DNA of 64,000 nucleotides, from NCBI RefSeq assembly GCF_030384885.1, contig NZ_CP128613.1; one strand, 5' to 3'. Source of the stretch: Escherichia coli. GTDB lineage: Bacteria > Pseudomonadota > Gammaproteobacteria > Enterobacterales > Enterobacteriaceae. The notes under the pieces are model-generated. The model searched no databases. It saw nothing but the letters and a program-made list of their open reading frames with translations, and was not told the DNA's origin. The position numbers were made by a program, and so were the translations under genes. This document shows, piece by piece, positions 1 through 64,000 of the stretch (its first letter is position 1; the number at the start of each line of letters is the position of its first letter).

Positions 1-531
1 AATACCCAGAAGAACTCGATTCCTGCGCTGGAAAAGGAAGTGAAAGCGCTTGATAAGCAAATGGTGGCGGCGCAGAAAGCAGCGGATGCATATTGGGGAA
101 AAGATGCAAACGGTAAGCAAATGACCCGCGAAGACGCATTTAAAAAAATTCACCAACAGCGTGATGAGTTTAATAAACAGAACGATAGCGAGGCGTTCGC
201 GGTTAAATATGACAAAGAGGTTTATCAACCGGCGATTGCGGCATGTCATAAACAGAGTGCAGAGTGTTATGAAGTGCCGATTCAGCAGAAGCGAGATTTC
301 GATATCAACGAACAACGGCGACAGACTTTTCTGCAATCACAAAAACTTAGCCGTAAATTGCAGGATGACTGGATAACGCTCGAAAAAGGGCAATATCCGT
401 TAACGATGAAAGTTTCAGAAATAAACAGTAAAAAAGTCGCGATTTTGATGAAAATTGACGATATCAACCAGGCTAATGAACGCTGGAAAAAAGATACCGA
501 ACAATTGCGGCGCAATGGGGTGATTAAGTAA
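1..531 (+). CDS. yggM: C-terminal part of a periplasmic DUF-type protein (YggM-like); 5' end lies outside the window
   Basis: Open frame from position 1 to stop at 531 (track ORF 40..531 is its internal Met); position matches the gene convergent with hemW in E. coli; product name from synteny only. Confidence 0.5.
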   Translation, partial: NTQKNSIPALEKEVKALDKQMVAAQKAADAYWGKDANGKQMTREDAFKKIHQQRDEFNKQNDSEAFAVKYDKEVYQPAIAACHKQSAECYEVPIQQKRDFDINEQRRQTFLQSQKLSRKLQDDWITLEKGQYPLTMKVSEINSKKVAILMKIDDINQANERWKKDTEQLRRNGVIK

Positions 532-554
532 TTTTTGCGATGACGCAAGAGTTG

Positions 555-588
555 TAGCCGGATGTTGCGTACATGCCGCATCCGGCAA
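555..588. repeat. REP-like palindromic unit between convergent genes
   Basis: gccggatg...catccggc palindrome between the yggM stop and the hemW stop. Confidence 0.5.
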
Positions 589-595
589 TACAAAT

Positions 596-1732
596 TTACT
601 CAGCCAGAAAAAGCTCCAGCAGCGAATTTAAAAACAACTTCCCATGTTCCGTTATCTGCCAGTAATCCGCACATTCTGTGAGATAACCCTGAGCAATAGC
701 CTCGTCTAACTGAGGGCGAATAACCTCTTCTGAAAGGCCAGTATACTGGCTAAACTCCACGCGCGGCGCGGCTTCCAGCAGACGGAAGCGATTCATAAAG
801 AACTCAAACGGCTTATCTGCGGTTTCAACATCGCGCTGGCTTTCCAGATACCGCCCCTGCATAAAACCACGCGGATGACGCGTTTTGGTGGTACGCAGAA
901 TGCGCCCATCCGGGAAGGTGACTTTGCCGTGCGCGCCGCAGCCAATACCGATGTAGTCACCAAATCGCCAGTAGTTGAGATTGTGCTGGCACTGATAACC
1001 TGGTTTGGCGTAAGCGGATGTTTCATACTGCTGATAGCCCGCTGCGGTTAATAACTGATGCCCCTGTTCGAAAATATCCCACAGCGCGTCATCGTCCGGC
1101 AGTACAGGAGGGCGCGAGCCAAACAGCGTATTAGGTTCGATGGTTAGCTGATACCAGGAAAGATGCGGCGGATTCAGTTCAATAGCCTGGCGTAGATCGC
1201 CAAGCGCCTCTTCCAGTGATTGATCCGGTAGCCCATGCATCAAATCGAGGTTAAAGCTACGTAACCCTAAACCGCTCGCCAGCTTCGCAGCTCGTTTCGC
1301 TTCTTGCGGGCCATGAATGCGCCCAAGTCGTTTCAGCTTTTCTTCGCTAAAACTCTGCACACCAATAGAGATGCGATTCACGCCAGCACGCTGATAATCA
1401 ACAAAGCGATCGGCTTCTACCGTGCCTGGGTTCGCTTCCATGGTGATTTCTGCATCTGCTGCCAGCGGCAAACGCGCACGCACGCCGTCCAGCAGCGTTT
1501 GCATCGCCGGGCCAGAAAGCAGGCTCGGCGTACCGCCGCCAATAAAGATTGTCTGCACTTCACGGCCCTGAGCGTAAGCCACATCGTTGTCCAGATCGTT
1601 AAGCAGGTGCTGAACATAATCGTCGTGCGGCACTTCTCCTTTCAACGCGTGAGAGTTGAAATCGCAGTACGGACATTTCTGCACGCACCACGGGATGTGA
1701 ATGTAGAGACTCAGCGGCGGTAATTTAACCAT
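596..1732 (-). CDS. hemW: Heme chaperone HemW (radical SAM family, formerly YggW)
   Basis: 378-aa ORF; N-terminus [25 protein letters not shown] carries a CxxxCxxC radical-SAM motif; length and synteny match. Confidence 0.9.
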
Positions 1733-2318
1733 TTCGTAAAGCGTCCAACAGCAGTTTCAATGCCTGACCACGGTGGGAAATGGCGCTCTTTTCTTCGCGG
1801 GTCAGTTCGGCAGCAGTTTTACCTTCGGAAGGCACGAAGAAGATTGGATCATAACCAAAGCCGCCAGTACCCACCGGTTCACGAGTAATCACGCCCGGCC
1901 AGCTACCGTGGCACACCAGCGGAGTCGGATCTTCCGCGTGGCGCAGATATACCAGCACGCAGTGGAAACGCGCTTGACGTTGGTTGTCCGGTACGTCTTT
2001 TAGAGTTTCCAGCAGTTTTTGCAGATTTTTTTGATCGGTCGCGTCTTCACCGGAATAACGTGCGGAGTAAATCCCAGGCGCACCGCCAAGCACATCTACC
2101 GCCAGACCAGAGTCGTCGGCAATTGCCGGTAAACCGGTTACTTTTGCCGCGTGGCGTGCTTTCAGAATCGCGTTTTCGATAAAGGTCAGGCCGGTTTCTT
2201 CAGCGGAATCTACGCCGAGGTCTGTTTGGGCCACGATATCAAGACCGAAGTCGCTAAGCAGCGACGCCAGCTCACGCACTTTACCGGCATTGCCGGTTGC
2301 GAGGACAACTTTTTGCAT
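1725..2318 (-). CDS. rdgB: Non-canonical purine NTP pyrophosphatase (dITP/XTP pyrophosphatase)
   Basis: 197-aa ORF, Ham1/ITPase-like N-terminus [16 protein letters not shown]; overlaps hemW start by 8 nt. Confidence 0.9.
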
Positions 2319-2325
2319 AGGATAC

Positions 2326-2616
2326 CTAATTAATTAACGCCGCGATTTCTGGCGGGATTTGTTGCGGATTAATGATTTTAATTTGTTTGTGGCGGCCAAG
2401 TTCGCCTTTCTCAATTACCACCTGGCTTTTGGCTACCCGGAATTGCTTGCCGAGAAACTTCACCAGATGGCTGTTGGCCTGGCCGTCAACCGGCGGCGCG
2501 GTAATGGCGACTTTTACTTCGTCGCCATGTAAACCGACAATAGAATCACGGCTGGCTTTCGGCTGAATATAAAGCCGTAAAACCAGACCGTCATCATTAA
2601 CTGTTACGGCACTCAT
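2326..2616 (-). CDS. yggU: DUF167 protein YggU
   Basis: 96 aa from internal Met ([10 protein letters not shown]...) of a 100-aa ORF; conserved position in yggSTU-rdgB-hemW cluster. Confidence 0.8.
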
Positions 2617-3179
2617 AACGCCATCCACAGCCCCGGTAGTAGCATATTTCCGGTCGCCTGCAGTACTTCTGCGACACCCATATTAATGACATACAGCAGC
2701 AGAACGAGGATCATCGGCGAGAAATCAATCCCCCCCATTGCTGGCAGCAGGCGGCGAATCGGGCGCAGCAGCGGATCGGCAAGCTGGATCAGCACGTATT
2801 CAATCGGGCTACGACCCTGGCTTACCCAGCTCATAATCGCCATCACCAGCAGGACCCAGAATATCAGCAGGCCGATGGTTTTCAGCAAAATCAGTAAACC
2901 AGCAATCCAAATGATCGGCAGGAAAGTCACGACTTTAAACAGCACGATGGCTTTGATAAAACTGAGAATATAGGCAACCAGCAGCGAGGCGCTGTCAATC
3001 GGTCCCATTGCCGGAATAACGCGGCGCAGTGGTCCGATAATCGGCTGCGTCACCTTCACCACAAACTGTGAGAAGGGGTTGTAAAAATCGCAATGAGCCC
3101 ACTGCATCCAGATGCGTAATAACAGCACCATGGTATACAGCTCAATGACCGTTGAAAGCAGGAAAGTCAACGTATTCAT
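2613..3179 (-). CDS. yggT: YggT-family inner membrane protein
   Basis: 188-aa hydrophobic ORF with multiple predicted TM segments; synteny. Confidence 0.85.
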
Positions 3180-3196
3180 GGCGTTCCTTTAATTCC

Positions 3197-3901
3197 TTAT
3201 TTTTTAGAGTAATCACGCGCACCAAAAATTGCAGTGCCGATACGAACCATCGTGCTACCTGCCGCAATGGCGGCTTCCATATCGTCCGACATTCCCAGAG
3301 AGAGCGTGTCGATATGCGGGTAGCGCGTTTTCAGTCCGGCAAATGCTACAGCCATTTGGCGTGCAACTTCAAACTGCCTTACATATTCTGACTCAGGCGC
3401 AGGGATCGCCATCAGCCCGCGCAGACGTAAACGCGGTAGTTCAGCGACCGCAGCTGCCAGTTCGTCCAGTTCAGCCAGTTGAATCCCGGACTTACTGTTT
3501 TCATCACTAATATTAATTTGAATCAGTACGTTAAGATGGGGAAGTTCTGCCGGGCGCTGGTCGTTCAGACGGGTAGCGATGCGCAAACGGTCGATGGTAT
3601 GACACCAGTCGAAATGCTCTGCCACCAGGCGGCTTTTATTAGACTGCAACGGGCCAATAAAATGCCATTCTAATCCTGTTACGCCCAGTTCCTGAAAGTG
3701 GCGAATTTTATCTACCCCTTCCTGAACATAGTTTTCACCAAATTGACGCTGCCCGGCATCAATGGCTTCTGCGATGGCGCTCGCAGGTTTTGTTTTACTG
3801 ACTGCAAGCAGCGTTATTTCTTCTGGAGAACGACCGCAACGCGTTGCAGCCGCTGAGATTTTGTCCCGGACCTGTGCCAGGTTATGCGCAATATCGTTCA
3901 T
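3197..3901 (-). CDS. yggS: PLP homeostasis protein YggS (PLPHP family)
   Basis: 234-aa ORF, N-terminus MNDIAHNLAQVRDKI; synteny. Confidence 0.9.
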   Translation of the reverse strand: MNDIAHNLAQVRDKISAAATRCGRSPEEITLLAVSKTKPASAIAEAIDAGQRQFGENYVQEGVDKIRHFQELGVTGLEWHFIGPLQSNKSRLVAEHFDWCHTIDRLRIATRLNDQRPAELPHLNVLIQINISDENSKSGIQLAELDELAAAVAELPRLRLRGLMAIPAPESEYVRQFEVARQMAVAFAGLKTRYPHIDTLSLGMSDDMEAAIAAGSTMVRIGTAIFGARDYSKK

Positions 3902-3918
3902 TTTCCGAGGATCTTAGT

Positions 3919-4899
3919 ATGAATATGGAAGAAATTGTGGCCCTTAGTGTAAAGCATAACGTCTCGGATCTACACCTGTGCAGCGCCTGGCCCGCACGAT
4001 GGCGTATTCGCGGGAGGATGGAAGCTGCGCCGTTTGATGCGCCGGACGTGGAAGAGCTATTGCGGGAGTGGCTGGATGACGATCAGCGGGCAATATTGCT
4101 GGAGAATGGTCAGTTAGATTTTGCCGTGTCGCTGGCGGAAAACCAGCGATTGCGCGGCAGTGCGTTCGCGCAACGGCAAGGTATGTCTCTGGCATTACGG
4201 TTGTTACCTTCGCACTGTCCACAGCTCGAACAGCTTGGTGCACCACCGTTATTGCCGGAATTACTCAAGAGCGAGAATGGCCTGATTCTGGTGACGGGGG
4301 CGACGGGGAGCGGCAAATCTACCACGCTGGCGGCGATGGTTGGCTATCTCAATCAACATGCCGATGCGCATATTCTGACGCTGGAAGATCCTGTGGAATA
4401 TCTCTATGCCAGCCAGCGATGTTTGATCCAGCAGCGGGAGATTGGTTTGCACTGTATGACGTTCGCATCGGGGTTGCGGGCTGCATTGCGGGAAGATCCC
4501 GATGTGATATTGCTCGGAGAGCTGCGTGACAGCGAGACAATCCGTCTGGCGCTGACGGCGGCAGAAACCGGGCACCTGGTGCTGGCAACTTTACATACGC
4601 GTGGTGCCGCGCAGGCAGTTGAGCGACTGGTGGATTCATTTCCTGCGCAGGAAAAAGATCCCGTGCGTAATCAACTGGCCGGGAGCTTGCGGGCAGTGTT
4701 GTCACAAAAGCTGGAAGTGGATAAACAGGAAGGACGCGTGGCGCTGTTTGAATTGCTGGTTAACACACCCGCGGTGGGGAATTTGATTCGCGAAGGGAAA
4801 ACCCACCAGTTACCACATGTTATTCAAACTGGGCAACAAGTGGGGATGTTAACGTTTCAGCAGAGTTATCAGCAGCGGGTGAAAGAAGGGCGCTTGTGA
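3919..4899 (+). CDS. yggR: PilT-like type IV pilus retraction ATPase homologue
   Basis: 326 aa from ATG at 3919 (MNMEEIVALSV); Walker A GATGSGKST; divergent from yggS. Confidence 0.85.
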   Translation: MNMEEIVALSVKHNVSDLHLCSAWPARWRIRGRMEAAPFDAPDVEELLREWLDDDQRAILLENGQLDFAVSLAENQRLRGSAFAQRQGMSLALRLLPSHCPQLEQLGAPPLLPELLKSENGLILVTGATGSGKSTTLAAMVGYLNQHADAHILTLEDPVEYLYASQRCLIQQREIGLHCMTFASGLRAALREDPDVILLGELRDSETIRLALTAAETGHLVLATLHTRGAAQAVERLVDSFPAQEKDPVRNQLAGSLRAVLSQKLEVDKQEGRVALFELLVNTPAVGNLIREGKTHQLPHVIQTGQQVGMLTFQQSYQQRVKEGRL

Positions 4900-4930
4900 C
4901 GTTGCTGTGTCTGATACGAATTGTAAACAT

Positions 4931-5025
4931 GCCCGATGCGCAAGCTTATCGGGCCTACAAGGGAAGCGTAACTTTGAATTCGCACTCACCGTAGGTTGGA
5001 TAAGGCGTTTACGCCGCATCCAACA
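4931..5025. repeat. BIME (two REP units) downstream of yggR
   Basis: gcccgatgcgcaagcttatcgggcctaca and gtaggttggataaggcgtttacgccgcatccaaca REP-type palindromes. Confidence 0.6.
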
Positions 5026-5072
5026 TGAAACAACGCGCACATTGTCAGAAATCTGTGCGCTAGTAAATCGCC

Positions 5073-5489
5073 TTAATATCCCTGCTCGAAGTAACTTTCG
5101 AGAATAATAACCGCAGAGGCAGAGTCGACTTTACCTTTGTTGAGCGCCCGATAGCCGCCCTGTTCGAACAGACCGGAGCGCGCTTCCACGGTGCTAAGCC
5201 GTTCATCATGGAGCTTAACTTCAACACCAAAACGGCCATGAATACGATTGGCGAATTTACGCGCCCGGGCAGTCAACGGTTGCTTGGTACCGTCCATATT
5301 CAGCGGCAAACCGACGATAATTTCGTCAGGTTGCCACTCTTTCAGTAAACGTTCGATGAGATTCCAGTCCGGTGTACCGTCCTGCGCTTTAATTGCGGGC
5401 AGTGGGCGAGCGGTGCCGGTAATGCGTTGTCCGACCGCTACGCCAATGCTTTTAGTGCCGAAATCGAAGGCGAGTAAGGTTCCACTCAT
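5073..5489 (-). CDS. ruvX: Putative pre-16S rRNA nuclease / Holliday junction resolvase-like protein (YqgF/RuvX)
   Basis: 138 aa from internal Met [20 protein letters not shown] of a 180-aa ORF; start ATG shares one nucleotide with the yqgE stop (TGATG). Confidence 0.85.
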
Positions 5490-6052
5490 CAGGCATGCCC
5501 TGCCACACCAGGCATGGTGAGAATATCCACACCAATCAGTTTTGCCGCATCGCGCCAGCGGTCGGCAATCGGCGTTTTGAACAGAATATTCAGATCTGCT
5601 GGGGCCGTTAGCCACGCGTTATCGAGAATTTCTTGTTCCAGTTGACCTTTCTCCCAGGAGGCATAGCCCAGAGCCACCAATACGTCAGACGGTTGTTTAT
5701 CGGTGCCGAGCGTTTCCAGCACATCGCGGGAAGTGGTCATCACCGTGTTGTCTGAAATGCGAATGCTGGAAGCAAAATTGGAGGGTGGAGTATGCAAAAT
5801 AAACCCACGATCTTCCGCCAGCGGGCCGCCGAGCATAACCGGTTTATCCAGACGGATTGATTCATCACGCGGCTCCGGCGTGATCTTCAGCTTTTCCAGA
5901 ATCCCTTCAATTTTGAGATTTTCCAGTGGCTTGTTGACGATGATCCCCATTGCACCATTGGCATTATGTTCGCAAATGTAGACCACGGAACGACGGAAAA
6001 TCGGATCCTGGAGAGCAGGCATGGCAATAAGAAAGTGATGCTGTAAATTCAT
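5489..6052 (-). CDS. yqgE: UPF0301 protein YqgE
   Basis: 187 aa from internal Met [17 protein letters not shown] of a 211-aa ORF; synteny with gshB and ruvX. Confidence 0.85.
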
Positions 6053-6160
6053 TGTCAGAGGTTCTGTTTCCTGGTTCAAAAAAGCAACAGCGCCCAGTAT
6101 GCGTGGAAAGAAGGGCACTGTCACTCAGAGTCTCAACGAGATCCTTCTCGCTAAGGTGGG

Positions 6161-7111
6161 TTACTGCTGCTGTAAACGTGCTTCGATGGCATCCATTAAC
6201 ATTCCGGTGATCGACACCGGAAACTCTGCTTCAATCTCACGAATACAGGTTGGGCTGGTGACGTTAATTTCAGTCAGACGGTCGCCGATGATATCCAGAC
6301 CAACAAAAATCAGCCCTTTTTCTTTCAGCGTCGGTCCGATCTGACGGGCGATTTTCCAGTCACTTTCCGTCAACGGACGAGGTTCCCCGCGACCACCGGC
6401 AGCCAGGTTACCACGGGTTTCGCCGCCTTGTGGAATACGTGCCAGGCAGTACGGTACAGGTTCGCCATCCACCACCAACACGCGTTTGTCGCCATCTTTA
6501 ATGGCTGGCAGGTAATTTTGCGCCATGCAGTAGCGAGTGCCATGCTCAGTCAGGGTTTCGGCAATCACGCCGAGGTTTGGATCGCCTTCTTTCACGCGGA
6601 AAATCGACGCGCCGCCCATACCGTCAAGCGGTTTGAGAATGATGTCGCTGTGTTTCTCCCAGAACGCTTTCAGCTGTGCTTTATTGCGCGTAACCAGCGT
6701 TTCTGGCGTTAAGTCAGAGAACCAGGCGGTAAACAGTTTCTCGTTACAGTCGCGCAGGCTTTGCGGCTTGTTAACGATCAGCGTCCCTTTCTCTTCGGCA
6801 CGTTCCAGAATATAGGTCGCGTAGATAAACTCGGTATCAAACGGCGGGTCTTTACGCATCAGGATCACATCGAGATCGGCCAGCGGCAGATCCTGTTCAC
6901 CGACGAACGAAAACCACTCTTCGTAGTTCTGCTTCACGTTCAGCGTGCGGGTATGGGCGCGGGCTTCGCCATTGATCAAATACAGATCGCCCATCTCCAT
7001 ATAGTGAAGTTCGTAACCACGACGTTGTGCTTCCAGCAACATAGCGAAACTGGAATCTTTCTTGATGTTGATGCTTGCGATGGGGTCCATCACGATGCCG
7101 AGCTTGATCAT
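6161..7111 (-). CDS. gshB: Glutathione synthetase
   Basis: 316-aa ORF MIKLGIVMDPIASINIKKDSSF...; ATP-grasp family; exact expected length. Confidence 0.95.
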   Translation of the reverse strand: MIKLGIVMDPIASINIKKDSSFAMLLEAQRRGYELHYMEMGDLYLINGEARAHTRTLNVKQNYEEWFSFVGEQDLPLADLDVILMRKDPPFDTEFIYATYILERAEEKGTLIVNKPQSLRDCNEKLFTAWFSDLTPETLVTRNKAQLKAFWEKHSDIILKPLDGMGGASIFRVKEGDPNLGVIAETLTEHGTRYCMAQNYLPAIKDGDKRVLVVDGEPVPYCLARIPQGGETRGNLAAGGRGEPRPLTESDWKIARQIGPTLKEKGLIFVGLDIIGDRLTEINVTSPTCIREIEAEFPVSITGMLMDAIEARLQQQ

Positions 7112-7123
7112 TATTCTTCTCCG

Positions 7124-7855
7124 TTAGCCCAAATCGCCAAAACGCACTTGTAGCGCGGTAATGGCGGTGAGTGCAGTTGTCTCAGTACGCAAAACGCGAG
7201 GTCCCAACAGGATATCAGTAAATTGATAGCGGGCAGTCATGGCAATTTCATCTGCCGATAAACCGCCTTCCGGGCCAATTAGCAGGCGGACGCGTTCAAC
7301 CGGTAACGGCAACGTATTGATGCTGTTACTGGCGCGCGGGTGAAGATTCAGTTTCAGTCCTTCATCCTGCTCTGCACACCAGGCTTCCAGATCCATCGCT
7401 GGACGGATTTCCGGCACCCGGTTACGACCACACTGCTCACAGGCAGCAATTGCAATCTTCTGCCACTGCTGGAGCTTCTTGTTCAGACGTTCACTATCCA
7501 GTTTAACGCCGCAACGCTCAGAAAAAAGTGGCGTAATGAGGCTTACACCGAGTTCGATCGATTTCTGGATCGTAAATTCCATTTTTTCGCCACGCGACAT
7601 CACCTGACCGAGGTGAATATGCAGCGGAGATTCACGATCGTCGAGTTGGCCTTCCAGCACTTTCACTTCCACGCTTTTTTTGCTGGCGCTGGTAATTTCG
7701 GCGTCAAAGACCTGGTTGCTGCCGTCAAATAATTGCAACGCCTGCCCCGGCCCCATACGCAGTACGCGCCCGATATGGTTGGCGGCATCTTCGCAAAGCG
7801 CGATGTGAGAATGGCTGGTCAGTGGTTCAGGATGATAAATGCGGGGGATACGCAT
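7124..7855 (-). CDS. rsmE: 16S rRNA (uracil1498-N3)-methyltransferase
   Basis: 243 aa from internal Met [12 protein letters not shown] of a 252-aa ORF; synteny. Confidence 0.85.
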
Positions 7856-7934
7856 AGTTAAAAATCCGCGTCGTCTCCCCACGCGGTTGTACGCGTGGGG
7901 TAGGGGTTAACAAAAAGAATCCCGCTAGTGTAGG

Positions 7935-8642
7935 TTAGCTCTTTCGCGCCTGGCAAGCGCGTTGCACATACGGGTTATGATTGCCCTGCACCTTCGCGAT
8001 GCGTTCATCGCGCTCGCACTCCCAGTCGGTAACCGGATACATCTTGTTCCATGCGTTAAACAGCTGCGTTTGCTGGCGAGAGAGTGTCAGGTTGTATTGG
8101 TCACGCATATAGAAGTAGGTGCGCGCAATGGCACCGCGTGCACGTGCTGGTGGCTCGGCGACTTTTTCTTTGAAATCGACCTTCATAGCGCATTGACCGT
8201 ACTGGCCTTCGCCGCCATTCCACTGGCTGTACATAAAGTTGCCGCGATCGCCATTCACCTCGCCGACTGACGGTTGCAGGTTATGCATATCGCTTTCCAT
8301 CTTGCGATAGACCGGATCTTTGGCACAGTTTTTACGTCCACCGTCCTGCCAGCACTGGCGCTGGTGACCGAACTGCCAGGCGGGAACAACGTGTTCCCAC
8401 TCTACGCGGTTGGCGCGGTTTTCATTTTTGCGCACCTGATAGCCGCACGATTGCAGATCGACAACGCCTTTTTTGCCCTGCCAGTCAATTTTACATCCGC
8501 AGTAAAACGTACCCGGCGCGTCAGCGTGGATTTTTACCGCCGCGGCTTTCGCCTGAGAAAAACTATTGATACCTTCGGCCAACGTCGGGCCGGAAAATGC
8601 TGCGCTCAGTACCACCGCAGCAATAGACAAATAACGGTACAT
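7935..8642 (-). CDS. endA: Periplasmic DNA-specific endonuclease I
   Basis: 235-aa ORF with signal peptide [22 protein letters not shown]; synteny. Confidence 0.9.
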
Positions 8643-8736
8643 CACTTACTCCGTGTTAAAACGAGCCAGCAACGTAGCGAAAGTTGTTTTGGTATGCAAT
8701 CAGCCAGATCAGGAAAGTTCCTGATAGTTCAGGTGG

Positions 8737-9234
8737 TTATTTTGCAATCAGCTGTTCACCGCAATGAACACAGCGATAGACGGCCTCGCCACGAACTACG
8801 CGATTATGGCGGCGTACGGTAAGCTGATGTTCCTGGCACTTGCAGCGGTAGGGGAAGGTGTTGCGACGCACGGATTGCAGTTCAAACTGGTGCGTACGAC
8901 GAGCGGGAACGCCCAGCACGCTTTCCATCATCCATTTCCACTCTTTGCCATGTGGCGCTACGCGGCCGAAATGTTTCCATACCAGCAAATGTGCCAGTTC
9001 GTGTGGCACCACTTCTTCAATAAAGGCTTCGCTGTTTTCCAACAGTAAAACCGGATTGAGGCGAATTTCATAGCTTTCAAGCCAGGCTGTTCCGGCGGAG
9101 GTTCCGCGCTGGGTGTAAGAGAGTTTTGGCTCCGGGTAGTTACGCCCTAGCTTCAGGTTGGCCTGGGCGAGTTTTTCCCGCAGGCGACGCATAACGGCCT
9201 GTTGGATGGCGATAGGGAGACGGGATGTTTTCAT
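8737..9234 (-). CDS. sprT: SprT-family zinc metalloprotease-like protein
   Basis: 165-aa ORF with HELAHL (HExxH) and C-terminal Cys-rich zinc ribbon; synteny. Confidence 0.85.
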
Positions 9235-9310
9235 AGCGGCAGAGGATAGAGCGAAGAAAAGATGACTGCAAGAGGTGGCTTCCTCCGCGACGGGAGGAAG
9301 CCTGAGGAGA

Positions 9311-10705
9311 TTAATCGTGAGCGCCGATTTCGCGCAGTTTACGACCTTTCATCAGATTACGTTCAATATGTTCCAGCGAAACGTGTTTGGTTTCCGGTAC
9401 CAGCCACAGTGTCAGCAGAATAAACAGTACGTTCAGAGCCGCATACACCCAGAAGGTGTTGGCGTTACCCAGCGTGTTGAGCATAGTCAGGAATGTTGCG
9501 CCGACGATCATGTTGGCAATCCAGTTGGTGGCGGTAGAGCAGGTGATGCCAAAATCGCGGCCTTTCAGCGGCTGAATTTCGGAGCACAGTACCCAAATCA
9601 GCGGACCGGCACTCATGGCAAAGCCGACAATAAACATCAACAGCATGGCGATGGCGAAATACTGCGCTGACGGAGAGTGGATACCGATATGCATCATTGT
9701 ACCGAGTATGCCCATGCCAGCAGCCATCACCAGGAAGCCCAGCGTTAGCGTTGGTTTACGTCCCCAGCGGTCAACAAGGCCGATTGCGATAAAGGTGGCG
9801 AGTACGTTGGTGAGACCGACGATCACTGTCCCCCACATTTGCTCGGTGGTGTTGGTATAACCCGCCAGTTCGAAGATTTTCGGCGCGTAATACATGATGA
9901 CGTTCATCCCGGTGAATTGCTGCATTACCTGCAACAGTACGCCAAGGAACACCGCGCGGCGGAAGTTGCTGTTCTCTTTAAACAGCGCCCAGCCACTCTG
10001 TTTAACCTGCAAACTTTCACGGATTTCATCCAGTTCGCGTTTCGCTTCCGCACTGGTGTCGCGCAGGCGCAGCAGCACGCGCTCGGCATCAACAAAACGG
10101 CGTTTGGCGGCAAACCAACGTGGGCTGTCTGGCAGGAAGAAAACACCAATCAGCAGCAGAATTGCCGGGATGATAATCACACCCAGCATCCAGCGCCATG
10201 CACCAGTGTAGCTAAAGGCGGTATCAGAAAGATAAGCACCGAGGATCCCGATAGTGATCATCAACTGATACATCGAGATCATACTGCCGCGAATTTTTTC
10301 CGGCGCAATTTCAGAGAGATACAGCGGTGCGGTATAAGAGGCCACACCCACCGCCAGCCCCAGCAGAACGCGGGAAAGAATCAGTACTTCAACGTTTGGC
10401 GCAGCCGCAGAGAACAGTGAACCAGCAACAAACAGAATTGCGCCGATCATCAGGCTCTTTTTGCGCCCGAGTTTAAAGGAGAGCCAGCCGCTACCCACCG
10501 CACCGACTGCCGCACCGAACATCATGGAGCTTACGACCCATTCTTGTGTGTGCGAAGTAATCTGGAATTCATCAGCAATAAACGGCAGTGCGCCAGCAAT
10601 TACACCGATATCCAGGCCAAAGAGTAATCCCGCCAGAGCGGCAAGGAAGCAGACGAAAAACGTCATTGCCTTGTTTGACCGCCCCTGTTTTTTAGCGTCA
10701 GGCAT
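9311..10705 (-). CDS. galP: Galactose:H+ symporter (MFS sugar porter)
   Basis: 464 aa from [20 protein letters not shown]; 12-TM MFS sugar transporter signature. Confidence 0.95.
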
Positions 10706-11053
10706 GATGCCCTCCAAAATGGTTATTTTTTATTGTGAATTAAGATAGGTGAGTACGACGTAAAAAGATGTGAAGCAAATCACATCAGTGTAATCGCTTA
10801 CACTAACATTTATCTTAGTTATGATTTAAGTGCATGAAAATAATTGAGTTATATCATCATAGATTAAACGCAGTTATCTGCAATTAAGACTTTACTGAAA
10901 AGAAATGTAACAGCTGTGAAAACTGAATAATAATATGAAAATATTACAAATATTTGGCTGGTGTGGTGGGTGTAATCGGTTTCAGTCGTGGTGATGATTT
11001 GAGGGTAAAACGTGTTCAGGAAGAATGATGTTATTGTGCAGGCGGTTTTTTTT

Positions 11054-11130
11054 GCCGGATGCGGCGTGAACGCCTTATCCTTTTACATGTGACAGCGGTT
11101 GTGGGCCTGATAAGCGTAGCGCATCAGGCA
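11054..11130. repeat. REP/BIME elements between metK and galP
   Basis: gccggatgcggcgtgaacgccttatcc and gcctgataagcgtagcgcatcaggca REP palindromes. Confidence 0.6.
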
Positions 11131-11137
11131 TTTCTCT

Positions 11138-11168
11138 GGAAAAGAAAAAGGCCAGCGCGAGGCTGGCC
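11138..11168 (-). terminator. Probable rho-independent terminator of metK
   Basis: ggccagc/gctggcc hairpin followed by a T-run on the minus strand, 25 nt downstream of the metK stop. Confidence 0.5.
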
Positions 11169-11190
11169 TTTGAAAGCAGGTGAAGAAAGA

Positions 11191-12345
11191 TTACTTCAGA
11201 CCGGCAGCATCGCGCAGCAGCTGCGCTTTGTCGGTTTTTTCCCACGGGAAATGTTCACGACCAAAGTGACCGTATGCTGCGGTTTCTTTGTAGATCGGGT
11301 GCAGCAGATCCAGCATCTGAATCAGACCGTATGGACGCAGGTCAAAGAACTCACGTACCAGCAGAGTCAGTTGTTCAGAAGGCACTTTCTCGGTACCGAA
11401 AGTTTCCACCATGATGGAGGTCGGTTCAGCCACGCCGATTGCGTAGGAAACCTGAATTTCACAACGATCGGCCAGGCCAGCTGCAACGATGTTTTTCGCG
11501 ACATAACGTGCTGCGTACGCTGCGGAACGGTCCACTTTTGATGGATCTTTACCAGAGAATGCACCGCCACCGTGACGTGCCATGCCGCCGTAGGTATCAA
11601 CGATAATTTTACGACCAGTCAGACCGCAGTCACCCATCGGGCCGCCAATAACAAAACGTCCGGTCGGGTTGATGAAGAACTTGGTTGCGGAAGTCAGCCA
11701 TTCTGCGGGCAGAATCGGCTTGATGATCTCTTCCATTACCGCTTCTTGCAGCGATTTCTGGTCGATCTCTTCAGAGTGCTGAGTGGAAAGTACTACAGCA
11801 TCAATGCCAACGATTTTGCCGTCGTCATACTGGAAAGTCACCTGGCTTTTCGCGTCCGGGCGCAGCCACGGCAGAGTGCCGTTTTTACGTACTTCAGCCT
11901 GACGCTGAACCAGACGGTGTGCATAGGTGATAGGCGCTGGCATCAGCACGTCGGTTTCATTGGTTGCGTAGCCAAACATCAGACCCTGGTCGCCCGCGCC
12001 CTGTTCCAGCGGATCGGCACGGTCGACGCCCTGGTTGATATCAGGGGACTGTTTACCGATAGCGCTCAGGACCGCACAGGAGTTAGCGTCAAAGCCCATG
12101 TCGGAATGTACATAGCCAATTTCGCGAACGGTGTTACGGGTGATCTCTTCGATGTCTACCCAGGCGCTGGTGGTGATTTCACCGCCAACTAAAACCATGC
12201 CGGTTTTTACGTAGGTTTCGCAAGCAACACGTGCTTTCGGATCCTGTTCGAGGATCGCGTCTAAAACGGCATCAGAGATTTGGTCAGCAATTTTGTCAGG
12301 ATGCCCTTCAGAGACGGACTCGGACGTAAAAAGGTGTTTTGCCAT
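11191..12345 (-). CDS. metK: S-adenosylmethionine synthetase
   Basis: 384 aa from [22 protein letters not shown]; conserved GGGAFSGKD motif. Confidence 0.95.
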
Positions 12346-12385
12346 ATTTAATATCACCTAAAGAGAATTTGGTTAGCTCAAACTG

Positions 12386-12652
12386 TTGTGTGGATTTTCT
12401 GTGGTAGCGGATCCTACCACGACTCTGCAGGTTAAAAACACTGGCAGTCTGAGTGTTAATCGGTATGGATGGATTAACATCTGGATGGCTATTTTAGGTC
12501 AGTTCTTCACCCAATTTCCACTTTTTTTTGAATCGTGTCTCATTCTGTTAAAAACGTGGCTGGAAATTTTTCCTGACAATGCTGGCATTCTGCGTATTTA
12601 TCTTTTGCAATTTTCTGCCATTGTGGGGTATAAAACGCGGCGCGCGGCTTAA
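12386..12652 (+). CDS. Small hypothetical ORF in the metK-speA intergenic region (yqgD-like; doubtful)
   Basis: 88-aa ORF without recognisable domain; position corresponds to a small K-12 ORF annotated here. Confidence 0.2.
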
Positions 12653-12864
12653 ATAAAAAGCACACGACGTTTCTTTCGTGTTGCCACTTCCAGCCGGGTT
12701 GAAATCAGAGTTTTGGCTTGTGGGTTCGTCTTAACAGGCGGCCGTGGAGGTGATACGAAATAATGAACCGTTGTCTGCTGCTTAACCTGTCTCACCGTTC
12801 TGGTGAAGATTCGTTCCCCGCACTCTGCATCTCTGCTTTGCATACCTGCCGATGTTATACCCAT
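12649..12864 (-). CDS. Small hypothetical ORF (yqgC-like; doubtful)
   Basis: 71-aa ORF on the opposite strand of the speA leader; length matches a small K-12 ORF annotated here. Confidence 0.2.
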
Positions 12865-12999
12865 CTCGGCGCTTCTCAGGATTCAAGAGCTGGTTACAGT
12901 TACTGAGGACTGAACAAGGGCGCTCTTGTAAAAACAAGAGTTTTCTCGTGGTTTCGCCGAACTGTCACACTTACGTTCGGTTATGTGTTTAATAATGTT

Positions 13000-13131
13000 A
13001 TGAAAAAGAAACCGGTTGCGCAGTCGGAGCGTCAGCATACTTTGCTGGAAAATCCGTGTGCTTATGGGTTGTTATCGCAGTCCCAGGCTGCGATAGTCGT
13101 TAACTGTTTTACACTTAATAAAATAATTTGA
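13000..13131 (+). CDS. yqgB: 43-aa small protein YqgB in the speA leader
   Basis: ATG at 13000, 43 codons [43 protein letters not shown], stop 13129-13131 just upstream of the speA start; below the size cut-off of the ORF track. Confidence 0.7.
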
Positions 13132-13139
13132 GGTTCGCT

Positions 13140-15116
13140 ATGTCTGACGACATGTCTATGGGTTTGCCTTCGTCAGCGGGCGAACACGGTGTACTACGCT
13201 CCATGCAGGAGGTTGCAATGAGCTCCCAGGAAGCCAGCAAGATGCTGCGTACTTACAATATTGCCTGGTGGGGCAATAACTATTATGACGTTAACGAGCT
13301 GGGTCACATTAGCGTGTGCCCGGACCCGGACGTCCCGGAAGCTCGCGTCGATCTCGCGCAGTTAGTGAAAACTCGTGAAGCACAGGGTCAGCGTCTGCCT
13401 GCACTGTTCTGTTTCCCACAGATCCTGCAGCACCGTTTGCGTTCCATTAACGCCGCGTTCAAACGTGCGCGGGAATCCTACGGCTATAACGGCGATTACT
13501 TCCTCGTTTATCCGATCAAAGTTAACCAGCACCGCCGCGTGATTGAATCCCTGATTCATTCGGGCGAACCGCTGGGCCTGGAAGCCGGTTCCAAAGCTGA
13601 GTTGATGGCGGTACTGGCGCATGCTGGCATGACCCGTAGCGTCATCGTCTGCAATGGTTATAAAGACCGAGAATATATCCGCCTGGCATTAATTGGCGAG
13701 AAGATGGGCCATAAGGTCTATCTGGTCATTGAGAAGATGTCAGAAATCGCCATTGTGCTGGATGAAGCAGAACGTCTGAATGTCGTTCCTCGTCTGGGCG
13801 TGCGCGCGCGTCTGGCGTCTCAAGGTTCTGGCAAATGGCAGTCTTCTGGCGGGGAAAAATCGAAGTTCGGCCTGGCGGCGACTCAGGTACTGCAACTGGT
13901 TGAAACCCTGCGTGAAGCCGGACGTCTCGACAGCCTGCAACTGCTGCACTTCCACCTCGGTTCGCAGATGGCGAATATTCGCGATATCGCCACGGGCGTT
14001 CGTGAATCCGCGCGTTTCTATGTGGAACTGCACAAACTGGGCGTCAATATTCAGTGCTTCGACGTCGGCGGCGGTCTGGGCGTGGACTATGAAGGCACCC
14101 GTTCGCAGTCTGACTGCTCCGTAAACTACGGCCTCAATGAATACGCCAACAACATCATCTGGGCGATTGGTGATGCGTGTGAAGAAAATGGTCTGCCACA
14201 TCCGACGGTAATCACCGAATCGGGTCGTGCGGTGACTGCGCATCACACCGTGCTGGTGTCGAATATCATCGGCGTGGAACGTAACGAATACACGGTGCCG
14301 ACCGCGCCAGCAGAAGACGCACCGCGCGCGCTGCAAAGCATGTGGGAAACCTGGCAGGAGATGCACGAACCGGGAACTCGCCGTTCTCTGCGTGAATGGT
14401 TACACGACAGCCAGATGGATCTGCACGACATTCATATCGGCTATTCTTCGGGCACTTACAACCTGCAAGAACGCGCGTGGGCTGAGCAGCTTTATCTGAG
14501 CATGTGTCACGAAGTGCAAAAGCAGCTGGATCCGCAAAACCGCGCACATCGCCCGATTATCGACGAATTGCAGGAACGTATGGCGGACAAAATGTACGTC
14601 AACTTCTCGCTGTTCCAGTCGATGCCGGACGCATGGGGGATCGACCAGTTGTTCCCGGTATTGCCGCTGGAAGGGCTGAATCAAGTTCCGGAGCGACGCG
14701 CCGTGCTGCTGGATATTACCTGTGACTCTGACGGTGCCATCGACCACTATATCGATGGTGATGGTATTGCCACGACAATGCCTATGCCGGAGTACGATCC
14801 AGAGAATCCGCCGATGCTCGGTTTCTTTATGGTCGGCGCGTATCAGGAGATCCTCGGCAACATGCACAACCTGTTTGGTGATACCGAAGCGGTTGATGTG
14901 TTCGTCTTCCCTGACGGCAGCGTAGAAGTGGAACTGTCTGACGAAGGCGATACCGTGGCGGACATGCTGCAATATGTACAGCTCGATCCGAAAACGCTGT
15001 TAACCCAGTTCCGTGATCAAGTGAAGAAAACCGATCTTGATGCTGAACTGCAACAACAGTTCCTGGAAGAGTTCGAGGCAGGTTTGTACGGTTATACCTA
15101 TCTTGAAGATGAATAA
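13140..15116 (+). CDS. speA: Biosynthetic arginine decarboxylase
   Basis: 658 aa from [17 protein letters not shown]; PLP-dependent decarboxylase; track ORF begins 12 nt earlier at a TTG. Confidence 0.95.
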
Positions 15117-15135
15117 TTAAGATTATTCCGCTATC

Positions 15136-15175
15136 GGGTCGATTTATTTACGTAAATCGGCCCGCTTTCTTTTTA
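15136..15175 (+). terminator. Rho-independent terminator after speA
   Basis: 11-bp stem gggtcgattta/taaatcggccc with 6-nt loop, followed by a T-rich tract. Confidence 0.6.
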
Positions 15176-15261
15176 TATATTCTTAAAAATAATTTAGCTG
15201 CTTTCCTTATTGAATAATCTCCCTACAATCGCTGCATTAATTAAATGCAGAGGGAACGGTT

Positions 15262-15993
15262 ATGAAAAAATGGAAAGTACGTAGCGCGTTGGTGGCATTA
15301 GTCGTGCTGCTGGCCGGTTGTTCCAGTAATGCGCAGTATAATAGCAGTGCATCGGGCAATGTCGGCACCGCCTGGGGTGGGGATGTGCACTCAACGGTTC
15401 AGGGCGTATCTGCTGAACGAGCCTGGCGCGATCCGGCAGAGATGATCGTTATTAGTTATTCGACTAATGTTCCTTCCGGCTACGACCGCGTTTATAGCAT
15501 TCGTATTAACGAACTTGAATATGCTATTCGCGATGGTAATTTTAATTCTCTACCTATTACGCGGGTTTATAATTCATCAGGTAAAGAACTACGCTATATA
15601 GTCCATGCCAGAGTAGGAATGAATTACCAATTATATGTCCGCAATTACAGTCGTAACACCAACTACGAGATCGTTGCGACAGTTGATGGCCTGGATGTTC
15701 TCAATGGTAAACAAGGTTCCCTGAATAACAACGGCTATATTGTGAATGCCGGGGATTCGTTGGCGATTAAAGGATTCCGCAAAGATAAACATACCGAAGC
15801 GGCTTTTCAGTTCGCCAACGTTGCTGATTCCTACGCAGCCAATTCGGCGCAAGGCGATGTGCGTAATATCGGTGTAATCGGCTTTGCCGCCTTTGAATTA
15901 CAAGGCCCGGCGCAAAACGCGCTGCCACCGTGCTCTGGACAAGCGTTTCCGGCGGACAACAATGGCTATGCGCCGCCACCGTGTCGGAAATAG
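15262..15993 (+). CDS. Predicted lipoprotein of unknown function (accessory gene between speA and speB)
   Basis: 243-aa ORF; signal peptide plus lipobox LLAGC-SS; Asn/Tyr/Ser-rich mature part; own terminator downstream; AT-richer than neighbours. Confidence 0.7.
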   Translation: MKKWKVRSALVALVVLLAGCSSNAQYNSSASGNVGTAWGGDVHSTVQGVSAERAWRDPAEMIVISYSTNVPSGYDRVYSIRINELEYAIRDGNFNSLPITRVYNSSGKELRYIVHARVGMNYQLYVRNYSRNTNYEIVATVDGLDVLNGKQGSLNNNGYIVNAGDSLAIKGFRKDKHTEAAFQFANVADSYAANSAQGDVRNIGVIGFAAFELQGPAQNALPPCSGQAFPADNNGYAPPPCRK

Positions 15994-16058
15994 TAACCTC
16001 GCTTGATGCCTCGCCCATTTAAGGCGATAATTAGCACAAAATTGTGTTTCGCAAATCC

Positions 16059-16101
16059 AACCCTTCCTCGTCGGGCCTAACGACGCGGAAGGGTTTTTTT
16101 A
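16059..16101 (+). terminator. Rho-independent terminator after the lipoprotein gene
   Basis: cccttcc...ggaaggg stem-loop followed by ttttttt. Confidence 0.6.
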
Positions 16102-16128
16102 TATCGACTTTGTAATAGGAGTCCATCC

Positions 16129-17049
16129 ATGAGCACCTTAGGTCATCAATACGATAACTCACTGGTTTCCAACGCCTTTGGTTTTTTACGCCTGCCGATG
16201 AACTTCCAGCCGTACGACAGCGACGCCGACTGGGTGATTACCGGCGTGCCGTTCGATATGGCGACGTCAGGCCGTGCGGGTGGACGCCACGGTCCGGCGG
16301 CGATCCGTCAGGTTTCGACGAATCTGGCCTGGGAACACAACCGCTTCCCGTGGAATTTCGACATGCGCGAGCGTCTGAACGTGGTGGACTGCGGCGATCT
16401 GGTGTATGCCTTCGGCGATGCTCGTGAGATGAGCGAGAAGCTGCAGGCGCATGCCGAAAAGCTGCTGGCTGCCGGTAAGCGTATGCTCTCCTTCGGTGGT
16501 GACCACTTTGTTACCCTGCCGCTGCTGCGTGCTCATGCGAAGCATTTCGGCAAAATGGCGCTGGTACACTTTGACGCCCACACCGATACCTATGCGAACG
16601 GTTGTGAATTTGACCACGGCACTATGTTCTATACCGCGCCGAAAGAAGGTCTGATCGACCCGAATCACTCCGTACAGATTGGTATTCGTACCGAGTTTGA
16701 TAAAGACAACGGCTTTACCGTACTGGACGCCTGCCAGGTGAACGATCGCAGCGTGGATGACGTTATCGCCCAGGTGAAACAGATTGTAGGTGATATGCCA
16801 GTTTACCTGACCTTTGATATCGACTGCCTGGATCCTGCTTTCGCGCCGGGCACCGGTACGCCGGTGATCGGCGGCCTGACCTCCGATCGCGCCATTAAAC
16901 TGGTACGTGGCCTGAAAGATCTCAACATCGTTGGGATGGACGTAGTGGAAGTGGCTCCGGCATACGATCAGTCGGAAATCACCGCTCTGGCAGCAGCGAC
17001 GCTGGCGCTGGAGATGCTGTATATTCAGGCGGCGAAAAAGGGCGAGTAA
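16129..17049 (+). CDS. speB: Agmatinase (agmatine ureohydrolase)
   Basis: 306-aa [26 protein letters not shown]; arginase-family GGDH/DAHTD motifs. Confidence 0.95.
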
Positions 17050-17065
17050 GCGCCAGATGCGATGT

Positions 17066-17173
17066 CGCCCGTAGGCCGGATAAGATGCGTCAGCATCGCA
17101 TCCGGCATTGCGGACAGGGTAACAAATGTGCCATTCATGTCAGATGCGGCGTGAACGCCTTATCTGACCTACG
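17066..17173. repeat. BIME (REP units) between speB and loiP
   Basis: gtaggccggataagatgcgtcagcatcgcatccggca and cagatgcggcgtgaacgccttatctgacctacg. Confidence 0.6.
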
Positions 17174-17190
17174 TTCGGCACCACCAGGCT

Positions 17191-17949
17191 TTACTTAACC
17201 CCATCCGCGCTCATACGATCGCGAATATGCTGGGCGCGTTCGGCGGATGCCGGATGGTCGTCAAACATTGAGCTTTGGCGGCCTTCTTCCAGTTTCGCCA
17301 GTTTTTCAAAGCTGGTGGCAAGACCAGCCGGGCTGATGCCGCGTTGGCGCAGAAGATCGTAAGAATAATCATCGGCTTCTGCTTCCTGGCGCTGGGAGAA
17401 TTGCGAATTGACTAATTTCTCGCCCAAGTCACCAAGTTGCGATTGCGATAAACTGCCGACAATCCCGCCCGCAGAGGCCGCAGCTACTCGCACGGCATTT
17501 GTACCAAGTGCCACCTGCATCCCTTTCTTCACATGGCCTAACGCCACGTGCCCCATTTCGTGACCGATCACCGCTTCGACTTCGTTATCCGTCATCATAT
17601 CCATCAGCCCGCTATAGACGCGGATACAGCCGTTAGCCATTGCAAAGGCGTTCACATCCTTCGCCATATACACTTTGTAATTCACCGGCTGACCGTTGAT
17701 ATTGTTGCCTAGCGCATTGGCAATAGTTGTCAGACGTTTAGCGTATTCGCTATTGGCTGGCGCAATTGTCGCCTTGCTGTCCATCTCCTGACATGCCTGA
17801 TCGCTCAGGGCTTTCACCTGCGCATCACTCAAACTGTAAGCCTGAAAAGCTTCCGCTCCTGATGAGAGCAGTCCGTTGGAGTCCATATTCTGGCAACCGG
17901 TCAGTACCGTTGCCACGCTCATTGCTACCAATAAGGCGCGAATTTTCAT
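17191..17949 (-). CDS. loiP: M48-family metalloprotease lipoprotein LoiP (YggG)
   Basis: 252 aa from internal Met MKIRALLVAMSVATVLTGC (lipobox) of a 325-aa ORF; HEMGH zinc motif. Confidence 0.85.
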   Translation of the reverse strand: MKIRALLVAMSVATVLTGCQNMDSNGLLSSGAEAFQAYSLSDAQVKALSDQACQEMDSKATIAPANSEYAKRLTTIANALGNNINGQPVNYKVYMAKDVNAFAMANGCIRVYSGLMDMMTDNEVEAVIGHEMGHVALGHVKKGMQVALGTNAVRVAAASAGGIVGSLSQSQLGDLGEKLVNSQFSQRQEAEADDYSYDLLRQRGISPAGLATSFEKLAKLEEGRQSSMFDDHPASAERAQHIRDRMSADGVK

Positions 17950-18226
17950 GTTTTCTCTTCCGCACAAGGTCAGGATTATTCTAAAAATGCACCGTTCGCA
18001 GGTGAATCGATGCTCAGTCTCAGTATAAGGAAAAGCGCAGCGGACGGGCGAGCAGATTGCGCAACATGCGAGCATGATCCAGAGATTTCTGAAGCAGCAA
18101 AAGGATGTTCCATGTACATGACGCGCGGCTTGCGGTAAATTGTTGGCAAATTTTCCGGCGTAGCCCAAAACGCGCTGTCGTCAAGTCGTTAAGGGCGTGC
18201 CCTTCATCATCCGATCTGGAGTCAAA

Positions 18227-20218
18227 ATGTCCTCACGTAAAGAGCTTGCCAATGCTATTCGTGCGCTGAGCATGGACGCAGTACAGAAAGCCAAATCCGG
18301 TCACCCGGGTGCCCCTATGGGTATGGCTGACATTGCCGAAGTCCTGTGGCGTGATTTCCTGAAACACAACCCGCAGAATCCGTCCTGGGCTGACCGTGAC
18401 CGCTTCGTGCTGTCCAACGGCCACGGCTCCATGCTGATCTACAGCCTGCTGCACCTCACCGGTTACGATCTGCCGATGGAAGAACTGAAAAACTTCCGTC
18501 AACTGCATTCCAAAACTCCGGGCCACCCGGAAGTGGGTTACACCGCTGGTGTGGAAACCACTACAGGTCCGCTGGGTCAGGGTATTGCCAATGCAGTCGG
18601 TATGGCGATTGCAGAAAAAACGCTGGCGGCACAGTTTAACCGTCCGGGCCACGACATCGTCGACCACTACACCTACGCCTTCATGGGCGACGGCTGCATG
18701 ATGGAAGGCATCTCCCATGAAGTTTGCTCTCTGGCGGGTACGCTGAAGCTGGGTAAACTGATTGCGTTCTACGATGACAACGGTATCTCTATCGATGGTC
18801 ACGTTGAAGGCTGGTTTACTGACGACACCGCAATGCGTTTCGAAGCTTACGGCTGGCACGTTATTCGCGGCATCGACGGTCATGACGCGGCATCCATCAA
18901 ACGCGCAGTAGAAGAAGCGCGCGCAGTGACTGACAAACCGTCCCTGCTGATGTGCAAAACCATCATCGGTTTCGGTTCACCGAACAAAGCCGGTACGCAC
19001 GACTCCCACGGTGCGCCGCTGGGCGACGCTGAAATTGCCCTGACCCGCGAACAGCTGGGCTGGAAATATGCACCGTTCGAAATCCCGTCTGAAATCTATG
19101 CTCAGTGGGATGCGAAAGAAGCAGGCCAGGCGAAAGAATCCGCATGGAACGAGAAATTCGCTGCTTACGCCAAAGCTTATCCGCAGGAAGCCGCTGAATT
19201 TACCCGCCGTATGAAAGGCGAAATGCCGTCTGACTTCGATGCCAAAGCGAAAGAATTCATCGCTAAACTGCAGGCTAATCCGGCGAAAATCGCCAGCCGT
19301 AAAGCGTCTCAGAATGCGATTGAAGCGTTCGGCCCGCTGTTGCCGGAATTCCTCGGCGGCTCTGCTGACCTGGCACCGTCTAACCTGACCCTGTGGTCTG
19401 GTTCTAAAGCAATCAACGAAGATGCTGCGGGTAACTACATCCACTATGGTGTTCGCGAGTTCGGTATGACCGCGATTGCTAACGGTATCTCCCTGCACGG
19501 TGGCTTCCTGCCGTACACCTCCACCTTCCTGATGTTCGTGGAATACGCACGTAACGCCGTACGTATGGCTGCGCTGATGAAACAGCGTCAGGTGATGGTT
19601 TACACCCACGACTCCATCGGTCTGGGCGAAGATGGCCCGACTCACCAGCCGGTAGAGCAGGTCGCTTCTCTGCGCGTGACCCCGAACATGTCTACATGGC
19701 GTCCGTGTGACCAGGTTGAATCCGCGGTCGCGTGGAAATACGGCGTTGAGCGTCAGGACGGCCCGACTGCGCTTATCCTCTCCCGTCAGAACCTGGCGCA
19801 GCAGGAACGTACTGAAGAGCAGCTGGCAAACATCGCGCGCGGTGGTTATGTGCTGAAAGACTGTGCCGGTCAGCCGGAACTGATCTTCATCGCTACCGGT
19901 TCTGAAGTTGAACTGGCGGTTGCTGCCTACGAAAAACTGACTGCTGAAGGCGTGAAAGCGCGCGTGGTTTCCATGCCGTCTACCGACGCATTCGACAAGC
20001 AGGATGCGGCTTACCGTGAGTCTGTACTGCCGAAAGCGGTTACTGCACGCGTTGCGGTGGAAGCTGGCATTGCTGACTACTGGTACAAGTATGTTGGCCT
20101 GAACGGTGCTATCGTCGGCATGACCACCTTCGGTGAATCTGCTCCGGCAGAGCTGCTGTTTGAAGAGTTCGGCTTCACCGTTGACAACGTTGTTGCGAAA
20201 GCAAAAGAACTGCTGTAA
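18227..20218 (+). CDS. tktA: Transketolase 1
   Basis: 663 aa from [28 protein letters not shown]; TPP-binding motifs. Confidence 0.95.
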
Positions 20219-20240
20219 TCGGTAAGATGCTTTGTGAGAA

Positions 20241-20266
20241 GGGCCGCGAAAGCGGCCCTTTTTTTA
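20241..20266 (+). terminator. Rho-independent terminator of tktA in the convergent gap
   Basis: gggccgc-gaaa-gcggccc hairpin followed by ttttttt; T-run overlaps the stop of the convergent SPFH gene. Confidence 0.55.
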
Positions 20267-21172
20267 CTTAGTAGAGATAAACGGAACTGTACTGCCGGGG
20301 ATCATGGTATCGGGTAGCTTACCGTCCCAACGCTCAGCAGTGGTGAGGGCAACAAGTCCGGGATTATCCCGCAGAGCTTCACCGCGCAGGCGGATCGCTT
20401 CTGCTTCAGCCGCACTTTTTAAACGAATAGTTTCAGCCTCTGCCGCGCCTCTTACGCGAATAGTCTCAGCTTCTGCTTTGGCTGCCGCCAGTTTACTGTC
20501 TGCTTCTGCCTGGGCCTGAGTTACCGCTATTTGCGCCTGGATTTTCTCTGTTTCCAGATTTTGCTTACGTGTGGCAATGGCGACTTCTGCTTTCATTCGA
20601 TCTTCAATCGATTTTTCATAAGCGTCAGAAAAATCAATATTTTCAATCTGGACACCATCAATCACCACCGGGCCAACAACGGCTTTACGCATTGCATTTT
20701 GCAGATCCTGAACCAGTTTTGTACGATCCTGTACCGCGCTGATGGCGGTATATTGGCCGAAAACGTTCTCCAGTTGAGTTGGCAACTGACGGACAATCAG
20801 ACGATCTTTTAATGCTTCAATGGTGTTGTAGGTGGTATAAACCGCGCCTGCTTCTGAAGGTTTAATGTGGAAGCTGACTGATACTGTCATTTGTGCCGGT
20901 TGCTGGTCGCGGCTGTAGGCCTGTAATCCCTGATAAACCACAGCCTGATTACGCGTGGAAATTTTCTCTACGCTTTCCATAAAAGGGATCTTAAAACCCA
21001 GACCCGGCTCGGCAACTTTTACGATTTTTCCGTAGCGCAGCAAAATGCCGCGTTCACCTTCATTAACGGTGTAATACGAGAGAAATGGCAGCACAACCAC
21101 GGTAAGCACGCCAATGGCGATAGCAATAGATTTTTGTGGGCGAAATGAGGTTATTGAAACAGGTGCTTTCAT
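20264..21172 (-). CDS. SPFH/band-7 (prohibitin/HflC-like) membrane protein, standalone
   Basis: 302-aa ORF; N-terminal TM helix SIAIAIGVLTVVVLPFLSYY, SPFH core, C-terminal Ala/Glu-rich coiled coil with repeated AEAETIRxxG units; RBS aaggaag 9 nt upstream. Confidence 0.8.
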   Translation of the reverse strand: MKAPVSITSFRPQKSIAIAIGVLTVVVLPFLSYYTVNEGERGILLRYGKIVKVAEPGLGFKIPFMESVEKISTRNQAVVYQGLQAYSRDQQPAQMTVSVSFHIKPSEAGAVYTTYNTIEALKDRLIVRQLPTQLENVFGQYTAISAVQDRTKLVQDLQNAMRKAVVGPVVIDGVQIENIDFSDAYEKSIEDRMKAEVAIATRKQNLETEKIQAQIAVTQAQAEADSKLAAAKAEAETIRVRGAAEAETIRLKSAAEAEAIRLRGEALRDNPGLVALTTAERWDGKLPDTMIPGSTVPFISTK

Positions 21173-21547
21173 GAGAATCTTCCTTGAGTAAAGTGTGGGA
21201 ATATGTCACATGAGGTGAGGAGAAAACAGCCAACAGGTGAGAATTCAGAATCTATAAAGGGGGAGAGCGAAAAACATCGGCTAAAAAAGTATGTTTTCGA
21301 ACATTCAATAGATAAATAGAGATATGCATCACAAATACATAGGCAGATAAAACATTGGTTTTGTGATAAACATAGCAAACACAAACTTGACTTTATAAGT
21401 ATAAATTTCATGTTGTTGTTATTTAACATTTTATTATTTTGGTTCATGTTTTTTTTCTTCTCGCGTGCCCAATTGCTTTCATTAAATCGCACGAGTATTT
21501 TATTTTTACCGCCGGACGGTACCCTAAAAATAAAATAAGGATAATTT
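21173..21547. other. Strongly AT-rich 375-bp tract between the SPFH gene and cmtB
   Basis: Visibly far below the ~50% GC of flanking genes; long A/T runs; likely promoter region for both divergent units. Confidence 0.6.
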
Positions 21548-21991
21548 ATGCGGCTTATTGATTATTTTCCAGAATCATCAATCTCAGTTATACATTCAGC
21601 AAAAGATTGGCAGGAAGCTATCAATTTCTCGATGGCATCATTGCTGGATAAAAACTATATCAGCGAGAATTACATTCAGGCTATTAAAGATTCCACCATT
21701 AACAATGGCCCTTATTATATTCTCGCACCAAGCGTGGCAATGCCTCATGCGCGACCGGAATGTGGGGCGCTTAAAACCGGGATGTCTTTGACGTTACTTA
21801 AACAAGGCGTTTATTTTCCGGGGAATGACGAACCGATTAAATTACTTATCGGTCTTTCTGCTGCCGATGCCGATTCGCACATTGGCGCTATTCAGGCGTT
21901 AAGTGAATTGCTGTGCGAAGAAGAAATACTTGAACAACTCTTAACTGCAACATCAGAAAAACAATTAGCGGACATTATCAGCCGCGAATAA
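21548..21991 (+). CDS. cmtB: Mannitol-type PTS enzyme IIA component (cryptic cmt system)
   Basis: 147-aa ORF MRLIDYFPESSISVIHSAKDWQEA; PTS EIIA-2 fold with conserved His (AMPHARPE). Confidence 0.85.
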   Translation: MRLIDYFPESSISVIHSAKDWQEAINFSMASLLDKNYISENYIQAIKDSTINNGPYYILAPSVAMPHARPECGALKTGMSLTLLKQGVYFPGNDEPIKLLIGLSAADADSHIGAIQALSELLCEEEILEQLLTATSEKQLADIISRE

Positions 21992-22018
21992 TGACTCTCT
22001 CCTCTACAGGATAATATT

Positions 22019-23407
22019 ATGGAAAACAAGTCTGCTCGTGCAAAGGTCCAGGCTTTTGGGGGCTTTTTGACTGCAATGGTCATTCCCAATATTGGTGCTT
22101 TTATTGCCTGGGGTTTTATAACGGCGTTATTTATTCCCACCGGTTGGTTGCCTAACGAACATTTCGCCAAAATTGTCGGCCCCATGATCACCTATTTATT
22201 ACCGGTGATGATTGGTTCTACCGGTGGCCATTTAGTCGGCGGTAAACGCGGCGCGGTAATGGGCGGAATAGGGACAATTGGTGTAATCGTCGGCGCAGAG
22301 ATTCCGATGTTCCTTGGCTCAATGATCATGGGACCGTTAGGTGGGCTGGTCATAAAATATGTCGATAAGGCACTGGAAAAACGCATACCTGCTGGTTTTG
22401 AGATGGTTATCAATAACTTCTCATTAGGTATCGCTGGGATGCTCCTTTGTCTGCTGGGTTTTGAAGTTATCGGCCCGGCGGTGTTAATTGCCAATACTTT
22501 CGTCAAAGAGTGTATTGAGGCGCTGGTACATGCGGGCTATCTGCCTTTGCTGTCAGTCATCAATGAACCGGCGAAAGTGCTTTTCCTCAATAACGCGATA
22601 GATCAGGGCGTCTATTACCCGTTAGGGATGCAACAGGCTTCAGTTAACGGTAAATCCATCTTCTTTATGGTGGCGTCCAACCCTGGGCCTGGCTTAGGGC
22701 TGCTGCTGGCATTTACCTTGTTTGGTAAAGGGATGAGTAAACGTTCTGCGCCTGGGGCGATGATTATTCACTTCCTCGGCGGCATCCACGAACTGTATTT
22801 CCCGTATGTGCTGATGAAGCCACTGACCATTATTGCCATGATTGCGGGCGGTATGTCTGGCACCTGGATGTTTAACTTACTGGACGGTGGTCTGGTGGCT
22901 GGTCCAAGTCCGGGGTCTATCTTTGCTTACCTTGCACTGACGCCGAAAGGCTCGTTCCTGGCGACAATTGCCGGTGTTACGGTAGGTACCCTGGTGTCCT
23001 TTGCTATCACTTCCGTAATACTGAAGATGGAAAAAACGGTGGAAACGGAGAGCGAAGATGAGTTTGTGCAGTCCGCCAATGCGGTTAAGGCGATGAAACA
23101 AGAAGGTACATTCTCGTTAAGCCGGGTTAAGCGTATCGCCTTTGTTTGCGATGCGGGAATGGGCTCTAGCGCGATGGGCGCAACCACCTTCCGTAAGCGC
23201 CTGGAAAAAGCGGGGCTGGCAATAGAAGTAAAACATTACGCGATAGAAAACGTGCCTGCAGATGTGGATATCGTCGTTACTCACGCTAGTCTGGAAGGGC
23301 GCGTGAAACGTGTGACGGATAAACCGCTGATATTGATTAATAACTATATTGGCGATCCCAAACTCGACACTTTATTTAATCAATTAACCGCTGAACATAA
23401 AAACTGA
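22019..23407 (+). CDS. cmtA: Mannitol-type PTS enzyme IICB component (cryptic cmt system)
   Basis: 462-aa ORF; polytopic EIIC followed by EIIB domain (FVCDAGMGSS). Confidence 0.85.
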   Translation: MENKSARAKVQAFGGFLTAMVIPNIGAFIAWGFITALFIPTGWLPNEHFAKIVGPMITYLLPVMIGSTGGHLVGGKRGAVMGGIGTIGVIVGAEIPMFLGSMIMGPLGGLVIKYVDKALEKRIPAGFEMVINNFSLGIAGMLLCLLGFEVIGPAVLIANTFVKECIEALVHAGYLPLLSVINEPAKVLFLNNAIDQGVYYPLGMQQASVNGKSIFFMVASNPGPGLGLLLAFTLFGKGMSKRSAPGAMIIHFLGGIHELYFPYVLMKPLTIIAMIAGGMSGTWMFNLLDGGLVAGPSPGSIFAYLALTPKGSFLATIAGVTVGTLVSFAITSVILKMEKTVETESEDEFVQSANAVKAMKQEGTFSLSRVKRIAFVCDAGMGSSAMGATTFRKRLEKAGLAIEVKHYAIENVPADVDIVVTHASLEGRVKRVTDKPLILINNYIGDPKLDTLFNQLTAEHKN

Positions 23408-23421
23408 TTGCCGAGGTAAAA

Positions 23422-24699
23422 ATGAAAACCAAAGTTGCTGCTATTTATGGCAAGCGAGATGTCCGTCTGCGCGAATTTGAACTGCCCAAAATTACCGATA
23501 ATGAACTGCTGGTGAGTGTAATTTCTGACAGTGTGTGTTTATCGACCTGGAAAGCGGCGTTACTCGGTAGCGAACATAAACGGGTGCCCGACGATTTAGA
23601 AAATCATCCGGTCATTACCGGGCATGAATGTGCCGGGATTATTGTTGAAGTGGGGAAAAATCTTACCGACAAATATAAAAAAGGCCAACGTTTTGTATTG
23701 CAACCGGCGATGGGGCTACCAAGCGGGTATTCTGCGGGATACAGCTACGAATATTTTGGCGGTAATGCTACCTATATGATTATTCCAGAGGTAGCCATTA
23801 ATTTGGGCTGCGTATTACCGTATCACGGATCTTATTTTGCTGCGGCGTCTCTGGCAGAGCCGATGTGCTGCATTATTGGCGCTTATCATGCCAATTATCA
23901 CACCACGCAATATGTTTATGAGCATCGCATGGGCGTGAAACCTGGTGGCAATATTGCGCTGCTGGCGTGTGCGGGCCCGATGGGGATAGGCGCTATCGAT
24001 TACGCTATTCACGGCGGCATACAACCGTCGCGGGTAGTGGTGGTCGATATCGACGACAAACGCCTGGCACAGGTGCAGAAGCTGCTGCCGGTGGAGCTGG
24101 CGGCCAGCAAAGGCATTGAGCTGATATATGTGAATACCAAAGGAATGGCCGATCCGGTACAGAAGCTGCGGGCGCTGACGGATGATGCCGGGTTCGATGA
24201 CATTTTTGTTTATGCGGCGGTGCCTGCTGTCGTTGAGATGGCTGACGAATTACTGGCGGAAGATGGCTGCCTGAACTTCTTTGCCGGTCCGACGGATAAA
24301 AACTTCAAAGTGCCGTTTAATTTCTACAACGTCCATTACAACAGTACGCACGTCGTCGGTACATCGGGTGGTTCAACGGACGATATGAAAGAGGCGATTG
24401 CCCTGAGCGCCACGGGGCAGTTGCAACCGTCGTTTATGGTGACGCATATCGGTGGCCTGGATGCAGTGCCAGAAACCGTTCTCAATTTACCGGATATCCC
24501 CGGTGGTAAAAAACTCATTTACAACGGCGTTACCATGCCGCTCACTGCCATTGCCGATTTTGCCGAAAAAGGCAAAACAGATCCGCTGTTTAAAGAGCTT
24601 GCGCGGCTGGTTGAGGAAACGCACGGCATCTGGAATGAACAGGCCGAGAAATATCTGCTGGCGCAATTTGGCGTTGATATCGGGGAGGCCGCGCAATGA
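23422..24699 (+). CDS. yggP: Zinc-dependent polyol/alcohol dehydrogenase-like protein
   Basis: 425-aa ORF; MDR-type dehydrogenase motifs (HECAG, GAGPMG); synteny with cmtBA. Confidence 0.8.
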   Translation: MKTKVAAIYGKRDVRLREFELPKITDNELLVSVISDSVCLSTWKAALLGSEHKRVPDDLENHPVITGHECAGIIVEVGKNLTDKYKKGQRFVLQPAMGLPSGYSAGYSYEYFGGNATYMIIPEVAINLGCVLPYHGSYFAAASLAEPMCCIIGAYHANYHTTQYVYEHRMGVKPGGNIALLACAGPMGIGAIDYAIHGGIQPSRVVVVDIDDKRLAQVQKLLPVELAASKGIELIYVNTKGMADPVQKLRALTDDAGFDDIFVYAAVPAVVEMADELLAEDGCLNFFAGPTDKNFKVPFNFYNVHYNSTHVVGTSGGSTDDMKEAIALSATGQLQPSFMVTHIGGLDAVPETVLNLPDIPGGKKLIYNGVTMPLTAIADFAEKGKTDPLFKELARLVEETHGIWNEQAEKYLLAQFGVDIGEAAQ

Positions 24700-25661
24700 T
24701 GTCCCTGGCGTGGCCATTATTTCGCGTTACGGAGCAGGCAGCGTTGGCTGCCTGGCCGCAAACCGGATGTGGCAACAAAAATAAAATTGATGGCCTGGCG
24801 GTCACCGCGATGCGCCAGGCATTAAACGATGTCGCTTTTCGTGGGCGAGTGGTTATCGGCGAGGGAGAAATTGACCATGCGCCGATGCTGTGGATTGGCG
24901 AGGAGGTGGGCAAAGGCGATGGGCCAGAAGTCGATATCGCGGTTGATCCCATTGAAGGTACGCGGATGGTGGCGATGGGGCAGAGCAATGCGCTGGCGGT
25001 CATGGCTTTCTCCCCTCGAGATAGCCTGTTACACGCGCCCGATATGTATATGAAAAAACTGGTTGTTAATCGGCTGGCGGCGGGCGCGATTGATCTGTCT
25101 TTGCCTCTGGCGGACAACTTGCGCAACGTGGCGAAAGCGTTAGGCAAACCGCTGGACAAGCTGCGTATGGTTACGCTGGATAAACCGCGCCTGAGTGCCG
25201 CAATTGAGGAAGCGACGCAACTGGGCGTGAAGGTTTTTGCCCTGCCGGATGGCGATGTTGCCGCCAGCGTGCTGACCTGCTGGCAGGATAATCCTTACGA
25301 TGTGATGTACACCATCGGCGGTGCGCCGGAGGGCGTGATTTCTGCCTGTGCCGTTAAAGCATTAGGCGGGGATATGCAGGCCGAGCTGATTGACTTTTGT
25401 CAGGCTAAAGGGGATTACACGGAAAATCGGCAGATTGCAGAGCAGGAACGCCAGCGTTGCAAGGCAATGGGCGTTGACGTTAACCGTGTGTACTCGCTCG
25501 ATGAACTGGTGAGGGGGAACGATATCCTCTTTAGCGCTACGGGCGTGACGGGCGGTGAGTTGGTGAATGGTATCCAACAGACGGCGAATGGGGTGCGGAC
25601 GCAGACATTACTGATCGGCGGCGCGGACCAAACGTGTAATATAATAGACTCCCTGCATTGA
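24696..25661 (+). CDS. yggF: Fructose-1,6-bisphosphatase class II (GlpX paralogue)
   Basis: 321-aa ORF; GlpX-family motifs; 4-nt overlap with yggP. Confidence 0.85.
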   Translation: MMSLAWPLFRVTEQAALAAWPQTGCGNKNKIDGLAVTAMRQALNDVAFRGRVVIGEGEIDHAPMLWIGEEVGKGDGPEVDIAVDPIEGTRMVAMGQSNALAVMAFSPRDSLLHAPDMYMKKLVVNRLAAGAIDLSLPLADNLRNVAKALGKPLDKLRMVTLDKPRLSAAIEEATQLGVKVFALPDGDVAASVLTCWQDNPYDVMYTIGGAPEGVISACAVKALGGDMQAELIDFCQAKGDYTENRQIAEQERQRCKAMGVDVNRVYSLDELVRGNDILFSATGVTGGELVNGIQQTANGVRTQTLLIGGADQTCNIIDSLH

Positions 25662-25682
25662 TGGTGATCTATCGGAAGACCA

Positions 25683-26192
25683 ATGGCGACGCTGACAGAA
25701 GATGATGTGCTTGAGCAACTGGACGCACAGGACAATTTATTGTCATTTATGAAAACTGCACATGCCATTTTGCTCCAGGGGATACGCCAGTTTCTGCCGT
25801 CGCTGTTTGTCGATAACGATGAAGAGATCGTGGAATATGCAGTGAAGCCGTTACTCGCTCAAAGCGGCCCGCTTGACGATATTGATGTTGCGCTACGTTT
25901 GATTTTTGCACTGGGGAAAATGGACAAATGGCTGTACGCCGATATCACGCACTTTTCCCAGTTCTGGCATTACCTGAATGAACAGGATGAAACGCCCGGA
26001 TTTGCCGATGACATTACCTGGGATTTTATCAGCAACGTCAATAGCATAACCCGCAATGCGACGCTCTATGACGCGTTAAAAGCGATGAAGTTCGCTGATT
26101 TCGCCGTCTGGTCAGAGGTGCGTTTTAGTGGGATGGTCAAAACGGCGCTGACGCTGGCAGTAACGACCACCTTAAAGGAATTAACGCCGTGA
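25683..26192 (+). CDS. yggD: MtlR-like protein YggD (annotated as fumarase E in E. coli)
   Basis: 169-aa ORF MATLTEDDVLEQLDAQDNLLSF; synteny. Confidence 0.75.
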   Translation: MATLTEDDVLEQLDAQDNLLSFMKTAHAILLQGIRQFLPSLFVDNDEEIVEYAVKPLLAQSGPLDDIDVALRLIFALGKMDKWLYADITHFSQFWHYLNEQDETPGFADDITWDFISNVNSITRNATLYDALKAMKFADFAVWSEVRFSGMVKTALTLAVTTTLKELTP

Positions 26193-26902
26193 AAATTGAC
26201 TTAACGGTGAATGGTCTGAAGGTACAAGCACAGTACCATGTTGATGAGATAGAAAATGTACATAAACCGTTGCTGCGTATGTTGGCGGCCTTACAGACGG
26301 TAAATCCGCAGCGGCGTACCGTGGTTTTTCTTTGCGCTCCGCCGGGGACGGGTAAATCTACCCTAACCACTTTCTGGGAATATCTCACGCAACAAGACCC
26401 GGAACTACCCACTATTCAGACGCTGCCGATGGATGGTTTTCACCATTACAATAACTGGCTGGATGCGCATCAATTGCGCCCCTTTAAAGGCGCACCAGAG
26501 ACATTCGATGTGGCAAAACTGGTGGAAAATCTGCGCCAGGTAATGGAAGGGGATTGTACGTGGCCGCAGTACGATCGACAAAAGCATGAGCCTGTTGAAG
26601 ATGCGTTGCACGTTACCGCACCACTCGTCATCGTCGAAGGAAACTGGTTGTTGCTGGACGACGAGAAGTGGTGCCAGCTTGCGCAATTTTGTGATTTCTC
26701 GATCTTTATCAACGCGCCAGCTACTGCGTTGCAGGAACGACTGGTGGGGCGCAAGCTGGCGGGAGGGTTATCGCTGGCAGACGCAGAAGCCTTTTATGAC
26801 CGTACCGATGGGCCGAATGTTCGCCGGGTGCTGGAAGAGAGTCTGCCTGCAAATTTGACCTTAATGATGACCGCTACGGGTGAATATCGTCTGGTGGATT
26901 AA
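26189..26902 (+). CDS. yggC: Putative P-loop kinase YggC
   Basis: 237-aa ORF with Walker A PPGTGKST; 4-nt overlap with yggD. Confidence 0.75.
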   Translation: MKIDLTVNGLKVQAQYHVDEIENVHKPLLRMLAALQTVNPQRRTVVFLCAPPGTGKSTLTTFWEYLTQQDPELPTIQTLPMDGFHHYNNWLDAHQLRPFKGAPETFDVAKLVENLRQVMEGDCTWPQYDRQKHEPVEDALHVTAPLVIVEGNWLLLDDEKWCQLAQFCDFSIFINAPATALQERLVGRKLAGGLSLADAEAFYDRTDGPNVRRVLEESLPANLTLMMTATGEYRLVD

Positions 26903-27584
26903 CGTTCCTGATTACACCATCTTCCAGTCGCACCACACGAGAGAAATGACGCCGGGTAAATGCGGCGTCATGACTGATTGCTACGACGCTCGTGCCTCGC
27001 TGGCGGCACTTTTCCAGCCAGCTTTCAAACACGCTCATCCAATTTTCGTCAAAATCCCGACTCGGCTCGTCCAGCAGCAATAGCGGCGGAGAGAGTGCTT
27101 CCAGGCAGGCGACGGCGACCATCCGTCGCTGCGCACTATGCAGATCTAACGGATGCGCGCTGGCAGTGTCTGCTAACTGACAGCATTGCAGGGCAGCATT
27201 GGTACGTTGAGTGATTTCATCCGCCAGGCATTTTTGCAGTTTCAAACCAAATGCGATCTCGTCAGCGACGGTGCTGTGAAAAAGCTGGTTTTCCGCTTCC
27301 TGAAACAGTACGCCAATCTTTGCTGCACGTTGGCGGTTTTTCAGGTTTTTCATCGCCTGTTGTTGCAGTATAACCGTACCGGTTGTGGGCGTAAGAAGAC
27401 CTGCCATTACTCGTAACAGCGTCGATTTTCCCGCGCCATTGTCGCCGGTCAGCGCCAACCATTCACCTTGTTTGAGTTGCAGAGAAATGTCGCAAAGACA
27501 ATCCGTTGCCGCGCCAGGCCAGCGATAAGACATCTGATTTAACGTTAACATAGTGGCTGGAGCGCTCCGTTTTGCAATTGCCAC
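26874..27584 (-). CDS. ECF/ABC transporter ATPase subunit (A2-like, degenerate signature motif)
   Basis: 236-aa ORF (alternative start Met12 at 27551, overlapping upstream stop as ATGnTAA); Walker A GDNGAGKST, Walker B LLLLDEP, H-loop ISHD; signature LHSAQRR instead of LSGGQ; 3' end overlaps yggC convergently. Confidence 0.75.
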   Translation of the reverse strand: MAIAKRSAPATMLTLNQMSYRWPGAATDCLCDISLQLKQGEWLALTGDNGAGKSTLLRVMAGLLTPTTGTVILQQQAMKNLKNRQRAAKIGVLFQEAENQLFHSTVADEIAFGLKLQKCLADEITQRTNAALQCCQLADTASAHPLDLHSAQRRMVAVACLEALSPPLLLLDEPSRDFDENWMSVFESWLEKCRQRGTSVVAISHDAAFTRRHFSRVVRLEDGVIRNVNPPDDIHP

Positions 27585-28228
27585 GCTTGCTGGCAGTAGT
27601 TCAGGAAAGGTGTGCGATGACGTTCAAAAAGAATAATCAGCGAACCACGTTCAAACGCCCAGTGTTGTAAGCGCTGCAACAGCATTTCGCTGGCCTGCGG
27701 CGTCAGGCGACTAAAGGCTTCATCAAGAATTAATAGTTTTGGCTGCATCGCGATGGCGCAGGCGATGACCACGCGCTGTGTCTCTCCACCGGAGAGTGTT
27801 GCCGGGTGACGATGGCGCAACGGCTGGCACTCGGTCAGAGTCAGGGCGGCATCAATCCGCGCCATAATCTCCTCTTCAGCAAGACACAGATTTTCTGGCC
27901 CAAAGGCAACTTCTTCTTCCACGCTAAAGGTACAGCCGGAGAGCTGCAAATAGGGCGATTGCTGAACGAGCTGGATGGTGGCGGATTGTTCATTAAGCGG
28001 GAGATACCCAATGGGCGTACCGAGAAGCGTCCCCGTGCCGGTTATCTCTCCTGGCAGAAAGTCCGGATACCAGCCCGCCATCAGTTGCGCCAGCGTACTT
28101 TTGCCACAGCCGTTGTCGCCAAAGATGGCGACTATCCCCGGTTTGACATAGTGAAAGTCATAACAGAACGGAGGGTGCGTTGAGTGTGTCGGGCAATAGC
28201 GAAACTGTTCTAACGTAACCATATCCAC
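27545..28228 (-). CDS. ECF/ABC transporter ATPase subunit (A1-like)
   Basis: 227-aa ORF; Walker A GDNGCGKST, signature LSGGETQR, Walker B LLILDEA. Confidence 0.75.
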   Translation of the reverse strand: MDMVTLEQFRYCPTHSTHPPFCYDFHYVKPGIVAIFGDNGCGKSTLAQLMAGWYPDFLPGEITGTGTLLGTPIGYLPLNEQSATIQLVQQSPYLQLSGCTFSVEEEVAFGPENLCLAEEEIMARIDAALTLTECQPLRHRHPATLSGGETQRVVIACAIAMQPKLLILDEAFSRLTPQASEMLLQRLQHWAFERGSLIILFERHRTPFLNYCQQAWQLQNGALQPLC

Positions 28229-28917
28229 GCTCCGAATTCTGCCAGCATCAGCAAGATCATGGCGTAACGTGCCACTTTTTCCAGGTTACTGTCAGGCGGT
28301 GCCCATAACGTAGTGCGCCGGTTGTGGATCCGAAATGCCCGCATATCCAGCGCCGCACCACGGATAGCCAGATCGTTTAGCGCATTGTGTGTTAGCGGAA
28401 TAATTAGCGCGGGTATAGCACGTAAACGCTGATACCAGCCCTCATCCAGCGGCACGCCACGGGCGCGCTGCGCTTCATGAATAATCGCTAATTGCCGTTT
28501 TAACTGCTCAACGACCAACAAAGGCCCGGCGAACAGATAAGCGACGCCCGGCGGCAGGCGAGAAGCAAACAAAGCGCGGATAAAACGTTGCACTGGGACG
28601 AATTGCATCCACAACTGCGAGGTTGAAACAATCGCGAGAATCCGCAGCCAGAGCGTAATAGCATGCGTCCACCGTTCTGGCGAGCGTGGCGTGCCGTTTA
28701 GCCATTCTGTCAGCCAGCCACCGTGTACCAGCCACAGTCCAGCCCCCAGCGAGAACATCAGCCAGACAACATATTTTGCCCGCCGCCGCGTGGCCTTTAG
28801 CGCAATAAGGCAGAAAAAGGTCGCCGCGCTATAGACTGTCAGTATTGTCTGTGTGGGCAGGATAAGCGTGGTGCAGGCCGCCAGCGCCCACAGCGTTAGG
28901 GATGTAAACGGATGCAT
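28210..28917 (-). CDS. ECF transporter transmembrane (T) component, CbiQ/EcfT family
   Basis: 235-aa polytopic ORF with C-terminal AQRARG and AIRGAALDMRAF motifs typical of EcfT; start abuts stop of upstream gene. Confidence 0.75.
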   Translation of the reverse strand: MHPFTSLTLWALAACTTLILPTQTILTVYSAATFFCLIALKATRRRAKYVVWLMFSLGAGLWLVHGGWLTEWLNGTPRSPERWTHAITLWLRILAIVSTSQLWMQFVPVQRFIRALFASRLPPGVAYLFAGPLLVVEQLKRQLAIIHEAQRARGVPLDEGWYQRLRAIPALIIPLTHNALNDLAIRGAALDMRAFRIHNRRTTLWAPPDSNLEKVARYAMILLMLAEFGAWIWLR

Positions 28918-29499
28918 TTAGCGCACGGCAGCCATTGCCGGAAAATGGCGCGTGGTGCGAATCGGCAGCTGACGCAGTAAAAGCCAGACAATCACCGCTG
29001 TAAGAATTTTATCGACCAGGTTTGCGCCTATCACCGTAATCGCCACCGACTCCACCAGGTTTTGCCCCATAGAGTGCATCCAGGCAACGAACAAATCGGC
29101 TCCGCTACCGGTGACACCGCCGAACAGCGCAGTACGCAGCGGTACAGCGACGACCGTTACTGCAAGCGTAATAATCACGCCGCTGACAACGACTTTTGGC
29201 AGGGTGCGAAACCAACCCGCTCGCGCCAGCCAACCGGCGACCAAGCCAATAACCATCGCCACGGGGGCAAAGGCGGCGGCGATCGGGTCGGTGAGCAATC
29301 CCCAGAGTAAATTGGTCAGTAAGCCGGTCAGCATCCCGATCACCGGACCAAGCAGTACCGCGCTAATAAGTGTGCCGATGGAGTCGAGAAATATAGGTAA
29401 TTTGACCATGCTGGCCAGTTGCCCGCCAATCATATTGATGGCGATAGAGATAACAATCAACACCAGTGCTTGACTGGAAAAGTGGCGACGCGCCATAAG
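28918..29499 (-). CDS. ECF transporter substrate-specific (S) component-like membrane protein
   Basis: About 193 aa from Met33 (ORF could start at 29595); about six TM helices; LPIFLDSIGT motif resembling ECF S components (YkoE/ThiW-like); substrate unknown. Confidence 0.65.
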   Translation of the reverse strand, partial: LMARRHFSSQALVLIVISIAINMIGGQLASMVKLPIFLDSIGTLISAVLLGPVIGMLTGLLTNLLWGLLTDPIAAAFAPVAMVIGLVAGWLARAGWFRTLPKVVVSGVIITLAVTVVAVPLRTALFGGVTGSGADLFVAWMHSMGQNLVESVAITVIGANLVDKILTAVIVWLLLRQLPIRTTRHFPAMAAVR

Positions 29500-29518
29500 A
29501 AAACCTCTCTGAAAGTAG

Positions 29519-29950
29519 TTATTTAACGGGGGAAATATGCAATTCGTCGTAACCAGAAAGCGCGCAAGGTTGGCGGCTAAACGCCAGCTCCTCAAGGCAG
29601 CCGATCACCAGTTCAAGCGTGGTCCGCACGGTACAGCCGGGCATCATATGACCGCCAAGTATCGTGCCGTGTGGATCGGAAACGCAGAGATGAAGATGTT
29701 CACCACTCTGTTCCAGTGTGCCGTTCAATGCGATGACTTCGAACTTACCGCTTAGTAGGGCCGTGTTTTCTTGCCCGGCATAGCGTAAGGCGACGTCAGT
29801 CAGACTGCCGGTACAACCTGCAATCCACGCGGCGTGGAGTTGTTGTTGCTGCGCGAAGGCGCGTAATTGGGAGAGAACTTCCTGTCCTGGGAGCAGGCGC
29901 AGCGCGTAAAAGCGTGCGGAGGAAGAATATGGGTAGGGCAATGTCATCAT
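29519..29950 (-). CDS. DUF296/PPC-domain protein (first gene of the ECF module)
   Basis: 143-aa ORF; pattern RLLPGQEVLSQL...AWIAGCTGSL...LSGKFEVIALNGTL...HLHLCVSD...GGHMMPGCTVRTTLELVI fits the PPC (DUF296) fold consensus. Confidence 0.7.
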   Translation of the reverse strand: MMTLPYPYSSSARFYALRLLPGQEVLSQLRAFAQQQQLHAAWIAGCTGSLTDVALRYAGQENTALLSGKFEVIALNGTLEQSGEHLHLCVSDPHGTILGGHMMPGCTVRTTLELVIGCLEELAFSRQPCALSGYDELHISPVK

Positions 29951-30321
29951 TGGAGTACTCCGAAACTCGGACGTATTGCGGATAATATCGACGCTGCATC
30001 AGTCATATTCTGATATAAGTCAGGGTTTGTGACGGCACAACGAAAAGATTTTGCTACGCTTATTCGTGATTCTGCAAAGTGGAATAAATTCCACAGGGGC
30101 GGGGCTGAAAACGTGACGTAAGTCAGATAATTGTCTTCTTTGACTGGACAATCATTCCTTTTATTCCACGTTTCGCTTATCCTAGCTGAAGCGTTTCAGT
30201 CGATTAAATGTTCGACAATTAACCAATCAGTCGCAGTTTGCGACAGGTAAGGTTTCCCCGGACGATTTGCTGGATTACTCTGTCTGGCAAATTTGCTCAG
30301 GGAAAACCTTGCAGGAGATCT

Positions 30322-31341
30322 ATGACCGTACGCGTAGCGATAAATGGCTTCGGTCGCATCGGGCGTAATGTGGTTCGTGCTTTGTATGAATCCGGACGCC
30401 GGGCGGAAATTACCGTGGTGGCAATCAACGAACTGGCGGATGCTGCGGGCATGGCGCATTTGTTGAAGTATGACACCAGTCATGGCCGTTTTGCATGGGA
30501 AGTACGACAGGAACGCGATCAACTTTTTGTTGGTGATGACGCCATCCGCGTATTGCACGAACGTTCACTGCAATCGCTCCCATGGCGTGAACTGGGCGTC
30601 GATGTGGTTCTTGACTGCACCGGCGTATATGGCTCCCGCGAGCATGGCGAAGCGCATATTGCCGCCGGGGCCAAAAAAGTGCTCTTTTCACATCCTGGTA
30701 GTAACGATCTCGACGCGACCGTTGTTTACGGCGTCAATCAGGATCAACTTCGTGCGGAACACCGCATCGTTTCTAACGCTTCCTGTACCACGAATTGCAT
30801 AATTCCCGTCATCAAATTGTTAGATGATGCGTACGGTATTGAGTCCGGCACTGTGACCACAATTCACTCCGCCATGCACGATCAACAGGTTATTGATGCA
30901 TACCATCCTGACCTGCGTCGCACCCGGGCAGCCAGCCAGTCGATCATTCCGGTCGATACTAAACTGGCCGCCGGTATCACACGATTTTTTCCGCAATTTA
31001 ATGATCGCTTTGAAGCGATTGCGGTACGTGTGCCAACCATAAATGTGACGGCAATCGATTTAAGCGTGACGGTGAAGAAACCTGTAAAAGCCAATGAAGT
31101 CAACCTGTTGCTGCAAAAAGCAGCACAAGGTGCATTTCATGGTATAGTTGACTATACGGAATTGCCGTTGGTCTCTGTAGATTTTAACCACGATCCGCAC
31201 AGTGCCATTGTCGATGGCACCCAAACCCGGGTCAGTGGCGCACACCTGATCAAAACGTTGGTCTGGTGCGATAACGAATGGGGCTTTGCTAACCGAATGC
31301 TCGACACGACGTTAGCTATGGCTACTGTTGCTTTCAGGTAA
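30322..31341 (+). CDS. epd: D-erythrose-4-phosphate dehydrogenase
   Basis: 339 aa from [25 protein letters not shown]; GAPDH-family; track ORF has a 28-codon upstream extension. Confidence 0.9.
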
Positions 31342-31390
31342 GACGCAAGCAGCGTCTGCAAAACTTTTAGAATCAACGAGAGGATTCACC

Positions 31391-32554
31391 ATGTCTGTAA
31401 TTAAGATGACCGATCTGGATCTTGCTGGGAAACGTGTATTTATCCGTGCGGATCTGAACGTACCAGTAAAAGACGGGAAAGTAACCAGCGACGCGCGTAT
31501 CCGTGCTTCTCTGCCGACCATCGAACTGGCCCTGAAACAAGGCGCGAAAGTGATGGTAACTTCCCACCTGGGTCGTCCTACCGAAGGCGAGTACAACGAA
31601 GAATTCTCTCTGCTGCCGGTTGTTAACTACCTGAAAGACAAACTGTCTAACCCGGTTCGTCTGGTTAAAGATTACCTCGACGGCGTTGACGTTGCTGAAG
31701 GTGAACTGGTTGTTCTGGAAAACGTTCGCTTCAACAAAGGCGAGAAGAAAGACGACGAAACCCTGTCCAAAAAATATGCTGCACTGTGTGACGTGTTCGT
31801 AATGGACGCATTCGGTACTGCTCACCGCGCGCAGGCTTCTACTCACGGTATCGGTAAATTCGCTGATGTTGCGTGCGCAGGCCCGCTGCTGGCAGCTGAA
31901 CTGGACGCGCTGGGTAAAGCACTGAAAGAACCTGCTCGCCCGATGGTGGCTATCGTTGGTGGTTCTAAAGTATCTACCAAACTGACCGTTCTGGATTCCC
32001 TGTCCAAAATCGCTGACCAGCTGATCGTGGGTGGTGGTATCGCTAACACCTTTATCGCGGCACAAGGCCACGATGTGGGTAAATCCCTGTACGAAGCTGA
32101 CCTGGTTGACGAAGCAAAACGTCTGCTGACCACCTGCAACATTCCGGTTCCGTCTGACGTTCGCGTAGCAACTGAGTTCTCTGAAACTGCACCGGCTACC
32201 CTGAAATCTGTTAACGATGTGAAAGCTGACGAGCAGATCCTGGATATCGGCGATGCTTCTGCGCAGGAACTGGCTGAAATCCTGAAGAATGCGAAAACCA
32301 TTCTGTGGAACGGCCCGGTTGGCGTGTTCGAATTCCCGAACTTCCGCAAAGGTACTGAAATCGTGGCTAACGCTATCGCAGACAGCGAAGCGTTCTCCAT
32401 CGCTGGTGGCGGTGACACTCTGGCAGCAATCGACCTGTTCGGCATTGCTGACAAAATCTCCTACATCTCCACTGGCGGCGGCGCATTCCTCGAATTCGTG
32501 GAAGGTAAAGTACTGCCTGCAGTAGCGATGCTCGAAGAGCGCGCTAAGAAGTAA
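31391..32554 (+). CDS. pgk: Phosphoglycerate kinase
   Basis: 387 aa from [25 protein letters not shown]. Confidence 0.95.
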
Positions 32555-32616
32555 AAAATCACAGGGCAGGGAAACCTGCCCTTGTTGCAGCGCGCTTTTA
32601 GAGCACGCATTTTTTC

Positions 32617-32742
32617 ATACTCTAAATAATTCGAGTTGCAGGAAGGCGACAAGAGAGTGAATCCCCTGGAGCTTACATAAGTAAGTGACTGGGGTGAGCG
32701 AACGCAGACGCAGCACATGCAACTTGAAGTATGACGAGTATA
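32617..32742. repeat. ERIC/IRU element (copy 1) in the pgk-fbaA spacer
   Basis: Contains gtgaatcccc(t/a)ggagcttacat and aagtaagtgactggggtgagcg, the ERIC1R/ERIC2 primer sites; near-identical inverted copy at 44376-44500. Confidence 0.8.
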
Positions 32743-32768
32743 AGGCCCGACGATACAGGACAAGAGAC

Positions 32769-33848
32769 ATGTCTAAGATTTTTGATTTCGTAAAACCTGG
32801 CGTAATCACTGGTGATGACGTACAGAAAGTTTTCCAGGTAGCAAAAGAAAACAACTTCGCACTGCCAGCAGTAAACTGCGTCGGTACTGACTCCATCAAC
32901 GCCGTACTGGAAACCGCTGCTAAAGTTAAAGCGCCGGTTATCGTTCAGTTCTCCAACGGTGGTGCTTCCTTTATCGCTGGTAAAGGCGTGAAATCTGACG
33001 TTCCGCAGGGTGCTGCTATCCTGGGTGCGATCTCTGGTGCGCATCACGTTCACCAGATGGCTGAACACTATGGTGTTCCAGTGATCCTGCACACCGACCA
33101 CTGCGCGAAAAAACTGCTGCCGTGGATCGACGGTCTGCTGGACGCGGGTGAAAAACACTTCGCAGCTACCGGTAAGCCGCTGTTCTCTTCTCACATGATC
33201 GACCTGTCTGAAGAATCTCTGCAAGAGAACATCGAAATCTGCTCTAAATACCTGGAGCGTATGTCCAAAATCGGCATGACTCTGGAAATCGAACTGGGTT
33301 GCACCGGTGGTGAAGAAGACGGCGTGGACAACAGCCACATGGACGCTTCTGCACTGTACACCCAGCCGGAAGACGTTGATTACGCATACACCGAGCTGAG
33401 CAAAATCAGCCCGCGCTTCACCATCGCAGCGTCCTTCGGTAACGTACACGGCGTATACAAGCCGGGTAACGTTGTTCTGACTCCGACCATCCTGCGTGAC
33501 TCTCAGGAATATGTTTCCAAGAAACACAACCTGCCGCACAACAGCCTGAACTTCGTATTCCACGGCGGTTCCGGTTCTACTGCTCAGGAAATCAAAGACT
33601 CCGTAAGCTACGGCGTAGTGAAAATGAACATCGATACCGATACCCAATGGGCAACCTGGGAAGGTGTTCTGAACTACTACAAAGCGAACGAAGCTTATCT
33701 GCAGGGTCAGTTGGGCAACCCGAAAGGCGAAGATCAGCCGAACAAGAAATACTACGATCCGCGCGTATGGCTGCGTGCCGGTCAGACTTCGATGATCGCT
33801 CGTCTGGAAAAAGCATTCCAGGAACTGAACGCGATCGACGTTCTGTAA
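32769..33848 (+). CDS. fbaA: Fructose-bisphosphate aldolase class II
   Basis: 359 aa from MSKIFDFVKPGVITGDDVQKVF; the track ORF N-terminal extension runs through the ERIC element. Confidence 0.95.
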   Translation: MSKIFDFVKPGVITGDDVQKVFQVAKENNFALPAVNCVGTDSINAVLETAAKVKAPVIVQFSNGGASFIAGKGVKSDVPQGAAILGAISGAHHVHQMAEHYGVPVILHTDHCAKKLLPWIDGLLDAGEKHFAATGKPLFSSHMIDLSEESLQENIEICSKYLERMSKIGMTLEIELGCTGGEEDGVDNSHMDASALYTQPEDVDYAYTELSKISPRFTIAASFGNVHGVYKPGNVVLTPTILRDSQEYVSKKHNLPHNSLNFVFHGGSGSTAQEIKDSVSYGVVKMNIDTDTQWATWEGVLNYYKANEAYLQGQLGNPKGEDQPNKKYYDPRVWLRAGQTSMIARLEKAFQELNAIDVL

Positions 33849-34038
33849 GATATTCCTTTCTGCTTATCTCAAGGCCCGCTCTGCGGGTCTTTTTTTCGCC
33901 AAAAGCAAGGTGATGCAGATGAGAAATCTGTGATCTATTTGGCAAAATTATGCTTTATTGTTTACCCTTGTCAGACTGCCCGTCATAAGGCGGCGGAGTG
34001 TATTTCTCCATTTTGAGTCAGTTGAAAAGGAATATTGA

Positions 34039-34899
<861 letters not shown>

Positions 34900-35037
34900 T
34901 CAACGCTGAGGCCAGATAATACTCTCTGGCCTCTCTCTTATTAGTTTTTCTGATTGCCAATTAATATTATCAATTTCCGCTAATAACAATCCCGCGATAT
35001 AGTCTCTTCATCAGATACTTAATTCGGAATATCCAAC

Positions 35038-35673
35038 GTGTTTTCTTATTACTTTCAAGGTCTTGCACTTGGGGCAGCTATGATCCTGCCGCTCGGTCCA
35101 CAAAATGCTTTTGTGATGAATCAGGGCATTCGTCGTCAGTACCACATTATGATTGCCTTACTTTGTGCTATCAGCGATTTGGTCCTGATTTGCGCCGGGA
35201 TTTTTGGTGGCAGTGCGTTATTGATGCAGTCGCCGTGGTTGCTTGCGCTGGTCACCTGGGGCGGCGTAGCCTTCTTGCTGTGGTATGGTTTTGGCGCTTT
35301 TAAAACCGCAATGAGCAGTAATATTGAGTTAGCCAGTGCCGAAGTCATGAAGCAAGGCAGATGGAAAATTATCGCCACCATGTTGGCAGTGACCTGGCTG
35401 AATCCGCATGTTTACCTGGATACTTTTGTGGTGCTGGGTAGCCTTGGGGGGCAGCTTGATGTTGAACCAAAACGTTGGTTTGCGCTCGGGACAATTAGCG
35501 CCTCTTTCCTGTGGTTCTTTGGTCTGGCTCTTCTCGCAGCCTGGCTGGCACCGCGCCTGCGCACGGCAAAATCACAGCGCATTATCAATCTGGTAGTGGG
35601 ATGTGTTATGTGGTTTATTGCCTTGCAGCTGGCGAGAGACGGTATTGCTCATGCACAAGCCTTGTTCAGTTAG
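35038..35673 (+). CDS. argO: Arginine exporter (LysE family)
   Basis: 211-aa ORF starting at GTG 35038 ([25 protein letters not shown]). Confidence 0.85.
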
Positions 35674-35765
35674 GCGCTATCTGATGGAAAAATAAAACAG
35701 AGGCGCTAAGCTTGCCTCCAGAGGTCCTGAATTTTGGGCAAGTCAATTAACACGGAGAGACTAAC

Positions 35766-36506
35766 GTGAAGTTCAAAGTTATCGCCCTGGCGGCATTAAT
35801 GGGTATTAGCGGGATGGCAGCGCAGGCTAACGAATTGCCGGATGGACCGCATATTGTCACCTCCGGTACGGCAAGCGTGGATGCGGTGCCAGACATTGCC
35901 ACTCTTGCGATTGAAGTCAACGTGGCCGCGAAGGATGCCGCTACTGCCAAGAAACAGGCGGATGAGCGCGTCGCACAATACATTTCCTTCCTTGAACTCA
36001 ATCAGATCGCGAAAAAAGATATCAGCTCAGCGAACTTACGCACCCAGCCAGATTATGATTATCAGGATGGTAAAAGTATCCTGAAAGGCTACCGTGCTGT
36101 GAGAACGGTGGAAGTCACGCTCCGTCAGTTAGACAAACTGAATTCCTTGCTGGATGGTGCGCTGAAGGCGGGTCTTAACGAAATTCGTTCTGTATCGCTG
36201 GGCGTGGCGCAGCCGGATGCCTATAAAGACAAAGCGCGTAAGGCAGCGATTGATAACGCGATTCATCAGGCGCAGGAACTGGCGAACGGCTTTCATCGTA
36301 AACTAGGGCCGGTATATAGCGTGCGCTACCATGTTTCCAACTATCAGCCCAGCCCAATGGTGCGGATGATGAAAGCCGATGCCGCGCCGGTCTCAGCCCA
36401 GGAAACTTACGAGCAGGCTGCTATTCAGTTTGATGATCAGGTCGATGTGGTCTTCCAGTTAGAACCTGTGGATCAACAACCCGCTAAAACACCTGCCGCA
36501 CAATAA
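35766..36506 (+). CDS. yggE: DUF541 periplasmic protein YggE (oxidative-stress associated)
   Basis: 246-aa ORF with signal peptide MKFKVIALAALMGISGMAAQA. Confidence 0.85.
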   Translation: MKFKVIALAALMGISGMAAQANELPDGPHIVTSGTASVDAVPDIATLAIEVNVAAKDAATAKKQADERVAQYISFLELNQIAKKDISSANLRTQPDYDYQDGKSILKGYRAVRTVEVTLRQLDKLNSLLDGALKAGLNEIRSVSLGVAQPDAYKDKARKAAIDNAIHQAQELANGFHRKLGPVYSVRYHVSNYQPSPMVRMMKADAAPVSAQETYEQAAIQFDDQVDVVFQLEPVDQQPAKTPAAQ

Positions 36507-36673
36507 TACTTGTAGCCCGACGTATTGGTCGGGCTAATGCCTTTACCCGATATTGCCTCCTTTTTCTGTAATTTTCTGTAAAACCATGACGTAATCACCT
36601 ATCTTTGCTCGCGGTTTCATCAAGGATAGGCTGACTGAAACGGTTAAGCGGACAAGGATGCGGGGGAGCGGGG

Positions 36674-37570
36674 ATGGACATTTTTATTTCGAAAAAGATG
36701 CGCAATTTCATTTTATTAGCGCAAACCAATAATATTGCCCGGGCGGCAGAAAAAATCCATATGACGGCTTCGCCATTTGGCAAAAGCATTGCCGCGCTGG
36801 AAGAACAAATTGGCTATACGCTATTTACCCGCAAAGATAATAATATCAGCCTCAATAAAGCCGGGCAGGAACTGTATCAAAAACTGTTCCCGGTTTATCA
36901 ACGGCTTTCTGCGATTGATAATGAAATCCATAACTCAGGACGTCGTTCACGAGAAATTGTGATAGGCATAGATAATACTTATCCGACCATTATTTTTGAT
37001 CAGTTGATTAGTCTCGGAGATAAGTACGAAGGCGTGACCGCCCAGCCAGTTGAGTTCAGCGAAAACGGCGTTATCGATAATCTTTTTGACCGTCAGTTAG
37101 ATTTTATAATCTCCCCACAGCATGTATCTGCACGAGTTCAGGAACTGGAAAACCTGACTATCAGTGAACTACCACCGCTGCGATTGGGCTTTCTCGTTTC
37201 TCGCCGTTATGAAGAGCGACAAGAGCAAGAGTTGCTTCAGGAGCTACCGTGGCTACAAATGCGCTTTCAGAACCGGGCCAACTTCGAAGCAATGATTGAT
37301 GCGAATATGCGTCCTTGTGGGATCAATCCCACCATTATTTATCGACCTTACAGTTTTATGGCCAAAATCAGCGCCGTGGAGCGCGGACATTTTCTGACGG
37401 TGATCCCGCATTTTGCCTGGCGACTGGTGAATCCGGCAACGCTGAAATATTTTGATGCGCCGCACAAGCCGATGTATATGCAGGAATATCTTTATTCAAT
37501 CAGAAATCATCGATATACCGCCACGATGCTTCAGCATATTGCTGAAGATCGTGACGGGACGAGTCATTAA
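36674..37570 (+). CDS. ygfI: LysR-family transcriptional regulator YgfI
   Basis: 298-aa ORF; N-terminal HTH; convergent 4-nt overlap with scpC. Confidence 0.8.
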   Translation: MDIFISKKMRNFILLAQTNNIARAAEKIHMTASPFGKSIAALEEQIGYTLFTRKDNNISLNKAGQELYQKLFPVYQRLSAIDNEIHNSGRRSREIVIGIDNTYPTIIFDQLISLGDKYEGVTAQPVEFSENGVIDNLFDRQLDFIISPQHVSARVQELENLTISELPPLRLGFLVSRRYEERQEQELLQELPWLQMRFQNRANFEAMIDANMRPCGINPTIIYRPYSFMAKISAVERGHFLTVIPHFAWRLVNPATLKYFDAPHKPMYMQEYLYSIRNHRYTATMLQHIAEDRDGTSH

Positions 37571-39045
37571 CCCAGCATCGAGCCGGTTGCGATTAAATTA
37601 CGGTGTAAGTCAAAGACGTGGCTAAGATCGTGGTGAATATGTCCGCCGGGCGCATTTTCCAGATAGCGATGCAGATAATCCCGATACATAGGATGTGCAC
37701 AATTATCAATGATGGTGCGGGCGCGTTGAAGCGGGGAAAGACCACGCAGATCGGCGATCCCTTGTTCGGTGATGATCACTTTGACGCTGTGTTCGCTGTG
37801 ATCAACATGGCTGCACATTGGCACGACGGTTGAGATCTTGCCTTCTTTAGCAATCGACGGGGCCATAAAGATCGACAGATACGCGTTGCGTTCAAAATCA
37901 CCGCTGCCACCGATGCCGTTCATCAGATCGACCCCGGCTACGTGCGTTGAGTTGGCATGCCCGTAAATATCAAACTCCAGGCCGACGTTCAGAGCGATGA
38001 CGCCCAGACGACGGATGATTTCCGGGTTATTGGAAATCTCCTGCGGACGCAACACAATGCGGCTGGCAAAGTAATCCATATTGTCGTAAATCTTGCGCAG
38101 GGAATCGGCCGAGATAGTCAGGCTGGAGGCGCTGGCCCCGCTGATTTTGCCCGTTTCCAGTAAATGCACCACCGATTCCTGTAGCACTTCCGAATACATC
38201 ATGAACGGAGGAATTTCCGGGTTTTCCCCTAGTCGCGCCATGACTGCATTATTGATATTGCCCACGCCACTTTGCAGCGGCAGAAATTCCGGCGGAATAC
38301 GCCCATGCGCCATTTCCTGCAACAAGAACGTGACCACGTTATCGGCAATCTGCTGGCACATGGGATTTTGCTTATCCAGCATATTACCGGCGTCGGGCAA
38401 GTTGGTTTCCACGACGGCGACAATCTTTTTCGGATCGATTTGCACATAGCGGGTACCGACGCGATCCATTGCATGGAAGATCGACACGCTATTGCGCCGC
38501 GGTGGCGCGCCAGGAATCACAATATCCGCCAGTTCTGCAACGCGCGGATCGTGATAGTGATTGAGTTCAATGATCACTTTCTTCGCCCGCAGCAGCCAGG
38601 TCGGCGCATTACCGATCCCGCTGGTTAACCAGACTCGACCATCCGGTGCCAGTGCCGATGCTTCAATGACGGCAACATCAATTTCGCCGAAGAAACCGTA
38701 ATTGACCATTTGCGCCACTTCGCTCAAATGCAGGTCAACGAAACTCACCGCGCCCTGATTGATCTTTTTACGTAAACCGGACGATGTTTGATATGGCGCA
38801 CGCCAGGAAACAGCATCGGCGTCAGAAAGTACATCGTCAGCGGCGGCGCTGATTGACGCCCCCGTCAGCAGGCGGATTTGATACGGCTTTTTGGCCTCAT
38901 GCTGTTCGTTAGCTCTGCGGGCAATCGCGTTGGGTAGGGCTTTCGGCGAACCCGCCGGGGTAAAGCCGCTAAATGCCACCATGTCGTTATGCTGGATAAT
39001 TTCTGCCGCTTCATCGGCGGTCATCCTTGTCCACTGAGTTTCCAT
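37567..39045 (-). CDS. scpC: Propionyl-CoA:succinate CoA transferase
   Basis: 492-aa ORF METQWTRMTADEAAEIIQHNDMVAFSGF; last gene of sbm operon. Confidence 0.9.
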   Translation of the reverse strand: METQWTRMTADEAAEIIQHNDMVAFSGFTPAGSPKALPNAIARRANEQHEAKKPYQIRLLTGASISAAADDVLSDADAVSWRAPYQTSSGLRKKINQGAVSFVDLHLSEVAQMVNYGFFGEIDVAVIEASALAPDGRVWLTSGIGNAPTWLLRAKKVIIELNHYHDPRVAELADIVIPGAPPRRNSVSIFHAMDRVGTRYVQIDPKKIVAVVETNLPDAGNMLDKQNPMCQQIADNVVTFLLQEMAHGRIPPEFLPLQSGVGNINNAVMARLGENPEIPPFMMYSEVLQESVVHLLETGKISGASASSLTISADSLRKIYDNMDYFASRIVLRPQEISNNPEIIRRLGVIALNVGLEFDIYGHANSTHVAGVDLMNGIGGSGDFERNAYLSIFMAPSIAKEGKISTVVPMCSHVDHSEHSVKVIITEQGIADLRGLSPLQRARTIIDNCAHPMYRDYLHRYLENAPGGHIHHDLSHVFDLHRNLIATGSMLG

Positions 39046-39068
39046 TTTTACTCCTTCGATCGCAGGGA

Positions 39069-39854
39069 TTAATGACCAACGAAATTAGGTTTACGTTTTT
39101 CGAGGAAAGCGTTCATCCCTTCCTGGTAATCTTCGCTGTCATAAACCGCGCGGCGCATCCCCTGAATACGTTCAAATTCATCGGAGTTCATGGTGTGCGC
39201 TTCGCCCAGTACACGCAGTTCTTCTTTGATAACGGCAATGGCTAACGGCGCTTTCTCAGAGATGTGGTGCGCCATTTGTAAGGTGAAATCTTCCAGTTCT
39301 TCCACTTCCACAACATGGTTGAGGATGCCGACAGCCAGCGCGCGCTGGGCTGTGATTGGCGAAGCGGTAAAAATCAGCTCTTTGACAATGTGGAAGCCCG
39401 CGTCGCGGGTCAGGTTGTGAATGCCGACCAGGTTATACGGGACGCCGAGGTTTACAGGCGTCATTGAGAAGGTTGAGGTACTGGCGGCGATGATCAGATC
39501 GGAACTCATGATCATTTCAAATGCGCCCCCCCAAACACTACCTTCCACCATCGAAATGATCGGTTTCGGGAATTTTTGGATCATGCGGGTGATTTGACGC
39601 AACGGATCATCATAGGAGAGCGGATCGCGACCGCCAGACGGCAGTTCGTGAATATCGTGACCTGCGGAGAAGACTTTGGATCCACTCGGCGCGCGCAAAA
39701 TGATACAGCGAATTTCCGGCCGGTTGAGATCGCTTAATGCCTGCATAAGATCATCAATAAAGACTTTACTTAAGGCATTAAGTTTTCGGCCATAGTTAAA
39801 CTCAATGACCGCCACTTTGTTGATAGTGACAACGTTCACATACTGATAAGACAT
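39069..39854 (-). CDS. scpB: Methylmalonyl-CoA decarboxylase (crotonase family)
   Basis: 261 aa from internal Met MSYQYVNVVTINKVAVIEFNYGRKLNAL. Confidence 0.9.
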   Translation of the reverse strand: MSYQYVNVVTINKVAVIEFNYGRKLNALSKVFIDDLMQALSDLNRPEIRCIILRAPSGSKVFSAGHDIHELPSGGRDPLSYDDPLRQITRMIQKFPKPIISMVEGSVWGGAFEMIMSSDLIIAASTSTFSMTPVNLGVPYNLVGIHNLTRDAGFHIVKELIFTASPITAQRALAVGILNHVVEVEELEDFTLQMAHHISEKAPLAIAVIKEELRVLGEAHTMNSDEFERIQGMRRAVYDSEDYQEGMNAFLEKRKPNFVGH

Positions 39855-39864
39855 AAAAATTCCT

Positions 39865-40860
39865 TTAATCAAAATATTGCGTCTGGATAAATTCACTGAG
39901 CTGTCGCAGGCCGGTGCGCGGTGAGAGCGTATTGTTTTTGACCGCTAAAAGCGTCTGGCGGTAATAGCGATCGAAATCTTCATTCGCGAACAGGTGATTC
40001 AGTACTTCTTCTTCGGTTTGTTTACGCAGCCATTCCACCGATTGTTGTTGCCGCACTTGCTGTAAACGACCACTGGCAGTTAGCGCGGTTTTGAAGTCGA
40101 TGATGGCGTGCCAGATCTCATCGATTCCACGTTTTTCCAGTGCGCTACAAGTCAGAACTCGTGGCTGCCATTCGTCGTATTTACGTCGCAGAATATGCAG
40201 GGCACTCTCGTACATATGCCGGGCAATGGCGACATTGGTATGGTTATCGCCATCGTCTTTGTTGATAACGATCAGATCTGCCACTTCCATCAGCCCCTTT
40301 TTAATCCCCTGCAGATCATCGCCGCCACCGGCAATTTGCAACGAGATAAAACAGTCCACCATGCGGGCAACTTCCGTTTCCGACTGTCCGACGCCAACCG
40401 TTTCGACAATCACTACGTCATAACCCGCCGCTTCGCATAACAGCATTAATTCCCGCGCTCGCTGACTGGCACCGCCCAGATGGCCGGAGGATGGTACCGG
40501 GCGAATAAACGCCGCCTCGGCACGCGCCAGGTCATTCATGCGGGTTTTATCCCCGAGAATGCTACCGCCAGTGACCGGGCTGCTGGGATCGACCGCAATA
40601 ACTGCAACCTTTAATCCCTCACGAATCAACAACATGCCAAAGGCTTCAAGAAAGGTACTTTTCCCCGCGCCGGGTGTGCCGGTAACACCCAGTCGCAGGG
40701 CGTTACCACAGAACGGCATAATGGCATCAAGCAGTTGCGTACTTAGCGCCTGATGACGCGGGTGACGGCTTTCCACCAGCGTCATGGCCTGGGCGAGCGT
40801 GGCACGCTCACCCTGACGTAAGCGGCGAATACTTTCTGCCAGCGTGGCTTCATTAATCAT
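39865..40860 (-). CDS. argK: Methylmalonyl-CoA mutase-associated GTPase (MeaB/ArgK)
   Basis: 331-aa ORF with P-loop GTPGAGKST; 8-nt overlap with scpA. Confidence 0.9.
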
Positions 40861-42997
40861 GATGCTGGCTTATCAGATTCAGTACGTCGCGCACGCTGTC
40901 GAGCATAGGCGTACCTGGACCATAAATCGCCGCCACGCCGCGCTCCTGCAGGAAGGCGTAATCCTGCGGTGGAATGACGCCACCCGCGACCACGAAAATA
41001 TCTTCGCGATTCCATTTCTTCAGCGCTTCGACCAGTTCCGGGATCAGCGTTTTATGACCGGCAGCCAGTGAAGATGCGCCCACTATGTGAACGTCGTTTT
41101 CTACTGCCAGGCGGGCGATCTCTTCAGGTGTAGAGAACATCGGGCTTAAATCTACGTCGAAACCGAGATCGGAATAGGCGCTGGCGATCACTTTCGCGCC
41201 GCGATCGTGCCCATCCTGGCCCATTTTGGCGATCAGAATGCGCGGGCGACGACCATTGTCGGCAAGGAACTGCTCTGTTTGCGCAACAATGGCATCGAAC
41301 TCGGAGGCCGATTTTTCCGACTGATGATAGCTTTGCGCAATTACGCCGGTAACACACTGGCTTGGCACCAGATAACGGTCAAAAGCGGCTTCCAGCGCAT
41401 CGGATATTTCACCCAGGGTGGCGCGAACGCGAGCGGCATTAACAGCGGCAGCCAGCAGGTTTTCGTTATGCTGTGCGGCGTGAGTCAGGGCGTTCAACGC
41501 GGCGGTTACGGCGGCATCATCACGGGTGGCGCGAATGCGTTCCAGCGAAGCAATTTGCTCGTTACGCACCATCACGTTGTCGATCTCAAGTACATCGGTT
41601 TCGTCTTCGTGATCCAGTTTGTACTTGTTGACACCAACGATGACACGCTTGCCCTGGTCGATCAACGACTGTTCGCGCGCGGAGGCCTCTTCGATCATTC
41701 GTTTTGGCAGACCTGCTTCGATCGCTTTCGCCATGCCACCGGCTTCGTCGATCTGTTGGATAATGGCTCTGGCTTGTTTGACGATTTGATCGGTCAGCGA
41801 TTCAACGTAATAGGATCCGGCCAGTGGATCGACGGTGCGGCAGAGTTCTGATTCTTCCTGAATGATGATCTGGGTATTGCGGGCAATGCGTGCTGAGAAA
41901 TCGGTAGGCAAACCAAGCGCTTCATCAAAGGCGTTGGTATGCAGTGACTGAGTACCGCCCAGCGTTGCAGCCAGTGCTTCAATGGTGGTGCGGATAACGT
42001 TGTTATACGGATCCTGTTCAGTCAGGCTCCAGCCTGAGGTCTGGCAGTGGGTACGCAGCGCCAGTGATTTCGGATCCTGTGCGCCAAATCCACTGACCGC
42101 TTCGCTCCATAAATAACGTGCCGCACGCAACATGGCGACGTTCATAAACAGATCCATGCCAATGCCGAAGAAAAACGACAGGCGAGGAGCGAAGTCATCA
42201 ATTTTCAGCCCAGCGGAGATTGCTGCTTTGATGTACTCAATCCCATCAGCGAGCGTAAATGCTACCTGCTGCACGCAGTTGGCACCCGCTTCACCCATAT
42301 GGTAACCGCTGATACTGATGGTATTAAAGCGAGGCATGTTGCCAGAACACCAGGCAATGATGTCTGCGATAATACGCATTGACGGTTTCGGCGGGTAAAT
42401 ATAGGTGTTGCGGCAGAGATACTCTTTGAGGATATCGTTCTGAATGGTGCCTGTCAGTTTATCGGGCGTAACTCCTTGCTCTTCTGCGGCGACGATATAA
42501 AACGCCAGTACGGGTAACACTGCGCCATTCATGGTCATCGAAACCGACATTTTATCCAGCGGGATCTGGTCGAACAGGACTTTCATATCTTCCACGGTGT
42601 CGATAGCAACGCCCGCTTTGCCGACGTCGCCCGCCACGCGCGGGTTATCGGAGTCGTAGCCACGGTGGGTGGCAAGGTCAAACGCAACGGAAAGACCTTT
42701 TTGCCCGGCGGCCAGGTTACGGCGATAAAAAGCGTTGGACTCTTTTGCTGTTGAAAAACCAGCATACTGACGGATGGTCCACGGTTGGGCGGTATACATA
42801 GTGGCACGCGGGCCACGAACGTAGGGTGGCAAACCAGGAAGGGTACCGGTCACTTCCAGATTATCGAGATCGGCTTCAGTATACAGCGGCTTGATGGCGA
42901 TCCCTTCTGCGGTTTGCTGAACCAGCGAGTCGACAGTTTTCTCCCGACGGCTCAATTCCTTGTTGGCAAGCTGTTGCCACTCCTGCACGTTAGACAT
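40853..42997 (-). CDS. scpA: Methylmalonyl-CoA mutase (sleeping beauty mutase)
   Basis: 714 aa from [24 protein letters not shown]; C-terminal B12-binding domain. Confidence 0.9.
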
Positions 42998-43200
42998 TAT
43001 TTGCTCCATAAAACGCAATCAAAATGAGGGTATTTGCGCTTACGGTGAGCTTTTTACGTGGGTTTGTCGCCAGCAAAAAAAATGCATTCAGACGTCGTTT
43101 TTTGCCGCCTGAGATTTGTCTATTTTGTGATGTGATTCAAGGAATACAAAAAGAACTGGAGGTGATGCCTGGTATGTATTACCAGGCATTATTTGATGGA

Positions 43201-44094
43201 TTATTCCTGACGAAGAACTTTGTGACCATAATCGAGCAACGCATCAGTGACTTTACGCATCATGCGGCTTTCAGGAGCAAAGCGGTGCCAGTAGAGCATC
43301 CGGCGTTGAAATAGCCCTGGCGTTAAGTCAATCAGTTCGCCGCTGGCCAGTTCTTTCTCGATTTGCAGATGTGGGATCATACAGCAGGTGGTCCCCTGAC
43401 GAGCAAGTTGCACGAACGCTTCTGAAGAATTAACGATATGGCAGGGTACGCTGCCTGGAGGCAGATCAAAGTTTTGCTGCAAAAAGGCCTGGTGCATATC
43501 ATCAAGATGGTCAAACGCGACCACTGGCGCTTTCAGTAATGCCGAACGCGTTACGCCGTTAGGGAAATATTTTTCGGCGAACGGTTTTGAGCTGACGAAC
43601 AGATAGTCGAGCGCACCGAGCTTATCGACAAGACAACTCGGTAGCGCCTGATGTTGAATACTCACCGCGCCGACCACTTCGCCGCGACGCAGACGTTCCT
43701 GAGTGCGGGTTTCATCTTCTACCTGCAAGTTGAGGCGGATAGGCGAATCAGCTAACACAGGAGCCAGCGCCGGAAGCAACCACGTCGCCAGACTGTCAGC
43801 GTTGACCGCCAGTGAAAGCAGCAGCGGAGTTGAACCGGTTTGTTCATCGCCCAGCCACTCTTCTTCCAGTAACTCCACCTGGCGTAGCAGTGCCAGCAGT
43901 TTTTGCCCTTGTTCCGTCGGGCGCGGCGGTACGGTACGCACCAACAGCGGCTGCCCGAACATATTTTCCAGTTGCTTAATGCGCTGTGAGACGGCTGATT
44001 GTGTAATGCACAGCTTTTGTGCCGCGCGCTCAAATCCTCGTTCACGTATCACCGCATCCAGTGCCTGTAATGTTCTGTAGTCCGGGCGTTTCAT
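43201..44094 (-). CDS. argP: LysR-family regulator ArgP (IciA)
   Basis: 297 aa from internal Met [43 protein letters not shown]. Confidence 0.9.
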
Positions 44095-44375
44095 TGCTGT
44101 TGTCTGCTCCTGGTAAATGCTTTTTCCTGCACTATGACACAATTTTGCGTCAGGTTGCATATACCGAAGCCGTCGGCGGGTACATTTGTATCAGTGGTTA
44201 AACACGCAGCTTAAAAGATCAGGGATTTGCGCTATTGCATTTCGCTCAGCGAGTTCGCGCCCTGGAGCGGCATACCCAGAACTTTATATGCTTTGTTTGC
44301 GGGGCGAAAGTTTATGGATGAGTTAACCACGCGACTTGCCAACGGGGTCTGAATCGCTTTTTTTTGTATATACTC

Positions 44376-44500
44376 GTCATACTTCAAGTTGCATGTGCTG
44401 CGTCTGCGTTCGCTCACCCCAGTCACTTACTTCTGTAAGCTCCTGGGGATTCACTCTCTTGTCGCCTTCCTGCAACTCGAATTATTTAGAGTATAATGCG
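44376..44500. repeat. ERIC/IRU element (copy 2, inverted) in the argP-rpiA spacer
   Basis: Reverse complement of copy 1 with two substitutions in the central stem region. Confidence 0.8.
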
Positions 44501-44531
44501 AGTGAAATTTCATACCACAGGCGAAACGATC

Positions 44532-45191
44532 ATGACGCAGGATGAATTGAAAAAAGCAGTAGGATGGGCGGCACTTCAGTATGTTCAGCCCGGCACCATT
44601 GTTGGTGTAGGTACAGGTTCCACCGCCGCACACTTTATTGACGCGCTCGGCACGATGAAAGGCCAGATTGAAGGGGCCGTTTCCAGTTCGGATGCGTCCA
44701 CTGAAAAACTGAAAAGCCTCGGCATTCACGTTTTTGATCTCAACGAAGTCGACAGCCTTGGCATCTACGTCGACGGTGCAGATGAAATCAACGGCCACAT
44801 GCAGATGATCAAAGGCGGCGGCGCGGCGCTGACCCGTGAAAAAATCATTGCTTCGGTTGCGGAAAAATTTATCTGTATTGCAGACGCTTCTAAGCAGGTT
44901 GATATTCTGGGCAAATTCCCGCTGCCAGTAGAAGTTATCCCGATGGCACGTAGTGCAGTGGCGCGCCAGCTGGTGAAACTGGGCGGTCGTCCGGAATACC
45001 GCCAGGGCGTGGTGACCGATAACGGCAACGTGATCCTCGACGTCCACGGCATGGAAATCCTTGACCCAATAGCGATGGAAAACGCCATAAATGCGATTCC
45101 GGGCGTGGTGACTGTTGGCTTATTTGCTAACCGTGGCGCGGACGTTGCGCTGATTGGCACACCTGACGGTGTCAAAACCATTGTGAAATGA
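44532..45191 (+). CDS. rpiA: Ribose-5-phosphate isomerase A
   Basis: 219 aa from [32 protein letters not shown]. Confidence 0.95.
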
Positions 45192-45446
45192 TCTGACGGG
45201 GGAATCTCCCCCGTTAAAAAAATTCTCTTCGTTAAATTTGGTGACATGTGTCACGTTTTTACCTGGCTATTGTCGATTGCTCTAAATAAATCCTCTAATC
45301 CAGCATATTCATCCAAGAAAAACCTTTGCGTGATATTTCCTCAACATCGCGACGCAAACGTTCATATTGCCGCAATATTATTTTTTGATATGTTGAAAGG
45401 CGGATGCAAATCCGCACACAACATTTCAAAAGACAGGATTGGGTAA

Positions 45447-46679
45447 ATGGCAAAGGTATCGCTGGAGAAAGACAAGATTAAGTTTCTGCTGGTAGAAGGC
45501 GTGCACCAAAAGGCGCTGGAAAGCCTTCGTGCAGCGGGTTACACCAACATCGAATTTCACAAAGGCGCGCTGGATGATGAACAATTAAAAGAATCCATCC
45601 GCGATGCCCACTTCATCGGCCTGCGATCCCGTACCCATCTGACTGAAGACGTGATCAACGCCGCAGAAAAACTGGTCGCTATTGGCTGTTTCTGTATCGG
45701 AACAAACCAGGTTGATCTGGATGCAGCTGCAAAACGCGGGATCCCGGTATTTAACGCACCGTTCTCTAATACGCGCTCTGTTGCGGAGCTGGTAATTGGC
45801 GAACTTCTGCTGCTATTGCGCGGCGTACCGGAAGCCAACGCTAAAGCGCACCGTGGTGTCTGGAACAAGCTGGCAGCTGGCTCTTTTGAAGCGCGCGGCA
45901 AAAAGCTGGGTATCATCGGCTATGGTCATATTGGTACACAGTTGGGCATTCTGGCTGAATCGCTGGGAATGTATGTTTACTTTTATGATATTGAAAACAA
46001 ACTACCGCTGGGCAACGCCACTCAGGTACAGCATCTTTCTGATCTGCTGAATATGAGCGATGTGGTGAGTTTGCATGTGCCAGAGAATCCGTCTACCAAA
46101 AATATGATGGGCGCGAAAGAGATTTCGCTAATGAAGCCCGGCTCGTTGCTGATTAATGCCTCGCGCGGAACGGTGGTGGATATTCCGGCACTGTGCGATG
46201 CGCTGGCAAGCAAGCACCTGGCTGGAGCGGCAATCGACGTATTCCCGACGGAACCGGCGACTAACAGCGATCCGTTTACCTCTCCGCTGTGCGAGTTCGA
46301 CAACGTCCTTCTGACGCCACATATTGGCGGTTCGACTCAGGAAGCACAGGAGAATATCGGCCTGGAAGTTGCAGGTAAATTAATCAAGTACTCTGACAAT
46401 GGCTCAACGCTCTCTGCGGTGAACTTCCCGGAAGTATCGCTGCCACTGCATGGTGGGCGTCGTCTGATGCACATCCACGAAAACCGTCCGGGCGTGCTAA
46501 CTGCGCTCAACAAAATTTTTGCCGAGCAGGGCGTCAACATCGCCGCGCAATATCTGCAAACTTCCGCCCAGATGGGTTATGTAGTTATTGATATTGAAGC
46601 CGACGAAGACGTTGCCGAAAAAGCTCTGCAGGCAATGAAAGCTATTCCGGGTACCATTCGCGCCCGTCTGCTGTACTAA
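45447..46679 (+). CDS. serA: D-3-phosphoglycerate dehydrogenase
   Basis: 410-aa ORF MAKVSLEKDKIKFLLVEGVHQKALESL; C-terminal ACT domain. Confidence 0.95.
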   Translation: MAKVSLEKDKIKFLLVEGVHQKALESLRAAGYTNIEFHKGALDDEQLKESIRDAHFIGLRSRTHLTEDVINAAEKLVAIGCFCIGTNQVDLDAAAKRGIPVFNAPFSNTRSVAELVIGELLLLLRGVPEANAKAHRGVWNKLAAGSFEARGKKLGIIGYGHIGTQLGILAESLGMYVYFYDIENKLPLGNATQVQHLSDLLNMSDVVSLHVPENPSTKNMMGAKEISLMKPGSLLINASRGTVVDIPALCDALASKHLAGAAIDVFPTEPATNSDPFTSPLCEFDNVLLTPHIGGSTQEAQENIGLEVAGKLIKYSDNGSTLSAVNFPEVSLPLHGGRRLMHIHENRPGVLTALNKIFAEQGVNIAAQYLQTSAQMGYVVIDIEADEDVAEKALQAMKAIPGTIRARLLY

Positions 46680-46698
46680 ATCCCCTTCTCTGAAAATC

Positions 46699-46731
46699 AA
46701 CGGGCAGATCACTGACTTGCCCGTTTTTTTA
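46699..46731 (+). terminator. Rho-independent terminator of serA
   Basis: cgggca...tgcccg hairpin followed by ttttttt. Confidence 0.6.
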
Positions 46732-46859
46732 TCCCTTCTCCACACCGTTGCCGCATTGCGCATTCTACTTTGCGAGTCTGCTCCAGAAAATAAATCAAAG
46801 TCAGATCAATGCGTTGTGTTTATTTAATGGGGATTTACGATGGCAGGGCAGCATGGGGC

Positions 46860-46995
46860 TGTAACGGTAAAGCCCTCACCGAAGCGAGGGCTTGAAGGAG
46901 AAGGGTTATGATGCGACTTGTCATCATACTGATTGTACTGTTACTCATAAGTTTCCCAGCTTATTAACAGTCAGTCACAGGGGAGGAGCAATCCT
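46860..46995 (-). ncRNA. sibC: Sib-family antisense RNA (SibC) opposite ibsC; boundaries approximate
   Basis: Placed from the known Sib/Ibs architecture (antisense RNA spans the toxin ORF and its RBS); ends not determined from sequence. Confidence 0.45.
46908..46967 (+). CDS. ibsC: Type I toxin IbsC (19-aa hydrophobic peptide)
   Basis: ATG at 46908, MMRLVIILIVLLLISFPAY, stop TAA 46965-46967; preceded by a gaaggag RBS; in the serA-ygfA spacer where the K-12 sibC/ibsC locus lies. Confidence 0.7.
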   Translation: MMRLVIILIVLLLISFPAY

Positions 46996-47067
46996 CCCTT
47001 ACCCTTACTCACTAAATTAGGTTAAAGAATCAACGATGTCAATCAGGGCGATGCAGGTGTGTCGCCC

Positions 47068-47670
47068 TCACCACTCCCAGACTTTCGACGGCGTAACTAC
47101 TGCAGGAAGTGGAATATCCCACTCTTCAACGGGGAGTTTTTCCACCAACTGACAATCATGCGCATAACCCACCGGTTGCATTTGATAGCGCTGCCAGTTT
47201 TGTAAGGTCCGATCATAAAAACCACCGCCCATTCCCAGGCGCTGACCGTACTCATCAAAGGCGACCAGCGGTGTGATCAACACGTCTAATCGGGAAAGGG
47301 GTAGCACGTCACGCACATCCAGTTTTGGCTCATGGATCTTCAACCAGTTCATCACCAGTTCGCTTTGCGGATGGTAATTCAGGAACAGCAAATTACCGGC
47401 ACTAAAGGGATGCAAAACTGGAAGATATACGCGCTTACCGGCGCGCCAGAGTTGTTCTATGAGTGGCTGGGTGTCGAGTTCGCCATCAAAAGAGAGGAAT
47501 ACAGCGACCGTATGTGCCATCACCACCGGGGGATAAGTCATCATCCGGGTAGCGGCTTGTTGACCCATTTCCTGCTGTTGTTCCGGCGTTAACGCACGAC
47601 GACGTTGCCGAATCATTTTGCGGATTTCTTGTCGGGATAATGTCAGTGGGATTTCTGGTAGTTGCGTCAT
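47068..47670 (-). CDS. ygfA: 5-formyltetrahydrofolate cyclo-ligase
   Basis: 200-aa ORF; located immediately downstream of ssrS as in E. coli. Confidence 0.85.
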   Translation of the reverse strand: MTQLPEIPLTLSRQEIRKMIRQRRRALTPEQQQEMGQQAATRMMTYPPVVMAHTVAVFLSFDGELDTQPLIEQLWRAGKRVYLPVLHPFSAGNLLFLNYHPQSELVMNWLKIHEPKLDVRDVLPLSRLDVLITPLVAFDEYGQRLGMGGGFYDRTLQNWQRYQMQPVGYAHDCQLVEKLPVEEWDIPLPAVVTPSKVWEW

Positions 47671-47688
47671 GGCTGGTGCCAGATAAGA

Positions 47689-47874
47689 AGGGAATCTCCG
47701 AGATGCCGCCGCAGGCTGTAACCCTTGAACCCTTGGTTCAAGGTGAATGTGTCGTCACAGTTTTAAGGCTTCTCGGACGGACCGAGCATGCTCACCAACC
47801 GCGGAGCGCCACATTCTTGTGGTATGAAATATCGGCTCAGGGGACTGGCCCGCTTGCGAACATCTCAGAGAAAT
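47689..47874 (-). ncRNA. ssrS: 6S RNA
   Basis: Reverse complement reads AUUUCUCUGAGAUGUUCGCAAGCGGGCCAGUCCCCUGAGCCGAUAUUUCAUACCACAAGAAUGUGGCGCUCCGCGG...GGAGAUUCCCU, matching the E. coli 6S RNA from memory. Confidence 0.9.
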
Positions 47875-47915
47875 TTTGTCTTCACGGTTACTCTACCACA
47901 GTAAACCGAAAAGTG

Positions 47916-48311
<396 letters not shown>

Positions 48312-48412
48312 CTATAGCTACCCTGATGAGAAGAGACAAGCCCTTTTCTGGTCCACCAGGGCCCAAAGTGGTAGCATATCATGAATATTCCTCCCTTTGA
48401 CGACGAATGCTT

Positions 48413-48991
48413 ATGTCTATACAGAACGAAATGCCTGGTTACAACGAAATGAACCAGTATCTGAACCAACAAGGGACGGGTCTGACCCCTGCTGAGATGC
48501 ATGGTTTAATCAGTGGGATGATATGTGGTGGTAACGATGACAGCTCATGGCTGCCGCTGCTTCACGACCTGACGAACGAAGGCATGGCTTTCGGTCATGA
48601 GCTGGCACAGGCATTGCGCAAAATGCACTCTGCTACCAGCGATGCCCTGCAGGATGACGGCTTCCTTTTTCAGCTTTATCTGCCTGATGGCGATGATGTC
48701 AGTGTTTTCGATCGTGCTGATGCGCTGGCAGGTTGGGTCAATCACTTCCTGCTTGGTCTTGGCGTTACGCAACCGAAGCTGGACAAAGTGACCGGCGAAA
48801 CCGGTGAAGCCATCGACGATCTGCGTAACATCGCGCAGCTGGGCTACGACGAAGACGAAGATCAGGAAGAGCTGGAAATGTCGCTTGAAGAGATCATCGA
48901 GTACGTCCGTGTTGCCGCGCTGTTATGCCACGACACCTTTACTCATCCGCAACCGACCGCGCCAGAAGTACAAAAACCGACTCTACACTAA
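48413..48991 (+). CDS. ygfB: UPF0149 protein YgfB
   Basis: 192 aa from [23 protein letters not shown]. Confidence 0.85.
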
Positions 48992-49016
48992 AAACAAAAA
49001 ACGTAAGGAGAGTGTT

Positions 49017-50342
49017 ATGAGTGAGATATCCCGGCAAGAATTTCAGCGTCGCCGTCAGGCCCTGGTAGAGCAAATGCAACCCGGCAGCGCCGCGCTGATT
49101 TTTGCTGCACCAGAAGTAACACGTAGCGCCGACAGCGAATACCCCTATCGTCAGAACAGTGACTTTTGGTACTTCACCGGCTTTAACGAACCGGAAGCGG
49201 TGCTGGTGCTGATTAAAAGTGATGACACTCATAACCACAGCGTTCTGTTTAACCGCGTTCGCGACCTGACGGCAGAGATCTGGTTTGGTCGTCGCTTAGG
49301 CCAGGATGCCGCGCCAGAGAAACTGGGCGTTGACCGCGCACTGGCATTCAGCGAAATCAATCAGCAACTTTATCAACTACTTAATGGTCTGGATGTGGTT
49401 TACCACGCCCAGGGCGAATATGCGTATGCTGATGAAATCGTGAACAGTGCGCTGGAAAAACTGCGTAAAGGCTCGCGACAGAATCTCACCGCCCCGGCAA
49501 CGATGATCGACTGGCGTCCTGTTGTTCATGAAATGCGCCTGTTCAAATCGCCGGAAGAGATCGCCGTACTTCGCCGCGCGGGGGAAATCACTGCCCTGGC
49601 GCATACACGGGCGATGGAAAAATGCCGTCCGGGAATGTTTGAGTACCATCTGGAAGGCGAAATTCACCACGAATTTAACCGCCACGGTGCGCGCTATCCT
49701 TCCTATAACACTATTGTCGGCAGCGGTGAAAACGGCTGCATTCTGCACTATACCGAAAACGAGTGTGAACTGCGTGACGGTGACCTGGTGTTGATTGACG
49801 CGGGTTGTGAATACAAAGGTTACGCTGGCGATATTACCCGCACCTTCCCGGTTAACGGTAAATTCACTCAGGCTCAGCGTGAAATCTACGACATTGTGCT
49901 GGAGTCTCTTGAAACCAGCCTGCGCCTGTATCGTCCGGGAACGTCCATTCAGGAAGTCACCGGTGAAGTGGTGCGCATCATGGTTAGCGGCCTGGTAAAA
50001 CTCGGCATCCTGAAAGGTGATGTTGAAGAACTGATCGCCCAAAACGCCCATCGTCCTTTCTTTATGCATGGCCTTAGCCACTGGTTAGGTCTGGATGTCC
50101 ATGATGTTGGTATTTATGGTCAGGATCGCTCGCGCATTCTGGAACCGGGCATGGTACTGACCGTAGAGCCGGGGCTGTACATTGCGCCGGATGCGGATGT
50201 ACCAGAACAATATCGCGGTATCGGCATTCGTATCGAAGACGACATTGTGATTACCGAAACCGGCAATGAAAACCTCACTGCCAGCGTAGTGAAAAAGCCG
50301 GAAGAAATTGAAGCGTTGATGGCTGCTGCGAGAAAGCAATGA
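49017..50342 (+). CDS. pepP: Xaa-Pro aminopeptidase (aminopeptidase P)
   Basis: 441 aa from ATG 49017 (MSEISRQEFQRRRQALVEQM) with taaggag RBS; the 512-aa track ORF is an upstream extension. Confidence 0.9.
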   Translation: MSEISRQEFQRRRQALVEQMQPGSAALIFAAPEVTRSADSEYPYRQNSDFWYFTGFNEPEAVLVLIKSDDTHNHSVLFNRVRDLTAEIWFGRRLGQDAAPEKLGVDRALAFSEINQQLYQLLNGLDVVYHAQGEYAYADEIVNSALEKLRKGSRQNLTAPATMIDWRPVVHEMRLFKSPEEIAVLRRAGEITALAHTRAMEKCRPGMFEYHLEGEIHHEFNRHGARYPSYNTIVGSGENGCILHYTENECELRDGDLVLIDAGCEYKGYAGDITRTFPVNGKFTQAQREIYDIVLESLETSLRLYRPGTSIQEVTGEVVRIMVSGLVKLGILKGDVEELIAQNAHRPFFMHGLSHWLGLDVHDVGIYGQDRSRILEPGMVLTVEPGLYIAPDADVPEQYRGIGIRIEDDIVITETGNENLTASVVKKPEEIEALMAAARKQ

Positions 50343-51517
50343 GCGTAATCATCGTCGGTGGCGGCATGGCGGGCGCGACGCTGGCGCTGGCTATTTCCCG
50401 GTTAAGTCACGGGGCGCTGCCGGTACATTTGATTGAAGCGACCGCGCCAGAGTCTCATGCTCATCCGGGCTTTGATGGACGAGCTATTGCGCTGGCGGCG
50501 GGTACTTGTCAGCAACTGGCGCGCATCGGCGTCTGGCAATCTCTGGCTGATTGCGCAACCGCCATCACCAGCGTGCATGTCAGCGATCGTGGTCATGCCG
50601 GATTCGTCACCCTCGCCGCAGAAGATTACCAACTGGCGGCGCTGGGGCAGGTTGTCGAATTGCATAATGTCGGGCAACGGCTGTTTGCATTGCTGCGCAA
50701 AGCACCTGGCGTAACGCTGCATTGCCCTGATCGCGTGGCTAACGTTGCCCGTGCTCAGAGTCACGTTGAAGTGACGCTGGAGAGTGGCGAGACGCTGACG
50801 GGCTGCGTGCTGGTAGCCGCTGATGGCACCCATTCAGCGTTAGCCACTGTGTGCGGCGTTGACTGGCAGCAGGAGCCTTACGAACAACTGGCCGTGATTG
50901 CGAACGTTGCGACTTCCGTTGCGCACGAAGGCCGGGCGTTTGAGCGTTTCACACAATATGGCCCGTTGGCGATGTTGCCGATGTCTGACAGACGCTGTTC
51001 GCTGGTCTGGTGCCATCCACTGGAACGGCGCGAAGAGGTGCTGTCGTGGAGCGACGAGACGTTTTGCCGTGAACTCCAGTCGGCCTTTGGCTGGCGACTG
51101 GGGCAAATTACCCACGCTGGTAAACGCAGTGCTTACCCGCTGGCGTTAACCCGCGCCGCCAGACCTGTTACCCATCGTACCGTGCTGGTGGGCAATGCGG
51201 CGCAAACTCTGCACCCGATTGCCGGGCAAGGGTTCAACCTCGGTATGCGAGATGTGATGAGCCTTGCGGAAACCCTGACTCAGGCGCAAGAGCGCGGAGA
51301 AGACATAGGTGATTACGGCGTATTGTGCCGTTATCAGCAGCGTCGGCAGAGCGATCGCGAAGCAACCATCGGCGTCACGGACAGCCTTGTACATCTTTTT
51401 GCCAACCGTTGGACGCCGCTGGTTGTCGGGCGCAACATCGGGCTGATGGCAATGGAATTATTCACTCCGGCACGCGATGTGCTGGCGCAGCGCACCCTCG
51501 GTTGGGTGGCGCGTTAA
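50339..51517 (+). CDS. ubiH: 2-octaprenyl-6-methoxyphenol hydroxylase
   Basis: 392-aa ORF with N-terminal FAD fold VIIVGGGMAGATLA; 4-nt overlap with pepP. Confidence 0.9.
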   Translation: MSVIIVGGGMAGATLALAISRLSHGALPVHLIEATAPESHAHPGFDGRAIALAAGTCQQLARIGVWQSLADCATAITSVHVSDRGHAGFVTLAAEDYQLAALGQVVELHNVGQRLFALLRKAPGVTLHCPDRVANVARAQSHVEVTLESGETLTGCVLVAADGTHSALATVCGVDWQQEPYEQLAVIANVATSVAHEGRAFERFTQYGPLAMLPMSDRRCSLVWCHPLERREEVLSWSDETFCRELQSAFGWRLGQITHAGKRSAYPLALTRAARPVTHRTVLVGNAAQTLHPIAGQGFNLGMRDVMSLAETLTQAQERGEDIGDYGVLCRYQQRRQSDREATIGVTDSLVHLFANRWTPLVVGRNIGLMAMELFTPARDVLAQRTLGWVAR

Positions 51518-51539
51518 AGGCGGCTTTAAGGAATAAACA

Positions 51540-52742
51540 ATGCAAAGTGTTGATGTAGCCATTGTTGGCGGCGGCATGGTGGGGCTGGCGGTTGCCTGCG
51601 GCTTGCAGGGCAGTGGCTTACGCGTTGCCGTACTGGAGCAGCGCGTACCGGAACCCCTGGCGGCGGATGCACCACCACAACTGCGCGTTTCGGCTATCAA
51701 TGCCGCCAGCGAAAAATTACTCACCCGTCTTGGCGTCTGGCAGGAGATCCTCTCCCGCAGGGCCAGTTGCTATCACGGCATGGAAGTGTGGGACAAAGAC
51801 AGTTTTGGTCACATTTCGTTTGACGATCAAAGCATGGGCTATAGCCATCTTGGGCATATCGTTGAAAATTCAGTCATTCACTACGCGCTGTGGAACAAAG
51901 CACAGCAGTCCTCAGATATCAGCCTGCTAGCCCCTGCAGAATTACAGCAAGTCGCCTGGGGAGAGAACGAAACCTTCCTGACGCTGAAAGACGGCAGCAT
52001 GTTAACGGCGCGTCTGGTAATTGGCGCAGACGGCGCTAATTCCTGGTTGCGCAACAAAGCCGATATTCCGCTGACTTTCTGGGATTATCAGCATCACGCG
52101 CTGGTGGCGACCATTCGCACGGAAGAACCGCATGATGCGGTGGCGCGACAGGTTTTCCATGGCGAAGGCATTCTGGCCTTTTTGCCGCTTAGCGATCCGC
52201 ATCTTTGCTCAATTGTCTGGTCACTGTCGCCAGAGGAAGCACAGCGGATGCAGCAGGCAGGCGAAGACGAATTTAACCGCGAGTTAAATATCGCTTTTGA
52301 TAATCGCCTGGGCTTATGCAAGGTTGAGAGTGAACGCCTGGTGTTCCCGCTGACTGGGCGTTATGCGCGCCAGTTTGCCGCGCACCGTCTGGCGCTGGTG
52401 GGCGACGCCGCGCATACCATTCACCCGTTGGCGGGGCAGGGGGTGAATCTCGGCTTTATGGATGCTGCAGAGCTGATTGCTGAACTGAAACGGTTGCATC
52501 GTCAGGGTAAAGACATCGGGCAGTACATTTACCTGCGTCGCTATGAGCGTAGCCGCAAGCACAGTGCGGCGCTGATGCTGGCAGGTATGCAGGGATTCCG
52601 CGATCTGTTTTCCGGGGCTCATCCGGCGAAAAAACTGCTGCGTGATATTGGCCTGAAACTGGCCGACACGCTTCCTGGCGTTAAACCACAACTTATCCGT
52701 CAGGCAATAGGATTAAACGATTTGCCTGAATGGCTGCGCTAA
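51540..52742 (+). CDS. ubiI: 2-octaprenylphenol hydroxylase (UbiI/VisC)
   Basis: 400-aa ORF with FAD fold VAIVGGGMVGLAVA. Confidence 0.9.
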   Translation: MQSVDVAIVGGGMVGLAVACGLQGSGLRVAVLEQRVPEPLAADAPPQLRVSAINAASEKLLTRLGVWQEILSRRASCYHGMEVWDKDSFGHISFDDQSMGYSHLGHIVENSVIHYALWNKAQQSSDISLLAPAELQQVAWGENETFLTLKDGSMLTARLVIGADGANSWLRNKADIPLTFWDYQHHALVATIRTEEPHDAVARQVFHGEGILAFLPLSDPHLCSIVWSLSPEEAQRMQQAGEDEFNRELNIAFDNRLGLCKVESERLVFPLTGRYARQFAAHRLALVGDAAHTIHPLAGQGVNLGFMDAAELIAELKRLHRQGKDIGQYIYLRRYERSRKHSAALMLAGMQGFRDLFSGAHPAKKLLRDIGLKLADTLPGVKPQLIRQAIGLNDLPEWLR

Positions 52743-52784
52743 AAATTTCTCTTCTGCTGTTTATTTGATACCCATCACACTTTC

Positions 52785-52818
52785 ATCTCCCGGTTTTTTC
52801 GCCGGGAGATTTTCCTCA
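52785..52818 (+). terminator. Rho-independent terminator after ubiI
   Basis: atctcccgg / ccgggagat stem with T-rich loop and downstream T-rich tract. Confidence 0.5.
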
Positions 52819-53189
52819 TTTGAAATAAACTAATTTCACCTCCGTTTTCGCATTATATTTTCTAATGTTACGAATTTTTGATTTAGTGTTTTTTGACATT
52901 TTTTCAGTTCTTAATATTGTCTTATTCAAATTAAGTTTCTCATCACATCATCTTTGTATAGAAAGTGGAATGTTTTTTGGTTTTTTATTCTGTTGCTATT
53001 CTGGCGTTTTTTAACCATAAGCTAATGTGATGATCAATTTTACCTTATGGTTAACAGTCTGTTTCGGTGGTAAGTTCAGGGAAAAGAGAACGATTGCGTT
53101 GGGGACCGGGAGTGGCTCCGATGCTGGGTTTCGTGGTGATAATTTCACCATGAAAAAGTTGTCAGCCCCGCTTATTCAATGAGGACAAG

Positions 53190-54284
53190 ATGGCACAACA
53201 GACTCCTTTGTACGAACAACACACGCTTTGCGGCGCCCGCATGGTGGATTTCCACGGCTGGATGATGCCGCTGCATTACGGTTCGCAAATCGACGAACAT
53301 CATGCGGTACGTACCGATGCCGGAATGTTTGATGTGTCACATATGACCATCGTCGATCTTCGCGGCAGTCGCACCCGGGAGTTTCTGCGTTATCTGCTGG
53401 CGAACGATGTGGCGAAGCTCACCAAAAGCGGCAAAGCCCTCTACTCGGGGATGTTGAATGCCTCTGGCGGTGTGATAGATGACCTCATCGTCTACTACTT
53501 TACTGAAGATTTCTTCCGCCTCGTTGTTAACTCCGCCACCCGCGAAAAAGACCTCTCCTGGATTACCCAACACGCTGAACCCTTCGGTATCGAAATTACC
53601 GTTCGTGATGACCTCTCCATGATTGCCGTACAAGGGCCGAATGCGCAGGCAAAAGCTGCCACACTGTTTAATGATGCTCAGCGTCAGGCGGTGGAAGGGA
53701 TGAAACCCTTCTTTGGCGTGCAGGCGGGCGATCTGTTTATTGCCACCACCGGTTATACCGGTGAAGCGGGCTACGAAATTGCGCTGCCCAATGAAAAAGC
53801 GGCGGATTTCTGGCGAGCGCTGGTGGAAGCGGGCGTTAAGCCCTGCGGTCTGGGCGCGCGTGACACGCTGCGTCTGGAAGCGGGTATGAATCTTTATGGT
53901 CAGGAGATGGACGAAACCATTTCTCCTTTAGCAGCCAACATGGGCTGGACCATCGCCTGGGAACCGACTGATCGTGACTTTATCGGTCGTGAAGCTCTGG
54001 AAGCGCAGCGTGAACATGGCACAGAAAAACTGGTTGGTCTGGTGATGACCGAAAAAGGCGTGCTGCGTAATGAACTGCCGGTACGTTTTACCGATGCGCA
54101 GGGCAATCAGCATGAAGGCATTATCACCAGCGGTACTTTCTCCCCGACGTTGGGTTACAGCATTGCGCTGGCACGCGTGCCGGAAGGTATTGGCGAAACG
54201 GCGATTGTGCAAATTCGCAACCGTGAAATGCCAGTAAAAGTGACGAAACCTGTTTTTGTGCGTAACGGCAAAGCCGTCGCGTGA
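53190..54284 (+). CDS. gcvT: Glycine cleavage system T protein (aminomethyltransferase)
   Basis: 364-aa [36 protein letters not shown]. Confidence 0.95.
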
Positions 54285-54307
54285 TTTACTTTTTTGGAGA
54301 TTAATTG

Positions 54308-54697
54308 ATGAGCAACGTACCAGCAGAACTGAAATACAGCAAAGAACACGAATGGCTGCGTAAAGAAGCCGACGGCACTTACACTGTTGGCATCACTGAG
54401 CACGCTCAGGAGCTGTTAGGCGATATGGTGTTTGTTGACCTGCCGGAAGTGGGCGCAACGGTAAGCGCGGGCGATGACTGCGCGGTTGCCGAATCGGTAA
54501 AAGCGGCGTCAGACATTTATGCGCCAGTAAGCGGTGAAATCGTGGCGGTAAACGACGCACTGAGCGATTCTCCGGAACTGGTGAACAGCGAACCGTATGC
54601 AGGCGGCTGGATCTTCAAAATCAAAGCCAGCGATGAAAGCGAACTGGAATCACTGCTGGATGCGACCGCATACGAAGCATTGTTAGAAGACGAGTAA
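54308..54697 (+). CDS. gcvH: Glycine cleavage system H protein
   Basis: 129 aa from [17 protein letters not shown]; lipoyl-lysine region ESVKAASD. Confidence 0.95.
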
Positions 54698-54815
54698 CGG
54701 CTTTATTCCTCTTCTGCGGAAGAGGATTAGGGTGAGGAACATTTACGCCTCACCCTCACTCTCTTCGCAAGGAGAGAGGTTCACAATTCACTGCACGTTT
54801 CAGGAACCATCGCTC

Positions 54816-57689
54816 ATGACACAGACGTTAAGCCAGCTTGAAAACAGCGGCGCTTTTATTGAACGCCATATCGGACCGGACGCCGCGCAACAGCAAGAAA
54901 TGCTGAATGCCGTTGGCGCACAATCGTTAAACGCGCTGACCGGCCAGATTGTGCCGAAAGATATTCAGCTTGCGACACCACCGCAGGTTGGCGCACCGGC
55001 GACCGAATACGCCGCGCTGGCAGAACTCAAGGCTATTGCCAGTCGCAATAAACGCTTCACGTCTTACATCGGCATGGGTTACACCGCCGTGCAGCTACCG
55101 CCGGTTATCCTGCGTAACATGCTGGAAAATCCGGGCTGGTATACCGCGTATACTCCGTATCAACCTGAAGTCTCCCAGGGCCGGCTTGAAGCACTGCTTA
55201 ACTTCCAGCAGGTAACGCTGGATTTGACCGGGCTGGATATGGCCTCTGCTTCTTTGTTGGATGAAGCCACCGCTGCCGCCGAAGCAATGGCGATGGCAAA
55301 ACGCGTCAGTAAACTGAAAAATGCCAACCGCTTCTTCGTTGCTTCTGACGTGCATCCGCAAACCTTAGATGTAGTACGTACACGCGCAGAAACCTTTGGT
55401 TTTGAAGTGATTGTCGACGATGCGCAAAAAGTTCTCGATCACCAGGACGTCTTCGGTGTGCTGTTACAGCAGGTTGGCACTACCGGTGAAATTCACGACT
55501 ACACTGCGCTTATCAGCGAACTGAAATCACGCAAAATTGTAGTCAGCGTCGCCGCCGATATTATGGCGCTGGTGCTGTTAACTGCACCGGGTAAACAGGG
55601 CGCGGATATTGTCTTTGGTTCGGCGCAACGCTTTGGCGTACCGATGGGCTACGGTGGCCCACATGCGGCATTCTTTGCGGCGAAAGATGAATACAAACGC
55701 TCAATGCCGGGCCGTATTATCGGTGTATCGAAAGATGCAGCTGGCAATACCGCTCTGCGCATGGCGATGCAGACTCGCGAGCAACATATTCGCCGTGAGA
55801 AAGCGAACTCCAATATTTGTACTTCCCAGGTACTGCTGGCAAACATCGCCAGTCTGTATGCCGTTTATCACGGTCCGGTTGGCCTGAAACGTATCGCTAA
55901 CCGCATCCACCGTCTGACCGATATCCTGGCGGCGGGCCTGCAACAAAAAGGTCTGAAGCTGCGCCATGCGCACTATTTCGATACTTTGTGTGTGGAAGTG
56001 GCCGACAAAGCGGGCGTGCTGGCGCGTGCCGAAGCGGCTGAAATCAACCTGCGTAGCGATATTCTGAATGCGGTTGGGATCACCCTTGATGAAACCACCA
56101 CGCGCGAAAACGTGATGCAGCTTTTCAGCGTACTGCTGGGCGATAATCACGGACTGGACATCGACACGCTGGACAAAGACGTGGCTCACGACAGCCGTTC
56201 TATTCAGCCTGCAATGCTGCGCGATGACGAAATTCTCACCCATCCGGTGTTTAATCGCTACCACAGCGAAACCGAAATGATGCGCTATATGCACTCGCTG
56301 GAGCGTAAAGATCTGGCGCTGAATCAGGCTATGATCCCGCTGGGTTCCTGCACCATGAAACTGAACGCCGCCGCCGAGATGATCCCAATCACCTGGCCGG
56401 AATTTGCCGAACTGCACCCGTTCTGCCCGCCGGAACAGGCCGAAGGTTATCAGCAGATGATCGCGCAACTGGCTGACTGGCTGGTGAAACTGACCGGTTA
56501 CGACGCCGTCTGTATGCAGCCGAACTCTGGCGCTCAGGGCGAATACGCGGGGCTGCTGGCGATTCGTCATTATCATGAAAGCCGCAACGAAGGGCATCGC
56601 GATATCTGCCTGATCCCGGCTTCTGCGCATGGCACTAACCCGGCTTCCGCGCATATGGCAGGAATGCAGGTGGTGGTTGTGGCGTGTGATAAAAACGGCA
56701 ACATCGATCTGACTGACCTGCGCGTGAAAGCGGAACAGGCGGGCGATAATCTCTCCTGCATTATGGTGACCTATCCTTCCACCCACGGCGTGTATGAAGA
56801 AACGATCCGTGAAGTGTGTGAAATCGTGCATCAGTTCGGCGGTCAGGTTTACCTTGATGGTGCGAACATGAACGCCCAGGTTGGCATCACTTCGCCGGGC
56901 TTTATTGGCGCGGACGTTTCGCACCTTAACCTGCATAAAACTTTCTGCATTCCGCACGGCGGTGGTGGTCCGGGTATGGGACCGATCGGCGTGAAAGCGC
57001 ATTTGGCACCGTTTGTTCCGGGTCATAGCGTGGTGCAAATCGAAGGCATGTTAACCCGTCAGGGCGCGGTTTCTGCAGCACCGTTCGGTAGCGCTTCTAT
57101 TCTGCCAATTAGCTGGATGTACATCCGCATGATGGGCGCAGAAGGGCTGAAAAAAGCAAGCCAGGTGGCAATCCTCAACGCCAACTATATTGCCAGCCGC
57201 CTGCAGGATGCTTTCCCGGTGCTGTATACCGGTCGCGACGGTCGCGTGGCGCATGAATGTATTCTCGATATTCGCCCGTTGAAAGAAGAAACCGGCATCA
57301 GCGAGCTGGATATTGCCAAGCGCCTGATCGACTATGGTTTCCACGCGCCGACTATGTCGTTCCCGGTGGCGGGTACGCTGATGGTTGAACCGACTGAATC
57401 TGAAAGCAAAGTGGAACTGGATCGTTTTATCGATGCGATGCTGTCTATCCGCGCAGAAATCGACCAGGTGAAAGCCGGTGTTTGGCCGCTGGAAGATAAC
57501 CCGCTGGTGAACGCGCCGCACATTCAGAGCGAACTGGTCGCCGAGTGGGCGCATCCGTACAGCCGTGAAGTTGCAGTATTCCCGGCAGGCGTGGCAGACA
57601 AATACTGGCCAACAGTGAAACGTCTGGATGATGTTTACGGCGACCGTAACCTGTTCTGCTCCTGCGTACCGATTAGCGAATACCAGTAA
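54816..57689 (+). CDS. gcvP: Glycine dehydrogenase (decarboxylating), P protein
   Basis: 957 aa from internal Met [22 protein letters not shown] of a 985-aa ORF. Confidence 0.95.
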
Positions 57690-57711
57690 TTTACTGATTC
57701 GACTATCTTCT

Positions 57712-57737
57712 AAAGGCGCTTTGGCGCCTTTATTTTT
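57712..57737 (+). terminator. Rho-independent terminator of the gcv operon
   Basis: aaaggcgc-tttg-gcgccttt hairpin followed by atttttg. Confidence 0.55.
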
Positions 57738-57748
57738 GGGGAAAACAA

Positions 57749-58492
57749 ATGGCTATAGCACTTGTGACGGGTGGCAGTCGTGGCATCGGGCGAGCAACGG
57801 CGTTACTGTTGGCGCAAGAAGGATATACGGTGGCGGTTAATTATCAGCAAAACCGCCACGCAGCGCAGGAAGTTGTGAACTTAATAACTGAAGCAGGTGG
57901 CAAAGCGTTTGCGCTCCAGGCGGATATCAGTGACGAAAACCAGGTGGTGGTGATGTTTGCGGCAATCGACCAGCGCGATGAACCGCTAGCCGCACTGGTC
58001 AATAACGCAGGAATTTTGTTTACCCAATGCTCAGTGGAAAATCTCACCGCAGAGCGAATCAACCGGGTACTTTCCACCAATGTGACGGGATATTTTCTTT
58101 GTTGCCGCGAGGCGGTAAAACGCATGGCGCTTAAAAATGGCGGTAATGGCGGTGCTATCGTCAACGTCTCTTCAGTAGCCTCACGGCTGGGATCTCCGGG
58201 GGAATACGTTGATTATGCGGCCTCGAAAGGGGCGATTGATACGTTAACCACAGGGCTGTCGCTGGAAGTCGCCGCGCAGGGGATCCGCGTTAACGGCGTG
58301 CGGCCAGGGTTTATTTATACCGAAATGCACGCCAGCGGTGGCGAACCTGGACGCGTTGATCGCGTTAAGTCGAACATCCCCATGCAGCGTGGCGGACAGG
58401 CGGAAGAGGTCGCGCAGACCATCGTCTGGCTGTTAAGTGATAAAGCCTCTTATGTCACGGGAAGTTTTATCGATTTGGCGGGTGGAAAATAA
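57749..58492 (+). CDS. ygfF: Short-chain dehydrogenase/reductase YgfF
   Basis: 247-aa ORF; TGGSRGIG Rossmann motif and YxxxK active-site pattern. Confidence 0.85.
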   Translation: MAIALVTGGSRGIGRATALLLAQEGYTVAVNYQQNRHAAQEVVNLITEAGGKAFALQADISDENQVVVMFAAIDQRDEPLAALVNNAGILFTQCSVENLTAERINRVLSTNVTGYFLCCREAVKRMALKNGGNGGAIVNVSSVASRLGSPGEYVDYAASKGAIDTLTTGLSLEVAAQGIRVNGVRPGFIYTEMHASGGEPGRVDRVKSNIPMQRGGQAEEVAQTIVWLLSDKASYVTGSFIDLAGGK

Positions 58493-58548
58493 AACAGGAA
58501 AGTTATCTGACCGGATGCAACGAGTATTGCATCCGGTACTTCATCGAC

Positions 58549-60009
<1,461 letters not shown>

Positions 60010-60026
60010 TTACAGGAAATAGTACC

Positions 60027-60338
60027 ATGCAGCCAAACGACATCACTTTTTTTCAACGTTTCCAGGATGACATTCTGGCTGGGCGTAAAACCATCACCAT
60101 CCGCGACGAGTCTGAATCGCACTTCAAAACGGGTGATGTGCTTCGTGTCGGGCGCTTTGAAGATGACGGTTATTTTTGCACGTTTGAAGTCACTGCAACC
60201 TCAACCGTAACGCTGGATACACTGACGGAAAAACATGCAGAGCAGGAAAATATGACCCTGACTGATCTGAAAAAGGTCATTGCCGATATCTATCCCGGCC
60301 AGACACAGTTTTATGTGATTGAATTTAAATGCCTTTAA
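60027..60338 (+). CDS. yqfB: ASCH-domain protein YqfB
   Basis: 103-aa [33 protein letters not shown]. Confidence 0.8.
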
Positions 60339-60498
60339 ATTGAACTCACGCCTGTTAGTTGAAATTTCGCATTTAATTTCATGATTTTTCGGAGATTAGT
60401 CTCAAATCAGAATTTATTTTAGCTAACAGGTGTTCACTGGAACTATTCTCAGTTACGCTGGAGAAGTGTTCACGTGCGTGTACGTTTCTCCGGAGTAA

Positions 60499-61161
<663 letters not shown>

Positions 61162-61170
61162 TTGGTGCGC

Positions 61171-61350
<180 letters not shown>

Positions 61351-61356
61351 AGAGAT

Positions 61357-62337
61357 TTACTCTTCCAGCGAATAGGGCAGCGGCTCGATATGCAATGTAT
61401 TCGCATCGTCGCGTACGCGGAAGATGCTGTCCGGTTCCATATCGTTATTCATGACGACCTGTACCACGACCTGACCATCTTCCAGTTTTACCGCAGCCAG
61501 CACCGTACCGGTACGACGCCAGTTCTCGCCCATTTTCAGCTCTAAATCTTCACCCGCTTCCGGCAGTCGGCTGGCGCTACCTGCCAGCAGCCAGAGGGCG
61601 CGTTTGTTGGCACCGCGGAATTTAGCTCGTGCCACCATCTCTTGTCCGGTATAGCAGCCTTTTTTAAAGCTGATGCCGCCCAGCGCCTGGAGGTTGGTCG
61701 CCTGTGGGATAAACTGCCCGCTGTTGGCGGCATCAATCACCGGAAAACCCGCTTCAATGTTTAATGCCAGCCACTGTTGGCTATTGTTCAGTTCCGCTTC
61801 ACCGCGCAGTTTATCGGTCAGCGTATTGGCGGTAGCTTCATCGGTTACGATCAGGAAACGTTCTGCCGGGTGTTCAAACCATAGCAAAGTGGTCGCGCCT
61901 TCTTTAACTACCTGTTTTTCTTTCGTAGGCAGTTCACTAAAGAGATTTGCCAGCGCGGCGCGCGCCTGAAAACCGGCAACACCAAGCAGCACACGTTCAT
62001 CGTCTGGCGCGATGGTCACTTTAGAGAACACCGCATATTTTTTCAGTTCAGTCAGCTGCGGTTCACGCACGCTGCGCCGTTCAATCCATGCAAAGCCATC
62101 GCCGTCGCGGAACAGACGTAAATTGCTCCACATTTTACCTTTGGCGTCGCAATGGGCGGCGAGCAGGTGCTGATCTTCTGTCATCTGGCTGACATCTGCT
62201 GTCACCTGACCCTGCATATATTTTTCGCTGTCCGTGCCAGTAATGGTGGCAAGCGCCCAGTCATCAAGCGTCATCAGCGTCAGCGGTAAACGGGCAGAAG
62301 CCGTAGGCTGACGGGGAGGAAAAGGTGTAAAAGCCAT
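61357..62337 (-). CDS. ygfZ: tRNA-modifying folate-binding protein YgfZ
   Basis: 326 aa from internal Met [29 protein letters not shown] of a 348-aa ORF. Confidence 0.85.
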
Positions 62338-62576
62338 AATGGAGTCCTGTTTTACAAACGGCGTATTTATGACTAATGGTAAAAGAGCTATGAGGCAATG
62401 CAAGTGCTTTCACTACGCGATCTGTGCCTTCTGATATGCTTTGCGAGGCGACTTCCAAAAAAATGAATCCCTTGAAATATTGTGGGTTAATTTCGCGATC
62501 GCGATTGTGTTTACTGATATTCCCGCAAAAGAAGTCGAAAAACACGTTACAATAGCCTGGTACTGGATTTTCGTGA

Positions 62577-63243
<667 letters not shown>

Positions 63244-63282
63244 AGATGACGGCAAAGCCTGTGCGCTAAGCCGTCAGTGACG

Positions 63283-63804
63283 TCAGGCGTAATGCTCTGC
63301 CATTTCGTTGAGGATTTGCTCGCACCAGCTCTGAATACGCTCGTCGCTAAGGTCATACTGATTAGTTTCGTCCAGCGCCAGACCCACGAACAGTTGCCCG
63401 TCAGCAATCACCGGTTTCGGGCTGGTAAACTCATATCCTTCCGTTGGCCAGTAGCCGACGAACTTCACGCCTTTGGTCGAGAGTTTGTCATGCAGCATGC
63501 CGAGCGCATCGAGGAACCACTCGCCGTACCCCAGTTGATCGCCAAGCCCATACAGCGCAACAATTTTACCTTCGAGATTCAGGTCGTCGAGCTGATCCCA
63601 GACAGCTTCCCAGTCTTCCTGGATTTCGCCAAAATCCCAGGTCGGGATACCCAGAATGAGCACATCGTACTGCTCCATTAATTTCGGGGAGTCGTCCTTG
63701 AGGTTATGTAAGGTCACCAGTTCTGGGCCGATAATATCGCGGATTTTTTCTGCCGCCATTTCGGTATAACAGGTGCTGGAACCATAAAAAAGACCCATAT
63801 TCAT
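63283..63804 (-). CDS. fldB: Flavodoxin 2
   Basis: 173-aa [29 protein letters not shown]. Confidence 0.9.
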
Positions 63805-63915
63805 AACGTAAGCTTCTCGATTCTGCTGTGGCTTTTGCGGCTAGTGTATCAGAATCGCTTTAGTCACGGCACAATAAGGCATAATGGATCAAATGAGTGA
63901 CCATAAGGGGCGCAA

Positions 63916-64000
63916 GTGAAACAGGATCTGGCACGCATCGAGCAGTTTCTTGATGCTCTGTGGCTGGAAAAAAATCTGGCTGAAAATACGTTGAACGCAT
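63916..64000 (+). CDS. xerD: Tyrosine recombinase XerD, N-terminal fragment (continues beyond window)
   Basis: GTG at 63916 then KQDLARIEQFLDALWLEKNLAENTLNA; reading frame open to the window end. Confidence 0.8.
   Translation, partial: MKQDLARIEQFLDALWLEKNLAENTLNA

Follow-up and report, generated by a model that had tools for sequence, protein, structure and literature searches.

In a 64,000-nucleotide stretch of Escherichia coli DNA (contig NZ_CP128613.1; the window is this whole stretch), two adjacent ABC ATPase genes probably encode a non-identical ATPase pair, A1 and A2, of a dedicated, group-I-like ECF transporter with two unequal ATP sites. The upstream ATPase, A1, has a canonical signature motif together with a degenerate H-loop and D-loop. 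The downstream ATPase, A2, has a degenerate signature, and its catalytic motifs are all canonical. The open reading frames lie on the minus strand, at 27545-28228 for A1 and 26874-27584 for A2, and belong to a five-gene operon (26874-29950) in which a PCC-domain gene is followed by the genes for the S component, the T component, A1 and A2. All coordinates below are window positions, and the genes and motifs all lie on this strand.

The first gene of the operon (29519..29950) encodes a 143 aa protein with a PCC/PPC (DUF296) domain (Pfam PF03479, 95.8 bits), named 'PPC domain-containing DNA-binding protein' in RefSeq. The structures 2HX0 and 2NMU are those of its Salmonella orthologue. This gene lies directly upstream of the S gene in nearly all related loci, and H85, H87 and H101 of its product are invariant in 85/85 sequences. 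The S component, the substrate-binding membrane subunit (28918..29496, 192 aa), starts at 29496 in RefSeq with AGAGG 7 nt upstream. It is annotated there as 'ECF transporter S component' and scored 34.6 against Pfam PF12822 (ECF_trnsprt; cut-off 30.7). Against the NCBIfam CD3073-family profile (NF045596) it scored 135.5 bits over the full profile, below the cut-off of 180, and by this score it is related to the CD3073 family while standing outside that equivalog. S components are 57-77% identical across distant lineages, with dN/dS of 0.014-0.10. The T component (28210..28917, 235 aa) is annotated as such in RefSeq, and its score of 23.3 against Pfam CbiQ falls just below the cut-off of 25. 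T components are recognised by a pair of three-residue signatures in cytoplasmic coupling helices, each with a central Arg (consensus Ala-Arg-Gly; PMC3246461). Both are found here, as A152-R153-G154 (conserved in 87/88 sequences) and as R186 within IRG (85/88), which places the protein among the ECF T components. No riboswitch that would hint at the substrate turned up when 26000-30700 was scanned with Rfam at E<=1, and a promoter and terminator scan over 26600-30300 gave counts at chance level.

Both ATPases are members of the ABC ATPase family, with PF00005 scores of 78.2 bits for A1 and 95.3 bits for A2 (cut-off 25), and the Walker A, Q-loop, Walker B and signature positions were located in each. 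BLASTP aligned the two proteins at 35% identity over 170 aa. The start codon of A1 (27545..28222) is ATG 28222, which GGAG precedes by 7 nt. GTG 28228 was rejected as its start; it has no usable Shine-Dalgarno spacing, and RefSeq and the N-termini of orthologues favour ATG. A2 (26874..27551) starts at ATG 27551, which is also the RefSeq start and gives the ML- N-terminus conserved among orthologues. The initial annotation had offered two starts for A2, 27584 or 27551, the second coupled to the stop of A1, and both do exist. GTG 27584 was rejected because it is without a Shine-Dalgarno sequence, RefSeq takes ATG and the orthologue N-termini agree with ATG. The A2 start codon and the A1 stop codon overlap in ATGTTAA (27545..27551), an arrangement of translational coupling. 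From the supported starts both ATPases are short, as had been proposed, at 225 aa each.

The best NCBIfam families of A1 and A2 were ECF_ATPase_1, ECF_ATPase_2 and cbiO, and both proteins are thus ECF/CbiO-type ATPases. The closest PDB matches of the AF2 model of A1 were CbiO and EcfA chains. By NCBIfam cut-offs they are equivalogs of neither EcfA1/EcfA2 nor CbiO, the families against which the initial annotation had proposed to align them: A1 scored 118 and A2 141.8 against TIGR04520 (cut-off 315), 103 and 149.1 against TIGR04521 (cut-off 330), and 108.5 and 127.2 against the CbiO subfamily TIGR01166 (cut-off 211.8).

The canonical signature of A1 is LSGGETQR (aa 143-150, 27773..27796), and the degenerate signature of A2 is LHSAQRR (aa 137-143, 27123..27143), in the equivalent position. 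HMMER aligned LHSAQ with the LSGGQ of ABCB4 and ABCB1, BLASTP aligned it with the LSGGE of A1, and MAFFT and hmmalign gave the same register. This segment lies at the canonical distance of 24 residues from Walker B. Among 120 enterobacterial homologues, 114 have LH[STA]AQ, and the remaining six read out of register. The pair of signatures described in the initial annotation is therefore homologous, and neither of the findings that would have overturned it was obtained. LHSAQ is not a loop unrelated to the signature, and no frameshift truncates A2, which reads through AISHD to its stop codon and has enterobacterial orthologues mostly of 214-229 aa.

The other motifs of A2 are a Walker A of GDNGAGKST (aa 36-44, 27420..27446), a Walker B of LLLLDEP (D161, E162) followed by the canonical D-loop SRDFD (27048..27083), and the H-loop AISHD with His194 (26967..26981). 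A1 has a Walker A of GDNGCGKST (aa 35-43, 28094..28120) and a Walker B of LLILDEA in which D167 and E168 are kept; this is followed by a deviant D-loop, FSRLT, without Asp (27701..27736). In the H-loop region of A1, LFERH (27617..27631), Arg201 occupied the His column in four alignments. The AF2 model of A1 (pLDDT 93.7) ends the strand preceding the H-loop position at E200. Pairwise HMMER alignments of this region gave three differing registers. His202, which would become the H-loop His by a one-residue insertion, was rejected because the family alignments are ungapped with Arg in the His column and because the position of His202 is variable in orthologues (N/T/A/R/Q/S/K). Walker A, Walker B and the H-loop had been thought to be retained in both ATPases; this holds for Walker A and Walker B of both and for the H-loop of A2, and fails for the H-loop of A1.

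The same uneven pattern was found throughout the family. Homology searches with A2 and S listed close enterobacterial relatives only and describe local conservation; the depth of the family comes from an exhaustive representative search and from a scan of the loci of the S alignment, in which loci were retrieved through the S component. This gave 85 first NBDs and 83 second NBDs; Enterobacterales make up the bulk of these counts, in which a few loci are duplicates. Every first NBD has LSGG (85/85), and no second NBD does (0/83). All 83 second NBDs have a canonical Walker A, the Walker B DE and the D-loop Asp, and 82/83 have the H-loop His, so that the five other motifs are kept in 82-83/83. 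In the first NBD, the Q-loop Gln is conserved in 85/85, the Walker B DE in 82/85 and Walker A in 78/85, the remaining seven having a non-standard form (GANNSGK or GANDAGK); the D-loop Asp is found in 10/85 and the H-loop His in 6/85. The H-loop column of the first NBD holds Arg in 65 of the 85, His in 6, Gln in 6 and Lys in 4.

The order of A1 and A2 is fixed, and both genes always occur together in the family loci. Natural fusions of A1-A2 (P0243) and T-A1-A2 (P0249, P0271) have the same motif pattern as the split genes, which argues for a 1:1 pairing of A1 and A2. The relatives form a graded series. Chloroflexota relatives have a degenerate second signature, and their first NBD still keeps the H-loop His and the D-loop. 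Desulfobacterota have Gln, and Gammaproteobacteria have Arg or Lys plus FSRLT. The second signatures of distant members read LSLAW, LGYSE and LDYYL. The asymmetry recurs in all the relatives examined, which come from several bacterial phyla, and both ATPase genes are under purifying selection (dN/dS 0.07-0.12 for A1 and 0.08-0.21 for A2). Judged from these comparisons of sequence, the uneven motif pattern is a family trait and not decay.

A related pattern was observed in 143 ECF-type tandem-NBD relatives, where xSGG is found in 128 N-domains versus 33 C-domains and the H-loop His in 102 N-domains versus 142 C-domains. N-domains that have lost the His tend to be joined to a C-domain whose signature is degenerate (odds ratio 5.3, from counts that are not phylogenetically independent). 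Seven sampled tandem-NBD proteins grouped with ECF ATPases in NCBIfam. In the majority of the ECF-type tandem ATPases closest to A2 the second signature is degenerate, so this may be a common feature of group-I-like ECF systems. One tandem-NBD relative, P0296, adjoins a QueT-type S component, whereas the contigs of P0248 and P0267 are too short to give informative gene context.

[quoted passage not shown] The degenerate signature of A2 and the degenerate H-loop of A1 would therefore fall in one shared composite site. We propose that A1 and A2 pair head-to-tail on the T subunit. The consensus site would comprise Walker A, the Q-loop, Walker B Glu162 and H-loop His194 of A2 with the LSGGE of A1, and should power the cycle by hydrolysing ATP. 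The motifs suggest that this site is canonical in every respect except the D-loop of A1 at the dimer centre, and because of that deviant D-loop it may not be fully ordinary. The degenerate site would comprise Walker A, Walker B and Arg201 of A1 with the LHSAQ of A2. It is still expected to bind ATP, because the P-loop Lys, the Walker B Asp and Glu and the Q-loop Gln are kept, although some lineages may not bind nucleotide there, given the non-standard Walker A of seven members. Hydrolysis at this site would be slow or absent, and the site might serve as a nucleotide-dependent hinge or a regulatory site.

The pair has the features of an asymmetric dimer, namely two non-identical NBDs that are predicted to pair physically, a non-canonical signature in one, and a non-canonical catalytic residue in the partner. 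The heterodimer with one consensus and one degenerate site suggested by the initial annotation is thus supported at the level of motifs, and the His to Arg change in the H-loop of A1, which complements the A2 signature, the fusions and the invariant family pattern all agree with it. Walker B Glu is lost in many known degenerate sites. A1 keeps its catalytic Glu168, and so has one of the two usual catalytic changes (H-loop His and Walker B Glu). The degenerate site may be catalytically dead, and we infer this from the motifs; as a counterpoint, H-loop Gln and Asn substitutions keep transport in the consensus site of ABCC1 (PMC7756269), and Arg, Gln or Lys might partly replace His.

A bolder form of the model is possible, and we put it forward tentatively. 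Only the A2 site would turn over, as a one-stroke motor using one ATP per cycle, and ATP in the A1 site would clasp the two ATPases permanently together. Such a clasp could have allowed both subunits to lose their C-terminal dimerisation helices in the Enterobacteriaceae. The PCC protein would be a cytoplasmic enzyme or a receiver for the cargo. Its invariant His triad resembles that of zinc-binding relatives. If true, the five parts would make up a hitherto undescribed type of system.

It is improbable, although less so than the other alternatives, that both ATP sites are active and that LHSAQ and Arg201 represent a co-evolved alternative chemistry, with Arg touching the gamma-phosphate instead of His and the signature Ser and Gly. 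Retention of Walker A Lys41, Walker B Asp167 and Glu168 and the Q-loop Gln in A1 would fit such a chemistry, and the replacements are themselves conserved, as LH[STA][AG]Q and as Glu-Arg (Arg 65/85), which suggests a constrained role. However, the signature Ser and both Gly are replaced in A2, and to our knowledge these residues contact ATP in all characterised ABC dimers. The second signatures of distant members are also quite different, which points to relaxed rather than redirected chemistry. Other ABC proteins can tolerate Gln or Asn at the H-loop position, but elsewhere signature and H-loop changes in this combination mark sites that do not hydrolyse ATP (PMC7756269).

We consider it quite unlikely that the degenerate site binds no nucleotide and serves only as a protein-protein interface. 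The seven first NBDs with a non-standard Walker A and the missing D-loop Asp of most first NBDs would agree with this, but the conservation of Walker A, the Q-loop Gln and the Walker B DE in the first NBD is hard to explain without binding of nucleotide and Mg. Separate homodimers of A1 and A2, for example as alternative motors on the same T/S pair, are very unlikely. ATPases are homodimeric in the group I ECF transporters BioMNY and CbiMNQO (PMC6828968), but single-chain A1-A2 and T-A1-A2 proteins occur naturally, the two genes are always together, in fixed order and translationally coupled, and a homodimer of A2 would have two degenerate signatures.

The operon is part of an accessory island; of 5426 complete E. 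coli genomes, 3317 carry it. In E. albertii L011, an in-frame stop lies within A1. K-12 and about 39% of complete E. coli genomes lack the island, and disrupted copies occur occasionally (the L011 stop and a few truncated clusters), but the reading of A2 as a pseudogene, its odd signature arising by mutational decay on the way to loss in E. coli, is ruled out by the conserved signature of the 120 enterobacterial homologues, its degeneracy in every lineage examined across several phyla, the dN/dS of 0.07-0.21 and the thousands of members in the clusters of 225-aa full-length ATPases.

ABC exporters offer well-known examples of degenerate sites. For ECF transporters, the usual description is of two ATPase subunits that carry the full ABC motif set (PMC3246461), and asymmetric nucleotide occupancy has been seen only recently, in ECF-FolT2 (PMC10368641). 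We found no description of a degenerate ATP site in an ECF transporter in the literature searched, which left most subscription journals out of scope and is weak evidence of absence; within the same scope, no description was found of this E. coli locus, its RefSeq accessions, or 2HX0 and CD3073. A family with one predicted disabled site is a natural test of single-site operation, with a bearing on how many ATP an ECF cycle uses and on whether the two sites are equivalent. The family spans Chloroflexota to E. coli; its ATPases occur split, fused or triple-fused, and some have C-terminal dimerisation helices while others lack them. K-12 lacks the island and therefore offers a clean expression background in a tractable host. 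The PCC/DUF296 domain has solved structures, and we know of no established bacterial role for it; its strict linkage to the ECF operon is a functional lead.

Fused-NBD importers of Bacillus subtilis, RbsA and NupO, also have two non-identical NBDs, with one signature that departs from LSGGQ (PMC11466899). They belong to a different importer class, which depends on a substrate-binding protein, and their second Walker A Lys is lost, whereas both Walker A motifs of A1 and A2 are intact. The heterodimeric ABC exporters TM287/288, TmrAB, TAP1/2 (ABCB2/B3) and the CFTR/ABCC family have the same design as that proposed here, with a signature defect in one NBD and an H-loop defect in the other that meet in one composite site. 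In ABC exporters, D-loops are less conserved where one site is degenerate (PMC7756269, PMC3971661). Those exporters are of type I (type IV fold), and each of their NBDs is fused to, or paired with, transmembrane domains, whereas A1 and A2 belong to an importer of the ECF type, which has one T subunit as scaffold. The degenerate site of the exporters is usually also without the Walker B Glu, which A1 keeps. For TAP, back-mutation to the consensus is reported to raise ATPase activity at the cost of coupling.

Group II ECF transporters, in which EcfA, EcfA' and EcfT work with exchangeable S components, have the same logic of S, T and two different ATPases (ECF-FolT2 of L. delbrueckii, the L. brevis transporter and EcfAA' of T. 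maritima). The A1 model superposes on EcfA and EcfA' chains with TM values of 0.78-0.85, and the T component here likewise has two Arg-centred coupling motifs. Under turnover, ECF-FolT2 holds ATP in EcfA and ADP in EcfA', a functional asymmetry (PMC10368641) that echoes the hard-wired asymmetry of A1 and A2. Unlike A1 and A2, however, both group II ATPases have LSGGQ and the His motif (PMC3246461, PMC10368641). The A1/A2 module has a single S gene to which it is dedicated and always comes with the PCC-domain gene, and the E. coli ATPases are without the C-terminal helical extension. In the orthologues of Proteus or Providencia about 80 residues follow the H-loop, against about 25-30 in E. coli. 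Group I ECF transporters (CbiMNQO, NikMNQO, BioMNY and YkoEDC) likewise group the S, T and A genes into a single operon. Their ATPases include short ones that lack C-terminal helices, for example BioM and NikO (PMC6828968), and fused double ATPases such as YkoD (PMC5037267), which are also found among the relatives of the A1/A2 system. The A units of group I can be homodimers, heterodimers or fused domains and have been described with standard NBD motifs (PMC6828968, PMC3246461), whereas the E. coli module instead has two diverged genes with complementary motif defects.

The two ABC ATPases of the ECF operon, A1 (27545-28222, minus strand) and A2 (26874-27551, minus strand), differ in their signature motifs. 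A1 has the canonical LSGGETQR (aa 143-150), whereas A2 has LHSAQRR (aa 137-143) at the equivalent position, as the initial annotation had read. The possibility that LHSAQ is not homologous to the signature loop was contradicted by every alignment: HMMER aligned A2 LHSAQRRMVAVA with LSGGQKQRIAIA of ABCB4 and ABCB1, BLASTP aligned it with LSGGETQRVVIA of A1, the register was the same in MAFFT and hmmalign alignments, and the signature lies 24 residues from the Walker B Asp, which is the canonical spacing. No frameshift or truncation affects A2, which reads on through Walker B (LLLLDEP), the D-loop (SRDFD) and the H-loop (AISHD). A1 starts at ATG 28222, with GGAG 7 bases upstream. Both starts proposed for A2 exist. 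The ATG at 27551 shares ATGTTAA with the A1 stop codon; RefSeq uses this start, and orthologue N-termini (ML...) agree with it. GTG 27584, which has no ribosome-binding site, was rejected. Because the starts are ATG 28222 and ATG 27551, each protein has 225 aa.

The H-loop had been described as retained in both ATPases. This holds for A2 (His194 of AISHD) and not for A1, whose H-loop region reads LFERH. Pairwise HMMER alignments placed this region in three different registers, and four ungapped family alignments put Arg201 rather than His202 at the position of the histidine. In the high-confidence AlphaFold2 model of A1 (pLDDT 93.7, pTM 0.91), the strand before the H-loop stops at Glu200, which matches the position of A2 Ser193, before His194. 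His202 is not conserved and is N, T, A, R, Q, S or K in orthologues. The A1 D-loop, FSRLT, also has no canonical Asp. In an ABC dimer, each site combines the signature of one domain with Walker A/B and the A-, Q- and H-loops of its partner (PMC7756269). The altered A2 signature and the altered A1 H-loop therefore belong to the same composite site, and the predicted arrangement of one consensus and one degenerate nucleotide-binding site is supported and sharpened. Judged from its motifs, the other composite site, formed by the A2 catalytic motifs and A1 LSGGE, is canonical. A1 retains Lys41, Asp167, Glu168 and the Q-loop Gln, so that the degenerate site would keep ATP-Mg binding but hydrolyse poorly. 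We infer that this ECF transporter would work by a single-site mechanism.

The uneven ATPase pair is a family trait and not an E. coli oddity. The A2 signature is LH[STA]AQ in 114 of 120 enterobacterial homologues, the remaining 6 being read out of register. In an exhaustive search of 50%-identity representatives, the next relatives were fused proteins, namely an A1-A2 fusion (P0243, 503 aa) and two T-A1-A2 fusions (P0249 and P0271). The first domain has LSGGEAQ, FSRLx and (F/L)ER in all three, and the second has LHAGQ or LNSAE, (S/T)R(D/E)(F/L)D and I(S/T)HD. A scan with an alignment of six S components (57-77% identical to E. coli S; one genome per species) gave 80 loci from Enterobacterales, Aeromonas, Wohlfahrtiimonas, Paracoccus, a betaproteobacterium, Desulfobacterota, Synergistaceae, Chloroflexota and Spirochaetaceae. 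The gene order PCC, S, T, NBD, NBD was found in 70 of 88 loci, and the others were fusions or cut contigs. LSGG was present in 85/85 first NBDs and 0/83 second NBDs, the D-loop Asp in 10/85 and 83/83, and the H-loop His in 6/85 (Arg 65, Gln 6, Lys 4) and 82/83. Walker A (78/85 and 83/83), the Q-loop Gln (85/85 and 83/83) and the Walker B Asp-Glu (82/85 and 83/83) were present in nearly all. About three quarters of the loci behind these counts are Enterobacterales and a few are metagenomic duplicates; they are not phylogenetically independent.

Decay of A1 and A2 is excluded by low dN/dS and by thousands of member sequences in the full-length 225-aa clusters. With E. whittamii as the comparison (dS unsaturated), dN/dS was 0.12 for A1, 0.21 for A2, 0.15 for T, 0.10 for PCC and 0.014 for S; between genera, where dS is near saturation, it was 0.07-0.16 for the ATPases. 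In Chloroflexota, the second signature is degenerate (LSLAW, LSLSD, LGYSG), but the first domain still has its H-loop His and a canonical D-loop. At the first-domain H-loop position, Desulfobacterota have Gln, and Gammaproteobacteria, which also have FSRLT, have Arg or Lys. This gradation across distant lineages suggests an order of events. The C-terminal helical extension is present on both ATPases in Proteus, Providencia, Budvicia, Limnobaculum, Chloroflexota and Desulfobacterota, and has been lost from both only in Enterobacteriaceae, Wohlfahrtiimonas and one further genome, L007 (loci L047-L087). The residues after the H-loop number 22-35 in Enterobacteriaceae; in Proteus, Providencia, Budvicia, Chloroflexota and Desulfobacterota they number about 70-90. 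This extension is believed to keep the dimer together when ATP is absent, and short ATPases are known from group I ECF systems (PMC6828968).

The 150 representatives most similar to A2 include 143 tandem-NBD proteins (P0246-P0390). The xSGG signature was found in 128 N-domains and only 33 C-domains, the commonest variants being LSRGQ and LSRGE, and the H-loop His in 102 N-domains and 142 C-domains. Proteins that have lost the N-domain His tend to have a degenerate signature in the C-domain as well (odds ratio 5.3, Fisher p ~0.004, uncorrected for phylogeny). Seven sampled members scored best with ECF ATPase families, and one adjoins a QueT-type S component. A degenerate site thus looks common in ECF-type tandem ATPases, although ranking by A2 similarity could mildly favour such proteins. 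Fused ECF ATPases may as a rule have a degenerate second site.

Within 26100-30300 of the window, the five-gene block is an accessory island. The region is chromosomal and matches E. coli strain 2013C-4282 at 100% identity, and the block, found in 3317 of 5426 complete E. coli genomes (coverage at least 80%), sits between yggC (26189-26902, plus strand) and epd; K-12 has no block, and epd directly follows yggC there. The yggC/fumE flanks of carriers and non-carriers are only ~89.7% identical, which is an unusual divergence for core genes of E. coli, and the 3' ends of A2 and the convergent yggC share 29 bases (26874-26902). In Escherichia albertii NBRC 107761 (locus L011, 7212-7952), the A1 orthologue lies in two same-frame ORFs (7212-7739 and 7740-7952), which implies an in-frame stop, and it is probably inactivated. 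TAXI-type TRAP transporter genes (NMT1_3 binding protein and fused DctM) adjoin the cassette in two unrelated lineages (L008, 7782-10796; L009/L010, 1889-4735) and may hint at a pathway or substrate.

The S component (28918-29496, minus strand) is by far the most constrained of the five genes (dN/dS 0.014-0.10 versus 0.06-0.21 for the others). It is 57-77% identical even to metagenomic fused-ATPase lineages, with an invariant TGSGAD motif. No riboswitch was found in 26000-30700. The PCC/PPC (DUF296) gene (29519-29950, minus strand) opens this cassette and nearly all related loci, across several phyla (L003-L090). His85, His87 and His101 are invariant in 85/85 sequences, as are E71, E113, R18, R56, R126, Y134 and E136. 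The solved structure of the Salmonella orthologue (2HX0/2NMU) is labelled 'putative DNA-binding protein', and an archaeal relative binds zinc via three histidines (PMC1933227). Together, these observations suggest that PCC is a metal-dependent partner of the transporter and not a DNA binder.

Three features make the system an ECF-type transporter: the S component, the T component (28210-28917, minus strand) with its two Arg-centred motifs, and the fold of the ATPases. Structurally, the A1 model matched CbiO and EcfA chains best (TM 0.78-0.85); A1 and A2 are not EcfA1/EcfA2 or CbiO equivalogs, and S scores under the CD3073-family cut-off. In the literature searched, ECF A units have been described with standard motifs (PMC3246461), unlike A1 and A2 with their motif defects. 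The only ECF asymmetry we found reported is the nucleotide-occupancy asymmetry of ECF-FolT2 (PMC10368641), and, within incomplete coverage, we found no paper that describes this locus or reports a degenerate site in an ECF ATPase. The family is a tractable system in which to test whether ECF transporters can operate with a single site. Pairing a consensus with a degenerate site is a familiar design of heterodimeric ABC exporters (PMC3971661, PMC7756269) and has been noted in two fused importer ATPases, RbsA and NupO (PMC11466899). The conserved motifs support the presence of a hard-wired degenerate ATP site in a family of ECF importers, a design itself known from other ABC systems.

Follow-up and report, generated by a model that had tools for sequence, protein, structure and literature searches.

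The genes scpA, argK, scpB, and scpC lie on the minus strand at positions 37567-42997 of the window (the whole 64,000-nucleotide stretch of Escherichia coli DNA analyzed here, from contig NZ_CP128613.1 of RefSeq assembly GCF_030384885.1), according to both the listing of open reading frames (ORFs) and the RefSeq annotation of a genome with a sequence identical to that of the window over positions 36500-44500. All four genes start with ATG, end with TAA, and contain zero internal stops, and they are closely packed: scpA and argK overlap by 8 nt (40853-40860), and the argK-scpB and scpB-scpC junctions are gaps of 10 nt and 23 nt, each with a Shine-Dalgarno sequence. At the other end of the operon, scpC overlaps the convergent gene srsR (ygfI) by 4 nt (37567-37570). 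Both overlaps had been claimed in the original prediction for this DNA, and both are present exactly. The prediction had also placed a LysR-type regulator beside the operon, and srsR is indeed there (36674..37570, plus strand; NF047842, 635 bits, cutoff 425); a second LysR-type regulator gene directly upstream, argP (iciA; 43201..44094, minus strand; NF002964, 418 bits, cutoff 197), had been overlooked. SrsR and ArgP each differ from their K-12 counterparts by 1 amino acid.

The first gene, scpA (sbm; 40853..42997, minus strand), encodes an adenosylcobalamin-dependent methylmalonyl-CoA mutase of 714 amino acids (NCBIfam NF006944, 1250.2 bits, cutoff 876), in which TIGR00641 spans N-terminal residues 28-547 and TIGR00640 spans residues 583-713 of the B12-binding C terminus. 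The alignment of ScpA with human MMUT runs from one end to the other (E value, 1e-277), that with P. shermanii MutB is likewise full length (E value, about 1e-270), and the DGHDRG, RQYAGF, and SGYHM segments and GGVIP loop of ScpA are identical to those of MMUT in the alignment. The roles of these segments are assigned after the P. shermanii and human structures; DGHDRG has the form of the cobalamin-coordinating DxHxxG motif. Unlike P. shermanii MutAB, ScpA consists of one large subunit, and the operon has no second gene for a small one. The next gene, argK (ygfD/meaB; 39865..40860, minus strand), encodes the mutase chaperone, a GTPase of the G3E family (331 amino acids; NF006958, 494.5 bits, cutoff 329) in which we found both the P-loop GTPGAGKST and NKDD, the NKxD motif. 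It aligns with both Methylobacterium MeaB and human MMAA, and over the aligned region only 2 residues set it apart from the near-identical E. coli YgfD of crystal structure 2P67. Downstream, scpB (ygfG; 39069..39854, minus strand) encodes a crotonase-superfamily methylmalonyl-CoA decarboxylase (261 amino acids; NF008506, 487.2 bits, cutoff 257) that matches PDB 1EF8 across residues 1-261. The last gene, scpC (ygfH; 37567..39045, minus strand), encodes a propionyl-CoA:succinate CoA transferase (492 amino acids; TIGR03458, 754.3 bits, cutoff 658.7) that contains the YSEV and GIGGSGDF segments and aligns with the acetyl-CoA hydrolase/transferase family structures 2NVV and AarC 4EU3. In the NCBIfam profile search, family E values of the genes ranged from 0 to 1e-147, so chance matches are far out of the question. 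Compared with MMUT/MutAB-type systems, the operon adds a crotonase-type decarboxylase that is independent of biotin, along with a CoA transferase, and encodes no epimerase (PMC5512728).

The operon of K-12 MG1655 (sbm-ygfD-ygfG-ygfH, b2917-b2920) has the same gene order, gene lengths, and 8-nt and 4-nt overlaps, and it has the same flanks, with argP upstream and srsR convergent downstream. Proteins are 99.2 to 100% identical between the two, with twelve amino acid substitutions in total: six in ScpA (H27Q, I398V, V537A, V638I, G663N, and C668F, of which G663N and C668F fall within the B12-binding domain), two in ArgK (Y50F and T54A), none in ScpB, and four in ScpC (N11D, T39N, D121E, and V277E). 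Nucleotide divergence is 1.1 to 3.0% and nearly all synonymous, as are all 9 differences in scpB. The claim that the four genes are full length is borne out by the K-12 lengths, by scores above the NCBIfam cutoffs, and by stop-free frames, and a comparison with K-12 for frameshifts and premature stops found none in the given sequence. With four genes in K-12 order on one strand, coupled or short junctions, and argP and srsR on either side, the locus is very probably the canonical E. coli chromosomal operon scpA-argK-scpB-scpC (sbm), intact as in the ancestral state, and none of the results contradicts this identification. Its identity and intact state are already known and ordinary. Horizontal acquisition was rejected, as the GC and GC3 contents of the operon resemble those of the flanking genes and its GC content resembles that of the rest of the window, which gives no sign of recent import.

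Relative to K-12, dN/dS is 0.040 for scpA, 0.025 for argK, 0 for scpB, and 0.066 for scpC, at a synonymous divergence of roughly 5 to 12%, and these ratios are comparable with those of neighboring housekeeping genes. Values in this range (0.00 to 0.07) indicate purifying selection on all four genes.

At least 80% of the operon is carried by 4273 of 5426 complete E. coli genomes (about 79%), so intactness is the majority state and nothing special. A junction probe applied to the same 5426 genomes detected one common 4.26-kb (4258-bp) deletion in 1058 of them, which leaves ∼1 kb from the 5′ end of scpA and 154 nt from the 3′ end of scpC. BLAST of deletion loci against the window placed its endpoints at an imperfect 15-nt direct repeat, the left copy of which is TCAATGATGGTGCGG (37706..37720) and the right copy TCAATGGTGGTGCGG (41979..41993), inside scpA. 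About one in five complete E. coli genomes, among them a derivative of E2348/69, has this deleted form of the scp locus at the same position between srsR and argP, whereas the window is undeleted. Other lesions in genomes without an intact operon include an IS1 insertion. Our search for literature on lineage-specific loss of the scp operon found nothing relevant.

Such losses could mean that the operon is an evolutionary relic in the course of being lost and is intact here by chance: an intact copy is missing from about 21% of complete E. coli genomes, through the common deletion in 1058 and other events, e.g., IS1, and the operon has been reported to be silent in laboratory strains (PMC3850637). 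However, dN/dS is low in all four genes over the synonymous divergence that separates them from K-12, every motif examined is intact, and most losses are a single shared junction, not many independent decays. We consider decay of a relic extremely unlikely. Strong purifying selection set against one widespread deletion is a modest pointer to a natural role that is hidden under laboratory conditions.

The 203-nt argP-scpA intergenic region (42998..43200, minus strand), which we compared with K-12 and scanned for promoters and Rfam families, presumably holds the weak native promoter. Positions -158 to -1 of this leader, which contain the scpA ribosome-binding site GGAG (43004-43007, minus strand), are the same as in K-12 save for two substitutions, at -43 and -11; in the hairpin region next to argP, there are 11 differences. 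The original prediction had proposed a promoter analysis upstream of 42997. When this was run, the best sigma-70 hexamer match in the leader was 7/12 under a relaxed search, which covers the sigma-70 consensus only and to which sigma-S or activator-dependent promoters are invisible. The promoter and terminator scan found 5 promoter-like sites versus 8.0 expected in shuffled sequence, none of them within 42998-43200, and the sole nearby site sits on the argP stop codon. No cobalamin riboswitch was detected in the whole window at Rfam gathering thresholds, where the only matches were Sib RNA, 6S RNA, and naRNA4, all outside the locus. Folding of the leader (z = -3.9 for the whole leader) placed a 10-bp stem-loop just past the argP stop codon (43165..43189, minus strand), in which CCTGAT/ATCAGG replaces the CCTGGT/ACCAGG of K-12, paired changes that preserve the stem. 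This stem-loop likely insulates scpA from argP read-through.

In K-12, the operon promoter has been reported to be weak or silent, with native expression too low, and propionate and 1-propanol were undetected in the wild type; output needed plasmid-expressed operon genes plus cyanocobalamin (PMC3850637). The predicted description of the operon as poorly expressed and B12 dependent in E. coli agrees with this literature. Given a promoter-poor leader like that of K-12, we expect expression of the operon to be as weak here as it is in K-12.

The proposed route from succinate to propionate follows K-12 biochemistry, which we extend to this locus from 99 to 100% protein identity. The ArgK GTPase would help to load ScpA with adenosylcobalamin; ScpA would isomerize succinyl-CoA to methylmalonyl-CoA, which ScpB would decarboxylate to propionyl-CoA; and ScpC would pass the CoA on to succinate, which frees propionate and restores succinyl-CoA. 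The four genes are translationally coupled or closely spaced and sit behind the promoter-poor leader. We infer that the mutase activity of ScpA depends on supplied B12, given its 99.2% identity to K-12 ScpA and the work on that strain (PMC3850637, PMC5512728). E. coli does not make B12 de novo and requires an exogenous supply (PMC3850637), and the window contains no genes for cobalamin uptake, adenosylation, or biosynthesis. In one study, the operon lacked the epimerase step, and glucose yielded no propionate unless an epimerase was added; this need is disputed, as the stereochemical argument for it conflicts with an earlier assay coupling ScpA to ScpB, which is discussed in the same paper (PMC5512728). 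The annotation shows no methylmalonyl-CoA epimerase gene within the operon or elsewhere in the window, which matters if ScpB uses the (S) form.

A working pathway would need outside B12, transcription above the native laboratory level, and, by one study, a methylmalonyl-CoA epimerase. The prediction that an intact operon is potentially functional if B12 is supplied stands as regards intactness but is otherwise too generous given the K-12-like leader, with a promoter reported as weak or silent in K-12, the reported epimerase gap, and how commonplace intactness is. That the genes are intact does not show that the pathway is active, and intactness alone does not make the pathway work. The operon is a textbook cryptic pathway, already used by metabolic engineers, and its presence here matters little beyond correct annotation. 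An ECF transporter in the window (26874-29950) was considered as a B12 importer and found unsupported, with no recognizable cobalamin link: the generic ECF model is the only one that its S component matches, the score for CD3073 (a family whose substrate is unknown) is below the cutoff, and no PDB relative was found.

The natural role of the operon may also be something other than succinate fermentation, namely, the handling of propionyl-CoA and methylmalonyl-CoA from amino acid or odd-chain breakdown or from propionate assimilation. Expression of the operon raised amino acid degradation to propionate and permitted isoleucine degradation, and glucose-derived propionate required the added epimerase (PMC5512728); furthermore, the strong purifying selection implies a function that is used in nature despite laboratory silence. 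Yet the published effects come from overexpression in K-12 derivatives rather than from a known natural inducing condition, and nothing in the window bears on the question. We regard this role as possible although not the favored one; if it were true, intactness would matter for a physiology other than that first predicted.

LysR regulators are typically divergent from their targets, with which they share a promoter region. For srsR, this arrangement was not found, as the gene is convergent at the operon 3′ end. Matches to the SrsR box TCAGATTTTGC with up to 2 mismatches numbered 36 in the window versus ~24 expected by chance, and none is in 42998-43200; box matches were rejected as regulatory evidence. 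The scp operon is also absent from the published SrsR gSELEX targets (PMC9181523). ArgP and SrsR are neighbors only, not demonstrated regulators of the operon.

Control of the operon by SrsR, acting either as a transcription factor or via convergent-transcription interference over the 4-nt overlap, is nevertheless suggested by the adjoining, overlapping 3′ ends of srsR and scpC and by lesions in srsR itself. An S92* allele of srsR occurs in 552 genomes, among the genomes that lost the operon, and the E2348/69 derivative without the operon carries an independent 67-bp deletion in srsR. These 552 genomes probably represent one oversampled clone, the lesions noted come from operon-lacking genomes, and srsR is intact in three of the five deletion genomes inspected. 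Together with the convergent layout, the gSELEX target list without scp genes, and the leader without a box, this makes SrsR control very unlikely.

A broader scenario, also unlikely, is that the operon is held by selection in most E. coli lineages and was lost once via a repeat-mediated 4.26-kb deletion, in a lineage with isolates from blood, cerebrospinal fluid (CSF), and urine as well as the E2348/69 derivative, and that srsR then decayed at least two times in this lineage. If true, this would point to a niche-specific role, e.g., one that uses B12 and succinate from other gut microbes, and to a functional link of SrsR with the operon that was missed by genomic SELEX. As a separate observation, some but not all of the deletion genomes have lost srsR along with the operon, and we report this as a lead rather than a finding.

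The scpA-argK-scpB-scpC operon, which encodes the sleeping-beauty-mutase (sbm) pathway, is present in the window as four closely packed genes on one strand with coupled junctions and a 203-nt leader ahead of them. Combining an ORF listing with the RefSeq annotation of an identical stretch, we placed scpA at 40853-42997, argK (meaB) at 39865-40860, scpB at 39069-39854, and scpC at 37567-39045, all on the minus strand, flanked by argP (43201-44094, minus strand) and srsR (ygfI; 36674-37570, plus strand). As in the original prediction, scpA and argK overlap by exactly 8 nt and the convergent scpC and srsR by exactly 4 nt; the two remaining operon junctions are gaps of 10 nt and 23 nt, each with a Shine-Dalgarno sequence. 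A 275-amino-acid reading frame starting at GTG was considered for scpB and rejected in favor of the 261-amino-acid frame with an ATG start, which fits both K-12 and the crystallized protein. The window is a piece of the E. coli chromosome: at least 14 complete genomes, including that of strain 2013C-4282, match positions 36500-44500 with 100% identity. Beyond this stretch, a few SNPs plus one small indel around 45212 separate the window from 2013C-4282, and thus it comes from a close relative.

The original observation that the operon is intact was borne out by comparison with the K-12 MG1655 genes b2917 to b2920. All four genes have the K-12 length, an ATG start, a TAA stop, and no internal stops. 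Nucleotide identity to K-12 is 97.0% for scpA (6 amino acid differences; dN/dS, 0.040), 97.4% for argK (2 differences; 0.025), 98.9% for scpB (no differences; 0), and 98.5% for scpC (4 differences; 0.066). The dN/dS values are as low as in neighboring housekeeping genes; therefore, the operon genes are under purifying selection rather than drifting. GC content is unremarkable.

The identification of the four genes was likewise right, given that the K-12 comparison, curated NCBIfam cutoffs, and structure alignments all agree. Scores exceeded the cutoffs for ScpA (NF006944; 1250 bits versus 876), ArgK (NF006958; 494 versus 329), ScpB (NF008506; 487 versus 257), and ScpC (TIGR03458; 754 versus 659). 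ScpA aligns end to end with mutases from human and Propionibacterium, and its DGHDRG cobalamin motif is preserved. ArgK is essentially the same protein as that in the E. coli YgfD crystal structure (2P67), and its P-loop and NKDD motif are intact; ScpB agrees in sequence with 1EF8 across all 261 residues, and ScpC aligns with CoA-transferase structures. Every testable feature that defines the four enzyme families and the K-12 operon architecture was found, and the operon is a system known before, here in its ordinary form.

By near-identity to the K-12 enzymes and their biochemistry, ScpA, given adenosylcobalamin with the help of ArgK, would convert succinyl-CoA to methylmalonyl-CoA, which ScpB would decarboxylate to propionyl-CoA; ScpC would then move CoA onto succinate and release propionate. 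Propionate and 1-propanol were not detectable in wild-type K-12 cells, and production needed plasmid expression together with at least 0.2 μM cyanocobalamin, the latter because E. coli makes no B12 of its own (PMC3850637). In a later study, the pathway encoded by the operon was judged incomplete, with glucose converted to propionate only once a Propionibacterium epimerase was supplied (PMC5512728). The same study records a conflicting earlier assay in which ScpA was coupled with ScpB, so the need for an epimerase is disputed rather than closed. Within the window, we found no gene for methylmalonyl-CoA epimerase and none for B12 uptake or adenosylation.

The K-12 operon is described as hardly expressed, possibly because its promoter is inactive or weak (PMC3850637). 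In the leader (42998-43200, minus strand), the best sigma-70-like site matches at 7 of 12 positions, and no riboswitch or any other Rfam family was found. A 10-bp hairpin lies just 3' of the argP stop, its stem kept by paired changes relative to K-12. Between -158 and -1, the only departures of the leader from K-12 are at -43 and -11. Judging from this sequence, there is no reason to expect better expression than in K-12. Intact genes do not by themselves amount to function, and the original interpretation is partly supported: the genes were identified correctly, but the proposal that the pathway is potentially functional if B12 is supplied left out of account the presumably weak promoter and the possible need for an epimerase. 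At -11, where K-12 has C, the window has T, and this gives an in-frame ATG (43009-43011, minus strand) located four codons 5' of the annotated scpA start. We rejected it as the start and retained the annotated ATG because the new codon has no Shine-Dalgarno sequence, whereas the annotated one has GGAG at -10 to -7.

The operon has a LysR-type regulator on each side rather than a single one. The adjacency of SrsR had been recognized, although it carries no demonstrated meaning, and ArgP had been missed. ArgP lies upstream on the operon's strand, with the hairpin between argP and scpA; SrsR is convergent with the operon at its 3' end, an arrangement not typical of LysR regulators and their targets. 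Genomic SELEX gave ten target loci in the paper naming SrsR, where the scp genes go unmentioned (PMC9181523), and the SrsR box TCAGATTTTGC has no match in the scpA leader at up to two mismatches. On the other side of argP, the argP-rpiA intergenic region (44095-44531) is a variable spacer, within which 44266-44491 gave no BLAST alignment with its counterpart in other strains; that counterpart is annotated with a short LysR-fragment ORF in those strains and with the yqfE pseudogene in K-12.

At least 80% of the operon occurs in one place in 4,273 of 5,426 complete E. coli genomes (79%), so intactness is the usual state in the species and not distinctive of the window. A probe spanning the deletion junction showed that 1,058 of the 5,426 (19.5%) share the same 4,258-bp deletion, corresponding to window positions 37721-41978 and most of the operon. 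It is flanked by two 15-nt direct repeats, imperfect copies of each other (TCAATGATGGTGCGG and TCAATGGTGGTGCGG; 37706-37720 and 41979-41993). What survives is about 1 kb of scpA together with 154 nt of scpC, and some of these remnants have decayed further through small deletions (53, 28, and 67 bp). Other lesions occur in a few genomes, for example an IS1 insertion removing the stretch from srsR through most of scpA. We found no published description of the shared deletion in the literature searched. The deletion occurs in a derivative of E2348/69, a strain of phylogroup B2, and also in blood, cerebrospinal fluid, and urine isolates; that it is confined to B2 is offered as a hypothesis only.

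Some, not all, of the deletion genomes also have a broken srsR (seen at 1608-2504 in locus L003 and 25761-26660 in locus L010). One allele with S92* and W193* has its exact 63-nt context in 552 genomes, which are probably one heavily sampled clone. In the E2348/69 derivative, an independent 67-bp deletion takes out the srsR stop codon, and in three other deletion genomes srsR is intact. At most, these losses hint that srsR and the operon may be functionally coupled.

Elsewhere in the window, an accessory five-gene cluster between yggC and epd (26874-29950) encodes two ABC ATPases, an ECF T component, an ECF S component, and a PCC/PPC-domain protein; K-12 lacks the cluster, and 3,319 of the 5,426 genomes carry it. 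The only resemblance of the S component is to the CD3073 family, whose substrate is unknown, at a score below the cutoff, and it has no relative in the PDB; neither family models nor the PDB gave any sign of cobalamin import by the cluster. Two genes sit among core genes and are annotated in the E2348/69 derivative as well: one for a 243-amino-acid hypothetical protein between speA and speB (15262-15993) and one for a 302-amino-acid prohibitin/HflC-like protein between tkt and cmtB (20264-21172). K-12 is not known to have either. Rfam searches placed a Sib antitoxin RNA adjoining the ibsC toxin gene (46892-47042), 6S RNA (ssrS; 47691-47874), and naRNA4 (61178-61255), all expected in E. coli and all outside the operon locus.

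What the first reader, a model, noticed from the sequence alone, without database searches (positions are those of the whole stretch)
46845..47000. Type I toxin-antitoxin locus ibsC/sibC in the serA-ygfA spacer
A 19-codon hydrophobic ORF MMRLVIILIVLLLISFPAY with a strong RBS lies in an otherwise non-coding spacer. Residue 17 is Pro where my recollection of the K-12 peptide has Ser, which may be a strain variant or a memory error. Ibs peptides are membrane-depolarising toxins repressed by the antisense Sib RNA on the opposite strand. The ORF is below the ORF-track cut-off.
Basis: partly seen in the sequence, partly recalled or inferred. Interest (0 to 1): 0.4.

Follow-up and report, generated by a model that had tools for sequence, protein, structure and literature searches.

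The report
Known ibsC/sibC toxin-antitoxin locus
This is the well-known E. coli ibsC/sibC locus, a 19-residue membrane toxin gene silenced by an antisense small RNA, and the proline at residue 17 is a common natural allele, not an error.

Summary
The observation and the interpretation both hold. The ORF at 46908..46967 (+) translates to MMRLVIILIVLLLISFPAY, with an AAGGAG Shine-Dalgarno sequence 7 nt upstream. It lies in the serA-fau(ygfA) spacer. On the opposite strand, Rfam SIB_RNA (RF00113) matches 47042..46892 at 139.8 bits (gathering score 56, E 8e-29).

The 195-nt core is present at 95% identity or more in 5424 of 5426 complete E. coli genomes. RefSeq annotates it as ibsC. Fourteen of the genomes listed have a spacer identical to the window.

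Against K-12, the ORF differs only at codon 17: CCA (Pro) here, AGC (Ser) in K-12, with all three bases changed. Pro-type alleles occur in roughly 2900-2970 genomes and Ser-type alleles in roughly 2100-2170.

One detail is worth noting. This trinucleotide is SibC +49..+51, in the apical loop of TRD1. Han et al. 2010 mutated exactly these bases to retarget SibC to ibsD. It is also the most variable codon among the Ibs paralogues.

Because the antisense RNA is cis-encoded, toxin mRNA and antitoxin change together, so cognate pairing is kept. This is an already known, annotated locus of low interest.

The parts
46814..46841 (+). Putative ibsC promoter: -35 TTGTGT (46814..46819), 16-nt spacer, -10 TACGAT (46836..46841)
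   Evidence: Inferred from the sequence and from the position of the start site. This stretch is identical to K-12. The simple promoter scan did not flag it because it matches only 7 of 12 consensus positions. Han et al. 2010 report conserved promoter elements upstream of the mapped ibsC 5' end, but they are shown only in a figure.
46848..47006 (+). ibsC mRNA (159 nt) by homology to the K-12 transcript
   Evidence: Han et al. 2010 describe a 159-nt ibsC mRNA with an 18-nt 5' overhang beyond the SibC 3' end. They also pair G50, G51 and G53 of ibsC with C110, C109 and C107 of SibC. Those bases are G at 46897, 46898 and 46900 here, which fixes +1 at 46848. The predicted fold is -64.2 kcal/mol, z -5.3.
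46895..46900 (+). Shine-Dalgarno sequence AAGGAG, 7 nt upstream of the ATG
   Evidence: Read. It is unpaired in the predicted mRNA fold and complementary to SibC TRD2.
46908..46967 (+). ibsC ORF: 19 codons plus stop, MMRLVIILIVLLLISFPAY
   Evidence: Translation. The identical CDS is annotated ibsC (WP_071525914.1) in NZ_CP027579.1.
46956..46958 (+). Codon 17, CCA (Pro). This is the allele-defining trinucleotide and equals SibC +51..+49 (UGG on the antisense strand)
   Evidence: K-12 has AGC (Ser) and all 3 bases differ. In K-12 these bases are G49CU51 of SibC, the bases Han et al. changed to switch TRD1 specificity.
46866..47006 (-). SibC antisense RNA (141 nt), covering the whole ibsC ORF, its Shine-Dalgarno sequence and its start codon
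   Evidence: Coordinates transferred from K-12 sibC b4446 through a gap-free alignment. Rfam SIB_RNA scores 139.8 bits. The predicted fold is -53.9 kcal/mol, z -4.8. Nine base pairs show compensatory changes among 8 Sib copies.
46939..46961 (-). TRD1 of SibC (+46..+68, P5 stem-loop), which pairs inside the ORF
   Evidence: Positions from Han et al. 2010, mapped onto the window. The variable trinucleotide lies in the predicted apical loop.
46892..46908 (-). TRD2 of SibC (+99..+115, single-stranded J1/7 CUCCUUC), which pairs with the ibsC Shine-Dalgarno sequence and start region
   Evidence: Positions from Han et al. 2010. Identical to K-12. +107..+113 are unpaired in the fold.
46870..46893 (-). 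SibC terminator hairpin (P7), followed by UACC
   Evidence: It forms a 10-bp stem with a UUCG loop in the fold. Compensatory changes occur among the paralogues. The terminator scan did not flag it because the U tail is short.
47014..47042 (-). sibC promoter: -35 TTGACA (47042..47037), 17-nt spacer, -10 TAATTT (47019..47014), start at A 47006
   Evidence: Read. The first 36 positions of the Rfam model cover this stretch. There is one spacer difference from K-12, at 47023. Sigma-S RNA polymerase binding at sibC was reported by ChIP-seq in K-12.
45447..46679 (+). serA (left flanking gene, context only)
   Evidence: ORF, annotation.
47068..47670 (-). fau/ygfA (right flanking gene, context only)
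   Evidence: ORF, annotation.

Best explanation
This is the chromosomal type I toxin-antitoxin pair ibsC/sibC of E. coli.

The + strand makes a ~159-nt mRNA for a 19-residue hydrophobic inner-membrane peptide, IbsC. The - strand makes the 141-nt SibC RNA, which is perfectly complementary to the whole ORF and its ribosome-binding site.

SibC first contacts the mRNA through one of two independent recognition domains. TRD1 is a loop that pairs inside the ORF around codon 17. TRD2 is a single-stranded CUCCUUC that pairs with the Shine-Dalgarno sequence and start region. Pairing then spreads, translation is blocked and the duplex is degraded, so toxin is not made. If SibC is lost or outrun, IbsC inserts into the membrane, depolarises it and stops growth.

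Shown here: the sequence identity, the anatomy, the RNA-family membership, the synteny and the population-wide conservation. Taken from published K-12 experiments, not tested in this strain: transcription of both strands, toxicity, and the two-domain recognition mechanism.

The Pro17 allele (CCA) differs from K-12 (AGC, Ser) at exactly the TRD1 loop trinucleotide. Because antitoxin and target are read from the same DNA, cognate pairing is preserved automatically.
For: - RNA family: Rfam SIB_RNA scores 139.8 bits against a gathering score of 56, E 8e-29, over the full model. It is the only family hit in the spacer.
- ORF: the translation is.
- Homology to K-12: the alignment is gap-free, with sibC b4446 and ibsC b4665 at the corresponding place between fau and serA.
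- Annotation: the identical peptide is annotated IbsC in RefSeq.
- Conservation: the core locus is in 5424 of 5426 complete E. coli genomes at 95% identity or more.
- Structure: both RNAs fold much better than shuffled sequence (z -4.8 and -5.3). Nine pairs carry compensatory changes among 8 Sib copies.
- Mechanism: TRD1/TRD2 are described in Han et al. 2010, PMC2943612. Toxicity, depolarisation and psp induction are summarised in PMC8309996.
- Pro at the equivalent position occurs naturally in K-12 IbsB and IbsE.
Against: - Nothing in the sequence argues against the identification.
- Expression and toxicity of this particular allele were not, and cannot be, tested with these tools.
- The primary papers on discovery (Fozo 2008) and on IbsC sequence requirements (Mok 2010) were not available in the library. 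The tolerance of position 17 to Pro therefore rests on natural paralogues and on allele frequency, not on a direct assay.
- The simple promoter and terminator scans flagged nothing in the spacer. This is explained by weak consensus matches, not by absence.
Confidence: 0.97

Rival explanations
1. The locus has the same identity, but the toxin acts differently. IbsC would not be a general membrane depolariser. It would bind specific membrane proteins, in particular the a and b subunits of the Fo sector of ATP synthase, block proton translocation and lower ATP.
For: A 2025 preprint reports this for the 19-residue Salmonella IbsA, encoded between yqiK and rfaE. It used a two-hybrid screen, proton-translocation assays and virulence phenotypes. 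Ibs peptides are closely related to one another.
Against: The preprint concerns a different paralogue in a different species. For E. coli IbsC the published data are depolarisation within minutes and psp induction. The two mechanisms are not mutually exclusive. Nothing in the sequence discriminates between them.
Confidence: 0.25
2. The Pro17 allele is a disabled toxin. The locus would persist only as an sRNA gene or a relic repeat (the old QUAD1c repeat), and the ORF would no longer matter.
For: Proline near the C-terminus of a short helix could in principle disturb it. Reviews state that C-terminal residues 6-19 are needed for IbsC toxicity.
Against: The ORF, its Shine-Dalgarno sequence and its start codon are intact. 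The exact 57-mer carrying CCA is present in 1767 genomes, and Pro-type alleles are about as common as, or more common than, the K-12 allele. K-12 IbsB and IbsE carry Pro at the same position, and IbsE is annotated as a toxic peptide. No frameshift or stop was seen in any of the sampled alleles.
Confidence: 0.03
3. The short ORF is a chance reading frame inside a structured non-coding RNA region.
For: A 19-codon ORF alone is weak evidence. Many short ORFs of similar size litter the region.
Against: The peptide is conserved across paralogues that differ at many nucleotide positions. All of them keep the MM(K/R)x-hydrophobic core-SFxxY* pattern and the same length to within one residue. There is a canonical Shine-Dalgarno sequence at the right spacing. 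Published experiments show translation-dependent toxicity.
Confidence: 0.01

Closest known systems
sibC/ibsC of E. coli K-12 MG1655 (b4446 / b4665; formerly RygC, QUAD1c)
   Same: It occupies the same spacer between serA and fau/ygfA with the same orientation and the same lengths (141-nt sRNA, 60-nt ORF). Over the 388-nt spacer, 379 positions are identical with no gaps. TRD2, the Shine-Dalgarno sequence, the start codon, the terminator and the promoter hexamers are all identical.
   Different: Codon 17 is CCA (Pro) instead of AGC (Ser), so SibC +49..+51 reads UGG instead of GCU in the TRD1 loop. One more SNP lies inside the SibC/ibsC overlap (46977 A versus T) and one in the sibC promoter spacer (47023).
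Paralogous pairs sibA/ibsA, sibB/ibsB (yegL-mdtA spacer) and sibD/ibsD, sibE/ibsE (yqiK-hldE spacer)
   Same: They share the architecture, the RNA family, the 18-19-residue hydrophobic peptide ending SFxxY, and the secondary structure, with compensatory changes.
   Different: They sit at different chromosomal sites. They diverge in TRD1 and TRD2. Shared runs that overlap the TRD1 target are at most 14 nt with the copies of K-12 and of strain 2013C-4282 that were compared, against the 22-bp contiguous helix that allowed cross-recognition in Han et al.. The window's SibC should therefore stay specific for its own ibsC.
Salmonella Typhimurium IbsA/SibA
   Same: A 19-residue Ibs toxin with a fully overlapping Sib antisense RNA.
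   Different: It is a single copy at yqiK-rfaE. It is reported to target Fo ATP synthase subunits and to affect virulence. Nothing equivalent is known for E. coli IbsC.
Other type I toxin-antitoxin systems of E. coli (tisB/IstR-1, shoB/OhsC, ldr/Rdl, hok/Sok, zor/Orz)
   Same: A small hydrophobic membrane toxin whose mRNA is silenced by an antisense RNA. Overexpression depolarises the membrane.
   Different: Sib overlaps the entire toxin ORF in cis. The others are divergently encoded or overlap only the 5' or 3' UTR. At 19 residues, Ibs peptides are short compared with the 26-29-residue ShoB and ZorO described in the same review. There is no sequence relationship to those families.

Membership tests
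Sib RNA (Rfam RF00113) / Sib-Ibs type I toxin-antitoxin | The antisense RNA matches the SIB_RNA covariance model at or above its gathering score | tested here: met
   139.8 bits against 56, E 8e-29, model positions 1-147 of 147.
Sib RNA (Rfam RF00113) / Sib-Ibs type I toxin-antitoxin | An 18-19-codon hydrophobic ORF with a Shine-Dalgarno sequence lies on the opposite strand, wholly inside the sRNA | tested here: met
   The ORF at 46908..46967 and the Shine-Dalgarno sequence at 46895..46900 lie inside SibC 47006..46866.
Sib RNA (Rfam RF00113) / Sib-Ibs type I toxin-antitoxin | The Ibs peptide signature (MM-basic-x, aliphatic core, C-terminal SFxxY) is shared with known Ibs toxins | tested here: met
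   Compared with K-12 IbsA-E and with copies from strain 2013C-4282, E. albertii and Citrobacter. A profile search was not possible because the peptide is under 20 aa.
Sib RNA (Rfam RF00113) / Sib-Ibs type I toxin-antitoxin | The conserved Sib secondary structure is present: closing P1 stem, internal hairpins, single-stranded J1/7 and a terminator | tested here: met
   The minimum-free-energy fold reproduces it, z -4.8. The consensus fold of 8 copies has 9 pairs with compensatory changes. This is a small set of related sequences, so the support is modest on its own.
ibsC/sibC orthologue specifically (as opposed to another Sib copy) | The locus lies in the serA-fau(ygfA) spacer and carries C-type TRD2 and flanks | tested here: met
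   Flanking genes. TRD2 and everything from 46866 to 46955 are identical to K-12 sibC.
ibsC/sibC orthologue specifically (as opposed to another Sib copy) | The TRD1 sequence is identical to K-12 SibC | tested here: not met
   +49..+51 reads UGG instead of GCU. This is an allelic difference within the orthologous locus, seen in about half of E. coli genomes. It is not grounds to exclude orthology.
Type I toxin-antitoxin system (functional definition) | Both strands are transcribed, the peptide is toxic when expressed, and the antisense RNA represses it | not testable with these tools
   Published for K-12 ibsC/sibC. Not tested for the Pro17 allele.

The most novel reading that the evidence does not exclude
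The two common E. coli alleles of this locus differ by a complete swap of the three bases in the TRD1 recognition loop: CCA/UGG against AGC/GCU. No intermediate turned up in the few genomes sampled. The AGC allele was seen on two different flanking haplotypes (K-12 and JJ1886). The same codon is the most variable position among all Ibs paralogues.

The most novel reading is that this trinucleotide is under diversifying selection, or is shuffled by gene conversion. That would keep the Sib/Ibs pairs of one genome orthogonal to each other, so that sibC alleles act as distinct specificity types and are not neutral variants.
Probability: 0.15. Interest if true: 0.3.

Novelty: already known. Interest (0 to 1): 0.08.

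Why it matters
As an identification it adds nothing new. The locus has been characterised experimentally in K-12, has an Rfam family, and is annotated by PGAP in essentially every E. coli genome.

Its practical value is as a positive control. A first-pass reader working from raw sequence correctly found a 19-codon gene that falls below ORF-caller thresholds.

It sits exactly on the trinucleotide shown experimentally to set the target specificity of SibC TRD1. That makes natural sibC alleles a ready-made test of how cis-antisense specificity evolves among paralogous toxin-antitoxin pairs.

Tried and rejected
- The simple promoter and terminator scan of 46600..47150 returned nothing. The sibC -10 (TAATTT) and the ibsC hexamers fall below its thresholds. 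The SibC terminator has a short U tail. The serA terminator has an 11-nt loop. I do not count this as evidence against the locus.
Peptide-family membership was therefore judged by direct comparison.
- Fozo et al. 2008 and Mok et al. 2010 are not held in the paper library. I used Han 2010 and reviews instead.
- I spent the single genome-contig scan on a pattern that was too loose, AAGTTTCNNNNCTTAYTAA. Only 4 real Ibs ORFs came back: E. albertii (two) and two Citrobacter. All four lie next to hldE, and where yqiK was within the fetched stretch it flanked them too, so this is the ibsD/E site and none is a sibC orthologue. The ancestral state of codon 17 (Pro or Ser) therefore remains unresolved.
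- A sequencing error at codon 17 was considered and rejected. The exact 57-mer occurs in 1767 complete genomes.
- A second Sib copy in the window was considered and rejected. There is only one hit at the gathering score over all 64 kb.
- Cross-talk of the window's SibC with non-cognate ibs mRNAs through the changed TRD1 was considered and rejected. Shared runs overlapping the TRD1 target remain 14 nt or shorter.

Full report
**Observation.** The stretch 46845..47000 was read directly. An ORF at 46908..46967 on the + strand translates to MMRLVIILIVLLLISFPAY followed by a stop. AAGGAG lies at 46895..46900, 7 nt before the first of two in-frame ATGs. At 19 codons the ORF is below the 20-aa minimum of the ORF lister and does not appear in its output. 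It sits in a 388-nt spacer between a 410-aa ORF (45447..46679 +) and a 200-aa ORF (47670..47068 -). An identical RefSeq record annotates these as serA and fau, which is ygfA.

**More than chance.** A scan of the whole 64-kb window against Rfam at gathering thresholds gave three hits. One is SIB_RNA (RF00113) on the minus strand at 47042..46892. It scores 139.8 bits against a gathering score of 56, E 8e-29, and covers the whole model. A permissive scan of the spacer alone found no other family. The other two hits are 6S RNA (47874..47691) and a REP-like naRNA4 element (61255..61178). The 6S RNA lies next to fau and zapA, as in the annotated E. coli records.

**Comparison with known genomes.**
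- The 388-nt spacer matches 5425 of 5426 complete E. coli genomes. Fourteen of the listed strains are 100% identical, and the feature under the match is annotated ibsC.
- The 195-nt core, from the ibsC start site to the sibC -35 box, is present at 95% identity or more in 5424 of 5426 genomes.
- In K-12 MG1655 the corresponding spacer carries sibC (b4446, 141 nt) and ibsC (b4665, 60 nt) between fau and serA.
- The window and K-12 spacers align without gaps, with 9 differences.
- Transferring K-12 coordinates places SibC at 47006 to 46866 on the minus strand.

**Anatomy.**
- *sibC promoter.* Upstream of the SibC 5' end lie TTGACA (47042..47037), a 17-nt spacer and TAATTT (47019..47014). The Rfam seed evidently includes this promoter, which is why the model hit begins at 47042.
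- *SibC fold.* SibC folds into a closing stem, three internal hairpins, a single-stranded CUCCUUC (+107..+113) and a 10-bp terminator hairpin. The energy is -53.9 kcal/mol, z -4.8 against shuffles.
- *Covariation.* A consensus fold of eight Sib copies used the window copy, K-12 A to E, and the two copies at the yqiK-hldE site of strain 2013C-4282. It keeps this structure, with nine pairs showing compensatory changes.
- *ibsC start site.* Han et al. 2010 (PMC2943612) describe a 159-nt ibsC mRNA with an 18-nt 5' overhang beyond the SibC 3' end. They also report that G50, G51 and G53 of ibsC pair with C110, C109 and C107 of SibC.
- *Mapping onto the window.* This gives +1 at 46848, and the three bases are indeed G at 46897, 46898 and 46900, so the transfer is self-consistent.
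- *ibsC promoter.* A weak promoter (TTGTGT, 16 nt, TACGAT) ends 6 nt before that start. I infer this from the sequence.
- *ibsC mRNA fold.* The predicted fold leaves the Shine-Dalgarno sequence unpaired and puts codon 17 in an apical hairpin loop.

**The residue-17 question.** K-12 ibsC translates to MMRLVIILIVLLLISFSAY, and the same sequence is used in the literature. The window differs from K-12 within the ORF only at codon 17: CCA against AGC, with all three bases different.
- A 57-mer centred on the codon is found exactly in 1767 complete genomes. It is found with 1-2 mismatches in 1201 and with 3-5 mismatches in 2112.
- The reciprocal K-12 57-mer gives 1548, 620 and 2881.
- Sampled genomes from the intermediate classes carry CCA with SNPs elsewhere (L004, L005). 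JJ1886 carries AGC on a different flanking haplotype.
- Pro-type alleles are therefore in about 2900-2970 genomes and Ser-type alleles in about 2100-2170. The remainder could not be resolved at this word size.

Pro17 is a common, possibly the majority, natural allele.

**What that trinucleotide is.** Han et al. defined two independent target-recognition domains in SibC. TRD1 is +46..+68 (the P5 loop) and pairs inside the ORF. TRD2 is +99..+115 (J1/7) and pairs with the translation initiation region. They changed G49CU51 to UGC, together with a TRD2 change, to retarget SibC to ibsD. SibC +49..+51 corresponds to window 46958..46956, which is exactly codon 17.

The window's SibC reads UGG there. 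This matches the Rfam consensus (GCuGgGaAa) and lies in the predicted apical loop. The same codon is the most variable one among the paralogues: CAG, CCC, AGC, GCA and CCG in K-12 IbsA to E, and CCG and CAG in the two yqiK-hldE copies of strain 2013C-4282.

Because Sib is cis-encoded, any change alters toxin mRNA and antitoxin together, so cognate pairing is untouched. I checked whether the new TRD1 creates cross-talk. Runs shared with non-cognate ibs sequences and overlapping the TRD1 target stay at 14 nt or fewer, for both same-strain and K-12 copies. Han et al. needed a contiguous 22-bp helix for cross-recognition. Pro at this position is also the natural residue in K-12 IbsB and IbsE, so a loss of toxicity is unlikely. 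This has not been tested directly.

**Mechanism.** The following rests on published K-12 work, not on anything computed here.
- SibC contacts the ibsC mRNA through TRD1 or TRD2, and pairing spreads from there. Han et al. suggest the final complex is an incomplete duplex. Repression results in degradation of the ibsC mRNA. RNase III cleavage of the duplex was shown in vitro.
- Overproduced IbsC depolarises the membrane within minutes, lowers viability and induces the psp operon.
- Sigma-S RNA polymerase binds at sibC, with temperature-dependent effects on SibC levels.
- A recent preprint on Salmonella IbsA proposes a more specific target, the a and b subunits of Fo ATP synthase. I list this as a mechanistic rival. 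It does not change what the locus is.

**Comparison and novelty.** The locus meets every testable defining feature of the Sib/Ibs family and of the sibC/ibsC orthologue. The one exception is identity of the TRD1 loop to the K-12 allele, which is an allelic difference. The exact peptide already has a RefSeq accession annotated as IbsC. The finding is therefore already known.

**Most novel reading not excluded.** The three-base swap on the TRD1 specificity determinant may reflect diversifying selection or gene conversion that maintains orthogonality among paralogous pairs. I give that about 15%.

**Dead ends.**
- The consensus promoter and terminator scan found nothing in the spacer. The reasons are weak consensus matches, explained under the anatomy above.
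- Tools that need at least 20 residues could not take the peptide.
- Two primary papers were not available.
- My single scan of the species-level genome collection used a pattern that was too short. It returned mostly chance matches, plus four genuine Ibs ORFs that all lie next to hldE at the yqiK-hldE site.
- As a result, the ancestral state of codon 17 could not be determined.

Noticed in passing
L010 13580..14101 (E. coli 2013C-4282, yqiK-hldE spacer): The two tandem Ibs/Sib copies of this strain are identical from -41 to +38 and from +58 to +99 relative to the ATG. They differ only in a ~19-nt block (+39..+57), which is the TRD1 target. The peptides are MMKFVIILIVLLLLSFPTY and MMKFVIILIVLLLVSFQAY. 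TRD2 is identical, so the two Sib RNAs might cross-repress through TRD2. The pattern looks like recent duplication or conversion, with only the TRD1 block kept distinct.
   Followed up: partly
window 47068..47670 (-): The fau/ygfA ORF is 200 aa here and in PGAP annotations of other strains. The K-12 MG1655 record annotates 549 nt (182 aa). This is a start-codon annotation difference, not a sequence difference that I examined.
   Followed up: no
window 47046..47067: An inverted repeat, GGGCGA...TCGCCC, directly follows the fau stop codon on the minus strand and abuts the sibC -35 box. It is possibly the terminator of the ssrS-fau transcript, placed within a few bases of the sibC promoter. Two loop positions differ from K-12.
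   Followed up: no
window 47691..47874 (-) and 61178..61255 (-): 6S RNA (ssrS, 138 bits) lies next to fau and zapA, as in the annotated E. coli records. There is also a REP-like naRNA4 element (69.8 bits).
   Followed up: no
window 46700..46730 (+): The serA terminator hairpin is ACGGGCA, an 11-nt loop, TGCCCGT, then a run of T. The terminator scan missed it because its loop limit is 8 nt.
   Followed up: no
E. coli genome collection: One copy of the sibC/ibsC spacer lies on a record classed as a plasmid. One or two of the 5426 complete genomes lack the locus. About 6% of genomes carry alleles that the 57-mer searches did not capture.
   Followed up: no
window 46956..46958 compared with L002 and L006: The CCA-to-AGC difference can be written as three adjacent substitutions. 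It can equally be written as two compensating 2-nt indels: TTTC[CC]AGC--TT against TTTC--AGC[GC]TT. The AGC allele occurs on two different flanking haplotypes (K-12 and JJ1886), which hints at recombination or conversion and not at a single clonal event.
   Followed up: partly
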